From a virus: a stretch of 64,000 nucleotides of DNA. Made by a program: the position numbers and the translations under genes. Shown one piece after another: positions 1 to 64,000 of this stretch. The notes beneath the pieces were generated by a model. It had not been told where the DNA came from. It did no database searches and saw nothing but the letters and a program-made list of their open reading frames with translations. The stretch lies in IMG/VR virus record IMGVR_UViG_3300012943_000031, positions 32,001-96,000 of that record. The stretch is one strand, 5' to 3'. The stretch's first letter is position 1. Every line of letters starts with the position of its first letter.

Positions 1-5
1 TCCGT

Positions 6-2177
6 ATGCCCAAAACTTTTGACGATGATTTGGGGTATAACATTCAGGATTCATCTCTCTTCCAGACAGAGGGACTGAGGTATGCTGCAACTGTGACGAA
101 ACCCAATTTTGAGGGAGGTTATTATACTCGTGCCATCAAAGGAACCCATAAGTGGAAAACGTACTGGGCCAATGAGAAAGATAAAGTTCTCAAAGGTGTT
201 ATTATTGACGGGATATTCCTCCCTCCCTTTTACTACTGGTATCTGAACTTTTGTCCCATCTATGATGACGTAGCAAAGAAGAGAAGGTTACCGGATGTGT
301 GGGATGGTGACTTGTGGTATATGCATTATTGCATGGTATGCATTCTACATGGAAGACATATAGGTGGTATCAAAGGTCGTCAGAAAGGTTACTCATTTAA
401 GCACATGGCTATATTATACTGGTCATACTGCTGGTTTGAGGGTTCAGTTAATACTGTAGGTGGATACATGGAAGATTTGGTTAAGAAGTCATGGAGATTC
501 CTTGAGGGTTATCGTAACCATATCAACAGATATACAGCTTGGAAAAGAGGGCCAACTATAGCCAAAACACTAGAATGGTATGAGAGAACATTAGGTGTTG
601 ATAATATTACCTACGGTTTGGATAGTAAGTTAGTGGGTGTAACCTTTAAACAGTCATCATCAAATGACGTAGGGGGATCACAGACATTCTTTAACTATGA
701 AGAGCCGGGTGTATCACCAACAATTTTGGAAACACTGGAGTTCGTGCGTCCTGCCTTGGAGAAAGGTTCCGAGACTACTGGTATCATTATAGCTAATGGA
801 TCAGTGGGTGATTTGGATGATGCCCAAGGTATAAAATCCATATTCTACAGTCCATCTGATTATAACTTCCATCCTGTTAAGAATATATGGGATAAGAAGT
901 CAGGAATCGAAGAGTGCTGTATATTCATATCTGAAGCCTATAATATGATAGGTACAGATGATTTAACTGGTCAACCATTCATGGATAAGAATGGTAACAG
1001 TAATGTAAAATTAGCTTTGGCGTGGATTGCACGTCAAGAGGAAAAGATTAAGAAGAGTACACAGAGAGCCGAACTTAAACAACTTCGTCTATCACAAAAG
1101 TGTACTTCTCCAGAACAAGCCTTTGCACAACGTGCATTAGGTGAGTTCCCAATAGAGTTATTACGTAAACAACAGGAACGTATTCTACTTAAGGAGAAGG
1201 AGAATTCATGGGACTTCAAACCTATCAAAGGTCTTCTTTATGAAGATGATAAAGGTAAAGTTTACATGGAGTCAGCAAATTCTCCACAGGAACACGAGTA
1301 TCCTATTAAACCTGACTGGGAAGATAAGAGAGGTGTATGTACAATGTACGAACCACCTGATGAAAACCCTGAGATGTTTACCTACTTTGCCTGTGTCGAT
1401 GCCATTGAGGTTGACCAAACAGATACCTCAAAATCAGTAGCATCACTTGATATATTCAAGACAGCAGTAGAAGTTACTTACGAAGACCCTAAAGATAAGA
1501 AGATTAAGACAAGGATAGAGGGGGATAAGTTAGTATTCACATACAGAGGAAGGTTCGAAACTGCTGAACAGACTAATCATCAATTATGGTTAGCAATTAA
1601 AATGTATAATGCATTTACATATGCAGAACGTAATAAACCTAACTTCATCAACTATATGAGAAGAATAGGTAAAGCTGAAAGATACTTAGCTAAAGAACAG
1701 GATGTACCTGTCTTTAAGGACTTAAATATAAAGAACGGAAATGCAACAAATAACTCCAAATTTGGATTCCATAAAGGAGACAACACAGAGATTTGGAAGT
1801 ATTTCAAAGCCACAGCAAAGGAATATTTTTTTGCAGAGTATGGAAGAAACACCTTCATGAAAGGTGATGTAGAACAAACTTTGAAGATATTCACAGGTAT
1901 TGATAGAATCGATGACTACTGGTTACTCGAAGAATTCTGTCAGTATGTTGAGGTGAATGGTAAACAGAAAGGCAACTATGACCGTCTTGTGTCATTTATG
2001 GGTGCACTGTTTATCTGTAAAGTATACCAACAAAATCGTTTCATTAAGAGACGTAATGATGTACCAAAAAAACAGGAGGATCAAACTTATAGACCTCCTA
2101 GATCAATAAACATGCTTGGTGGAGGCATGAACACTTATTCTAATGGAAGAAGTGGTAAAAGACGTTCCATGTTATAA
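6..2177 (+). CDS. terL: Terminase large subunit (may extend upstream of the window)
   Basis: Walker A-like KGRQKGYS, Walker B-like FNYEE, RNase H-type nuclease acidic motifs (CVDAI, NYDRLVS); directly upstream of the portal. Confidence 0.9.
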   Translation: MPKTFDDDLGYNIQDSSLFQTEGLRYAATVTKPNFEGGYYTRAIKGTHKWKTYWANEKDKVLKGVIIDGIFLPPFYYWYLNFCPIYDDVAKKRRLPDVWDGDLWYMHYCMVCILHGRHIGGIKGRQKGYSFKHMAILYWSYCWFEGSVNTVGGYMEDLVKKSWRFLEGYRNHINRYTAWKRGPTIAKTLEWYERTLGVDNITYGLDSKLVGVTFKQSSSNDVGGSQTFFNYEEPGVSPTILETLEFVRPALEKGSETTGIIIANGSVGDLDDAQGIKSIFYSPSDYNFHPVKNIWDKKSGIEECCIFISEAYNMIGTDDLTGQPFMDKNGNSNVKLALAWIARQEEKIKKSTQRAELKQLRLSQKCTSPEQAFAQRALGEFPIELLRKQQERILLKEKENSWDFKPIKGLLYEDDKGKVYMESANSPQEHEYPIKPDWEDKRGVCTMYEPPDENPEMFTYFACVDAIEVDQTDTSKSVASLDIFKTAVEVTYEDPKDKKIKTRIEGDKLVFTYRGRFETAEQTNHQLWLAIKMYNAFTYAERNKPNFINYMRRIGKAERYLAKEQDVPVFKDLNIKNGNATNNSKFGFHKGDNTEIWKYFKATAKEYFFAEYGRNTFMKGDVEQTLKIFTGIDRIDDYWLLEEFCQYVEVNGKQKGNYDRLVSFMGALFICKVYQQNRFIKRRNDVPKKQEDQTYRPPRSINMLGGGMNTYSNGRSGKRRSML

Positions 2178-2189
2178 ACAAAACGATAG

Positions 2190-4979
2190 ATGGCAAACAA
2201 AGCAATATGGAGTTCCGATCTCCTAAAAGGATTCAAACTAGACAAAAATAAACTACTTGGTGGTGCAATAAATGACATCTTACCATTCCAAATGCTTACT
2301 CTTGAAGAGAAGGATGAGGACTGGATTAAAGGTGTTGCTGACTACTATGAAGTAGCTGGTTGGGCTAATGTTGAAAGAAAGGCTGGTAAAATTCAAAAGA
2401 ATTATTGGATGAGATATGGTAAGATTAACCCATCTGACTATATTATTAATCCTACTTCTAATGATTATTATCAGGCTATTGGATTCATATTACCCCCAGA
2501 GTCCCAATCTCCACTTGAACAATTCTATCCATTAGCTCCTAACTTCGTAGATGTACTACGTGGTGAGTTCATCAAAAGAGATAATACATGGACAATTGAG
2601 GCAATTGATGAAATGTCAACTGCTGAAATGTTTGCTGAGAAAAGACAACAGTTTGAAGATATAATCATGCAACAAGCTATGCTGGAGAAACAAAATGCTC
2701 TGGCACAGATGGGTATTGAACCAGAAATGGCTCCTGAAGAGTTTCAAGCAGAAATGCAGAAACTACAACAGCAGATGACTGAGGTTGAGTTTGCATCACG
2801 TAATTTCCGTACTACAGGTATTAAATGGGCTGAAAAAGTACTTAAGATACATGAGAAGCGTTATAATATGCATGAGTTAGAACCTGATGCATTTGAAAGT
2901 GGGTTGATCTGTGACAGAGAATTCTGGCACTTAGACTTACTGGATGACGACTTTAAGGTAGAATTACTGAATCCTAAATGGTGTGATTACCATAAAGGCC
3001 CAAATGTTAAGTATGTTAGTGATGGTGACTACTTCCTATGGTTTGATTTTATGTCTGCCGGGGATATAGTTAACAAGTTTGGTAGAAAGATGACTGAGGA
3101 AGACATCCTTAAAATGAAGGACATCTACGTAAAAACGTCTAATATCATTGTACCTGACTATCTGAAATCTCACCAAGGATCATATTATGATTTGTCCAAA
3201 TCATGGTTACAGGCAACTGACATGGATCCAAAGATGAATGATGCTTTACTAGGTAAAGAGTTAGCCTATAACTTCATGCGTTCTCCCAACTTCGACCATA
3301 ATATGGAGGTTGATATTCTCAATCCTGTGTGGGGTCGTCGTGTCACAGGTCATCCACAGATGTTCCGTGTTATGAGATTATACTGGAGATCACTGAAACG
3401 TATTGGTTGGTTAACAAAAATCAACAGAGATGGTACTACATCTACACCTGATTGGGTAGACGAGAACTATAAAGTTACAGTTGAGCCTGTATATGACAAA
3501 TCAGTTAATAGAAAAGAAACAAAAGACAATCTGGTATATGGTGAACATATTGACTGGACATGGGTTCCTGAGTGGAGACATGTGCTGAAAATATCACCTA
3601 ACCAAAAACATACGTTCTGGTTGAATAGTAATAATAGCATGGAGTCCATTTATATAGATGGAGCCCCAGTGAAGTTCCAATTCAAAGGTAGAAACAATCC
3701 ATTTGATAGTTTACCACCAGTAGAAGGTTGTGAGTACAGCTATATTAATACTGATACCCACTCCTTTATAGATCGTATTAAGCCACTACAGATCATCTAC
3801 AATATCTGTATGAACAAAGTTCCTAAGAAGTTCCTTAAGGACTATGGTAATAAAGTGGCTGTAGATAAAAGACTTATCCCACAAAATAATTTATCATCAA
3901 GTGCACCAACAATTGATCCGGTGGAAGATTACGAGATGCAGTTACAGGAGAGTGATATTCTTCCGTATACCATATCACGTGATATACTAGATGGAGTAGG
4001 ACAACCTGCTCTACCAACAGTAATCCCACTGTCTACAGTGCAGGAGGCACAGATGTATTTTGCATTGGGTCAACAAATCAAATGGGAAGCAGGAGAGTTG
4101 ATTGGTATTACTCGTAACAGAATGGGCCAGAATAAGGCTTCAGAAACTGCTACAGGTATCAATCAGGCTATTGTTTACTCAGAAGCACAGACAGAAAAGT
4201 ACTTTGAACAACACAGTAATTTAATGCAGAGAGTACGTCAACGTATGTTAGATGCTGCTCAATACTACTCTACATTCCAAGAATATTCACGTTCAGTGTA
4301 TATGAATGAGATGGATGAGAATGTGTTCCTAGATATTGAGGGTATGGAGAATTTATTCCCTCACTACAATATCTACCTACAATCTCGTGCAAATGTTAGA
4401 GCTGCCCTACAAACTATCAGCCAATTCCTACAGCAGGATAATACATTAGATATTAGACCTTCAGCTAAGATTGGTGCACTGGTAGAACAGTCTCTACCTA
4501 AATTAATGTCTCTTATCAGAGAAGGAGAAGCTAAAGCTGACCAGAAAGAAAGAGAACAAATGGCTGCACAACAACAAATGCAGGAATCTGCACAACAGGC
4601 TACACAACAACTTGAGGAAACTAAGTTGGCATTTGAAGCTGACCAAAATGAGAAAGACAGACAAACTGACTTGGATGTTGCCAAAATCAGAGCATTGGGT
4701 GGATTACAGTCTGATAACAACAAGGATGGTCAATTAGATGCTGCCCAGAATCTGGATGCCCTAATCAAGACACGTCAGTTAGCTCAGGATGGATTACTTG
4801 CACAACAACAGACTGATAATCAGAAACAAGCAAATGAACAATCCCTAATTGCTGCACAAGCAAAAGCACAGGCTGATTTGGACAAAGAAATCATAAAAGG
4901 TGAATATGCCTTGAAGGTAGCAAAGGAAAATAAAACTGCTGCTGAATTAAAAAAGAAACAATCTAAACCAAAGAAATAA
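2190..4979 (+). CDS. Portal protein, crAss-like
   Basis: 929 aa after TerL; ELIGITRNRMGQ...SETATG segment and Gln-rich coiled-coil C-terminus typical of crAss-like portals. Confidence 0.85.
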   Translation: MANKAIWSSDLLKGFKLDKNKLLGGAINDILPFQMLTLEEKDEDWIKGVADYYEVAGWANVERKAGKIQKNYWMRYGKINPSDYIINPTSNDYYQAIGFILPPESQSPLEQFYPLAPNFVDVLRGEFIKRDNTWTIEAIDEMSTAEMFAEKRQQFEDIIMQQAMLEKQNALAQMGIEPEMAPEEFQAEMQKLQQQMTEVEFASRNFRTTGIKWAEKVLKIHEKRYNMHELEPDAFESGLICDREFWHLDLLDDDFKVELLNPKWCDYHKGPNVKYVSDGDYFLWFDFMSAGDIVNKFGRKMTEEDILKMKDIYVKTSNIIVPDYLKSHQGSYYDLSKSWLQATDMDPKMNDALLGKELAYNFMRSPNFDHNMEVDILNPVWGRRVTGHPQMFRVMRLYWRSLKRIGWLTKINRDGTTSTPDWVDENYKVTVEPVYDKSVNRKETKDNLVYGEHIDWTWVPEWRHVLKISPNQKHTFWLNSNNSMESIYIDGAPVKFQFKGRNNPFDSLPPVEGCEYSYINTDTHSFIDRIKPLQIIYNICMNKVPKKFLKDYGNKVAVDKRLIPQNNLSSSAPTIDPVEDYEMQLQESDILPYTISRDILDGVGQPALPTVIPLSTVQEAQMYFALGQQIKWEAGELIGITRNRMGQNKASETATGINQAIVYSEAQTEKYFEQHSNLMQRVRQRMLDAAQYYSTFQEYSRSVYMNEMDENVFLDIEGMENLFPHYNIYLQSRANVRAALQTISQFLQQDNTLDIRPSAKIGALVEQSLPKLMSLIREGEAKADQKEREQMAAQQQMQESAQQATQQLEETKLAFEADQNEKDRQTDLDVAKIRALGGLQSDNNKDGQLDAAQNLDALIKTRQLAQDGLLAQQQTDNQKQANEQSLIAAQAKAQADLDKEIIKGEYALKVAKENKTAAELKKKQSKPKK

Positions 4980-5085
4980 CTTTTAGTATATAATGTTGAA
5001 ATCTAATTAGTTATATTAACAAAAATTTGGTAGATTAATTTATAATGTTTATTATCATATTAATAGAAAGCTAAAAACCAACAAC

Positions 5086-6297
5086 ATGCCAGAAAATGTA
5101 AGAAATTTAACTGAGGCTGATATAGCTGACATCTTTGGGACAGCATCTCAAAGTAACGCTTATTCAACCCCATCATTTAGTGGAACAGGAGCAGAACAGT
5201 CAGCAGATTTGTTCAACACTATACCTGCAACTCCTCCTAAAGAGGAAGATAAGGTAGACCCTCCTATAGAAGGTGACGACAAAACTAAAAAGGTAGAAGA
5301 AGCACCAAAAGAAGAAGCAGACTTATTTAATCCTGACACTACAAAGGTTGAGGATAAAGTGATGGAAATCACGGGTTTAGCTGACTATTACAAAGATCGT
5401 CTGACAAAGGGACAATTCGTTGAGATTAAATCAGAAGACGAAGCCGGAAATCAGGTAGCATTCATACCACAGACACCAGAAGAATTTGACGAAGTTATCC
5501 AAATCCAAGTGGATTATCAGGTAGACAAAGCAAAGAAAGAACTGGAAAACTCATGGTATCAAAGCAAATCTCCAGCTTGGAAAGCAATTTCCCAGTATGC
5601 TGAGATGGTTGATGATCCAACCCAACTAATACCTTTCCTACAGGGTGTAAAGAGCATTCAATCTGTATCTACCCTAAATGAAGAAGACCCAGAACAAGCA
5701 GAGGTTATCATACGTTCACGTATGGAACAAAGGGGTGATCCAGAGGGATTAATAAAATCTCAGATAGATGCCCTGAAATCCACAGATAATCTGATTAAAA
5801 CTGCCCAACAAATAAAGCCCTTAATGATTGAGGAAGAAAGGAGAAACCTTGCTACCCAAATCCAAAGAGCAAAAGAAGAGGAACAACAGTACCTACGTGT
5901 CGTAAATGACATTAGAGAAAATGCTCACAAAGCTATTGAACAACCATTATTTGGTAAGACAAAGCTTAAACAGGAAGAAAAAGCAGCAATCTATGATCTG
6001 ATTGCCGTACCACAGGAACAAACTGGTGGATATGGAATATACTCAGTAATAGATAGTTTGTTTGACAACAAAGACTTTGAAACCCTGAAAATGATTGCCC
6101 TACTTGCTGCTAAGAAAGATGCTTTCCTACAGTATATGGGAACAGACATAGCTAATCAAACAGCTACAAAACTACAGAAGAAATTGACGGTTGCTGGTGA
6201 AATGAGGGGTGGTAAAGACTCCTTCTCAGAAGAAGATAGACCTGTAGTACAAAGAAACCAGTTTAAGAAAACACCAAGATTTGGTGCTGGTGGATAA
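5086..6297 (+). CDS. Putative capsid scaffolding/assembly protein
   Basis: Acidic low-complexity N-terminus, helical C-terminus; lies between portal and MCP. Confidence 0.55.
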   Translation: MPENVRNLTEADIADIFGTASQSNAYSTPSFSGTGAEQSADLFNTIPATPPKEEDKVDPPIEGDDKTKKVEEAPKEEADLFNPDTTKVEDKVMEITGLADYYKDRLTKGQFVEIKSEDEAGNQVAFIPQTPEEFDEVIQIQVDYQVDKAKKELENSWYQSKSPAWKAISQYAEMVDDPTQLIPFLQGVKSIQSVSTLNEEDPEQAEVIIRSRMEQRGDPEGLIKSQIDALKSTDNLIKTAQQIKPLMIEEERRNLATQIQRAKEEEQQYLRVVNDIRENAHKAIEQPLFGKTKLKQEEKAAIYDLIAVPQEQTGGYGIYSVIDSLFDNKDFETLKMIALLAAKKDAFLQYMGTDIANQTATKLQKKLTVAGEMRGGKDSFSEEDRPVVQRNQFKKTPRFGAGG

Positions 6298-6325
6298 AAT
6301 TAAAATTTAAAAACAATCTATAATT

Positions 6326-8035
6326 ATGTTAATTCCCGGAACTGATAACAGAACAGGGTTAGGTACTTTAGGGATGCCCGGTATTTTTATCGGACAAGCA
6401 CGTTCACTTGGTATCAAAAACCATGTTGATATTCCTTATGTAACGGCACTTGCCCCTTCAAAGCCACTTGATTTTGGTGTGTTGGACTTATGGGCTCTTA
6501 AACAGAGAACTGACTCCCCACTTTTAACTTTGGCTATTGACAATGCTCAGGTAATCTACAGTGATGCTGAGTACTACACATTTGAACTTCCATCTGCTGC
6601 TGACTCAACTACACGTTTAGTAAGTGGTGGTACAGGACAAGACCAACAGGGTCGTGATGGTGAGCCTATCCCATTCATTGTTACTCGTAGAGACTTGTCT
6701 GCTGGTTCAATCTTCAAATTTGACTTGACTTCTCGTATTTCATTCACAGTAACTGACCAAGCTATTGAGCAAGTAGGTGAACACTACAAGGTTTGGGCTG
6801 TGTTAAATACTAACGCACAAGTTAAGTATGTATCTCAAGCTGAATTCCAGCCACAAAGACAAATCATTAAATTAGCTGACATCAGAGGTCTTGACTTCTC
6901 TTCTTACAAATCTGTATGGAGTATTTCAGGTGTACCTTCACTGATGAAGTTTAAAAACTATCTATCAAATGCTATGCTACAACAGTCTTACAGAGTAACA
7001 TCTGGTGCTGTTGAGTACTTAAATACAAACACACGTATTGACAGTAAGCAAATTGGTATGATGGAACAGACAGTACTTCAATTCTACCAAGTAAGAGGTA
7101 TTGCTGACAACAAGGTTATAAACCTAACAAATCCTGAAAGCTACAAAATGTATTTTGAAAGACTTCAGGAAGAGAAAGCAAAAGGTAATGGTGAAGCTGC
7201 TTTCGTTAACTTACTTGATAGCATTGCTATCAATCTGATGATGAAACAGAATAACGACCTTATGATCTGGTCTGACCAAATCAACATCCTACGTGATGGT
7301 TATGACACTACACGTCTTGTACCGGGTGTATGGTTCCAGTTAGACATGGCAGGTTATAAGCACACTTACTCAATCGAAACATTTACTCTTGATACTATCA
7401 CTGATGCTATTAAGGACTTCGAATTTGGTAAAGTGCCTCTGAGAGAGTCAATCTCTGACAACACATACACAATCAGAACTGGTCGTGGTGGTTCAGAATT
7501 ACTTTATCAGGCTTTCTTGAAGAAAGGATTCCAGATTCCTGCTCAAATCATCAATGGTAACAACGGATTATCCTTCATTGAAGGGCCAAACGTTGCTAAC
7601 ATGCAGTACAATGCTCCACGTTTCATCAAGTATCAGATACCAAATATCGGTTACCTTGAGGTAGTTTGGGAGCCAGGATTTGACCCAGTTAAAGCTGATG
7701 AGTTCGTAAACCCAATCTTAGCAGGTGGTTATCGTCTATCTTCATACACAATGTTGATTGAAGACTATAACACTTCTCGTGATAACATTGCAATCATTCG
7801 TAAGAATGGTTCAAAAATGAGAATGATTGTTGAGGCAGGTGACCAAACTCACCCACTTCTTAGAACAGGTGCTAACATCAACGGTCAGAACATCCAAGTA
7901 CATGCTGCTTCAGATGAGTTGACTGGTTATCAAGTAAAATTCGTTGGACGTGCTGACACAGCAATTGTGAAAGACCCAACTAAGTTACTGAAACTTGTAC
8001 CTAAGAACCCTCGTACTGGTATAGCTGCTCTATAA
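6326..8035 (+). CDS. Major capsid protein
   Basis: 569 aa; synteny in the crAss-like head module; codon usage of a highly expressed gene; followed by hairpins. Confidence 0.75.
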   Translation: MLIPGTDNRTGLGTLGMPGIFIGQARSLGIKNHVDIPYVTALAPSKPLDFGVLDLWALKQRTDSPLLTLAIDNAQVIYSDAEYYTFELPSAADSTTRLVSGGTGQDQQGRDGEPIPFIVTRRDLSAGSIFKFDLTSRISFTVTDQAIEQVGEHYKVWAVLNTNAQVKYVSQAEFQPQRQIIKLADIRGLDFSSYKSVWSISGVPSLMKFKNYLSNAMLQQSYRVTSGAVEYLNTNTRIDSKQIGMMEQTVLQFYQVRGIADNKVINLTNPESYKMYFERLQEEKAKGNGEAAFVNLLDSIAINLMMKQNNDLMIWSDQINILRDGYDTTRLVPGVWFQLDMAGYKHTYSIETFTLDTITDAIKDFEFGKVPLRESISDNTYTIRTGRGGSELLYQAFLKKGFQIPAQIINGNNGLSFIEGPNVANMQYNAPRFIKYQIPNIGYLEVVWEPGFDPVKADEFVNPILAGGYRLSSYTMLIEDYNTSRDNIAIIRKNGSKMRMIVEAGDQTHPLLRTGANINGQNIQVHAASDELTGYQVKFVGRADTAIVKDPTKLLKLVPKNPRTGIAAL

Positions 8036-8148
8036 TTAGACCATTCGAAATATAGGAACCCCGTAAGGTTCCTTGGTACTACGCAAACCCCTCCACGTGG
8101 GAGTACTGGATAATCAACCAAGATTTGCCTAACATAAAAACCAACAAA

Positions 8149-9147
8149 ATGTCAGTTAAATTTGCAATTAAAAACACTGCAAGTAAAGCAGAGAAAGAAA
8201 GTGACGGTACAATACTGAGATATTCAGGTACTGCCGAGCCATTTAGAAGACACTCTGAAAGAGCCTGTAAAAAAATAGGGGTTGACGCAAAAGGAAATCC
8301 ACGTTTAGTATTTAATACAGGGCTAGAAGATGAACAAATCCAGCATTATTCATGGTATTCACCAGAGGATAAAGCAATTATCAAAGAAACAATTGCTCAA
8401 TTGAAACCTTTGATTTCTAGTTTCTATGGAGGAGAGGAAGTTATAGACAAATCTAACTATTTCTTCTGGAAAGAGGACAGAGATGTAAACAGGCTATCAC
8501 TATCTAATGAAGATATTGATGTATTTTTTGATACAGAGAAAGCACCACATGCCCTTCTGTATCTATCAATAATAAGTGGAGCATTCATTGATTTGGTTGC
8601 ACCCACTAAAGATTGGGCAGAAAGATTTCAGATACCACACTATATGGCTTTAGAAAAAGATGAGTCATTATATGGTGAAGATGAAGAAGATATTACTCGT
8701 TCAGATGCACATGGAGAATTGGCTATGTTAAGAAAAGAGTTCGGTAAAGATGCTCTATATATCATAGCATGGTGCTTACAGTATGACACAAATGCGTTTG
8801 GAGCATACAACTACAACACTTCTGAAAAGGACTTACTTAAATATCATGTGAAATACATTGATGGTAAGTTAGTTACTAAGAGAAAAAAGAACATGCCTAA
8901 AACCTTCATGGAATACGTGAAGAAATGGAGAGGTCAACAAACTCGTCAGCAGTTATATGTTGAGGCTTATATTAAGGCAGGTGATTACTTTAACTTTGTC
9001 ACACAGAGAGAGAAAAAGTACGTTACATCAGATGGAACAATACTGGGTAACACAATTGCTGACGCTGTAAAAGCTTTAATGCAACCTAAATTCAGCGTTG
9101 ACTTGGAAAAACTCCGTAGTCAGGTTGAAGCTAAATGGAAAGAATAA
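8149..9147 (+). CDS. Conserved head-module protein downstream of MCP
   Basis: ORF track 8125..9147; ATG at 8149 has A-rich context; synteny. Confidence 0.6.
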   Translation: MSVKFAIKNTASKAEKESDGTILRYSGTAEPFRRHSERACKKIGVDAKGNPRLVFNTGLEDEQIQHYSWYSPEDKAIIKETIAQLKPLISSFYGGEEVIDKSNYFFWKEDRDVNRLSLSNEDIDVFFDTEKAPHALLYLSIISGAFIDLVAPTKDWAERFQIPHYMALEKDESLYGEDEEDITRSDAHGELAMLRKEFGKDALYIIAWCLQYDTNAFGAYNYNTSEKDLLKYHVKYIDGKLVTKRKKNMPKTFMEYVKKWRGQQTRQQLYVEAYIKAGDYFNFVTQREKKYVTSDGTILGNTIADAVKALMQPKFSVDLEKLRSQVEAKWKE

Positions 9148-9806
9148 TGACAATTTCTCAAATATCTGCTAAAATTAATCTAAGGCTAAATAAAGATGCC
9201 TCTCAAGACTACGATAACATATGGAGTTACGTTAAGTCTGAGGCTTTCAATAAGGCTGTAAATGATTGGATACGTAGACAGATAAGGGGAAAGAATCAAA
9301 CACAGGAAGGAGATGAAGAAACTGTAGCAAGAGTAGATGACTTGCAATGGCTACTAAAGAATGACTTCCTAACAATAAGAGATAAAGGTGTATTTGTAGA
9401 GACTAATAAACTCCCATCAGATTACTTATATTATAAAAGAGTTACCCCCTACGTGAGCAAAGGCTCATGTATGGGAGTAACAATAAAGTCACACCTGAAA
9501 GAAGAGGCAAATGTGGATGATTTACTTCCATCTCTCCCTTCTTTTGATTTTGAGGAGACATTTAATACCTTGATTAACAACAAGATACGTCTCTATCATA
9601 ACAAGGATTTTGCAGTAGATAAGTTAGAATTAACCTACTACAGAAAACCAAAGGTATACGACTTTAAAAAACTTAGTGACACTACAGAGTTCAAGGATGA
9701 TGTAGCTGACATTATAACAGATGAAGCTTGTAAGATAATTGCAAGTGACATAGAATCACTTAATCAAAAGGCTCTTGCTGAACAAAGGGCTGAATTCAAT
9801 AATTAA
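9147..9806 (+). CDS. Putative tail ring/connector protein
   Basis: TAATG coupling to upstream gene; FNKA..W, LPSDYLYY and LTYYRKP motifs resemble crAss-like ring proteins. Confidence 0.6.
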   Translation: MTISQISAKINLRLNKDASQDYDNIWSYVKSEAFNKAVNDWIRRQIRGKNQTQEGDEETVARVDDLQWLLKNDFLTIRDKGVFVETNKLPSDYLYYKRVTPYVSKGSCMGVTIKSHLKEEANVDDLLPSLPSFDFEETFNTLINNKIRLYHNKDFAVDKLELTYYRKPKVYDFKKLSDTTEFKDDVADIITDEACKIIASDIESLNQKALAEQRAEFNN

Positions 9807-9830
9807 CAACAAAAACAACAACAAAGTTTT

Positions 9831-11885
9831 ATGGAAAATTACAGCTATCACGTACCGTTTTACGTAGTTACAGGTGGAATTGCCACAGCAGGACATTCTG
9901 CTGATTTAACTGGTGGTAAGGTGGGTCTATATGATAGATCAACTTTCTCTGTAGCAACGTCTATTGGAACTGGCAAGGAGTTATTCTTTGCACAGGGAGC
10001 AATAGGTGGTTTTGACTGGTACGGCCAGCCCATAACAGAGTCTCACAAATCACCTTTCTTCTTCGGAAAGGATGTAGAGAGAATGCGTTTATCTCTTCCA
10101 CAGAGAGTACGTAATGAAGAGTGGGTAATCGGTTACAATGGTTCTCCTTCTTCAGTAAGCCTGAAATATGTAAAGGGTGAAAGTATCCGTCTTAAATTCT
10201 ACTTCCACGGAGAAGTAGCATACCGTTTCTTCAACGGGCCAAAAGAGTATGTAGTATCATATACTCCAAAAGAAGATTGTACTACTCCTTGTGAGGCAGG
10301 TGACTGTCCAGAGGGTATTACAGACTGTGAAGTTCACACAAAGAACTTTATAGATTTAATTAATAATCACACTGAACTGAAGAAATTTGGTGTAACAGCT
10401 AAGTATGTTCATGCTGACTTTTCAGAAGCATCAACAACTATGACAAAATGGTGCTTAACTGTGTGTGACAATGGAACAGGAGTTGATTTACTTGCTGTAC
10501 AGGCTCAAGCTCCAACAGGAGTTGTAGTAACTCGTACAGAAAGAGTAGGTTCATTATCTACATATCAATTCTGTCAATCTGATGACGAAGCTAACCCTTC
10601 AGCATTTACTCAAACATCATCTGTTTTACAGGCAGTTTGTGGTGAATGTCCAGCAGATTCATTCTTGATTCCAGCTAAAGATGTGTATATTGTTAAACGT
10701 CCAATTGTTGGTGGTGAGGATTTCTCTACTGCTGCAACACGTGATGCTTATGCAAATGCCATCTGGACAGCTTATGCTTCTCAGGAATCAGTAACAACAA
10801 CTACATCAACTACCTCAACAACAACAGCTTCTGGTAGCTTAACTAACCCTGATGCTACATTCGTAGGACAGGATGGTTCACTAGCTATTGTGAAACTGAA
10901 ATTTGAAGAAGGTACAGTATTAGACCCAGTAATTGGTACTGACACAATAGAATTCTCTCACACTGAACAAGCTGTGTGTGTATTCGAAACTCCAGCATCT
11001 ATTGCATGGACTAGTTGTGGTACAGGTATTTCTTCATCTCGTACACTGAGATTAAAGAACATCAACCGTCCTGATTGTGATCCTGATGCTGATAGAATTG
11101 ATGACATTGCTGCTACATTAGCAGGTGTTAAAGGTATTGACATTGAATCACTTACTCTTGTAGAAGGTGATGCATGTATGGATGACTATACTGTAGAACA
11201 AAATTCACTAGATTGCCTAGATGAAGGATGTTTAACATCTAATGTAACATTCACTTACGACAAATTACCAGCATTTGAAAACAGTGCATGGGAAGTTGTT
11301 CCTGAGGATGTTGAGGAAGATGAAACAAGAAAATGTGGTATTCGTGTAACTGCTGGTTATGTTGACCCACGTTTCGGTGATTGTTCATTCAATCCTATGG
11401 ACTACTACAACGTAGAACCAGTGAAAATGGAAATCTCATTACTTGGTGAAGACTGGGATAGATGTGATTTTGCAGATGCTCCAACTGTAGCACAGTCTCA
11501 AATTGGGCAGATTTCAAGACAATCTGGTGAATATGTGATAAGAGAAGTTATCATGAAAACTGAAGCTTACCTGAAACACATTGACCAATTCTCTCCTGAA
11601 CCTCGTATGAGAGAAGCATTTGACATGAATTTACTGAATATGGTTGACAGAAAAGCCTTCTACAAACTATACTACGTTAGATTCAAATCATCTTATGGTA
11701 ACTTCCAGTTCCGTAAGAACGAACAAGAGAAATTCACTGCTGTATTTGCCTTCAAAGAAGGAGATGCTAGTGCTCAATTGTTCGAGTCTCAAATACTAGA
11801 TGTACTGACACTGAAATCAGGTGTTCTTCTTGAAGTAGAAGAAGCCAATGTAGGTGGAACATCAGGTATGCAAGGAATAGGTTAA
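9831..11885 (+). CDS. Virion structural protein (possible auxiliary capsid protein), Cys-rich with Thr/Ser linker
   Basis: 684 aa; synteny; highly expressed codon style; followed by a terminator. Confidence 0.55.
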   Translation: MENYSYHVPFYVVTGGIATAGHSADLTGGKVGLYDRSTFSVATSIGTGKELFFAQGAIGGFDWYGQPITESHKSPFFFGKDVERMRLSLPQRVRNEEWVIGYNGSPSSVSLKYVKGESIRLKFYFHGEVAYRFFNGPKEYVVSYTPKEDCTTPCEAGDCPEGITDCEVHTKNFIDLINNHTELKKFGVTAKYVHADFSEASTTMTKWCLTVCDNGTGVDLLAVQAQAPTGVVVTRTERVGSLSTYQFCQSDDEANPSAFTQTSSVLQAVCGECPADSFLIPAKDVYIVKRPIVGGEDFSTAATRDAYANAIWTAYASQESVTTTTSTTSTTTASGSLTNPDATFVGQDGSLAIVKLKFEEGTVLDPVIGTDTIEFSHTEQAVCVFETPASIAWTSCGTGISSSRTLRLKNINRPDCDPDADRIDDIAATLAGVKGIDIESLTLVEGDACMDDYTVEQNSLDCLDEGCLTSNVTFTYDKLPAFENSAWEVVPEDVEEDETRKCGIRVTAGYVDPRFGDCSFNPMDYYNVEPVKMEISLLGEDWDRCDFADAPTVAQSQIGQISRQSGEYVIREVIMKTEAYLKHIDQFSPEPRMREAFDMNLLNMVDRKAFYKLYYVRFKSSYGNFQFRKNEQEKFTAVFAFKEGDASAQLFESQILDVLTLKSGVLLEVEEANVGGTSGMQGIG

Positions 11886-11905
11886 TCCTAAATATTAAAA
11901 ATAAG

Positions 11906-11942
11906 AAAAAGCTGGTAGGCAGATATTGTCTGCCAGCTTTTT
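11906..11942 (+). terminator. Intrinsic terminator ending head operon
   Basis: AAAAAGCTGGTAGGCA-gatat-TGTCTGCCAGCTTTTT. Confidence 0.85.
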
Positions 11943-11997
11943 GTTTTTAACGTATACAATTATTTTAATTTATCACATTTTTTAACTATCTTATACT

Positions 11998-12543
11998 GTG
12001 GCTAAACATGACTTATCATTAGAAGTATCTGATTCTTGCAACCCAAAGGTTCTAAGAATATATGACACTTCACGTTATACTGAGGAAACAGTAGAAAACT
12101 ATCTTGTAGAGGTACTACCTCCACAGAAATCTGCTTTTGTACCATTCTATGTACAGAAGGGATTTAGTATTGCTACCAACTCCTCTTCCCTAAAGTATAG
12201 AATTGTAAATGATGTGGATGAACTACGTAATCTGCCAGATGGCATATATGAGATAAAACAGTCATACAAACCTAATCTCCAGACAATTGTAATCTTTTAC
12301 CACCTACGTACAGTAGAGTTACGTCTTAAGATTAAAGCTGAATGGAACAAACTTCTTAAGGACGAATGTAAACTTTCTCGTGAAGAGTTCTTTAAAAACA
12401 GGGACAAACTAAGAGAAATTGATGAATATGCAGCAGCAGCTAAATATTCCGTTGAAGAGTGTCATGATAAGAAGAATGGTAAGGAAATGTATGAGTGGGC
12501 TTTAAAACTATTAGAACAATATAGCAATGAGTGCAAGTGTTAA
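11998..12543 (+). CDS. Hypothetical virion-associated protein
   Basis: 181-aa ORF with GTG start in the structural region. Confidence 0.6.
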   Translation: MAKHDLSLEVSDSCNPKVLRIYDTSRYTEETVENYLVEVLPPQKSAFVPFYVQKGFSIATNSSSLKYRIVNDVDELRNLPDGIYEIKQSYKPNLQTIVIFYHLRTVELRLKIKAEWNKLLKDECKLSREEFFKNRDKLREIDEYAAAAKYSVEECHDKKNGKEMYEWALKLLEQYSNECKC

Positions 12544-12706
12544 ATGTAAGTTTGCCGATCTTAAGTATGAACAACTTCTGAGTGAGAAGTATTTCGTAGA
12601 AACCTGCTTTTCTAAAAAATATGAGTCTTATACATCTAAACAGAAACTGAGAGATTGGTACATGCAGATAAAGATGGATGGATGTGTAAAACCCCCCAAT
12701 TGTTAA
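12527..12706 (+). CDS. Small hypothetical protein (59 aa, not in ORF track)
   Basis: ATG12527..TAA12706, MSASVKCKFADLKYEQLL...GCVKPPNC; fills the gap between neighbouring genes. Confidence 0.6.
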   Translation: MSASVKCKFADLKYEQLLSEKYFVETCFSKKYESYTSKQKLRDWYMQIKMDGCVKPPNC

Positions 12707-12709
12707 TAA

Positions 12710-13978
12710 ATGAAAAAAGTACAACACTGTGAGACTGAAAACTGTATCCCTACTCTAACATCATGTGTAGAGTGGAATGGAGGCTCTATTGAGTTTCTTG
12801 GGATATGCAACGGTGACTCACTAAACAATTTGGTTTGGGAGATTATTACCAAATTACAGGATATTGCAGGTGATGATTTATCCCAATTTGATATTGATAC
12901 ACTATTGGATATTTGTAATCAACAAGCTCCAACAGAGGTAACAATCATTTCCATTCTTAACTTAATAAAGAATAATCAGGTTTGTTTAAAGGATTACATT
13001 GATACTCTCAATGAAAAATTAAACGAACTATTTAATAATACTGGAGTAACAGTTAACTTAAAATGTTACTCACAATTTGACAATCTGGGTAACGCACTCT
13101 CTATAACTAGGGATCAGTTAGACCAGCTTGTAATAGACAACTTATGTAATCATAAACTACGTATAGAAACCCTTGAGGGTAAGGTAGTTAGCTTACAAAG
13201 TCAAATAGACAATATCAATAGTAATGTTACAGTTGATGAATTGTCATTCGGAACTTGTGTTAATCCAGCTTCATTACCTACATCTACACAGGTCATCAAT
13301 CTAGCAAATGCTCATTGTGATCTTGAAGATGCTACAGGTGATAGTAGTGACATTGCTTCAGCATTAGGTAATACACCTACTGATCTGAATGCAGAGTTTG
13401 GGTTGATAACAGGTTGGATATTAGCTCCCCAGAACTGGGCAGATAATTATAATAACTTACTACTTGAGGTAGAAAACTTACGTCAACGTATTATCTTCAT
13501 GGAAGAAAACTGTTGTGCATCTACTTGTGATGATGTTGGAATTGGATTCAGCGTTGTTTACAATGAGGATGGTGATGGTATTATCTTACGTTTCACATCT
13601 GGTGCAGGTACATCAATTCCTACTGGATTTGAAGATTTAGGTTCTACTGGTATTGTAACAGACATCAATGGTGATACAGTTGAGTTCAACTTAGCTATTG
13701 AGAATAATGCTGAAGTAGAGGTAATTGTTAGCTCACTTGATTTAACAGGTGATCTGAATGTAAGTGTAACAGGTAGAATTGGAACAGAAGCTCTGACATG
13801 TGAGAAATGTTTCGGTAGAGTAATCAAATCTAACAGTCGTTGTGCATTATGTACAATCACTAATAATGGTGATACTGACATAGTATTAATTTACGATGAT
13901 GCTAATAGATTGATTGTCAATCCAATAATACCGACAACTACTACATCAACAACTACAACTACTACAACAGGAGTTTAA
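12710..13978 (+). CDS. Cys-rich virion/fiber-like protein with coiled coils and poly-Thr tail
   Basis: CVEWNG motif, heptad repeats, C-terminal TTTTSTTTTTTTGV. Confidence 0.6.
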   Translation: MKKVQHCETENCIPTLTSCVEWNGGSIEFLGICNGDSLNNLVWEIITKLQDIAGDDLSQFDIDTLLDICNQQAPTEVTIISILNLIKNNQVCLKDYIDTLNEKLNELFNNTGVTVNLKCYSQFDNLGNALSITRDQLDQLVIDNLCNHKLRIETLEGKVVSLQSQIDNINSNVTVDELSFGTCVNPASLPTSTQVINLANAHCDLEDATGDSSDIASALGNTPTDLNAEFGLITGWILAPQNWADNYNNLLLEVENLRQRIIFMEENCCASTCDDVGIGFSVVYNEDGDGIILRFTSGAGTSIPTGFEDLGSTGIVTDINGDTVEFNLAIENNAEVEVIVSSLDLTGDLNVSVTGRIGTEALTCEKCFGRVIKSNSRCALCTITNNGDTDIVLIYDDANRLIVNPIIPTTTTSTTTTTTTGV

Positions 13979-13988
13979 AACTAATAAA

Positions 13989-14543
13989 ATGGCAACAGTA
14001 AATTACGATGGTATAAATACTATAGTGTTAAGACCGGGAGAGAGTGTATCAATCCCGGCTAACATTAAGATTACTGGTATAATTGGTAGTAATTTTACTA
14101 CAGATTGTAGTAATCTACCTGATCCAGAACAGTATCAATGTTACTATATGGGTTGGGGTTATTCAGCTACATCAGGAGATGATGCTGCATTAGAAAATGA
14201 TGCAGGTGTAACACTAGACTGGATTTCCGTAGGTGGTACACAATACAATATCAACCAATCTATTACAACAGATGCAGCTACTGTAAAAGGTTACATAGAA
14301 GCAGGGGTTCCACAAGCACTATTTAAAGTGTACTCTATGGCTAAAGATATATTTAGCAGAAGAGAGGAGTTTTTAGTTAAATTTAAAACAACTGCTACAC
14401 TTGTACCTACTATCAGAATGCATATCACAGGTCTATCATTCCCTGATGGTTTAATCCTAGTTCCTATTCAGGACAGTGATTGTAACTGTTTCTCAGGACA
14501 TGATGAAAATATCTGTGATCCTACTGAAGATGGTGACGAATAA
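13989..14543 (+). CDS. Hypothetical virion-associated protein
   Basis: 184-aa beta-rich ORF in operon. Confidence 0.6.
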   Translation: MATVNYDGINTIVLRPGESVSIPANIKITGIIGSNFTTDCSNLPDPEQYQCYYMGWGYSATSGDDAALENDAGVTLDWISVGGTQYNINQSITTDAATVKGYIEAGVPQALFKVYSMAKDIFSRREEFLVKFKTTATLVPTIRMHITGLSFPDGLILVPIQDSDCNCFSGHDENICDPTEDGDE

Positions 14544-14568
14544 TTAATAACTAATAAAAATACTTACA

Positions 14569-15675
14569 ATGGCTTGTAACGAACAAAATCCATGCAATCA
14601 AGACCCATGCCCAGATTTATATGACAACTGTGGCTGTGTTAATCCAAATACGTTTGGATGTACTACCTATACAGGGACATCATTAGAATGTCTTGATATA
14701 GACAATGGTACAAATGGGGATGATGTATTGGGTAAAATTGAAGAGGCTGTATGTGACCTTCAGGAGAACAAAGGTAAAGTTCTTATTGATGGCACAGATA
14801 CATGTCCTGAATACCTATTTGATAAACTAGAAGAAGGTACTAATATCTCTTTCAATATCACTGGAACAGGATGTGATAGAAAATTAGTTATTAATGCAGT
14901 AGAAGGTGGTGAACCAGTAGATGTTAATGTAAAAATTACATCTAATGACACAACTTCTGGATACCTTGACCAAAAGATTCAGACAGGTACATACTTAACT
15001 AAATCTGTAGTTTCTCCTACAGCTAATGAAAAACTAAGATTAGACGTAAATGTAGCATCTTTAGTATCTGGAGATTCAGGTAACCAATTAACAATTGGAG
15101 GTGATGGTGGTCTTAAGACTTTATATACTGCACCTGATGGAAGTGAAACTAAGGTTATGCAGGGTACAGGAACTACTGTAACAGGTACTGGTACTGTAAG
15201 TGATCCTTACATAGTATCTACTAACCCGACTATCCAAGTAGCACGTCCATGTTTTGATGGAGTATGGAGAAACATAACATTGGCCCTAACAGGTAATGTG
15301 AATGTTGTTTATGCATCAGGAACACCTCAGTTCAGGTATCGTTTTGATGGTACTATTGAGTTTAGAGGTTCAATTACCTACACAGTTGATTTCGGAGCAT
15401 ACACTACTGCTAACAGAAAATACACCATCCCTATGGGAAGTATTGCTGTAACATGTGTAACTGCTGGTGAATTAATTGGCACAAAAGACTTAAAAGGAAT
15501 AAATTATATAGATGTACCACAGGCTGGTGCTGACCAATATACACAAATGTATGGATACATACTACGTATGTCAGCACAGAACTTAACTTTAGAGTTCCAG
15601 TCTTCGTTTATTAACAGTACATCAAAATCTATAGTGGTTAATTTGGAAGGAGCAGTAGTTCATCCAAATATATAA
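14569..15675 (+). CDS. Putative tail fiber-like protein
   Basis: Cys-rich N-terminus, repeated D..GYL.K units, GTGT..DPY motif, C-terminal beta domain (PQFRYRFDGTIEFRGSI). Confidence 0.55.
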   Translation: MACNEQNPCNQDPCPDLYDNCGCVNPNTFGCTTYTGTSLECLDIDNGTNGDDVLGKIEEAVCDLQENKGKVLIDGTDTCPEYLFDKLEEGTNISFNITGTGCDRKLVINAVEGGEPVDVNVKITSNDTTSGYLDQKIQTGTYLTKSVVSPTANEKLRLDVNVASLVSGDSGNQLTIGGDGGLKTLYTAPDGSETKVMQGTGTTVTGTGTVSDPYIVSTNPTIQVARPCFDGVWRNITLALTGNVNVVYASGTPQFRYRFDGTIEFRGSITYTVDFGAYTTANRKYTIPMGSIAVTCVTAGELIGTKDLKGINYIDVPQAGADQYTQMYGYILRMSAQNLTLEFQSSFINSTSKSIVVNLEGAVVHPNI

Positions 15676-15720
15676 TAACTATTGAAAACCTCGGTTGTTG
15701 GTTCTCCGAGAACAGTTTAT

Positions 15721-15744
15721 AGGGCCATCTCTATGGCCCTTTTT
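15721..15744 (+). terminator. Intrinsic terminator
   Basis: AGGGCCAT-ctct-ATGGCCCT-TTTT. Confidence 0.8.
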
Positions 15745-15782
15745 ATCTGGCACAATTTTTGAACATTATAAATATAAAAGCT

Positions 15783-15830
15783 ATGACAATCTTAAAAGGT
15801 GGAGGATGTGGATGTGGTGGAAAAAAATAA
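15783..15830 (+). CDS. Putative micro-peptide MTILKGGGCGCGGKK
   Basis: ATG with A-rich upstream context; GCGCGG motif; TAA stop. Confidence 0.35.
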   Translation: MTILKGGGCGCGGKK

Positions 15831-15852
15831 TTTCCCATTTTCACAAAATAAA

Positions 15853-15884
15853 TTTGGAATTTGCCAAATTACTTCGTATATTTG
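15853..15884 (+). promoter_or_regulatory. Bacteroidota sigma promoter P1 (tRNA operon 1)
   Basis: TTTG at 15853 and TATATTTG at 15877; matches -33/-7 consensus. Confidence 0.85.
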
Positions 15885-15888
15885 CATT

Positions 15889-15978
15889 ATGAATTTACAT
15901 CGTACACATACATGGTTTACTACTTGTCCCCAATGTCCATTTGGAGGAGAAGGGTGTTGTATGTGTGAAAATAAATAA
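15889..15978 (+). CDS. Attenuator leader peptide 1 (MNLHRTHTWFTTCPQCPFGGEGCCMCENK)
   Basis: Codons 4-18 encode only H,R(CGT),T,W,F,C,P,Q, the amino acids of the nine downstream tRNAs; contains antiterminator arm GAAGGGT. Confidence 0.85.
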   Translation: MNLHRTHTWFTTCPQCPFGGEGCCMCENK

Positions 15979-15998
15979 GTTTTTTCTTATTCATACTT

Positions 15999-16039
15999 AA
16001 AAACCCTTCAGTAATCCAATCACAACTGAAGGGTTTTTT
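15999..16039 (+). terminator. Attenuator terminator 1
   Basis: 14-bp stem AAAAACCCTTCAGT/ACTGAAGGGTTTTT plus U tract, just before tRNA-Pro. Confidence 0.9.
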
Positions 16040-16047
16040 CTTTTTAT

Positions 16048-16123
16048 CGGGTAGTGGGAGAATGGTTAGTCCACTATGTTTGGGGCATAGAAAATGTCAG
16101 TTCGAGTCTGATCTACCCGACCA
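16048..16123 (+). tRNA. trnP: tRNA-Pro(UGG)
   Basis: Cloverleaf; anticodon arm CTATG-TTTGGGG-CATAG; CCA encoded. Confidence 0.92.
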
Positions 16124-16129
16124 AATAAT

Positions 16130-16205
16130 GCCAGTGTAGCACAACAGGTAGTGCAGTACTCTTGTAAAGTAAAGGTTGCAAGTTCGATTCTTGTCACTGG
16201 CTCCA
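16130..16205 (+). tRNA. trnT: tRNA-Thr(UGU)
   Basis: GCCAGTG/CACTGGC acceptor; loop CTTGTAA; CCA. Confidence 0.92.
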
Positions 16206-16213
16206 AATTATAT

Positions 16214-16287
16214 GGCCGTATAGCCAAGTGGTAAGGCACATGTCTGCAAAACTTTGATCCCCAGTTCGAATCTGGGTACGGCTTCCA
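16214..16287 (+). tRNA. trnC: tRNA-Cys(GCA)
   Basis: GGCCGTA/TACGGCT acceptor; loop CTGCAAA; U73; weak anticodon stem. Confidence 0.85.
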
Positions 16288-16290
16288 TAT

Positions 16291-16365
16291 GGTGCACTAA
16301 CTCAATGGTAGAGTTCCTCCCTGAAAAGGAGGGTGTTCCCAGTTCAAGTCTGGGGTGTACCACCA
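16291..16365 (+). tRNA. trnF: tRNA-Phe(GAA)
   Basis: CCTCC-CTGAAAA-GGAGG; CCA. Confidence 0.92.
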
Positions 16366-16368
16366 CAT

Positions 16369-16439
16369 ACGGGTATGGTGAAATGGTATCATAACAGTCT
16401 CCAAAACTGCTGTTCAGGGTTCGAATCCTTGTACCCGTG
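16369..16439 (+). tRNA. trnW: tRNA-Trp(CCA)
   Basis: ACGGGTA/TACCCGT acceptor; CAGT-CTCCAAA-ACTG; G73. Confidence 0.9.
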
Positions 16440-16491
16440 CTTTTTCTTATTCCCACATTTCCCTGAGAAATCAAACTTGTGGGTTTCGTAT

Positions 16492-16565
16492 TGTCTCATG
16501 GTGTAATGGCAACATAAGAAGCTTTGACCTTCTTGTTTCAGGTTCGAGCCCTGATGGGACATCCA
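16492..16565 (+). tRNA. trnQ: tRNA-Gln(UUG)
   Basis: AGAAG-CTTTGAC-CTTCT; CCA. Confidence 0.92.
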
Positions 16566-16570
16566 AATAT

Positions 16571-16641
16571 TACCTTATAGTGTAATGGTAACACACCACT
16601 CTCTGAAAGTGTTGTTTAAGGTTCGAGTCCTTATAAGGTAA
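16571..16641 (+). tRNA. trnQ: tRNA-Gln(CUG)
   Basis: TACCTTA/TAAGGTA acceptor; loop CTCTGAA. Confidence 0.88.
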
Positions 16642-16643
16642 CT

Positions 16644-16717
16644 GTGACTATAGCTTAATGGTTTAGAGCCCTTGGTTGTGACCCAAGGTAGTGTCAGTTC
16701 GAATCTGATTAGTCACC
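16644..16717 (+). tRNA. trnH: tRNA-His(GUG)
   Basis: CTTGG-TTGTGAC-CCAAG; C73. Confidence 0.9.
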
Positions 16718-16722
16718 TAAAT

Positions 16723-16793
16723 GCCCTATTAGTATAATGGAAGTATCTGAGAATACGAATCTCAGGGTAGGAGTTCAAATCTTCTATAGGGTT
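16723..16793 (+). tRNA. trnR: tRNA-Arg(ACG)
   Basis: TGAGA-ATACGAA-TCTCA; GCCCTAT/ATAGGGT acceptor. Confidence 0.85.
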
Positions 16794-16820
16794 CTGGTAC
16801 ACTTCTTGCTATATGAAAGT

Positions 16821-16997
16821 ATGGTAATGAAAGGTAAAAATAAACTAGAAAGAATGGAATTACGTGCTGCTAAAAGATTTAACAGACGTTCTAAGAAAAT
16901 AAAATTCCATCTTACTAATGATTGGAGTTGGACATTTCCTATCCCTAAAGAGGGAATTCCAAAAATAGTTGAAGAAATATTTGGAAACGGCAAATAA
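16821..16997 (+). CDS. Small basic hypothetical protein
   Basis: 3' part of ORF 16737..16997 outside the tRNA; ATG at 16821 or 16827. Confidence 0.4.
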   Translation: MVMKGKNKLERMELRAAKRFNRRSKKIKFHLTNDWSWTFPIPKEGIPKIVEEIFGNGK

Positions 16998-17011
16998 ATG
17001 TCGTATCTTTG
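16980..17011 (+). promoter_or_regulatory. Bacteroidota sigma promoter P2 (tRNA operon 2)
   Basis: TTTG 16980 and TATCTTTG 17004, same spacing as P1. Confidence 0.85.
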
Positions 17012-17038
17012 TATTATAAAATTTAAAAGCAGCAAATA

Positions 17039-17113
17039 ATGTACTTAATAAATATGATAGTGGATAGAATTAATGGGGCAGAGAAATCTGGCTCTGGACT
17101 TCTATTGTCATAA
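17039..17113 (+). CDS. Attenuator leader peptide 2 (MYLINMIVDRINGAEKSGSGLLLS)
   Basis: Codons 4-16 (I,N,M,I,V,D,R-AGA,I,N,G,A,E,K) match operon-2 tRNAs; contains a 15-nt antiterminator arm. Confidence 0.85.
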   Translation: MYLINMIVDRINGAEKSGSGLLLS

Positions 17114-17140
17114 TCATAGTACTGATTACCAATATTTTAG

Positions 17141-17177
17141 AAGCCCAGAGCCTACGAAAGTTAGCTCTGGGTTTTTT
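17141..17177 (+). terminator. Attenuator terminator 2
   Basis: AAGCCCAGAGC...GCTCTGGGTTTTTT, 3 nt before tRNA-Lys. Confidence 0.9.
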
Positions 17178-17180
17178 AAT

Positions 17181-17253
17181 GCCCTTGTAGCAAACTGGTT
17201 GTAGGCAATAGTCTTTTAAACTATGGGGTCTGGTTCGATTCCAGACGGGGGTA
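17181..17253 (+). tRNA. trnK: tRNA-Lys(UUU)
   Basis: ATAGT-CTTTTAA-ACTAT; T arm TCTGG-TTCGATT-CCAGA. Confidence 0.88.
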
Positions 17254-17261
17254 CACAATAT

Positions 17262-17333
17262 GCAGGATTAATTCAATGGTAGAAATCCATCTTTACATGG
17301 TGGAAGCTGGGAGTTCGAGTCTCTCATCCTGTA
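17262..17333 (+). tRNA. trnV: tRNA-Val(UAC)
   Basis: CCATC-TTTACAT-GGTGG. Confidence 0.9.
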
Positions 17334-17339
17334 CAATAA

Positions 17340-17411
17340 CTCTCTATAGCACAATGGAAGTGTAACTGCCTTCTAAGCAGTTTGGTATAGGTTCGAATCC
17401 TATTAGAGAGT
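17340..17411 (+). tRNA. trnR: tRNA-Arg(UCU)
   Basis: ACTGC-CTTCTAA-GCAGT. Confidence 0.9.
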
Positions 17412-17456
17412 CAGGTCAGTTTTCCAATTCTGCGTGGAGTACAAAATTGGATATAT

Positions 17457-17528
17457 TCCTCATTAGCTCAATGGTAGAGCGCAAAGCTGTTAACTTTGGA
17501 GATTTAGGTTCGAGTCCTAAGTGGGGAG
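17457..17528 (+). tRNA. trnN: tRNA-Asn(GUU)
   Basis: CAAAG-CTGTTAA-CTTTG; G73. Confidence 0.92.
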
Positions 17529-17538
17529 CATAATTACA

Positions 17539-17613
17539 TGTAGGGTGGACTGGAGATGGTTCCAGCTTGGTCTCATAAGCCAAATGACAGGGGTTCGAAT
17601 CCCTTCCCTGCAT
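17539..17613 (+). tRNA. trnM: tRNA-Met(CAU), initiator-like
   Basis: TTGGT-CTCATAA-GCCAA; TGTAGGG/CCCTGCA acceptor; atypical D arm. Confidence 0.8.
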
Positions 17614-17619
17614 CTATAC

Positions 17620-17770
17620 TGTAAGGTGGTGAAATAGGCAGACACATCCACTTGTCTCGTGGACACAGATAAAGAAATAGATTAGGTATAATGGGGTTGA
17701 CCACTAATGTTTAACTTATTGTGTATCTAATTGAATCTCTGTATGAGTGGTTCAAATCCCTCCCTTACAG
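17620..17770 (+). ncRNA. tRNA-like RNA with ~80-nt variable region
   Basis: TGTAAGG/CCTTACA acceptor, class II-like D arm, TCCAC-TTGTCTC-GTGGA arm, long base-paired insert, GGTTCAAATCC T loop. Confidence 0.7.
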
Positions 17771-17776
17771 CAACAT

Positions 17777-17850
17777 TGCACATTAGCCAAGAGGTCTAAG
17801 GCATCACTCTCATAAGGTGACATTCATGAGTTCGAATCTCATATGTGCAA
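17777..17850 (+). tRNA. trnM: tRNA(CAU), elongator Met (or Ile2)
   Basis: TCACT-CTCATAA-GGTGA; TGCACAT/ATGTGCA acceptor. Confidence 0.88.
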
Positions 17851-17879
17851 CATTTGATAATTTTCCTTATATTTGTAAA

Positions 17880-18347
17880 ATGGAAAAGTATTTCAGAACA
17901 GAGCAAGGAGAAAGAGTAAATATAGTTGAACACACTTTGGAACAAATCCAGAAGTGGCCCAACCTAGAGATTTACATAGCAACAGACTCTCAAGACCAAG
18001 GTGGAAAGAGTAGATATGCTACAGTAATTGTCTACAGATATGGGAAAAGAGGTGCTCACTATATATACTTTAGAGAAGACGTACCACGTTGTAAGGACAT
18101 GTATACTCGTCTATATGATGAGGCTGTTCGTACAATTGATACAGCACAGTTAATAGACAGTGAGATACCTGTTAAGTTTGCCGGGTTAGAGTTTGACTAC
18201 AATAACCTACCAAGACATAACAGTAACAAATTACTCTCTTCTGTAAGAGGATGGGTAACAGGATTAAATTACAATGCTGTCTTCAAAGGTGATGAATTAG
18301 TAGCTGCAAAAGCTGCTGACCATGTTTGTAGACACAAGAATATATAA
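17880..18347 (+). CDS. RNase H-like YkuK/DUF458-family protein
   Basis: IYIATDSQ, YATVIV, RLYDEA, EFDYN, AAKAADH motifs; ATG17880 lies 4 nt after TATATTTG (17868). Confidence 0.8.
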   Translation: MEKYFRTEQGERVNIVEHTLEQIQKWPNLEIYIATDSQDQGGKSRYATVIVYRYGKRGAHYIYFREDVPRCKDMYTRLYDEAVRTIDTAQLIDSEIPVKFAGLEFDYNNLPRHNSNKLLSSVRGWVTGLNYNAVFKGDELVAAKAADHVCRHKNI

Positions 18348-23821: not shown

Positions 23822-24492
23822 CAAAAAGACAAGCAATTGATTCATTACGTAACAAGTTAAGAGAAAGGAATGCTGATAGTAATTACAGCAATCAGTTTCT
23901 CTATCAGTCGTTGGTGGAACATGCTAAATGGTTAATCAAGAGAGATATATCAAGTGGACGTATCTATAAGAATACCTACTTCTTCCAGACATTAGGTTGT
24001 CAAAGAGTAATAGAAGTTCCAAGTACTGATCCATGTTGTCCAGTGAAGACGAACTGTAAAATGTATCGTACTGAATGTAAAGTTCCCGATATATGGATTG
24101 ATAACAATGGGCCTATTGTAAAGAGTGTAACATCTGTCGATGGATCAACAGATTTCTTTATAACTACTCCAACTACGTGGCAGAATAAAAGACATGACCC
24201 ATATCAAAAAAAGAGTAATCAAAATTATGTATTCTTTTCTGATGGATATTACTGGTTCCCAGAAGTAAACCCACACTATATTAACATCCTAGGGTTCTGG
24301 ACTGATGATGTTACTCAATTAAATGGATGTGATCCAAATAAGGAATGTGTTCGTTACTTAGATACACGTTTTATGATACCTGACTGGTTAGAAGCAGAAA
24401 TGTTTGCAAAAGCATTGCAACAACTTGCAGGAATAAGTAAACGTCTACCCGAAGATGAACAAATCGATAAAAACCCAACCCGTAAAAGCTAA
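23818..24492 (+). CDS. Tail tubular/ring protein
   Basis: Synteny upstream of the muzzle gene; FQTL.C..VIEV, FSDGYYW, F.IP.W motifs. Confidence 0.6.
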   Translation: MTKRQAIDSLRNKLRERNADSNYSNQFLYQSLVEHAKWLIKRDISSGRIYKNTYFFQTLGCQRVIEVPSTDPCCPVKTNCKMYRTECKVPDIWIDNNGPIVKSVTSVDGSTDFFITTPTTWQNKRHDPYQKKSNQNYVFFSDGYYWFPEVNPHYINILGFWTDDVTQLNGCDPNKECVRYLDTRFMIPDWLEAEMFAKALQQLAGISKRLPEDEQIDKNPTRKS

Positions 24493-25424
24493 TGGAACTT
24501 CTTAGAGACTACGAAAACTTTGATAGACGTAACTTACCTGTAAACCCTCATGAAATGAAGGAAGCACAGGACAAAATGTATGCTAATAATAGTAGAAATT
24601 TTGAGAACCGTCCTATTAATGAATTGATGGCTATTGTTAAACAGGACTTCAGAAAATTTGACGATGAAGGTTTGATTGATGAGGGTAATCTTATTAAGGT
24701 TATTATGCATTGTAATGAGAGACTTGGAATAGGACTCAGATCAATAAAACAAGCATGTATTCCTGTTGAGGATTTTAGAGCAAGGCTTCCATTAAACTTT
24801 GAGAAGCTTTTCTTCGTTACAGCCCTTAAAGCTACATCTACAATGGTGAGTATTGGAAGAAATCCATTTAATAATAACTTTGATAGAGATGTTATATATG
24901 AGGCAGACCTAGCCAGAGAAGACTTTGGAGGTACTACATTTTATGGTGTAACAATCAAAAGAGAAATGAATGTAACAGTTCATTCACCCGGAGAGTGGAT
25001 ACCATTAGAAGTAGTTCCCGGATCATTTGGATTTTGTCATCCCGGATCACCTAATATGACTAAGAAGGGAAAATATGCTGTTCGTATAGAAGATGGTCAT
25101 ATCATAACTCCTTTTCGTTCAGGTGAATTATATATAATGTATGTGGGCACAATGGCTGATGAAGAAGGTAATCTATTATATCCATTTCATCCACTAATTA
25201 CTCCATACTATGAGTGGTCTTTAAAGGAGAAAATTCTGCTGGATGCTATATTCAACAGTGATTCAACTGATGGAAATCTACTAATATTAGCTCAGAAAGA
25301 GAAAGCCAAAGCTTGGTTAGATGCATTTGATATTACCACATCCAGAGGATTTGGAGAATATGTACAAATGCAGAGGAAAAAAGAAATGGGTTGGTATAAT
25401 CAATACTTTAAATTCTTCCAATAA
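24492..25424 (+). CDS. Tail ring protein
   Basis: RARLP.NF, Y..EDGHI.T.F.SGELYI.Y.G...DEEG.L.YP motifs of crAss-like ring proteins. Confidence 0.6.
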   Translation: MELLRDYENFDRRNLPVNPHEMKEAQDKMYANNSRNFENRPINELMAIVKQDFRKFDDEGLIDEGNLIKVIMHCNERLGIGLRSIKQACIPVEDFRARLPLNFEKLFFVTALKATSTMVSIGRNPFNNNFDRDVIYEADLAREDFGGTTFYGVTIKREMNVTVHSPGEWIPLEVVPGSFGFCHPGSPNMTKKGKYAVRIEDGHIITPFRSGELYIMYVGTMADEEGNLLYPFHPLITPYYEWSLKEKILLDAIFNSDSTDGNLLILAQKEKAKAWLDAFDITTSRGFGEYVQMQRKKEMGWYNQYFKFFQ

Positions 25425-25741
25425 TGTTAATTAAATTAAAGGCAAAAGTTCTCCTTACATCTGAGGAACAGATGGAAGCAGAAGAGAAATATGATTTAGG
25501 AGATATTGCCAAATCAAAAGAATGGGTCTGGAGACAGATAGCCATTCCTGTTGAAGAGGTTTACAAAGTAATAGAATACAATAAATCAAAAACTATCGTC
25601 CAAACATACGACGATGAAAAGATATTAATCAATGAACCATTTGATGATCTATTTGGAAGATGGGAAGAATTGAAAATACAATTGGGGGAGTTACCTCCCC
25701 ATACCTCTGATACAGAAGAGGAAGAAGAAAATGAAGAATAA
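25424..25741 (+). CDS. Hypothetical acidic protein
   Basis: TAATG-coupled on both sides. Confidence 0.65.
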   Translation: MLIKLKAKVLLTSEEQMEAEEKYDLGDIAKSKEWVWRQIAIPVEEVYKVIEYNKSKTIVQTYDDEKILINEPFDDLFGRWEELKIQLGELPPHTSDTEEEEENEE

Positions 25742-28700
25742 TGGCTGAAAATCTACAGAATACAACTCAGGTAACAACTAATGTTACATCAAAGGCTGGA
25801 CTTGTAAGTGATATGAACTCCTCATACTTAAATGAGGAAAGTTATAGTCATGCACGTAATGCTGTACGTAATAGTAAGGATGGAGACTTGGGGACTATTG
25901 GTAATGAACCTTCAAATGAATTATGCTTCACAGCACCATATAAAATCATAGGTCACGTTGATTTGCCTGATGATAAGCTACTTATATTCTCAACTGATAA
26001 TATAAATAGTGAGATAGGTATAGGTGATCCTATAGCTTGTTCATATGAGAAACTTCTTAACTCAAGATGTCTTAATTTCTCAGATAAATATCCTATAACA
26101 GGTGTTGCTAAGAAGGATTTTCAGAAAGGTGTGATAGCCACATTTACAGATAAATTCAATCCTGTAAGAAGGATTCAATTAAAGAATGCAACATCTATCA
26201 CTACATGTGATGATTTACTGCTGTTTAAGAAGATTGATACACCATGTCTTGAGTTACAAAAAACTCAGGTAGGTAATGTACCTAATGGTATGTACTCTGT
26301 AGCTATTGCTTATGTAGTTGATGGTCAGGTATTTAGTGACTGGTATGGATTATCCCAACGTATCCCTCTCTACAGTGAGAGTGGTAATAATTCCTTTGAT
26401 GTAAAAATCAGTGGGTTAGATCAAGAATTTGACCAGTTTGCTTTAGTAGTTGTTGGTAACTTTATTGACCCTGAAACTAAGGGTGTGTCCAAATTAGCCA
26501 AACAAATAGGTATCTTCTCTACCAAGGTAAGAAGTGTCTCTGTAACAGATTTCATTAATAGCAACTATACTGAAATATTACTGTCCAACTTAGTAATCCA
26601 AAAGAAGACTTGGTTAAAGGCTGGTATCATATCATCCAATGCAAACTATCTTCTGTTAGGTGATCTTGTATCACGTCCTGAAGAAAATTACCAGCTTAAG
26701 GCTATGTCTATAAAAGCTGAGTATGTTGTAGAACAGGTTCCTGTAGATTACTATGAACAGGAAGGATTAGATGTAGGATATTATAGGGATGAAAACTACG
26801 ACTTTTACATACAAGGTGTATATAATACTGGTGAATTAACTGAGAAATATCACATACCCGGAAGAGTAGCAGAATCTAATGATTTATCAATTGTTAGTAG
26901 TGGAGATGTTTATGAGTATGATAAACAGTTTAATGACTGTGATCCTACCGAGAAAATATCACGTTGGAAAGTAGAGAATACAGCAGGTAGAATGATACCT
27001 ACTGGTGATGAATTCAAATGTAATAGAAGAATATTAGGTACAGGTGAGTTAGGATACCACCAATCAACAGATACCTACCCAGACAACACTGATATGTTTG
27101 GTGAGTGGGCAAATACACCCATTCGTTATCATAAATTCCCTGATGAGTGTAAAGTTCCACGTTATCAGAAGATAGATGGAGTAACTTACATTAACATATT
27201 AGGTATTCGTTTCTCTGAAATTCCAAAGTTTGATAATCCAGATATTATTGGATACAAAATTACTCGTTCTGACAGAAAGGGTGGGAATGGTACAGTTGTA
27301 GCAAGAGGTCTTATGTCTAACATACGTTCATACGTAGATGTTACAACAAGAGATACTATCATGTATAACAACTACACAGTTAATGACTTATCTGCTGACC
27401 AGTATTTATCATCTACTCAAACAGTATATAAAAGTGGTAGAGAAACAAACTTTACACCTCTGGTAGATTATTATCAGGATAGATTTGCTTTCTATTCACC
27501 TCATACATCATTTGAACCACGTTACTCACTTGGTACAGAGATTAAGATTGAGAGTGAGGAAATTGCTACTGTAACAGGTCAGTTTGAGAAAGTATTCAAT
27601 CACCCACGTCAGAAGTTGATGAACCAATTCTCATTCTGGTTAGCTGCTGCTGTAGGTTTCATTGAAGCTGCATTAGTAATAATAGGTAAGAGAACTGAAG
27701 GTTCTAATAAACAAGCTAAGATTTCTGCTGAAGGTGTATCATCAGGTACATCTGATACATGGGAATTTGATAGAACATATCCTTTCCAGTCAGTAGAAGA
27801 TTTGATAGGTCTGGACATTGTTGGATATGTGACTGATAGAATATTAGCCAGAAAATTTGATGTATCAACAATTACCTCAATTTTGACAGTAATTGCATCA
27901 TTAGGTATCAAGATACCTTACTCTATCTTCTCAGGTATTAAAGCTGCTGATGATATGTTCCAAATAATCTATGACTTTACTGGGTATACAGACTATGTAT
28001 ATCAGTACAATGCCATAGCTGAGTTTGACAGATCAATATGTACTCCTACAGGTCAGAAAAGAAGAAGGTTAACATTCCCGGCAACATATATTCCAGCAAC
28101 TGTAGTTACTGTAAATAACACGATATTAAATAATTTAAATAGAGAACGTTTTGTTTACCTACAATTAAACAAACCTCTCAATGATCCTTCTGTGAAGGAT
28201 ACCACACGTCAGACAGCTAGTGGATTTGGTGTATGTGATAACTTGGATAAGAAGACGTCTTCAACAGCATCCATGTTTTATGCCACATCAAAAGTGCCTA
28301 ATCCTAATCAGTATGGTCAGTTAGGTTCATCTTCAGCAGTATCAATGCACTCATGTATATTCAAATTTGAAGATGAATTGACAACCACTCCAGTTCTGTA
28401 TGGTGGAGATTGTATTATTACACGTTTCCAGTTCCTTAAGAAAATGCAGTTCTTCTCACAGAACATTGCCGGAACTGATCCTGTAACTAATGCACGTTAC
28501 CCAGATGGTGTAGAATATGATTACAGAAAGTATAGAAATATAGCTTTCCCTCGTTTTTGGATGGATTCAACTAAGTATGATTTCTCTGAGTTAATCTCAG
28601 GTACACGTATTAACTATGCACGTTTCTCACGTACAACCTCGTCTAAGCATAACTTAGACTGTAAGGAAGGTGATAAGAGAAATATTGCACGTATTGATGA

Positions 28701-30345
28701 TGCTTACATGTATCTATTCAATAATGCTGCAATAGACTTCATAGTAGAATGTGATTACCATGCTGAGTTTAGAGAGAAGACAGAAATGCCATTCTACTCT
28801 AAAAACAATAAGGATATATCTCAAATATTCCGTGCAGACAGAATGAATAGAGAAGAAGAATTTGTTGTGTCACGTGCATACAATGATCTGTATCCAACAG
28901 AGGTATATGCTCCACAACAGAGATATAACTTTGATCCTAATGATCCAGTTCCAGCAGAACAGCCAAACAGTGTAATTTACTCACTACCTTCATTCAATCT
29001 ACAGGAAGTAGATAACTGGCAGTATTTCCTACCAGCAAACTACTTTGCTTTTAGAGAGAGTGATTTTGGTTCCCTTACAGGAATGCATAAGTTAGATCAG
29101 GATAGAATTATATTCCTGTTCTCTAAATCATCTCCATTCGTATCTATGGGTAGAGATTTCTTAGAATTAGAACAGTCAGGTAGAAAAGTAACAATCGGAG
29201 ATGGCGGTTTGTTCGCACAAGACCCACGTGAAGTTATGCCTACAGATAATAACTATGGTGCATGTACATCACGTTATGCTTTTGCTAACACACATCTAGG
29301 TAGATACTATCCATCTGCTGTACAAGGTAGAATCATGAATTTCACAGAATCATTAGATGATGTGGCAAGACAAGGTGTATCTTACTGGTGCAAAAACTAT
29401 ATGCCAATATCATTATATGATTACTTCCCAACATATGAAAAACAGGAGAATCCTGTAAATGGTGTTGGATACCTAATGGCATTTGATTCATTCTATGAAA
29501 CAGTGTACATAACTAAGAGGGATTTTGTCCCTGTTCCAGAGTTGGTAGATGATATTGAGTACAGAGATGGTAAATTCTTCTACAGAAATAATGAAGTTTC
29601 ACTACACAATTCAACATACTTCAAGGATATATCATGGACTTTATCTTATTCTCCACTAGAGAAAGGATTCGTAAGTTATCATGATTGGCATCCAGACTGG
29701 GTAATCCAGCAGGATAATCACTTTATGACAGTTAAGGATAATGGGGTATGGAAACATAATGAAAGATATGATAGCTACTGTAATTTCTATACTGTAGATT
29801 GGCCGTTTGAAATAGAGTTTGTTAGTAACTCAGGTCAACAGGTACACACAGTTCGTTCTATGGAATACCTGTTAGAAGTATATAAATACAAGAATTTCGG
29901 TAGAGATCGTTTCCATGTACATCATCAAAACTTTGATGCTCTGATAGTTAGAAACACAGAACAAATATCCCCACTTCTGAAGTTGAATTATTCTTCTTCA
30001 GACCCAGAAAGAGATTTAGCATATCCATCAAAGGACACTGTTAATCCCGTAGCATGGAATGTACTATTCTCTAAAGAGGAGAACAAATACAGAGTAAATA
30101 TGTTCTGGGATGCAACAAAGGACAGAGGTGAATTTACCAATAGTGATTTCCACCTATTCCCAACAGATGAAAGTGGTTACAAAAATGTAATTAATCCTCT
30201 TGGTATGGATGTAGATAAACCAGAGGAGCAAAGAAAGAAATTCAGACATTACTGGAATAAGTTCCGTCTGATTAAGACAGTCTCAGGTGAAAACAAATTC
30301 ATCTGCAAGATATATAATATAAAAAAACAAATATCTATTAGATAA
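25741..30345 (+). CDS. Tail stabilization/muzzle protein (P22 gp10-like)
   Basis: 1534 aa beta-rich; GL.SD....Y..A.N, GGDC.I, WTLSYS....FVSYHDWHP motifs; synteny. Confidence 0.75.
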   Translation: MAENLQNTTQVTTNVTSKAGLVSDMNSSYLNEESYSHARNAVRNSKDGDLGTIGNEPSNELCFTAPYKIIGHVDLPDDKLLIFSTDNINSEIGIGDPIACSYEKLLNSRCLNFSDKYPITGVAKKDFQKGVIATFTDKFNPVRRIQLKNATSITTCDDLLLFKKIDTPCLELQKTQVGNVPNGMYSVAIAYVVDGQVFSDWYGLSQRIPLYSESGNNSFDVKISGLDQEFDQFALVVVGNFIDPETKGVSKLAKQIGIFSTKVRSVSVTDFINSNYTEILLSNLVIQKKTWLKAGIISSNANYLLLGDLVSRPEENYQLKAMSIKAEYVVEQVPVDYYEQEGLDVGYYRDENYDFYIQGVYNTGELTEKYHIPGRVAESNDLSIVSSGDVYEYDKQFNDCDPTEKISRWKVENTAGRMIPTGDEFKCNRRILGTGELGYHQSTDTYPDNTDMFGEWANTPIRYHKFPDECKVPRYQKIDGVTYINILGIRFSEIPKFDNPDIIGYKITRSDRKGGNGTVVARGLMSNIRSYVDVTTRDTIMYNNYTVNDLSADQYLSSTQTVYKSGRETNFTPLVDYYQDRFAFYSPHTSFEPRYSLGTEIKIESEEIATVTGQFEKVFNHPRQKLMNQFSFWLAAAVGFIEAALVIIGKRTEGSNKQAKISAEGVSSGTSDTWEFDRTYPFQSVEDLIGLDIVGYVTDRILARKFDVSTITSILTVIASLGIKIPYSIFSGIKAADDMFQIIYDFTGYTDYVYQYNAIAEFDRSICTPTGQKRRRLTFPATYIPATVVTVNNTILNNLNRERFVYLQLNKPLNDPSVKDTTRQTASGFGVCDNLDKKTSSTASMFYATSKVPNPNQYGQLGSSSAVSMHSCIFKFEDELTTTPVLYGGDCIITRFQFLKKMQFFSQNIAGTDPVTNARYPDGVEYDYRKYRNIAFPRFWMDSTKYDFSELISGTRINYARFSRTTSSKHNLDCKEGDKRNIARIDDAYMYLFNNAAIDFIVECDYHAEFREKTEMPFYSKNNKDISQIFRADRMNREEEFVVSRAYNDLYPTEVYAPQQRYNFDPNDPVPAEQPNSVIYSLPSFNLQEVDNWQYFLPANYFAFRESDFGSLTGMHKLDQDRIIFLFSKSSPFVSMGRDFLELEQSGRKVTIGDGGLFAQDPREVMPTDNNYGACTSRYAFANTHLGRYYPSAVQGRIMNFTESLDDVARQGVSYWCKNYMPISLYDYFPTYEKQENPVNGVGYLMAFDSFYETVYITKRDFVPVPELVDDIEYRDGKFFYRNNEVSLHNSTYFKDISWTLSYSPLEKGFVSYHDWHPDWVIQQDNHFMTVKDNGVWKHNERYDSYCNFYTVDWPFEIEFVSNSGQQVHTVRSMEYLLEVYKYKNFGRDRFHVHHQNFDALIVRNTEQISPLLKLNYSSSDPERDLAYPSKDTVNPVAWNVLFSKEENKYRVNMFWDATKDRGEFTNSDFHLFPTDESGYKNVINPLGMDVDKPEEQRKKFRHYWNKFRLIKTVSGENKFICKIYNIKKQISIR

Positions 30346-31796
30346 TGAAACACCCAAAGAATTGTAAGAAATGTGGTGGAAAAATGCAAGCAGGTGGATT
30401 GCAACCCTATGTACAGTCCAATACTGTAGCAGGTTCCATAACACCTACAGGTCAGTCATCATTGATAAATAATTCAAATATGACACCTGAGCAAATTGCT
30501 GCATTAGCACAACAGTATGGTTTCCGTACTGACAGTAATAAGAATTTACAGGAAGACTTATTTGGTTATGCCCAGAAAAATCAACCACAAGCATACAATG
30601 CTGTAATGGGAAAGTATGGTCAAACTAACTCAGGTTCATTTGTAGATGGAATGCTTGGTGCACGTACAACAGATTTACTTCAGTCTCTACAGAGACCACA
30701 ACCCCCTGCACCTCAACCAGCAAGAGCTTCTCTTACTGAACACTTCTTTGGCCCTGACCAACATGCTTTGGGTATGGCATCACAGAGGTATAGAGATTCT
30801 CAATCTGTAGAAGATGCAGGTGTTGTTAATACAGCAGCACCTCAGGAATGGGTTGATTTCCAATACTATAAACCAAATAGTACAGATATTGATGAATCAA
30901 GAGGTCGTTATAAAATACCTAACTCTGTTTGGACAAACCAAATATCAAGAGGTACAAATCGTATCACTGATCCTACATTATTAGATCAATACAGAATGGA
31001 CTCTCCTTCAATAGCTTCTAAAATGAGAGGTGGTATACTACAATCTGGTGGTAGGATTGATTTGAGTAGTTATAATCAACTAATCAGACCTGAGGATATA
31101 ATTTACCCAGAAATGGATACATCAGATTTAGGAATGTCACCACGTGTTCCAAGATTTATTGAAGGTGTAGAAAAGGGTATTGTTGATTTACCAAAAGGTT
31201 ATACTTCTGCACAGGAGTACTATAACTTTGTCAATTCACCTGCTGAGAGAAAAAGAAATCCAGCTACTCCAAAAAACTGGAGACAGAATCTAGGATTAGG
31301 TATAATGGGATTAACAGCTTTGGGTTCAGAGATTTCAGGTAGAGTTGCTAGAGCACGTCAAAATCAATATGATTATGACCAGCAAACAGCTTTAGGTATG
31401 ATGAATCCTATGCCAACTACAGACTACCAACCAAATCCTTACTCACTTTACTCAAAGTATGGTGGTAAACTTAAGATGAAAAAATATGGTGGTTTACAAC
31501 ACGTAGATTACTTTGGGCCTCCATTCTCTAATGGAGCAACATATAAATTTTCTGATGCAGAGAAGTATGATAAAACAGTGGTTTCCAGAAAGTTAGTACC
31601 ACAATTATTCCTAAGTAAATTTGTAAAGAAGAAAGAAGGTGGTATTCACATTAAACCTGAGAACAAAGGTAAATTTACAGACTACTGTGGTGGAAAAGTA
31701 ACAGATGAATGTATTCAGAAAGGACTTAATTCTCCTTCAGCAACTATAAGAAAAAGAGCACAGTTTGCAAAAAACAGTAGGTCATGGAACAAGTAA
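30345..31796 (+). CDS. Putative virion cargo protein with repeated xxGG motifs
   Basis: C-terminal GGIHIKPENKGKFT...RKRAQFAKN block; several K/Q-x-GG motifs. Confidence 0.6.
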   Translation: MKHPKNCKKCGGKMQAGGLQPYVQSNTVAGSITPTGQSSLINNSNMTPEQIAALAQQYGFRTDSNKNLQEDLFGYAQKNQPQAYNAVMGKYGQTNSGSFVDGMLGARTTDLLQSLQRPQPPAPQPARASLTEHFFGPDQHALGMASQRYRDSQSVEDAGVVNTAAPQEWVDFQYYKPNSTDIDESRGRYKIPNSVWTNQISRGTNRITDPTLLDQYRMDSPSIASKMRGGILQSGGRIDLSSYNQLIRPEDIIYPEMDTSDLGMSPRVPRFIEGVEKGIVDLPKGYTSAQEYYNFVNSPAERKRNPATPKNWRQNLGLGIMGLTALGSEISGRVARARQNQYDYDQQTALGMMNPMPTTDYQPNPYSLYSKYGGKLKMKKYGGLQHVDYFGPPFSNGATYKFSDAEKYDKTVVSRKLVPQLFLSKFVKKKEGGIHIKPENKGKFTDYCGGKVTDECIQKGLNSPSATIRKRAQFAKNSRSWNK

Positions 31797-32335
31797 AAAA
31801 GAAAGGACATAGAACTAAATTCATTCAATTCAATTCTGATGGAGAATTATTGTGCTATATTTGTAAGAATTATAAAGATACACCTTTGTTTGATGATAAT
31901 CTTACAAATACACACAGAGATTGTAAAGATAGAAGATGTAAATCATGTAAACATGATGCTTATGAAAGAAGAAGAGCATCTACTAGAGGTCAAAAAGACC
32001 TAAGAAGAATACTTGTAGAAAGGATTGCTGCTGCAAAGGATAGAGTAAAGAAATCTGGTTTTGAGATGAAAATAACATTGGAAGACCTTCAAGATTTATG
32101 GGATTTACAAGATGGTAAATGTGCAATATCAGGTATACAAATGACTTACATATTTAACAATGGTAGAACACCAACTAATGTAAGTCTTGATAGAATTAAC
32201 CCTTTGGAAGGATATACTAAGGAAAACATACAGCTTGTATGTATGGCAACTAACCAGATGAAATCTGATTTATCTATGGATGAACTTCTATATTTTTGTG
32301 AACAGATTTCAAAGAATGCAAGAAAATGGCACTAA
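31784..32335 (+). CDS. HNH-type endonuclease
   Basis: CxxC...CxxC zinc ribbon; QDGKCAISG...SLDRI....GYTKENIQLVC...N.MK. Confidence 0.8.
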   Translation: MEQVKKKGHRTKFIQFNSDGELLCYICKNYKDTPLFDDNLTNTHRDCKDRRCKSCKHDAYERRRASTRGQKDLRRILVERIAAAKDRVKKSGFEMKITLEDLQDLWDLQDGKCAISGIQMTYIFNNGRTPTNVSLDRINPLEGYTKENIQLVCMATNQMKSDLSMDELLYFCEQISKNARKWH

Positions 32336-33792
32336 AGAAAAGATATAAAGGTAAGTATCAAAGAGGAGGAACAACACCTGATCCAAGGAATGTTGCTGAC
32401 TTCTATTTGGGTAAACCAGAAGTATCCTATAAACCAACAAGATTTGATAGTAACTATAAACAGGGTACTTCCGAGACTGGTAATAATATGGTCAGAAATG
32501 TTCTGACATATTTCACAGGTGCAGGTTTCAATAAGAATGAAAGACCTGAATCTCAATATAGACCATCAAAAGAAACTGATCCTTCAGCAAAATATTACAC
32601 TTATCCATATCTGAAGAATGATGTGATGCAGGATTTAACAGACGGGAGTTATTCTGAGAAAATCAACTGGCAACAGCAAAACTTTAAGAAGGAAAATCCA
32701 GCCTACATACCTCTTGAGATAAAGGATAAAACATTTGATGAGTACTATAATTACCTATCAAATTCACCAAAGAAAATGGCTCCTCATAGTGGCAGTTCAA
32801 TTAATTTAGGACATTACCAACTAGCTCCCGGTAAAGATGAAACAGGGAGATACCTGTCTGTTTATGATAAATATGACTGGAATCTACTAGAGCAGATGGG
32901 AATAGAGGGAAATAGTTGGGAAATATATGATAGGATATATGAAGATGAGTGGAATAAAATTAAACCTAAGAAACAAATGGGTGGGGATATGAAATCGATA
33001 CTGGGGTATTCTAAGAACTCACCTTACCAGAACGATCCCTTTATTGATATTTTCACACCCAGAGGTCTTATTGATATGTCAAATACTCCAAAGGATTTGA
33101 TTGGGATAGACAACAAAGGTAATAAGAAGAAGATGAAGGCATTCTCCAAAAACCCTTACAAGTTTGAAGGAGATATTGTGAGAGAAATGCCAGCAAGAAA
33201 TCCATATCAAATGGGAGGTATTAGTAACGATCAACTATACTCATACCTATTTGATGATGATGAAGAGGAAGAAATTATACAACCAGAAGAACCTATGGAA
33301 ATAGAGGATGAAGATAAAGCTCCATCACTACTTAAGAATGAAAGACTTCTACAACAGAGAGTTGAGTCAGACTTAGCTATGGAACAGGCAGAATTGTCAT
33401 TTGAAAATCCATATCGTCGTAAACCAGATATGTTTGGAAATGCTCTGTTTGATGAAGAAGAGGAAGATTTACCAACCTCATACACAGGACAAATCTCATC
33501 TGGTAAATGGGGAAATCAGAATATAGGTCAGTATGGTCAGAAAATAATCGGGGAAGTAACAAACGCACTAGGATATACTCCTCAATTCAATTCCATATTT
33601 AGAGACGCTAAACAGCAACAACAACTTGTTAAACAAGGGATTGGAGCAAAAAATTCATATCATTTAACAGGAGATGCTGTAGATATGAAACCAGCAGACT
33701 GGAATAATTTACCACAAGAAAAAAAGATGTACTTTCGTGCTAATTACGATGTAGTCTACCATAACAACCACTATCACATAGAACCAAAATAA
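32326..33792 (+). CDS. Putative cargo protein with C-terminal M15-like Zn peptidase
   Basis: SIFR...SYHLTGDAVD...HYHIE (H-x6-D and HxH). Confidence 0.7.
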   Translation: MALKKRYKGKYQRGGTTPDPRNVADFYLGKPEVSYKPTRFDSNYKQGTSETGNNMVRNVLTYFTGAGFNKNERPESQYRPSKETDPSAKYYTYPYLKNDVMQDLTDGSYSEKINWQQQNFKKENPAYIPLEIKDKTFDEYYNYLSNSPKKMAPHSGSSINLGHYQLAPGKDETGRYLSVYDKYDWNLLEQMGIEGNSWEIYDRIYEDEWNKIKPKKQMGGDMKSILGYSKNSPYQNDPFIDIFTPRGLIDMSNTPKDLIGIDNKGNKKKMKAFSKNPYKFEGDIVREMPARNPYQMGGISNDQLYSYLFDDDEEEEIIQPEEPMEIEDEDKAPSLLKNERLLQQRVESDLAMEQAELSFENPYRRKPDMFGNALFDEEEEDLPTSYTGQISSGKWGNQNIGQYGQKIIGEVTNALGYTPQFNSIFRDAKQQQQLVKQGIGAKNSYHLTGDAVDMKPADWNNLPQEKKMYFRANYDVVYHNNHYHIEPK

Positions 33793-33797
33793 ATAAT

Positions 33798-35837
33798 ATG
33801 CCAAGTAAAATAAATGATGCAACATATAAGCAGACCTACTTCTTCACAGATGATTTCAGTGATACTGCTAAAGACAATCCTTCACTAAATGGGCAACCTG
33901 ATATTAACACAACAATTAAGGAAAACCCATATCGTTCAAACGTGGAGATTGAGGGAGGAGAATTAGTTCTCCAGCCTGATCTATCAGCTTTATTCAAAGC
34001 TAATGGTGACAAACACTCTAAGGGTGGTATGAATGTACTACTTAAGCCAGATTCTTTTGTCTTCTCTGATTTCAAGGATTTATCCATATCAGATAATGAG
34101 AAGGAATTTTTCCAGCTTAAATTAGGTGGATCATCATCTCCAACAAAGAATACTCCTGCTGAAGTTGTTAAGAAAAATGTCGATGTAAAACATTATAACA
34201 CATTGATTAACAACATACAAGACCCATATAAAGACGAGTTGGCAAGAAAATCTTCTGCTATGATGTTGGAGAAATATATTGGTACTTTGGGTAATATTGC
34301 TTATCTACAGGAAGCTAAGAAAGGTTTCCCAGATGGATTACCTTCATTCTCAGTAGGTGCAGCACCGGTATTTGAAGAAGGTACAAGAGATGCTGTAGAT
34401 GAAAGTAAACAGTTTGCTAAATATGGTGGTACTATTGGTAACCCTTACATGCAGGTGGGTGGTAATCCATTCCTACCATTCAATCAACAGTTCCCACCTG
34501 CATCACCACGTACTACAAGAAAAGGTAGAAATTATAAACCTCCTGTAGATGTAGCTAATGTTGTTACACCTCCAGCAGTAAATAAATCTACTACAGCAGG
34601 AATCAATCCAATACCTTGGGGCTTATGGCAAGGTGATAAATTACCTATATTCCAAAATAGATTTGGTGTAACTAATGCTGCCGATAAGTTTGATGATTTA
34701 AAGAATTGGGATGCAGTTGCACAAGGATTAGGATATACTGGCCCTAAAGATAACAAGAAGTTCCAAGAGTGGTTGTATAGTTCATCACCTCAGAATAAAG
34801 CTATCATTGATAAATGGCATACACAATATGAAGACCCTTCTATTGCAAATCCTTCTGATAAAAGAAACAGATTTGACCAGAAGATTGGTATTCGTTGGGC
34901 TAATGCCATCAGAGAGATTATGAATCCTCCAAAAACTCAAACTCATCCACCAAGAGAACGTGATACTGAGCCCCCTATGCATAGTATTCCTCCTCCACCT
35001 CAGAATATCCCCGGCCCAAATCCCGGTGAAGTTAGTGGTGATCCTCAGGGTTGGAAGAGAGCAGACTGGGAATTCACACCTTGGCAGAAGTTGTCTCAGC
35101 TTTATAACTGGGGTCAATATGCTAATGTTAGGAGATATATGCCATATCGTTCACGTTACAATGCAACATATGCTGATCCTACATTACTGAACCCAGAACA
35201 AACAGTGGGAGATGTGAAAGGTCAGGTTTCTCAACAGTTAGGTGCTTTAGGAACACTTAATCCTATTATGAGAAATGCACAAGCAGCAGCTTCTTATGGA
35301 GCAGCTTTAAATGCAATTCCTAATATTCGTACTCAGTATGACAACCAGAATGCTCAAATCCAGAACCAGTTCCGTCAATATAACAATCAGGTTCGTAATA
35401 ATGAGAGTATGGTTAATATGAGTAATGACCAACAATACTACCAACAGGCTGTAGAAGGACGTAAAAACTTTGATAACTTACGTCAGTTTGCTGCTAATAA
35501 TGCTATGAATAACGTCCTGAGAGATGTGGAAACTAACCAGAAACTGGCTTATAACCTACTTTCCCAGAACAATCCTGCTTACAGTTATGACTGGAGAACA
35601 GGTGACTTCATGCGTAACAAAATGGACATCAGAGATGTTTCAGCAGACAATACTGTAGAAGCTTACCAAGATTTATTTGACGCTATTGGACAGGTGACTG
35701 ATCCTTACCAGAAAGCTCAATTACTGGAAAAAGCCTACAGACAGAAGAATATTATGCCTTATTTGAAGAACAATAATTCCGGATTCAGTCCTTATGGACA
35801 GAAGAAGGGTGGTAAAGTTAAGAATCCATTCAGATAA
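33798..35837 (+). CDS. Putative cargo/ejection protein
   Basis: EIEGGE...GDKHSKGG motif; Gln/Asn-rich C-terminus. Confidence 0.6.
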   Translation: MPSKINDATYKQTYFFTDDFSDTAKDNPSLNGQPDINTTIKENPYRSNVEIEGGELVLQPDLSALFKANGDKHSKGGMNVLLKPDSFVFSDFKDLSISDNEKEFFQLKLGGSSSPTKNTPAEVVKKNVDVKHYNTLINNIQDPYKDELARKSSAMMLEKYIGTLGNIAYLQEAKKGFPDGLPSFSVGAAPVFEEGTRDAVDESKQFAKYGGTIGNPYMQVGGNPFLPFNQQFPPASPRTTRKGRNYKPPVDVANVVTPPAVNKSTTAGINPIPWGLWQGDKLPIFQNRFGVTNAADKFDDLKNWDAVAQGLGYTGPKDNKKFQEWLYSSSPQNKAIIDKWHTQYEDPSIANPSDKRNRFDQKIGIRWANAIREIMNPPKTQTHPPRERDTEPPMHSIPPPPQNIPGPNPGEVSGDPQGWKRADWEFTPWQKLSQLYNWGQYANVRRYMPYRSRYNATYADPTLLNPEQTVGDVKGQVSQQLGALGTLNPIMRNAQAAASYGAALNAIPNIRTQYDNQNAQIQNQFRQYNNQVRNNESMVNMSNDQQYYQQAVEGRKNFDNLRQFAANNAMNNVLRDVETNQKLAYNLLSQNNPAYSYDWRTGDFMRNKMDIRDVSADNTVEAYQDLFDAIGQVTDPYQKAQLLEKAYRQKNIMPYLKNNNSGFSPYGQKKGGKVKNPFR

Positions 35838-35854
35838 TAATCTGAGAGATTAAC

Positions 35855-35885
35855 TTTGATAAAACATTAAAAATCAATATTTTTG
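35855..35885 (+). promoter_or_regulatory. Bacteroidota promoter upstream of the giant cargo operon
   Basis: TTTG 35855 and TATTTTTG 35878; ATG 4 nt later. Confidence 0.65.
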
Positions 35886-35889
35886 CACA

Positions 35890-38349
35890 ATGGCAGCATC
35901 ATCACCATATTCAGGAAACGATTATCAGGCAATATCCAACTTTAGACCTTACGAACTCCCTATAAATGAGATTGCTAAGGCTTCAGTTGCTATAGATGAG
36001 TTTTGGAAGGCAGGAGCAAGGAAAGTGAAGTCTTACTATGACAACGCCTTGAATCTGGATTTAACTTTGGATGCCAATAAACAGGTGAAGAAAGAGTTCA
36101 TGGATCAGGCTGAAAAACAGTTAACCAAACTTTCTTCTATGGACTTATCCGATCCCTCTGTCCAAAGACAGGGGTTTAATATATACAAGCCTCTTCTAAA
36201 TGATAAGGCTATCATGTATGATAATCAGTTAACTAAGACATTAAAATCAATCTACACTGACGCAGAAGGTTACAAAAGAAGAAAACTATCTTCTACTGGA
36301 GCAGAAGGGGAAGGTTATACACAAAGAAATTTAGCATATTCACTTGATGGATTTGAGAATTTCAACAAGGATTTACCCAGAGACCCTGCATTACTGGAAG
36401 AGTTGTATGGTAAATTAGGAAAAAGAAAATTTACACCTTACTACAATCCAACAAAAGAATATGCATCTATCCTAAAGAATTGTAAAGGTTCTGGTGGAGA
36501 AAAGCAAGATGTAGCATCAAACTACATGTATTTTGATAACTTCTCCAAAACTGGAGCAAACTCATCTGAGACATCTAACTGTTTTATGATGGGGTTATCA
36601 GAAAAAGCTAAAGAACAGATGGGTGTAGATGGTTGGGCATATTATAAAGCCAATCCAGATTTATTAGTAGCTGACCATCAACAGTTTGCATATGGTAGAC
36701 AGGAAACTCAATTGAAAGCTGTTCAGGGTAAAATCTCTGCCATAAAAGCTGGAGGTATATCTGAATCTGAGAGAGCACAATTAAAAGAATTAGAAGACAT
36801 GGTTCCTGCACTTCAAGCAGAAGTTGATAACCGTAAGAAGGAATATAATGAAATGGTTGGTGGAAATGCCATGAACTATGTTACTCAGAATTTCCAAACT
36901 TTAGCTAAGGGTATCTACTTAAATAAGAACTATGCTGCTTTAGGGGAAGCATTTAAGAGTGATGAAACATCACGTAAACTAACAGCTAATGCTGCCGGTA
37001 TTGCACAGTTCAATGCTATTGAAAGAGCACAACAAAATGAGTTAGATAGAGCAGCAGATAGGGAAAATATTATCCTACGTGCTATACTATCACGTAAATT
37101 GAAACAAGAAGCCGGAGAAATCCCTATGGATTTTGTTGATGTAATTACACCAGTAGCTACAGAAGATACTCCTGCAAATCAATATAATGAGAGTAGTTAC
37201 CGTTCTGAATTGTCTACAGCTAGAGGTGCTTTGGACAGAGCTTATCAAACTCTGACTTCCTACATTCTTTCAAAAGACCCTAATACAGAAAAGAGTGATT
37301 TTACTCATGCCTTCATATTAAACTGGGCTGACCAGCACTCTAAGAAACCTGTTGAACAGCAGGATAAACAATTCAGAGAGTTAATGGAAGCCTATAATAC
37401 TACTAAAGAAAACTTCTCAAATCTTGATATTAGAGGTAAAGCTGTTTATGCAACAGCAGAGAATCAGATAGGAATAAAGGGTAAATCATATGATGTTGGT
37501 GGAACCAAGTTTACATTTGACGAGTTATCAGCTTTAAGAAGAGGTCAGACTGTCAAAGGAGTACATTATGTACCGGGACAACAGATAAATTCAGGTATGG
37601 GAACCATATATCGTGAAGGATTCTATGCTAATGATAAAGGAGTAATCTACCAAGATGATCCTTATACAAAAGAAACTGAGAATATACAGAAGACCATTGA
37701 TAAGTTATTCAATGATGACTATTATTCTACAAACCCATATGCAACTCCACGTTTAGACCCTAAAAAGAATCCGGGAGTAGATGCCAGAATTAAAACAACT
37801 TTAGGTGTATCTGGAGACTCAAATGAGAAGAATGGATACCGTCTATTTGGACATGATCCTTCTGGTAAAGACTTGTATGTAATACCTTTAGATGATGAAG
37901 GTAATGAGATCAATATGACAACAGATGATTCTGAATATGCCAAAGCATACAGAAGAAATCCAGCAGTTCAATTGAAGAGTATAGGTGGAAAGAATGTGGT
38001 GGTTATACCAAATGTATTACCTGCACTACCAGATACTCCAACAACAGAACAACAGTCTCACATCAGTAGTATCAGAAGTTTCCAATCACTTATGGGAACT
38101 ATGCTGAAATCTAAGACTGGATATTACAGTTCTGAAGATTTGAAGAATAGGGATGGAACTACATTTGCATACCCGAATGTCATGTTTAAAACACCATTTG
38201 GTGCTAATGTCAAGGTAAAAGCTGTACAAATGAATGGTCAGACCAAGTTAGTTCCAGCAGTAGAAAGAAAAGACGGAAGTTGGGATGACAACTATCAATC
38301 ATTTACTACACCAGAAGAATTAGTACTTTATTTTAGAACACATAGATAA
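35890..38349 (+). CDS. Putative cargo/ejection protein
   Basis: 819 aa; N-terminal FRPYELP motif; synteny. Confidence 0.6.
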   Translation: MAASSPYSGNDYQAISNFRPYELPINEIAKASVAIDEFWKAGARKVKSYYDNALNLDLTLDANKQVKKEFMDQAEKQLTKLSSMDLSDPSVQRQGFNIYKPLLNDKAIMYDNQLTKTLKSIYTDAEGYKRRKLSSTGAEGEGYTQRNLAYSLDGFENFNKDLPRDPALLEELYGKLGKRKFTPYYNPTKEYASILKNCKGSGGEKQDVASNYMYFDNFSKTGANSSETSNCFMMGLSEKAKEQMGVDGWAYYKANPDLLVADHQQFAYGRQETQLKAVQGKISAIKAGGISESERAQLKELEDMVPALQAEVDNRKKEYNEMVGGNAMNYVTQNFQTLAKGIYLNKNYAALGEAFKSDETSRKLTANAAGIAQFNAIERAQQNELDRAADRENIILRAILSRKLKQEAGEIPMDFVDVITPVATEDTPANQYNESSYRSELSTARGALDRAYQTLTSYILSKDPNTEKSDFTHAFILNWADQHSKKPVEQQDKQFRELMEAYNTTKENFSNLDIRGKAVYATAENQIGIKGKSYDVGGTKFTFDELSALRRGQTVKGVHYVPGQQINSGMGTIYREGFYANDKGVIYQDDPYTKETENIQKTIDKLFNDDYYSTNPYATPRLDPKKNPGVDARIKTTLGVSGDSNEKNGYRLFGHDPSGKDLYVIPLDDEGNEINMTTDDSEYAKAYRRNPAVQLKSIGGKNVVVIPNVLPALPDTPTTEQQSHISSIRSFQSLMGTMLKSKTGYYSSEDLKNRDGTTFAYPNVMFKTPFGANVKVKAVQMNGQTKLVPAVERKDGSWDDNYQSFTTPEELVLYFRTHR

Positions 38350-41300
38350 TGGCAGATAACATATCTACTATACCATCAGAATTAGAAGTAGGTGTCTTTA
38401 GTGACAACCTACTTTCTACGCAATTAGACACACTGGAGAGGGTTCAATCTCTTTACAGTGATTTTAACGTGCCTGATATTCAACATAGCCCAATACCTAC
38501 AGTACCTAAGGATATGTCAACAGACGATCTTCTTAAGACTAAAGGTATGTCCATGAATGACTTCCTGACATCAACTGATCCTAAGCTAAATGAAATAGCT
38601 AAGAATTATATGTCTCAGGATGCTGCAAGAAACAAAGCTTTAACCAAAGGTTATGGTTTAGATCATTTAGTAAAATACCAAGAAGGTCAGGACAAATATA
38701 CAACTGACCATTGGTGGAGTGAAGCTGGTAAAACTAAGTTTGGCTTTAACCCCTATGCTACATTAGCAGAGAATGATGATTTCTACCACAAGAATGTATG
38801 GAATAACTATTCCCTATTTGGAAAAATATGGAGAGGTACAGGTACATTTGCAGGTAGAGCATTATCCAAGATCGTTACAGGACTTGTAGGTATGGTTGGT
38901 GACATTGGTGCAATGGCTTGGAATGGTATGGAGGAATTAAATGAATCCTTAGGTGGTCAACAAAATAACTTCTGGGCTGACGTTTCTGACAACTGGTTAG
39001 CACGTAAGATGGAAGATGCTGATAACTATACAAAGGAACAAATCCTACCTACTTATAGATCAATCAATTATGATGATAAAGGAGCTTTTGCTAAACTGAC
39101 AGACCCAACATTCTGGATGAATGATTTGGCTGATGGTGCAGGTTTCCTACTACAATTTGCTGTTCCCGGTACTTTATTTGGTAAAGCAGCAGTATTAGGT
39201 AAGGCAGGTAAGTTAGGAAGATTTGGAAAGTTAATGTCTGCTGGTGTAGGGGAAGCTACAACTGCTTCACGTTTAGCCAGAGGTACAGGTGCTGGATTAG
39301 AATTCCTAACAGGTTCAAGAAATGTAGGTGGTATTACTGCTCACGTATTCAATACTACTATGGAGAGTGTAGCTGAAACTAAAGAAGGTTTCAATGCTAC
39401 AGTAAAAGAATTAGTAGAGAAGGGTTACTCAGAACATGAGGCTAAACAAATAGCTGCTGAAAATGCACCTTTCCAGTTTGGTACTAATATGGGTATCCTG
39501 TCATTCTCTAATGCATTTGAGAATAAATGGTTCCAACAAGCTGTTGGAAATAGAATTAACCCATTCCGTTCCAAGATAAATGCTGCTGGTCTAATAGAAA
39601 ATAAGACAGGTAATTTAGTTGGTAAATTCTTCACTGATAACAAGTGGGGAAACCGTCTATACTATTATGGTATGAATGGTGCTAAAGCTGCTGTCATGGA
39701 AGGTTACTGGGAAGAAAATGCCCAGTTAGCTGCTCAACGTGTAGCCAGAGGTGAATATGAAAGAAAGGGTGAAGATACTCCTTCTCAAGGATATACAGAG
39801 AAAGCTACCAATTTCTTCTCACAGTTAATGAAACAAACTGTAGATTCTGCCAAAGGAAAAGATAGAGAAGCTGCTGACTCAATAATGGCTGGTGTTGTTA
39901 TTGGTGTATTAGGTGGTGGTCTATTTTCAAAATTCTCAGGATCACGTAAAATACCTCAGGTAGATGCAGATGGAAACCCTCTGATGAACAATGGACTACG
40001 TGTTACCAAAACATCTTTCCTTCCTGAAGGTCAAAGAAGAAGGGAGAATAGAGAACATGCTGAAACTGTAGCAGCCGTTAAGAATGCTAGAGATGCATGG
40101 ATGTCTATCAATACTATGCCTATTGATATTTACAATGAGGATAAAACTATCAATGAAGAGAAAGCTCAGAGAAGAGTTGATGAACTAAATGAAAAATTAT
40201 CCAAAGTTGCATCTGTATCCAATAGGAGAATCACACTTGACCAATTAACAGACCCAACAGAGAGAGAAAATAAACAGTATTTATTATTCGGTGATTTTCT
40301 TAAAGCTCATATCCTGAATGGTACTGGTGAGGATTTAATAGAAAGAATTAAGAACTGGGGTAACAAGTCTGAAGATGAGTTAGCAATGTATGGAGTTGAT
40401 CCTGAGATTGCTGAAAATCCTCTTCACTGGGCTAATGTTGCACAGACTTTATATAATGAATACAAGAACATTGATGGTATCAAGTTCGTAAATCCTGTAA
40501 ATGAGAAGACAGGTAAGAGAGAGACAACAGATGCTTACTTCCAGAAGGAAAGAGCTATCAAGTCTCTTATATTTGACTATACTGCTCAGAGAGAAGCTTC
40601 AAAAATGACTGCTGCCAGATATGCAGAGTTAGAAGCTGAGAATAACCCATTCCGTTCTGTGGACACATTCAATTCATATAATGCATTGATTGCCAGAAGG
40701 AATGCACTAGATTATACCCTAAAACAAGATAATCTTGATCCGGACTCAAAAGACTTCTTCCAGAAGGATTTAGATAAGGTGAATGCACAGATTGAGATGA
40801 GAAAAAACTCACTTCCAGAACATGTTACTGGTAATATCAGTGACATGGTATTTGAGAAGGATAGTGATATTGCTACTCAGGAAAGAGAGATCATGGAGTC
40901 CATAAATGATTACCTTGGGTATCAGATGGGTAAAGAGGACTTCTTACGTGCAGTAGAAGCTCATGACAAATTGATTAAAGAATACTCTGATCCTAATACA
41001 GGTATCCAGAAGTATAATGAGGTTGTAGATTATTGGGCAGATAAATTATCCAAAACACGTCTAGCTAAACTTGTAGATTTAGGTTATACTGAAGCTCAGG
41101 TAACTAACATGACTGAGGAACAACAACAAAAAGCTATTGACTCAGGTTTAACAAGAGAACAAGCAGAACAACAAGCTGCCAACCCTCCAGCAACTCCTAA
41201 GGAAGAAGAGGAATCAACTACTCTTGGTAGAATCATGAATCTGGTGAGTAAGGCTGGTATGGATGCATGGAATGGTATGAAGGATTTTGTTAGAAGCAAA

Positions 41301-43385
41301 TTGAATTTAGACCCAGATGTGGCATCACTAGATGAGATTAAGGAAGCTGCACAACAGAAAATGGATGAGAATAATACACCATCCAAAGATGACATAAGAA
41401 AACAACTATTAGCTGCTCTGAAAGAAATAGATGAGAGATATACAGATGAGAATTTGGATGCTGCTGCTGCACAATTAGCAGTTGCCATACAACAATCTCC
41501 TGAAGGATTTCCTCAGAATTTGAGGGATTTAGTAACTCTATTTGTACAGAGTAAAGTAGAAGATGTTAAGAAAGGTGATCCAGAAGCTGACTCTAAGACT
41601 GAGAAACAACCTGCAACAGATGTAAATGCTGTTCCTAAGGTTGATGAACAAGCTAAAGATGTTGTACCAGAAGTAACACCTGAACCAGAAGACAATGATC
41701 TGGAAATTACTCCTACACCAACTGTAGAGGCATCACCTACTGTAACAGTTGAGGTTCCTGATGTACGTACTAATGTAATGCCGTCTACTCTACTGGATGA
41801 GGTAAGAGAAGCATACCGTCTTCACCAACAGGCTTTGGAGAATGAAACAACATTCAAAGAAGAGGCTGAGAAGGAGGATATGAAAGTTCACAATAACAGG
41901 ATTGATTACCACTCAGATGAAGGTAAATTTACAGGTAACATAAATGTAAATACATCCAATCCAAGAGATTTAGTAGATGGTAATCTGAAAACTGCCGACA
42001 ATAATCTGGCACGTTTTAACTTTACTGACAACCTATTGACAGGTAAATTAGACAGTAATGATTTTAAGATCAGATTAACACTATCTCAAAATGATGTAAT
42101 TGTTGGTATAGTTGCCGACAAACAAGGTAACCCATTGAGTTTCAATGACAAAGGGATGCCAGTTAAGGAAGGTTTACCTATCCTTATGTACATTGATATG
42201 GAGATGTATGAGAAAGCAAATCTTGGAAAAAGAAGACAGGATGTGGTTAAACCCCCATTCCCTCTTGCTCCATTGATGACTTTCATCAATCCTCTAACAG
42301 GAAAAACTGCCCTATATAATCTACCTCAAGGTGGTAAAATGGGTTCAGAGAGAACATTTGTTAACCCTCCTATTGAGTTACACCCATCATTTGCTGAGAA
42401 AGATGTAATGAGTATGCTGAAGGATAGTATCAGAAAAGGCACTGTAACAGCCTCTATCTCATTCCTTACACAAGGTATGTTATATAGGGAAGGTACTGAC
42501 AATAGTTACTCAAATATACCAAAGAATGCTCCTACTAAATCTGCACAAGATTTATGGGAAAAGGGCCATCTAAGAGATGAAAGAGGTGAAATCCCTCTGG
42601 AAGACACTATAATGAATGGGGTTTACAGAAGAGCCCAACGTATTCAATTTAGACTATTATCTAATATCAACGATAGGAATGGTGGTTCAGAAAGTGCTGA
42701 GTTTCATGCACTTCCACTAGGAGAAGTTACAAATGAGAAAGGGGAGAAAATCTGGGATTTACTTAAAGCTGAGAATGGTCAGAATTTCTTTGAGGCTGCT
42801 ATACAGGGTAATCTTGAGGCAACTAAAGAAAATCTTACTACACTTAATGCATTGTTACGTCCAGATAAGTTCTTGGTTCTGAACTTAGGAAGATTGGGTA
42901 ATGGTAACTTATTGGTTATCAACCTAAAGAAATTTAAGAAGTTCCTGAACACACCTGATGTGACACCTGAACAATTACGTGAACTAACTACAGTAGATGA
43001 CCTGAAAAACAGTGAATTAAACTTCTCCAAGATATTCTATGATCTGGATGATGAGGTAGAATTGGCTCAGGGAGTTCTGGGAGATGGACGTAATAACTAC
43101 ATGCGTTTCGTCAACAGGAACGTAATGACTTCAGCCTCAACAATTAAAAAAGGAAATATTGAAGGATATAGTCGTATAAATAAAAGAATTGGCTTATCTT
43201 TGGATATGAATATGGATGATTTAAATAAGGCAGAGAACCAAAGGGAGCAGGAAAATAAAGCCCCTAAATTAACAGAGGTTACAATTGAAGATGATATGAA
43301 TGACAAGCAAAAGTCAGACTTACTATTCTCCAAACATGAGGAAGAAGAAAACTTCGATGATGACTTCACAAAAACAGATTGCTAA
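38349..43385 (+). CDS. Giant cargo/ejection protein with Gly/Ala-rich membrane-inserting-like segments
   Basis: 1678 aa; ES..E and EG..EE..Q motifs, hydrophobic helices in the N-terminal third. Confidence 0.6.
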   Translation: MADNISTIPSELEVGVFSDNLLSTQLDTLERVQSLYSDFNVPDIQHSPIPTVPKDMSTDDLLKTKGMSMNDFLTSTDPKLNEIAKNYMSQDAARNKALTKGYGLDHLVKYQEGQDKYTTDHWWSEAGKTKFGFNPYATLAENDDFYHKNVWNNYSLFGKIWRGTGTFAGRALSKIVTGLVGMVGDIGAMAWNGMEELNESLGGQQNNFWADVSDNWLARKMEDADNYTKEQILPTYRSINYDDKGAFAKLTDPTFWMNDLADGAGFLLQFAVPGTLFGKAAVLGKAGKLGRFGKLMSAGVGEATTASRLARGTGAGLEFLTGSRNVGGITAHVFNTTMESVAETKEGFNATVKELVEKGYSEHEAKQIAAENAPFQFGTNMGILSFSNAFENKWFQQAVGNRINPFRSKINAAGLIENKTGNLVGKFFTDNKWGNRLYYYGMNGAKAAVMEGYWEENAQLAAQRVARGEYERKGEDTPSQGYTEKATNFFSQLMKQTVDSAKGKDREAADSIMAGVVIGVLGGGLFSKFSGSRKIPQVDADGNPLMNNGLRVTKTSFLPEGQRRRENREHAETVAAVKNARDAWMSINTMPIDIYNEDKTINEEKAQRRVDELNEKLSKVASVSNRRITLDQLTDPTERENKQYLLFGDFLKAHILNGTGEDLIERIKNWGNKSEDELAMYGVDPEIAENPLHWANVAQTLYNEYKNIDGIKFVNPVNEKTGKRETTDAYFQKERAIKSLIFDYTAQREASKMTAARYAELEAENNPFRSVDTFNSYNALIARRNALDYTLKQDNLDPDSKDFFQKDLDKVNAQIEMRKNSLPEHVTGNISDMVFEKDSDIATQEREIMESINDYLGYQMGKEDFLRAVEAHDKLIKEYSDPNTGIQKYNEVVDYWADKLSKTRLAKLVDLGYTEAQVTNMTEEQQQKAIDSGLTREQAEQQAANPPATPKEEEESTTLGRIMNLVSKAGMDAWNGMKDFVRSKLNLDPDVASLDEIKEAAQQKMDENNTPSKDDIRKQLLAALKEIDERYTDENLDAAAAQLAVAIQQSPEGFPQNLRDLVTLFVQSKVEDVKKGDPEADSKTEKQPATDVNAVPKVDEQAKDVVPEVTPEPEDNDLEITPTPTVEASPTVTVEVPDVRTNVMPSTLLDEVREAYRLHQQALENETTFKEEAEKEDMKVHNNRIDYHSDEGKFTGNINVNTSNPRDLVDGNLKTADNNLARFNFTDNLLTGKLDSNDFKIRLTLSQNDVIVGIVADKQGNPLSFNDKGMPVKEGLPILMYIDMEMYEKANLGKRRQDVVKPPFPLAPLMTFINPLTGKTALYNLPQGGKMGSERTFVNPPIELHPSFAEKDVMSMLKDSIRKGTVTASISFLTQGMLYREGTDNSYSNIPKNAPTKSAQDLWEKGHLRDERGEIPLEDTIMNGVYRRAQRIQFRLLSNINDRNGGSESAEFHALPLGEVTNEKGEKIWDLLKAENGQNFFEAAIQGNLEATKENLTTLNALLRPDKFLVLNLGRLGNGNLLVINLKKFKKFLNTPDVTPEQLRELTTVDDLKNSELNFSKIFYDLDDEVELAQGVLGDGRNNYMRFVNRNVMTSASTIKKGNIEGYSRINKRIGLSLDMNMDDLNKAENQREQENKAPKLTEVTIEDDMNDKQKSDLLFSKHEEEENFDDDFTKTDC

Positions 43386-46300
43386 TGATTTGCGCATTAA
43401 ATAAGACACAGAAAGAAGCTACACTTAAGTTACTTGGAAGACTGGTTACAGTCAACCAAGTTAGTTCTCCGGAAGAAATTCTGAAGAACGTATATCACGT
43501 TATATATGAGTCTTTTGTAAAGAAAGATATGCAGAAGGATGCTCAACAGTATTCTTTTGCCATGACTCAGTATGCTGCTGATAATCTATACCTTATATTA
43601 GACCCTAAAGATGAGGGATTAAGAGAGTTAGTTTCCAAGGTATTGGGAACATACTCACAATTCTCCATTGAGAATATTGAGAAGTTTAAGAATGAGGAAG
43701 AGTTAAGAAAACTACTGGGTCTTACTGAACGTAAGCTGGAAAATATCCCATCTACTGTATCAAGAGAGAGTGTAAGTACTCACTTAGAAAATATAGGGAA
43801 ACAATTCACTCCTATTAAGGAGAAAGTTGGATATGTTAGAAGTAACATGTTAAATGCTCCTATATGGAAATTCCCTATTGCCAAAACTAAAGATGGTACA
43901 CCTATTAAATTAGCATCAGTATCTGACTTCCTTAATAAAGCTACAATCAAAAATGTAGTTCCGGCAGATAACCTGAGAACTCGTGCTGGTACATTAACTG
44001 ACTCAGTAATCAGAAAATTCTTCAGAAATCCTGTTACTTATGAGCAGTTCCAAAAGAATATGCTTACTGACAAAGAATTCGTGGAGTCATTCAAACGTTT
44101 CTCTGAGAACACATCTATACCTAAAACAGAGGGTACTACACCTATCCTAAACAGATATATGGATGATTATCTGAATGATATGATGTACGCCATCAATTTC
44201 ATCCAGAGTAATTATCAGGATGCCTACATAACTGATTTGGGTACTATAATCGATAATTCTTCTCTGTCTCAAGAGGAGAAAAAGAAATTCTACATCTACT
44301 CAGCAGAGATTGGATTAAGAGGTGAGTTAGACTTAATTGCCATCAAACCAGATGGTACATTCACTGTCATAGATATTAAAACTACCGATGGTTACAATAC
44401 TCCTACTCAGGAAAGTAAGCATGGTAAACAAGTAGCTGTATATGATATGATTATGCAGACTGTTACTGGATTAAAATCATCTGGTAATCATGACGTTATA
44501 TATCTGACTACCTTTATGAATAACCCAACAATTGTGATGGGTAAGAAAGGCAATGTAGGTAACTATAAAATCTCTATCTCAGGATATGAGAAGAAATCAT
44601 TCAAAAACTCCCACCCTGAGTTATTACAGAAAGAAATCAATGCCTACAAACAACAGATTGATAGTATATATCAGAAGACTGCACCAATCAAAGATGACAG
44701 TTCTGATGTAAAACCATTCAACCCATTCTCTCCAATTAACTTTGGAAGAGGTAGAATAAAACCGGGTGACAAAGGATTAAAGATGTCCTTTAGCCCTAAT
44801 GATAAATTATCTACAAGAGAATCATTACAGGCTGGTAAAGCATGGCTTCAATCAGTATTCCCAGAATTAGGTGATGCAGGAGTTCAAATTATGAAGATTG
44901 CTAACTCTCCTGTAGGTGGTGAATTCTTCATAGATGTAATAAAATTATATGAGAAATCTAATGAGGGTGTAGCTTATCACGAAGGTTGGCACAGATTCAC
45001 TCAGTTATACATGACTAAAAGAGAGAAGACAAATCTCTACGATAAAGTTAAAGGAGAGGGTATTGAATTTACTACAAGAGATGGTAGAACCCTGAATACT
45101 GAGGATGCTGACTTCTATGATATTGAAGAGTTCATGGCTGAAGAGTTCCGTAAATATGCACAAAACCCTTCTGCTTATACATTCCCTAAGGGAAATCCTG
45201 CTCCAAAATCTTGGTTCAAAAAGATATGGGCAGCTATCAAAGCAATTGCCCAATGGTTCAAGAGTAATGGGTCATTCTCTTATAATGATCTATTCAATGA
45301 ATTATATACTGGAACATTCAACAAAACTAACTTCAGTGTAAATAATGCCATCTTTACCCATATGAATTCATTTTTCGTGGATTCAGCTACAGGTAAGGAT
45401 ACTGTATTAGATAACATTACATTCCTGAAATTTAGGGACTTTACTGACTATACATTAGGACAGTACCTATCAGTTAATGATATTACTGTTACAGACCTTC
45501 TTACTACTGAGGGTCTCAAAGAATTAAATGAGTTAGTAAAACAGACACTGATTAACAAAAAGAATCAGTTAGATATAACACGTTCTGATCTGAAAAATGA
45601 GATAGATGCTACTGAGGATGAGAGTGTTAAGGAAAGAATGAAAGCTAGTGATGAGTCACTGAAATTCTATCAGGATGCTCTGAACACTATTCTGGAACAG
45701 AATGGTAATGAAGACTTCATTAAGTTTGCTGACTTCATGCGTGCATACTTCAAAACATCTCAGTATCAGTCACTTAGAAAGTTCGTTGGTAAAAACCAAG
45801 AGATTGTTAACCAAATAGTTAATGAAGAAAGTTTAGCTGACTTTGAGAAGGAAGAAGAGGTAGGAGAAGAATTAGATGACATGGATAACAAGCCAGAAGA
45901 ATCATCTGATTATGAGTATAATAGATCAGGTAATGAGAAAGAGGCTATTAAGAATGCTAAAGATGAGTTGAAAGACTTCTTTGCTGCCATACCTCGTCAC
46001 AAAAATGCTGATTTAGTATCAGAGAGTGATCCTTCCTTATATGAATATGATAAGGGTGGTCTACCTGTTACCTTATCTAAACAGGAAGCTTTCTATAAAA
46101 CACTGAGAGTATTACAAGGTTCTCTGACACTTAGCAATATTATTAATCGTCTGAATGATCCAAATAACTACCTGACATTCCCTGAGTTACTATCAGTGAA
46201 GGAGAAATTATTAGGTTCATCTGGAAATGAAGGATTAATTCCTAAACTACAGAGACTATCTACTTCTATGATGGCAGGTTCTGCCACAAGAGATGAGGTA

Positions 46301-49300
46301 CAGGAACATACAAAACTGATGTCATTCCTGATGCACTTCACTCATGTAATGTCATTACGTAATGTGGATTTCGATACATTTATCATCAAACAGAATTACT
46401 CACAGGATGATGATGCTATCCGTGCTGTATCTCCACTTCAAACAAGAGAGAACTATGAATCTATTATCTTCTCTATTGTAAATGATTTCACAAAAGGCTT
46501 CCAGTTAAATACTGAGAGAAAATTCATGAACGGTGACAGAACTTACCTGAATGTATATGAGGCAATGTATAACATCTTCGGAAAAGGTGACAAAGGATTG
46601 ACAGATTTCATGACGACATTTGGTAATGAGGAATTCATTTATGATCCTCAGTACAAGAAATTCTTCTTCAATTCCATGAATTTATTCAAGAAGTTTGATA
46701 CAACTAACCCTTCTGACAGAGAGATGAAAGACTTTTTCACATCTTTAGGTATCAATCTGAATGATAAAATCTACTCAAACGACAATGACAGGAGAGAATT
46801 ACTGAATGTCTACAGAAGAATGAGGGATATTGTATGGGCATTCCACCGTAAAACAGGGGATGACATTACACGTTTATTTGGTACAACTAAGATTACTAAC
46901 TTAGTTGCTCAATGGAAAGCTGCCAAAGATGTAGCAGCAAACCCTCAATTAGAAGGTATGCAACGTTTCATGGCTAACCAAAATCTGATGGATGTTGAGA
47001 TAGAGTTGAATAAATATGTTCGTATAATATTCTCATCTAATCCAGTAGAACAAATGTTGTTCGATGGTAGAGATAGAACTCTTATGATGAAAAATAGTAA
47101 GAACAAAATCTTTGGTGCTAATGAGATGTTATTCCGTCAGTTAGCTAAGATTGAAAAGAATTATCACAAACGTTTCTCATCAGGTTCTATGATTGTTGTA
47201 GACAAACTACAGTTCTCATTCTTCCTACCGAACAATATGATCGTTACAGAAACAATTGTAAATGACCATATCAGAAATATAACTGACTTTGCTAAGTATC
47301 CAGAGGTAGCACACCTTGATCCTGTAATCAATCCAGCAGTACTTAACTCCGTGACATTCAGCAAGATATTTGCACAGGATGGTAGTAAACGTCCTAATAT
47401 GAGATTAGGTGTTTCCAATATCTCTCAGGTATCTGCCATCAATACAGATGAAAGTGTAGAGAGTAAAAGAATGCAGGATTTGAAGGAAGATGAGAAAATC
47501 CTAGTGGATTTCCTTATGATGTTAAGTGAAGGTTCTGCTGAAATCAGAAGACTAGAGACTTCTAATACTGCCTACCGTCTCTCCATACAGGAGACAGAAG
47601 GTAATATGAAAAGGTACATCAAACCTGTTAAGATAACAAGACAGGATAACTTTACCAACCCAACATTCCTATCTATTGTTAGAGGATATATTCAACATGC
47701 TGCATTCAAGTGGCTGTATGACCAAAACCCAGACAATAGAAAGTTAGACGTAAACTATGCTGGTAAGGACACATTAGGTGTATTTGATGAGATGTTACCT
47801 CTATCTGCATCCAAAATCAAGACATTTATTCTTGATAATGGGGGTGATATGAATACCCTTATGGCTCGTATTGAGAAGAAAGATAATGAACTATTCAAAT
47901 CAATTAATAAAGAAATTGTTGAATATTTTGAGGATGTGGCAATAAATAACCCAGACTCATACAAAAATGTATTCAACCAAAAGTTATCAGAGAAAAGTAA
48001 AAATGTACTGACAAACTTATCTAATATCCAAAGTAACAAGACGTTCATAACAACTGATTACTTAGGAAATGTGGATGATTACTTATTCCGTGACTTCATT
48101 GCTAATGACTTTATCATGGCAATGGAAGATGCTATCCTATTCTTTGGAGACTATACATACTATAAAGACCCTATCAAGAGACGTAAAATCATTGGTAACA
48201 ATGGTTCTATCAATATCGTGGATGGTATTATCTCTGATGCCATATCAGCACAAAAAGCTGTCAACTCAGTTACTGGTATTTACCAGAAAGCTAAGGGTGT
48301 TACGTCTGAGAAAGATAATAGACTAGTTAGAAAAACTGTAGTTAGTGATGTCAAAATGAACAGTAAATTACTGAACAGAAATGACAAAGGTGAGATGGAA
48401 ATGGCTGTTAAAATCCAGATGCTTAGAAAGCAATTATATGGAAAAGATGTGCCATTAGATCAGATTGAGGAAGAGAAGAAAGAAACAATTGCTGCCTTCA
48501 CAGATATGGAGGTAGGGGATGCTGCTGCATGGATCAATCTTGACACTTATCGTCAGATGAGAATGAGAGAAATGACATGGGACTTGGATAAAGATGAGAA
48601 TGAATTTTACCGTCAGCAATTAATCCTGAAGGAAAAATTAGGTGACCAATTAACTGAAGAGGAAAGAGACTTTGTTGATCGTGGCCCTTACTCTGGATTT
48701 AATGTGGCTAAATATGCCATGACTGGCCCAGTTTATAGTAATGAAAGTATGCCATTCAAACCCGGCTTTGATAAGATGGGTCTAAGACCACTTCTACCTG
48801 AGATAGATTGGAATAGAGGAACACGTCCTATATTTGAAAATATTATGGAGAAGGACTTGGATTACATGGTATTTGACACAGGTTCTAAAGTATACAAACC
48901 AGCTATATCTAAGGTATTTGCAGGAAATGGTATTAAGAATGTGTTGAATAAAGAGAGTGCTGTTTACTCAGAACATGCTGGTGGTTTCTTCAAATATCAG
49001 CAGAATACAACACAATTAAATGACAAATCTACATTCTCTGTACAGTTACGTTCTATCTTCTACGAAATCATGCTAATCCAGAAACAGAATGGAAATGTAT
49101 CTCCTAACCTGACTAAGGCTTACAATAAAATGATTAAGTCATTGTCAGATTACATTACTATTAACTCATCACGTTCTCTAACTGAGATGGGATTAGATAT
49201 TAATGGTAAGATCAGAGATCGTTCTACCTTCATTAACTATCTGAAAGCCAGATTGTTAGATATAGGTGGTGTGGATGAACAGTTGATTGATTTACTAAAC

Positions 49301-52300
49301 ATGAATAATAATGGAGAGTTATCTACATATCTTGAGGCTCTACCATTCCAGAAAAATATTATAGACATAATCTCAGGTGTTGTTGATGACAATTTCCGTA
49401 AGATCAAATTAAATGGTACTAAATTCTACCAGTCTCCTGAGATTGGAACAACTATTACTGCTAAGAAAATAGAAGATTTACCTGCTGACCAGAGAGGTAC
49501 AGTAGAATTGAAGTGGCATGATCTGGAGATCGTGGATGGGAAAGTTATTTCTACAACTCCTGTGGAATGTAAAATTAACTTCCGTAATCAATTCCGTCCT
49601 CTTCTGAATATGAAGCACAGAGATGGTGAAAGAATTGGTACACTGAAGAGATTAAATGAGGCTATTCAGGATTCTGAGTGGGTAAGAAGTAACCACGAAT
49701 CTATTACATTTATTGGTGTACGTATCCCATTACAGGATATTAACTTCTCATCTCATGTAATTGTAAAGGAGTTTCTCCCCGAAACAGTTGGAGATATGAT
49801 TATTATGCCACCAGAATTCTATAAACAAACTGGTTCGGATAATGATATTGATACTGTAACAGCAACATTCAAATATCTGGATGAAACAGGTAGACCTGTA
49901 AAACGTCCAACAGAAGAGTTTACTGATATTGTAAACAGAATCAATGAGTTATCTACAGAAATGACTGGTACAGTAAACGTAGTAGATAATAGTGGACTGG
50001 AAGATCAACTACAAACTATTAAACAACAGTTCATTGATAACAATATTTATGTGAACAAACAGTCAGGTCTGGATGTTATGGATAGAGAGTTCACAATAGT
50101 AGAGATTGACGGTTTCCGTACTCTATCTGGATTAATGGATAAGAAGTCAGTATTATACAAGATACTGAAAAATGGTGAATACAGTGAACAGGTGGATAGT
50201 GTAATGAACTTTGTTCAGTCATTGAATACTGCATCACGTTCAATCAAGAGTGATAGTAAGAAAGAGTTAGCTTCCCTTATCAAGAAACGTAATAACTACA
50301 TTAAAGGTATCACGAATGATATTGTAAACTCTATTATTGAGTTTATGCAGTCACCTGATAACTTTGATTTCCTAACTGAGACTGACTCAATTACACGTAT
50401 TGGTGAAATTGCTTCTGAAAATATCTCACGTAAGACAGGTAAACCTGTAGATTCAATCAAACTAGGACAGACACAGACATCATTACAAGCTATGAGTTAT
50501 GTGATGAATATTGTGAACCACAAAAACAACTTCGAGGTACGTTCTATCTTAGGTTCTATTGTGAAGTTCCGTTCTATCATGTCATTACTTGATAAGACTC
50601 AGACTGTTCTGAATAAGGAATATATGGGTGGATCAATGATAAACCTACTTAACAAAACTAAAGCACAAACATCTATGGTTGCAGCAGTAGGTAAGAAACT
50701 GGATAAAACATATGGTCGTACTATATATACACCACTTCTATATAAGAAGGATACATCCAGAGGTATTCCAATCAGTATCTATGATGAGAATGGTCAGAGA
50801 ATGACTAAAAATCTATCAATGATTGCATCATCATTACTTGACTTATTCAAGAATATGGACTTGTTCCCATCACTGGGTATTAGCTGGTTAAACGTAAAAC
50901 CACTTATATTCCTGATGGCACAGGGTGTTCCTATGGAAAGAGCCATCATGTTCCTGAATACTCCTATTGTACAAGAGGTTCAGAGAGAATTAGATATGCT
51001 AGGTTCAGATGCCAGAGACAGACATGCCTTAGTATCTATGGCACAGAAATTCTCAGGTGATGATATATTTGCTATGTCTGATACTGTAACAGGATTTCCC
51101 GGACAAAATAAATATAGAGTTAAGACTGAGGAAAAAGGTAGAGAGATAATTGATAAAATGATGGGTAGACCGGGTAAAGCTGCTGAAGCTTACTTAGGTG
51201 GTAAATACTTATCATTCAGTGAGGAACAAATGATTGATTTTACCAAAGCATACAACTCATACCTAAATGATCCTCAACGTTCTCAATATACAAAAACATT
51301 AGAGGCATTCCTACGTGCTAACCCATCCTACAATGAGATTGCCAGAGATATGACTGCATATTATGGTACTTTATTAGAGGATGGTGACATCTTCTACGCA
51401 TACTTTGTTAAGGGATTATCACGTAATTCTGCAAAACTAAACAGTGACTCTGCAATAGCTTCTGCAAAAGCAGTAAAAACTGCACGTCAGGCTACACAGA
51501 TAGCAAACCCAGAATTTGAGGAAAGATTAGAGAATGAATCAACTCACTCTCCATTCTTCAAGGATGCTATTATCCAGAATGTATTGGCTAATACAATGCC
51601 GGAGATACTGGATAACCCAGACATTTACTTCAAGACTAATTTCCGTAAAATGATTGAGAGTATAACCTCTCAGACATTTGGTACATCTGAAGATAAGAGA
51701 AAGGTAGAAATGAGAGTGTTATCAGACTTCATTGAGATGATATATAAGAACTTCTTTATCCTGAAAACATCTAATACTAGGGGTAATACCTTATATGAAT
51801 ATTTCCAAAATGATGTAACACCTCTACTTGGGCCATTAATGCATGGTGTAGACAACTACAAGAAATTCATAGATGAGTTCACAAAACAGAAGGAAGCTAT
51901 CCTATCTGAGGACACAAAGATTGAAAGTTTATTCTCTGAGAGCTTATTTGGTAATCAGATTGATCTATTCCGTGCTAAATACCCAGAATTACGTGCCATC
52001 AAACTGGTAGACGAATTACTTAGTAAGAAAGAGCATGGTAGAGACCCTCAGAAAGAGAACAATCTTGAATGGAAAGATGTGATGAATATGTTATCCCAGT
52101 CTTATATTCTGGTAAATATGTCAACAAATCCTAATGAGAAAGAAGCTGAAGAACAGGTTATGAGAGATGAATGGAAGAAGTTGGTTGAGTTCAACATAGC
52201 TCAATTCCCATCTATTGAGGCTGAAATAGCACAAGCAGGTGAGGAAAGGATTAACTTCTACCAGAATAAAGATAATATCGTGGAAATCAGAAGATTCTTC

Positions 52301-52855
52301 GAGTTACTGGCATACTATTCTCTAGCCCAATCTTCACATATTGATAAGTCTCGTGCATCATTCTCATATCTTGCACCACCTCATATCATCAAAACTGTCG
52401 TACAACAGTCCATCGATAACTTCAATAGGTACATTCAAACTGCCGGAAGTATGTTTGATAATCTGGGTACAGGTAATGAGGAAGGTAGAAAGAAAGCAAT
52501 TGATGGTCTACTGACTAAATTTGAGAAGATGTTCAAGGATATGAATGGTGAATTGAAATGGCAGAATCCTGTACAATCAAAACCAGCAGCTACAGTTGCT
52601 CCATCTATTGAAGAAGGAGATGAATTGTGGGGTACTGAAGATGCCATTATGAATAAAAAGAGACCTAAAGAGGGGCCGGGATTACCATATATGAAATCTC
52701 ATACAGGTAAACTGTACTCTAAAATTGAAGATAATACCATTGATTTCTTCAAACAGAAGTTGGCTAAGGAAGCTGATATTAAACTAGAGGCTATTAACAA
52801 CTTCAAAATTCAAATGTTTAATAATGAGGGAGACCCTCTAAATTGTAGTGCATAA
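43379..52855 (+). CDS. Virion RNA polymerase (crAss-like single subunit) with N-terminal PD-(D/E)XK and zincin domains
   Basis: RIP motif followed by GSDNDID (DxDxD at 49838-49852); HEGWH at 44978; GELDLI...IDIKT...QVAVY. Confidence 0.85.
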   Translation: MLMICALNKTQKEATLKLLGRLVTVNQVSSPEEILKNVYHVIYESFVKKDMQKDAQQYSFAMTQYAADNLYLILDPKDEGLRELVSKVLGTYSQFSIENIEKFKNEEELRKLLGLTERKLENIPSTVSRESVSTHLENIGKQFTPIKEKVGYVRSNMLNAPIWKFPIAKTKDGTPIKLASVSDFLNKATIKNVVPADNLRTRAGTLTDSVIRKFFRNPVTYEQFQKNMLTDKEFVESFKRFSENTSIPKTEGTTPILNRYMDDYLNDMMYAINFIQSNYQDAYITDLGTIIDNSSLSQEEKKKFYIYSAEIGLRGELDLIAIKPDGTFTVIDIKTTDGYNTPTQESKHGKQVAVYDMIMQTVTGLKSSGNHDVIYLTTFMNNPTIVMGKKGNVGNYKISISGYEKKSFKNSHPELLQKEINAYKQQIDSIYQKTAPIKDDSSDVKPFNPFSPINFGRGRIKPGDKGLKMSFSPNDKLSTRESLQAGKAWLQSVFPELGDAGVQIMKIANSPVGGEFFIDVIKLYEKSNEGVAYHEGWHRFTQLYMTKREKTNLYDKVKGEGIEFTTRDGRTLNTEDADFYDIEEFMAEEFRKYAQNPSAYTFPKGNPAPKSWFKKIWAAIKAIAQWFKSNGSFSYNDLFNELYTGTFNKTNFSVNNAIFTHMNSFFVDSATGKDTVLDNITFLKFRDFTDYTLGQYLSVNDITVTDLLTTEGLKELNELVKQTLINKKNQLDITRSDLKNEIDATEDESVKERMKASDESLKFYQDALNTILEQNGNEDFIKFADFMRAYFKTSQYQSLRKFVGKNQEIVNQIVNEESLADFEKEEEVGEELDDMDNKPEESSDYEYNRSGNEKEAIKNAKDELKDFFAAIPRHKNADLVSESDPSLYEYDKGGLPVTLSKQEAFYKTLRVLQGSLTLSNIINRLNDPNNYLTFPELLSVKEKLLGSSGNEGLIPKLQRLSTSMMAGSATRDEVQEHTKLMSFLMHFTHVMSLRNVDFDTFIIKQNYSQDDDAIRAVSPLQTRENYESIIFSIVNDFTKGFQLNTERKFMNGDRTYLNVYEAMYNIFGKGDKGLTDFMTTFGNEEFIYDPQYKKFFFNSMNLFKKFDTTNPSDREMKDFFTSLGINLNDKIYSNDNDRRELLNVYRRMRDIVWAFHRKTGDDITRLFGTTKITNLVAQWKAAKDVAANPQLEGMQRFMANQNLMDVEIELNKYVRIIFSSNPVEQMLFDGRDRTLMMKNSKNKIFGANEMLFRQLAKIEKNYHKRFSSGSMIVVDKLQFSFFLPNNMIVTETIVNDHIRNITDFAKYPEVAHLDPVINPAVLNSVTFSKIFAQDGSKRPNMRLGVSNISQVSAINTDESVESKRMQDLKEDEKILVDFLMMLSEGSAEIRRLETSNTAYRLSIQETEGNMKRYIKPVKITRQDNFTNPTFLSIVRGYIQHAAFKWLYDQNPDNRKLDVNYAGKDTLGVFDEMLPLSASKIKTFILDNGGDMNTLMARIEKKDNELFKSINKEIVEYFEDVAINNPDSYKNVFNQKLSEKSKNVLTNLSNIQSNKTFITTDYLGNVDDYLFRDFIANDFIMAMEDAILFFGDYTYYKDPIKRRKIIGNNGSINIVDGIISDAISAQKAVNSVTGIYQKAKGVTSEKDNRLVRKTVVSDVKMNSKLLNRNDKGEMEMAVKIQMLRKQLYGKDVPLDQIEEEKKETIAAFTDMEVGDAAAWINLDTYRQMRMREMTWDLDKDENEFYRQQLILKEKLGDQLTEEERDFVDRGPYSGFNVAKYAMTGPVYSNESMPFKPGFDKMGLRPLLPEIDWNRGTRPIFENIMEKDLDYMVFDTGSKVYKPAISKVFAGNGIKNVLNKESAVYSEHAGGFFKYQQNTTQLNDKSTFSVQLRSIFYEIMLIQKQNGNVSPNLTKAYNKMIKSLSDYITINSSRSLTEMGLDINGKIRDRSTFINYLKARLLDIGGVDEQLIDLLNMNNNGELSTYLEALPFQKNIIDIISGVVDDNFRKIKLNGTKFYQSPEIGTTITAKKIEDLPADQRGTVELKWHDLEIVDGKVISTTPVECKINFRNQFRPLLNMKHRDGERIGTLKRLNEAIQDSEWVRSNHESITFIGVRIPLQDINFSSHVIVKEFLPETVGDMIIMPPEFYKQTGSDNDIDTVTATFKYLDETGRPVKRPTEEFTDIVNRINELSTEMTGTVNVVDNSGLEDQLQTIKQQFIDNNIYVNKQSGLDVMDREFTIVEIDGFRTLSGLMDKKSVLYKILKNGEYSEQVDSVMNFVQSLNTASRSIKSDSKKELASLIKKRNNYIKGITNDIVNSIIEFMQSPDNFDFLTETDSITRIGEIASENISRKTGKPVDSIKLGQTQTSLQAMSYVMNIVNHKNNFEVRSILGSIVKFRSIMSLLDKTQTVLNKEYMGGSMINLLNKTKAQTSMVAAVGKKLDKTYGRTIYTPLLYKKDTSRGIPISIYDENGQRMTKNLSMIASSLLDLFKNMDLFPSLGISWLNVKPLIFLMAQGVPMERAIMFLNTPIVQEVQRELDMLGSDARDRHALVSMAQKFSGDDIFAMSDTVTGFPGQNKYRVKTEEKGREIIDKMMGRPGKAAEAYLGGKYLSFSEEQMIDFTKAYNSYLNDPQRSQYTKTLEAFLRANPSYNEIARDMTAYYGTLLEDGDIFYAYFVKGLSRNSAKLNSDSAIASAKAVKTARQATQIANPEFEERLENESTHSPFFKDAIIQNVLANTMPEILDNPDIYFKTNFRKMIESITSQTFGTSEDKRKVEMRVLSDFIEMIYKNFFILKTSNTRGNTLYEYFQNDVTPLLGPLMHGVDNYKKFIDEFTKQKEAILSEDTKIESLFSESLFGNQIDLFRAKYPELRAIKLVDELLSKKEHGRDPQKENNLEWKDVMNMLSQSYILVNMSTNPNEKEAEEQVMRDEWKKLVEFNIAQFPSIEAEIAQAGEERINFYQNKDNIVEIRRFFELLAYYSLAQSSHIDKSRASFSYLAPPHIIKTVVQQSIDNFNRYIQTAGSMFDNLGTGNEEGRKKAIDGLLTKFEKMFKDMNGELKWQNPVQSKPAATVAPSIEEGDELWGTEDAIMNKKRPKEGPGLPYMKSHTGKLYSKIEDNTIDFFKQKLAKEADIKLEAINNFKIQMFNNEGDPLNCSA

Positions 52856-53313
52856 TGAGTTGTTCAAAAGATTCTGCTGCTAAGTACCTGATAGACAAGA
52901 ACTTAGTTAAGCCAAACATGGAATTATACTCACCCATCCCTTCAGACAGATTGTTAGATACCATTGAGTATCTGACAAATCTGGCTAAGAATAAGTATAA
53001 AGTGGATATGGGAGAGTTATTTAAAATAAGACATAGGGACGTACAGGTAGGTAGCTATATCCTACTTGGAAATGCCTCCACAGTAACCAAAGCACGTCTG
53101 GAAGCTAATGATGCTGCCTTTGATGCCATAGATTTGGCAAAACAACAGACAGACTGGGTAGAACAGAGAGAGATAGAGGAGAGACGTACAAAGGAACAAA
53201 AGAGTGTAGAGATTGAGTATCAACAGATTCAGGAAGAAGGAAACTACATAGTTTCTGAGGATGGAGAAATACAAGTGCCATCATATCTTCCTAAAATTAA
53301 TGTGAGATGTTAA
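52855..53313 (+). CDS. Hypothetical protein
   Basis: 152-aa ORF, TAATG-coupled. Confidence 0.65.
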   Translation: MSCSKDSAAKYLIDKNLVKPNMELYSPIPSDRLLDTIEYLTNLAKNKYKVDMGELFKIRHRDVQVGSYILLGNASTVTKARLEANDAAFDAIDLAKQQTDWVEQREIEERRTKEQKSVEIEYQQIQEEGNYIVSEDGEIQVPSYLPKINVRC

Positions 53314-53349
53314 TTCTCTAAGTGACTAAAAATCAATTATATTTGCATA

Positions 53350-56300
53350 ATGGAATGTAGTTTAAATAAAGAGAAAATTAAGCAGGGGATAACTGAGACA
53401 GCTAAGTTACTTCTTGAACCTACAGGATTATTTATCATAGAGGACAATAAAGTTATTGGTAATAATAATTCTGTGGCAAGTAAAGTTAGTCTTACTCCTG
53501 AACAGCAGACAAAAATAGAGGAATCTAAAAAGTATGCTGATGAGGTGGATGTTGTCTATCGTCAAGGTTTTCTGGATAATCCTGAAGACTTCCTAAGACA
53601 TATTGCCCTACAAGCTAATTCATCTGCCTCAGAACAGGAAGGTGCTTTAGGTATGGCAGGGTATGAACTGTTTGATTTGGCATTAGAATTATTCCCTGAA
53701 GAAGGTAAACTAAACCCTGAAGAACAGGCTATAAAGGATATTAATAAAGAATTTAGAGATGAGGTAATACTACAGACATCACCTAATCACTGGGTAATTG
53801 CTCCAAGTGATGAGTTAGCCATGCAATATTTAATGGCTCAGACAGGTTCTGCTGAACAAATTATGGAAGATTTACGTAATAGTTATCTTTCCCAGTTCTC
53901 ATCTACATCCCTAAACTTAATGGATGAAAACCTGTGGCTTAATCATCCGGCTCTCCAAGATGCCACAACACAACGTCTCTTAGAATTTGCTAAGAAAATT
54001 AACCCAGATTTCCGTGTTATTGTTACAGATGAGTTAGATCAAAATGCTGTATCCTTAATCCGTGATAATATAATCTTCATTCGTCAGGGTTCAATTATCT
54101 CAGAATTACCTGAGGAAATATCCCACTTCTTCTTTGAATTACTTCCTGATGACCATCCTCTGAAAGTAGAGATGATGGAAAAGATCGTAGATTTTCCTAT
54201 CTACTTAGAAACATACCACAAATATAAGAATGATACTGCCTATCAGGTAAACTCACGTGTTGATATTCAGAAGATTAAAAGAGAAGCTTCTGCTAAATTG
54301 ATGGGTGAATATATCAAAGCTGCCTACCAAAATAAGGCTGATGAAAAGTATGGTAAAAAGAGAGGTTGGTTACGTGACATGATCCACAAGATTATGAAGT
54401 TCCTGAGAAAGGCTTTCGTAACTACTTCAGCCCCAGTATATTCTGAACCTGAGTTTGATATTAACTCCCCATTCCGTCAGGCTGCAAGTGAAATCATAGA
54501 TAAAGATATTACCAGCCTTAACCTAAAGAAAATCCCAAGTATATATGATTCTATCTTCTTCTCAAAAGTAGAGGATGAAATCCCGGAAGGATACGAGGCA
54601 TCAGATATTGCCAAATCTCTATATGAGTTCTCCCAACAGTTAAAAAGACAGGTTACTAAAACCTTCTTCACTTACGTTAAGAAGGAGAACATGAAGGGAC
54701 TGGAGGAATTGCTCCAAGACCCAAGTAACAAAAACTATAATAGAATCTGGGACATCATTAATAGATTAGATGATTCTGGTAGAATTGTTATGGAGATGAT
54801 GGATACAGGAGGTCGTGATTTAATCTCTATGACTAGAGCTACATCTGCTTTAGCAGAGGCTTATAGAGAAATGGAACATATCCCTGAGGCTATCAGTAAG
54901 GTTCTTGATAAGGTAAAGAATGATGGTACTGAAGAACAGATAATTAATAACATCACTGAGCTACAGGCATATTTCCAGTTTTCAGATACATTCAAGAAAA
55001 TAACAGATGAGTTCGTACAATTGTTGAGTTTTCTACGTGAAAATTATCCAGTAAAAAGAGAGGCAAATCTCATATATGATAGGATGATTGAGAAGATGGG
55101 TACAACTGAGTTGAGATTTAAGGTTGTAGATGAGAAGATTATGAAGGCTCTTCAAGCTCATATCATAGATGTTACCCATAAATGGACAGATAAAGCATTC
55201 TCAAAATACAGAGGTGAGATAAATGAACTACATGATTCCTTAGACCATCAGAAGCTAAAGAATAATGTAGCTAAACTCATTACACAAAGAATTACAGGAT
55301 TAGAACAGATCAAACAAGCTGTTACTGGAAACTTCCCACTAGCAAAAGATTTAATGTTAGCTGATGGAACTAAGGTAGATATTAGTAAGATCAAGGATAT
55401 GTCACAGATTGATTACGTGATATTCATGTTCTCATCTCCTACATTGATAAGTGACCCATTCATCTCTAGCCTAATGGCACATTTTACTGATAAGTATGTT
55501 GCTGCTATGGTTAAGGGCCAAAGAGAGGCCAAAATATTTGCTGATAGTATATTACCTATCAAAAAAGAACTGGCTGATATGGGTGTTGGTTGGTATGAAG
55601 CTGAGGAAGCTATCCAGAATGTTCAGTCATTCTATGACCAATCACTGGAAGATAAAGAAACTAAGAAAAGAGTATTCCTTTCCCAGACTAATCGTTTTGA
55701 TTTCCAATATCAGAGACAATTACGTTTAGAAGAAATGAGAAATGCTGCCAGAGATATTGATAAACTACAGGCAGAGTTTCGTAATGTTGAGACTACAGAG
55801 GAAAGATCAACGGCCTTGAAAGCTCTAATCCCAACTAAACAGAAGGAATTACAGGATAAAAGAGATGACTATGACAAGTTCTTAGATGACTGGTCACATC
55901 GTCCATTTACCCCTGAATACTACAGACTTCAGAAAATGCTGAAGGACAATAGGAAAGATACGCCTACTCTGAGAAGATGGAAGGAAATTAACAGACAATT
56001 ATTGATCCTAGAAGAAATGCAGTTCATGGCTGTAGCATATGAAGCTACAATAAATGACAGTCGTTATGACCAAATTACTCTTGAAATTGCCACATTACAG
56101 AATGAAAAACTAAGATTACAGGATCAAATCCCTCAATCTGAAAAATCTACTATAGATGCATTAAATGAGATATATGAAGTAGATGAGGTGGCAACATCAC
56201 GTTTACGTCAGGCTCACAAAAACAAATGGACAAATGCCTACGTACAGGCTAGAACAGAGGAAGGTAGTCCAAGAAGTAAACAACAACTGGAAGACTTTGC

Positions 56301-64000: not shown

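Follow-up and report, generated by a model that had tools for sequence, protein, structure and literature searches.

A putative multivalent leader-peptide attenuator in front of the tRNA genes of a large phage

Leader-peptide attenuators are well known from the operons of amino-acid biosynthesis, with trpL, hisL, leuL and pheL as classical cases and thrL and ilvL as multivalent ones, and in Escherichia coli the attenuator of pheST uses a leader peptide to control an aminoacyl-tRNA synthetase. T-box riboswitches, found mainly in Firmicutes, carry a specifier loop and a T-box motif and bind tRNA directly, without a ribosome. To our knowledge leader-peptide attenuation has been described for genes of amino-acid synthesis or charging and not for tRNA genes, and a full-text literature search turned up no report of tRNA genes controlled by a leader peptide. 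The nearest printed case is the trn operon of Anabaena, a silent array of 26 tRNA genes that is induced under translational stress and is controlled by the ribbon-helix-helix repressor TrcR at its promoter (PMC8421152, PMC10272220). The 2021 paper on this operon mentions neither a leader nor an attenuator or a terminator.

Here we analyse a window of 64,000 nucleotides of viral DNA (positions 32,001 to 96,000 of the IMG/VR record IMGVR_UViG_3300012943_000031), in which tRNA genes are preceded by putative attenuators of this kind. The most upstream of them, unit 1, shares with the trpL-type attenuators a short ORF of regulatory codons, the helices 1:2, 2:3 and 3:4 and a terminator before the genes, and a stalled ribosome is proposed to cause read-through in both; as in the thr and ilv attenuators, its leader would sense more than one amino acid. 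Unlike the trpL-type devices, it would regulate tRNAs and not enzymes, eight to ten amino acids would be sensed with one to three codons each where the classical leaders have runs of one, and it belongs to a leaderless mRNA of a Bacteroidota phage without sequence or Rfam relation to them. The likeness to pheST is that attenuation acts on a translation gene whose product serves the codon being sensed, whereas pheST senses one amino acid and its product is a protein, not a tRNA. As in Anabaena, the extra tRNA genes are proposed to stay off until translation is impaired, with a leader and a terminator in the place of the TrcR repressor. With the T-box the phage device would have in common that tRNA charging is read through the choice between terminator and antiterminator, but a ribosome is proposed as the reader, and no match was found to the T-box or to the leader families of Rfam (His, Trp, Thr, Leu and others), either at the gathering score or at E values up to 1, between 15700 and 21700. 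The classical scope of leader-peptide attenuators, the regulation of biosynthesis or synthetase genes, is not met here: the genes in question are nine tRNAs, and therefore the unit is not an ordinary member of that class.

The source record comprises 106.8 kb, is about 72% complete and has 36.5% G+C. Its ORFs include giant ones of up to 3158 codons and one with a Pfam match to the tail protein CrAss_Ring_2; on the grounds of this single match and of the giant ORFs the phage is taken to be a large crAss-like one. Blastn against a phage database revealed similarity at the tRNA level only, the putative major head protein had no match in the same kind of database by tblastn, and most of the large ORFs could be assigned to no PHROG or Pfam family. 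The tRNA island contains 25-26 tRNA genes at 16048-21396, all on the + strand (ARAGORN, Rfam); a peptidyl-tRNA hydrolase gene and a suppressor tRNA lie in the same island (Table 1). A Shine-Dalgarno motif was found in 4 of 64 long ORFs, compared with 12% of random 17-mers, and the regions upstream of the phage genes are A-rich at -11 to -13 and at -3; this pattern without Shine-Dalgarno motif is the initiation signature of Bacteroidota.

Table 1. Features of the three units of the window and of the comparable units of phage phi38:1 (positions are those of the window)
Feature	Position	Strand	Details
Unit 1, Bacteroidota-type promoter	15853-15884	+	TTTG 15853-56, 20-nt spacer, TATATTTG 15877-84
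Unit 1, putative leader ORF	15889-15978	+	ATG 15889; 29 codons; TAA stop 15976-78
Unit 1, putative sensing core (codons 4-18)	15898-15942	+	eight amino-acid classes only
Unit 1, segment 1	15903-15912	+	within core; predicted to pair with 15957-15966 (helix 1:2, anti-antiterminator)
Unit 1, segment 2 (predicted antiterminator 5' side)	15949-15979	+	GAAGGGT, GTATG, ATAAG; codons 21-29 and stop
Unit 1, segment 3	15986-16012	+	CTTAT, CATAC, ACCCTTC; overlaps terminator 5' arm ACCCTTCAGT (16003-16012)
Unit 1, segment 4	16025-16045	+	terminator 3' arm ACTGAAGGGT (16025-34), then T tract
Unit 1, presumed regulated tRNAs (first five; range of all nine)	16048-16794	+	Pro(TGG), Thr(TGT), Cys(GCA), Phe(GAA), Trp(CCA)
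Unit 1, presumed regulated tRNAs (last four; range of all nine)	16048-16794	+	Gln(TTG), Gln(CTG), His(GTG), Arg(ACG)
Unit 2	16980-17178	+	promoter 16980, leader 17039-17113, terminator about 17142-17173
Unit 2, tRNAs		+	Lys, Val, Arg(TCT), Asn, Met, Gly, Glu, Asp, Ile, Ala
Suppressor tRNA			own promoter at 19892; in tRNA island
Peptidyl-tRNA hydrolase gene	20036-20500		in tRNA island
Unit 3	20650-20817	+	promoter 20650, leaderless leader 20686-20733, terminator 20782-20817
Unit 3, tRNAs		+	Leu, Leu, Ser, Tyr; leader core Ser/Leu/Tyr
phi38:1, unit A			tRNAs Lys, Ile, Gly, Met, Asp, Thr, Val, Arg(AGA); all in core
phi38:1, unit B			tRNAs Tyr, Ser, Asn, Trp, Phe, Cys; all in core
phi38:1, unit C			tRNAs Leu, His, Gln, Glu, Pro, Arg(CGA); all in core

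The central observation concerns the codons of the unit 1 leader. Codons 4-18 specify exclusively His, Arg(CGT), Thr, Trp, Phe, Cys, Pro and Gln, and all eight of these are represented; the nine tRNA genes that follow, each of them found by both ARAGORN and Rfam, serve the same eight amino acids. That the core consists of all of these amino acids and of no others had been claimed in the sequence-only reading, and the claim proved to be exact, with correct coordinates and with no second case in the genome. In the long ORFs of the phage these eight classes make up 24.5% of the codons, from which the chance of 15 codons lying all inside the set, with all eight present, is 3.2e-11 per window of codons. 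A scan of the entire 106.8-kb genome in all six frames (213,672 windows) met such a run once, and among 2 million random peptides of 28 codons the longest run inside the set was 12. The flanks of the core do not match: codons 2-3 (Asn, Leu) fall outside the amino acids of the unit, and the tail reads Gly, Gly, Glu, Gly and continues with the UGU-rich codons that constitute segment 2. Five Cys codons and the Gly/Glu stretch of this tail are conserved, which is explained by RNA pairing and would also be explained by a small Cys-rich peptide.

The leader is bordered by a promoter and a terminator. The promoters were located by a regex scan of the genome, and the same promoter type precedes unit 2, the suppressor tRNA and unit 3. 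The ATG of the leader lies 4 nt past the promoter end, therefore the mRNA must be leaderless or nearly so; the same spacing is found in the related contigs L003, L141, L144 and L146 and in phage phi38:1. In L003 real genes, encoding HNH endonucleases, begin 4-5 nt after promoters of this type, and this, together with the lack of Shine-Dalgarno motifs and the A-rich signature, indicates that leaderless ORFs are normal here. The terminator stem (16003-12/16025-34) comprises 10-14 bp with its A:U extension, has a folding energy of -18 kcal/mol and is followed by a tract of 11 T interrupted by one C (16034-45). It was obtained by folding, since the initial terminator scan had missed this hairpin owing to its loop limit. 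The terminator ends 9 nt upstream of tRNA-Pro, which starts at 16048. There is no room for a promoter between them, and the regex scan detected no promoter motif between 15884 and 16980, so the nine tRNAs must be transcribed through the terminator.

The RNA of unit 1 can form three mutually exclusive helices according to the folding calculations. The minimum-energy fold of 15889-16046 contains helix 1:2 and the terminator (-44.9 kcal/mol, z -4.32), and the duplex between the core and segment 2 is more stable than expected (z -2.53, p 0.013). When the transcript ends before the 3' arm of the terminator, the antiterminator becomes the minimum-energy fold, with GAAGGGT (15949-55) paired to ACCCTTC (16003-09), GTATG (15959-63) to CATAC (15992-96) and ATAAG (15975-79) to CTTAT (15986-90). 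The region 15943-16012 folds with -19.2 kcal/mol (z -3.55, none of 200 shuffles as good), and the duplex of segment 2 with the 5' arm of the terminator reaches -12.2 kcal/mol in comparison with -7.5 kcal/mol in shuffles (p 0.023). These three pairings had been proposed from the letters alone, and a folding of the leader had been suggested as their check; the coordinates are exact, and the folding gave helix 1:2 with the terminator in the full RNA and the antiterminator in the cut one. The accompanying claim, that a ribosome running to the stop at 15976 would disrupt the antiterminator, has to be refined. A ribosome on the stop codon covers about 15961-15990, which is the inner part of the antiterminator; GAAGGGT itself is uncovered in that position, and is masked while the A site is at codons 18-27.

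In equilibrium folding with a ribosome mask the terminator was favoured at every ribosome position on unit 1, therefore the switch, if it operates, must be kinetic, as in trp. We used a co-transcriptional proxy, in which folding is restricted to the RNA downstream of a ribosome with a 30-nt footprint and the transcript is cut before the 3' arm. In this proxy the probability of the antiterminator is at least 0.9 as long as the A site lies within codons 2-17 and falls to 0 from codon 18, so that the last permissive stall codon, 17, adjoins the last matched codon. As far as the simulation can tell, the matched core would fill almost exactly the zone where a stall can give read-through.

Two sister units of the same design were identified further along the window. 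The 13 codons of the unit 2 core specify exactly Ile, Asn, Met, Val, Asp, Arg(AGA), Gly, Ala, Glu and Lys, the ten classes served by the tRNAs downstream of it. Folding and footprint simulation showed that units 2 and 3 share the three-helix set and the stall geometry of unit 1, and the cores of the three units jointly span all 20 amino acids. The tRNA-Tyr gene (21401-21474) was detected only with relaxed ARAGORN settings.

Relatives were collected by protein-anchored scans of IMG/VR and JGI metagenomes, where the protein search gave many relatives and those of IMG/VR were taken by an alignment-based scan. There were 13 informative contigs, with flanking proteins 40-78% identical to those of the window, and 29 leader units could be tabulated; an exact 17-mer search with leader 1 yielded only a known relative and two chance matches. 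It should be kept in mind that the 29 units share ancestry, and therefore the counts below, given without phylogenetic correction, are not independent. An ORF of 24-46 codons occupies the equivalent place in 11 relatives. Through synonymous changes the relatives have preserved the frame of the ORF, its start with respect to the promoter and its amino-acid composition, and the composition of the core is kept while the order of its residues is permuted: unit 2 of L003 contains the ten amino acids of unit 2 of the window in a different order, and the position of Trp varies among the unit 1 leaders. The gap between the terminator and the first tRNA is 5-14 nt in nearly all of the 29 units, the exceptions being due to an HNH homing-endonuclease gene inserted between the two, and in most of them the permissive zone and the core end at the same place.

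The content of the leaders and that of the tRNA arrays change together. A codon in the own core was found for 171 of the 189 tRNA classes that are present in a unit and for 111 of the 420 that are absent (odds ratio 26). In three units (L144 unit 1, L146 unit 1 and L153 unit 3), which failed the antiterminator boundary rule, the whole ORF was used for the count of 171/189, which dilutes the match. Three contigs have tRNA-Cys alone; their leaders lack codons for His, Arg, Trp and Phe, and the permissive zone ends in two tandem Cys codons. L150 lacks both tRNA-Arg(ACG) in unit 1 and tRNA-Arg(TCT) in unit 2, and both of its cores are devoid of Arg codons. The exceptions are the unit 1 leaders of L146 and L147, without an Arg codon despite tRNA-Arg(ACG), and L141, which has a Trp codon and no detected tRNA-Trp. 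Leader codons that at first appeared as mismatches foretold tRNAs that had been missed, namely Tyr in the window, Thr and His in L150, and Trp and Cys in phi38:1; absent from the default ARAGORN output or from the GenBank record, they were recovered by ARAGORN with relaxed settings.

The RNA elements are likewise maintained in the relatives. In 24 of the 29 units the antiterminator exceeds dinucleotide shuffles (mean z -3.7), in 20 of 26 units helix 1:2 reaches significance, and the leader segment complementary to the 5' arm of the terminator always starts 6-12 nt after the core. When all terminator arms were matched with all 29 leaders, the own leader was first in 11 cases and among the top three in 21 (median rank 2), and for unit 1 of the window it ranked 1 of 29. 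Where GAAGGGT/ACCCTTC and the unit 2 arms differ between L003 and the window, the changes are compensated across all three strands.

The same arrangement was recognized in unrelated phages. A promoter-pattern scan yielded two unrelated contigs: in L045 the core contains Thr, Met, Asn, Leu, Val, Ile and Arg, and the downstream tRNAs are exactly those seven, and in L038 a core rich in Phe, Asp, Glu and Ala precedes tRNAs for Asp, Ala, Phe and Glu. Promoters of the same type stand before three leaderless leaders in the cultured Cellulophaga phage phi38:1 (units A, B and C in Table 1), whose units lie near 35283, 36744 and 37987 of its record KC821614.1. The eight classes of its unit A are all found inside 15 codons, and the core of unit C has 13 consecutive codons from its six classes only. 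The partition of the amino acids in phi38:1 differs from that of the window, and its leaders match its own partition. In front of the array of Bacteroides phage crAss001 a promoter and a 4-codon ORF were found and no terminator, which means that the device is not general to crAss-like phages. A third contig, L054, with a 52-codon ORF, a terminator and seven tRNAs, was excluded from the count since its match was unconvincing.

We consider it likely that unit 1 is a ribosome-mediated, multivalent leader-peptide transcription attenuator of tRNA genes, a conclusion drawn from sequence with no RNA data. The sequence-only reading had already proposed an attenuator, and every sequence-level prediction of such a device was borne out: promoter, folds, geometry, conservation, co-variation and occurrence in unrelated phages. 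The translation of the leader, the regulated termination and the physiological trigger are inferred. In the proposed mechanism the host RNA polymerase would initiate at the promoter (15853-15884) and a ribosome would load at the 5'-proximal AUG. Smooth decoding would bring the ribosome onto codons 18-29, that is onto segment 2, whereupon the terminator (16003-16034) would form and the transcript would end 2-14 nt before tRNA-Pro. A scarcity of charged tRNA for His, Arg(CGN), Thr, Trp, Phe, Cys, Pro or Gln would make the ribosome stall in codons 4-17, where it would cover or have passed segment 1 and leave segment 2 free; the latter could then pair with the emerging 5' arm of the terminator and the polymerase would enter the nine tRNA genes. 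An untranslated leader would form helix 1:2 first and the terminator afterwards, so the default state would be off. Since the products are the molecules sensed, the circuit would be a negative feedback on tRNA supply that responds to any of eight inputs, and the phage probably makes these tRNAs only when the ribosomes run short of them.

The trigger of such a circuit could be tRNA depletion by defence systems or by the infection, a mismatch of codon usage or amino-acid starvation, and a ribosome would stall alike whether tRNA or amino acid is in short supply. It is possible, and we offer this tentatively, that the three attenuators make up an on-demand circuit of counter-defence and homeostasis, in which each unit fires only on the loss of one of its own tRNA species, for example through host anticodon nucleases, decay during infection or the codon mismatch of a new host. 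In this same tentative picture, test translations would watch all 20 amino acids in three channels and only what is missing would be replaced, and the peptidyl-tRNA hydrolase gene and the suppressor tRNA would belong to a translation-rescue module. The same hardware might instead respond to amino-acid starvation, as uncharged tRNA, or to general translation stress and not to the abundance of tRNA, and the tRNA output would then be a by-product or a general boost to translation capacity. As established for the trp and his attenuators, a stalled ribosome reports on charged tRNA only, and the sole published stress-induced extra tRNA genes, those of the Anabaena trn operon, respond to translation inhibitors. 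However, extra tRNA gives no relief of amino-acid starvation, and the one-to-one match of leader and tRNAs fits selection for product feedback, while a general sensor would need no such match; we regard a signal of this kind as unlikely.

Two further explanations dispense with the ribosome-mediated attenuator altogether. The ORF could encode a functional Cys-rich microprotein, metal-binding for instance, in front of an ordinary leaky terminator, the codon match being incidental. All unit 1 leaders retain the five Cys codons, which have a CxxC-like spacing, and a conserved Gly/Cys micro-ORF lies adjacent, which in L153 is fused to the leader, but the tail Cys codons are at the same time the UGU repeats that pair with segment 1, and the leaders of units 2 and 3 and of phi38:1 have the same architecture without the Cys motif. 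Moreover, a functional peptide does not fit a core whose residues are permuted among the relatives with the composition kept, nor is an incidental match probable at 3.2e-11 per window; this explanation seems highly improbable. Terminator and antiterminator folds alone do not prove the involvement of a ribosome, so that a switch made of RNA only (a T-box-like leader) or dependent on a protein (a phage antiterminator protein), with the ORF untranslated, has also to be considered. An untranslated RNA would have no need of a conserved frame, start position and composition, and the Rfam search of 15700-21700 gave no match to a T-box or another leader up to an E value of 1; we find this the hardest of the alternatives to believe. 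The attenuator read by a translating ribosome remains the reading that we prefer.

What sets the putative attenuator of unit 1 and its sisters apart is that the molecule sensed would be the product and that one leader would integrate up to ten amino acids, in a design that recurs in unrelated phages with different groupings of the amino acids. If our interpretation is true, it provides a predictive sequence rule, according to which the leader lists the content of the operon, and which already flagged tRNA genes missed by annotation; synthetic biology would gain from it compact sensors with several inputs that gauge decoding capacity. The presence of the design in the cultured phage phi38:1, for whose infection public RNA-seq data exist (PMC5335546), makes it directly testable. 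For the phages themselves, an attenuator of this type would explain how large phages keep from producing dozens of tRNAs as long as the pool of the host suffices, and it may be a phage answer to defences that deplete tRNA.

The tRNA island of the window also contains two protein-coding genes, one for a PTH2-family peptidyl-tRNA hydrolase and one for an RNase H-like protein, and a short basic ORF follows unit 1, its end being overlapped by the promoter of unit 2; no family match was obtained for this ORF. HNH homing-endonuclease genes were found as insertions within and near the tRNA arrays, some of them positioned between an attenuator and the first tRNA of its array, and the inserted genes often have a promoter copy of their own. 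In the compared contigs L141/L142 and L147 such a gene separates the leader 1 terminator from tRNA-Pro, and L142 has another HNH insertion 3' of the leader 2 terminator.

Features in and beside the tRNA island, with counterparts in compared contigs (L handles)
Feature	Sequence	Position	Remark
Gly-Cys-Gly-Cys-Gly micro-ORF, conserved	window	15783-15830	
Same	L003	2474-2535	
Same	L007	8749-8841	
Same	L144, L146, L147, L151		
Basic ORF	window	16821-16997	58 codons; between unit 1 and unit 2 promoter
tRNA-like sequence	window	17620-17771	called only if a 74-nt intron is allowed
RNase H-like protein, PF04308	window	17880-18347	55.6 bits
HNH homing-endonuclease gene	window	18633-19031	
Suppressor tRNA, anticodon CTA	window	19892-20007	separate promoter copy
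Peptidyl-tRNA hydrolase, PTH2 family	window	20036-20500	Pfam 30 bits, cut-off 23
Ser(TGA) tRNA, probable	window	about 21211-21300	recognised by eye
Tyr(GTA) tRNA	window	21401-21474	ARAGORN, relaxed settings

Several tRNA genes of the window were not called by ARAGORN at default settings. In the cultured Cellulophaga phage phi38:1 (L156; KC821614.1 32021-39099) the same program found at least eight tRNA genes which are absent from the GenBank record, namely Met, Ile(TAT), Tyr, Ser(TGA), Trp, Cys, Pro and Glu; in that record leader A of the phage is the hypothetical protein gp066, and leader C is part of the hypothetical protein gp070. Inside unit 3 of the window, with tRNA-Leu on one side and the Ser tRNAs on the other, archaeal RNase P RNA (Rfam) gave a weak match at 21015-21194 (19.9 bits, E 0.011, against a gathering score of 84); the match is far under the gathering score, and this stretch could represent a minimal RNase P-like RNA or nothing at all.

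The micro-ORF with the Gly-Cys-Gly-Cys-Gly core has 14-30 codons and lies immediately 5' or 3' of leader 1, and in several relatives it has its own promoter. It is still present in L151, a relative without tRNAs; in L153 it forms one in-frame fusion with leader 1, and in L145 it extends the tail of leader 2.

The suppressor tRNA, with its own promoter copy, has neither a leader ORF nor a terminator, and it therefore stands outside the attenuation scheme; the same arrangement is seen in contig L017.
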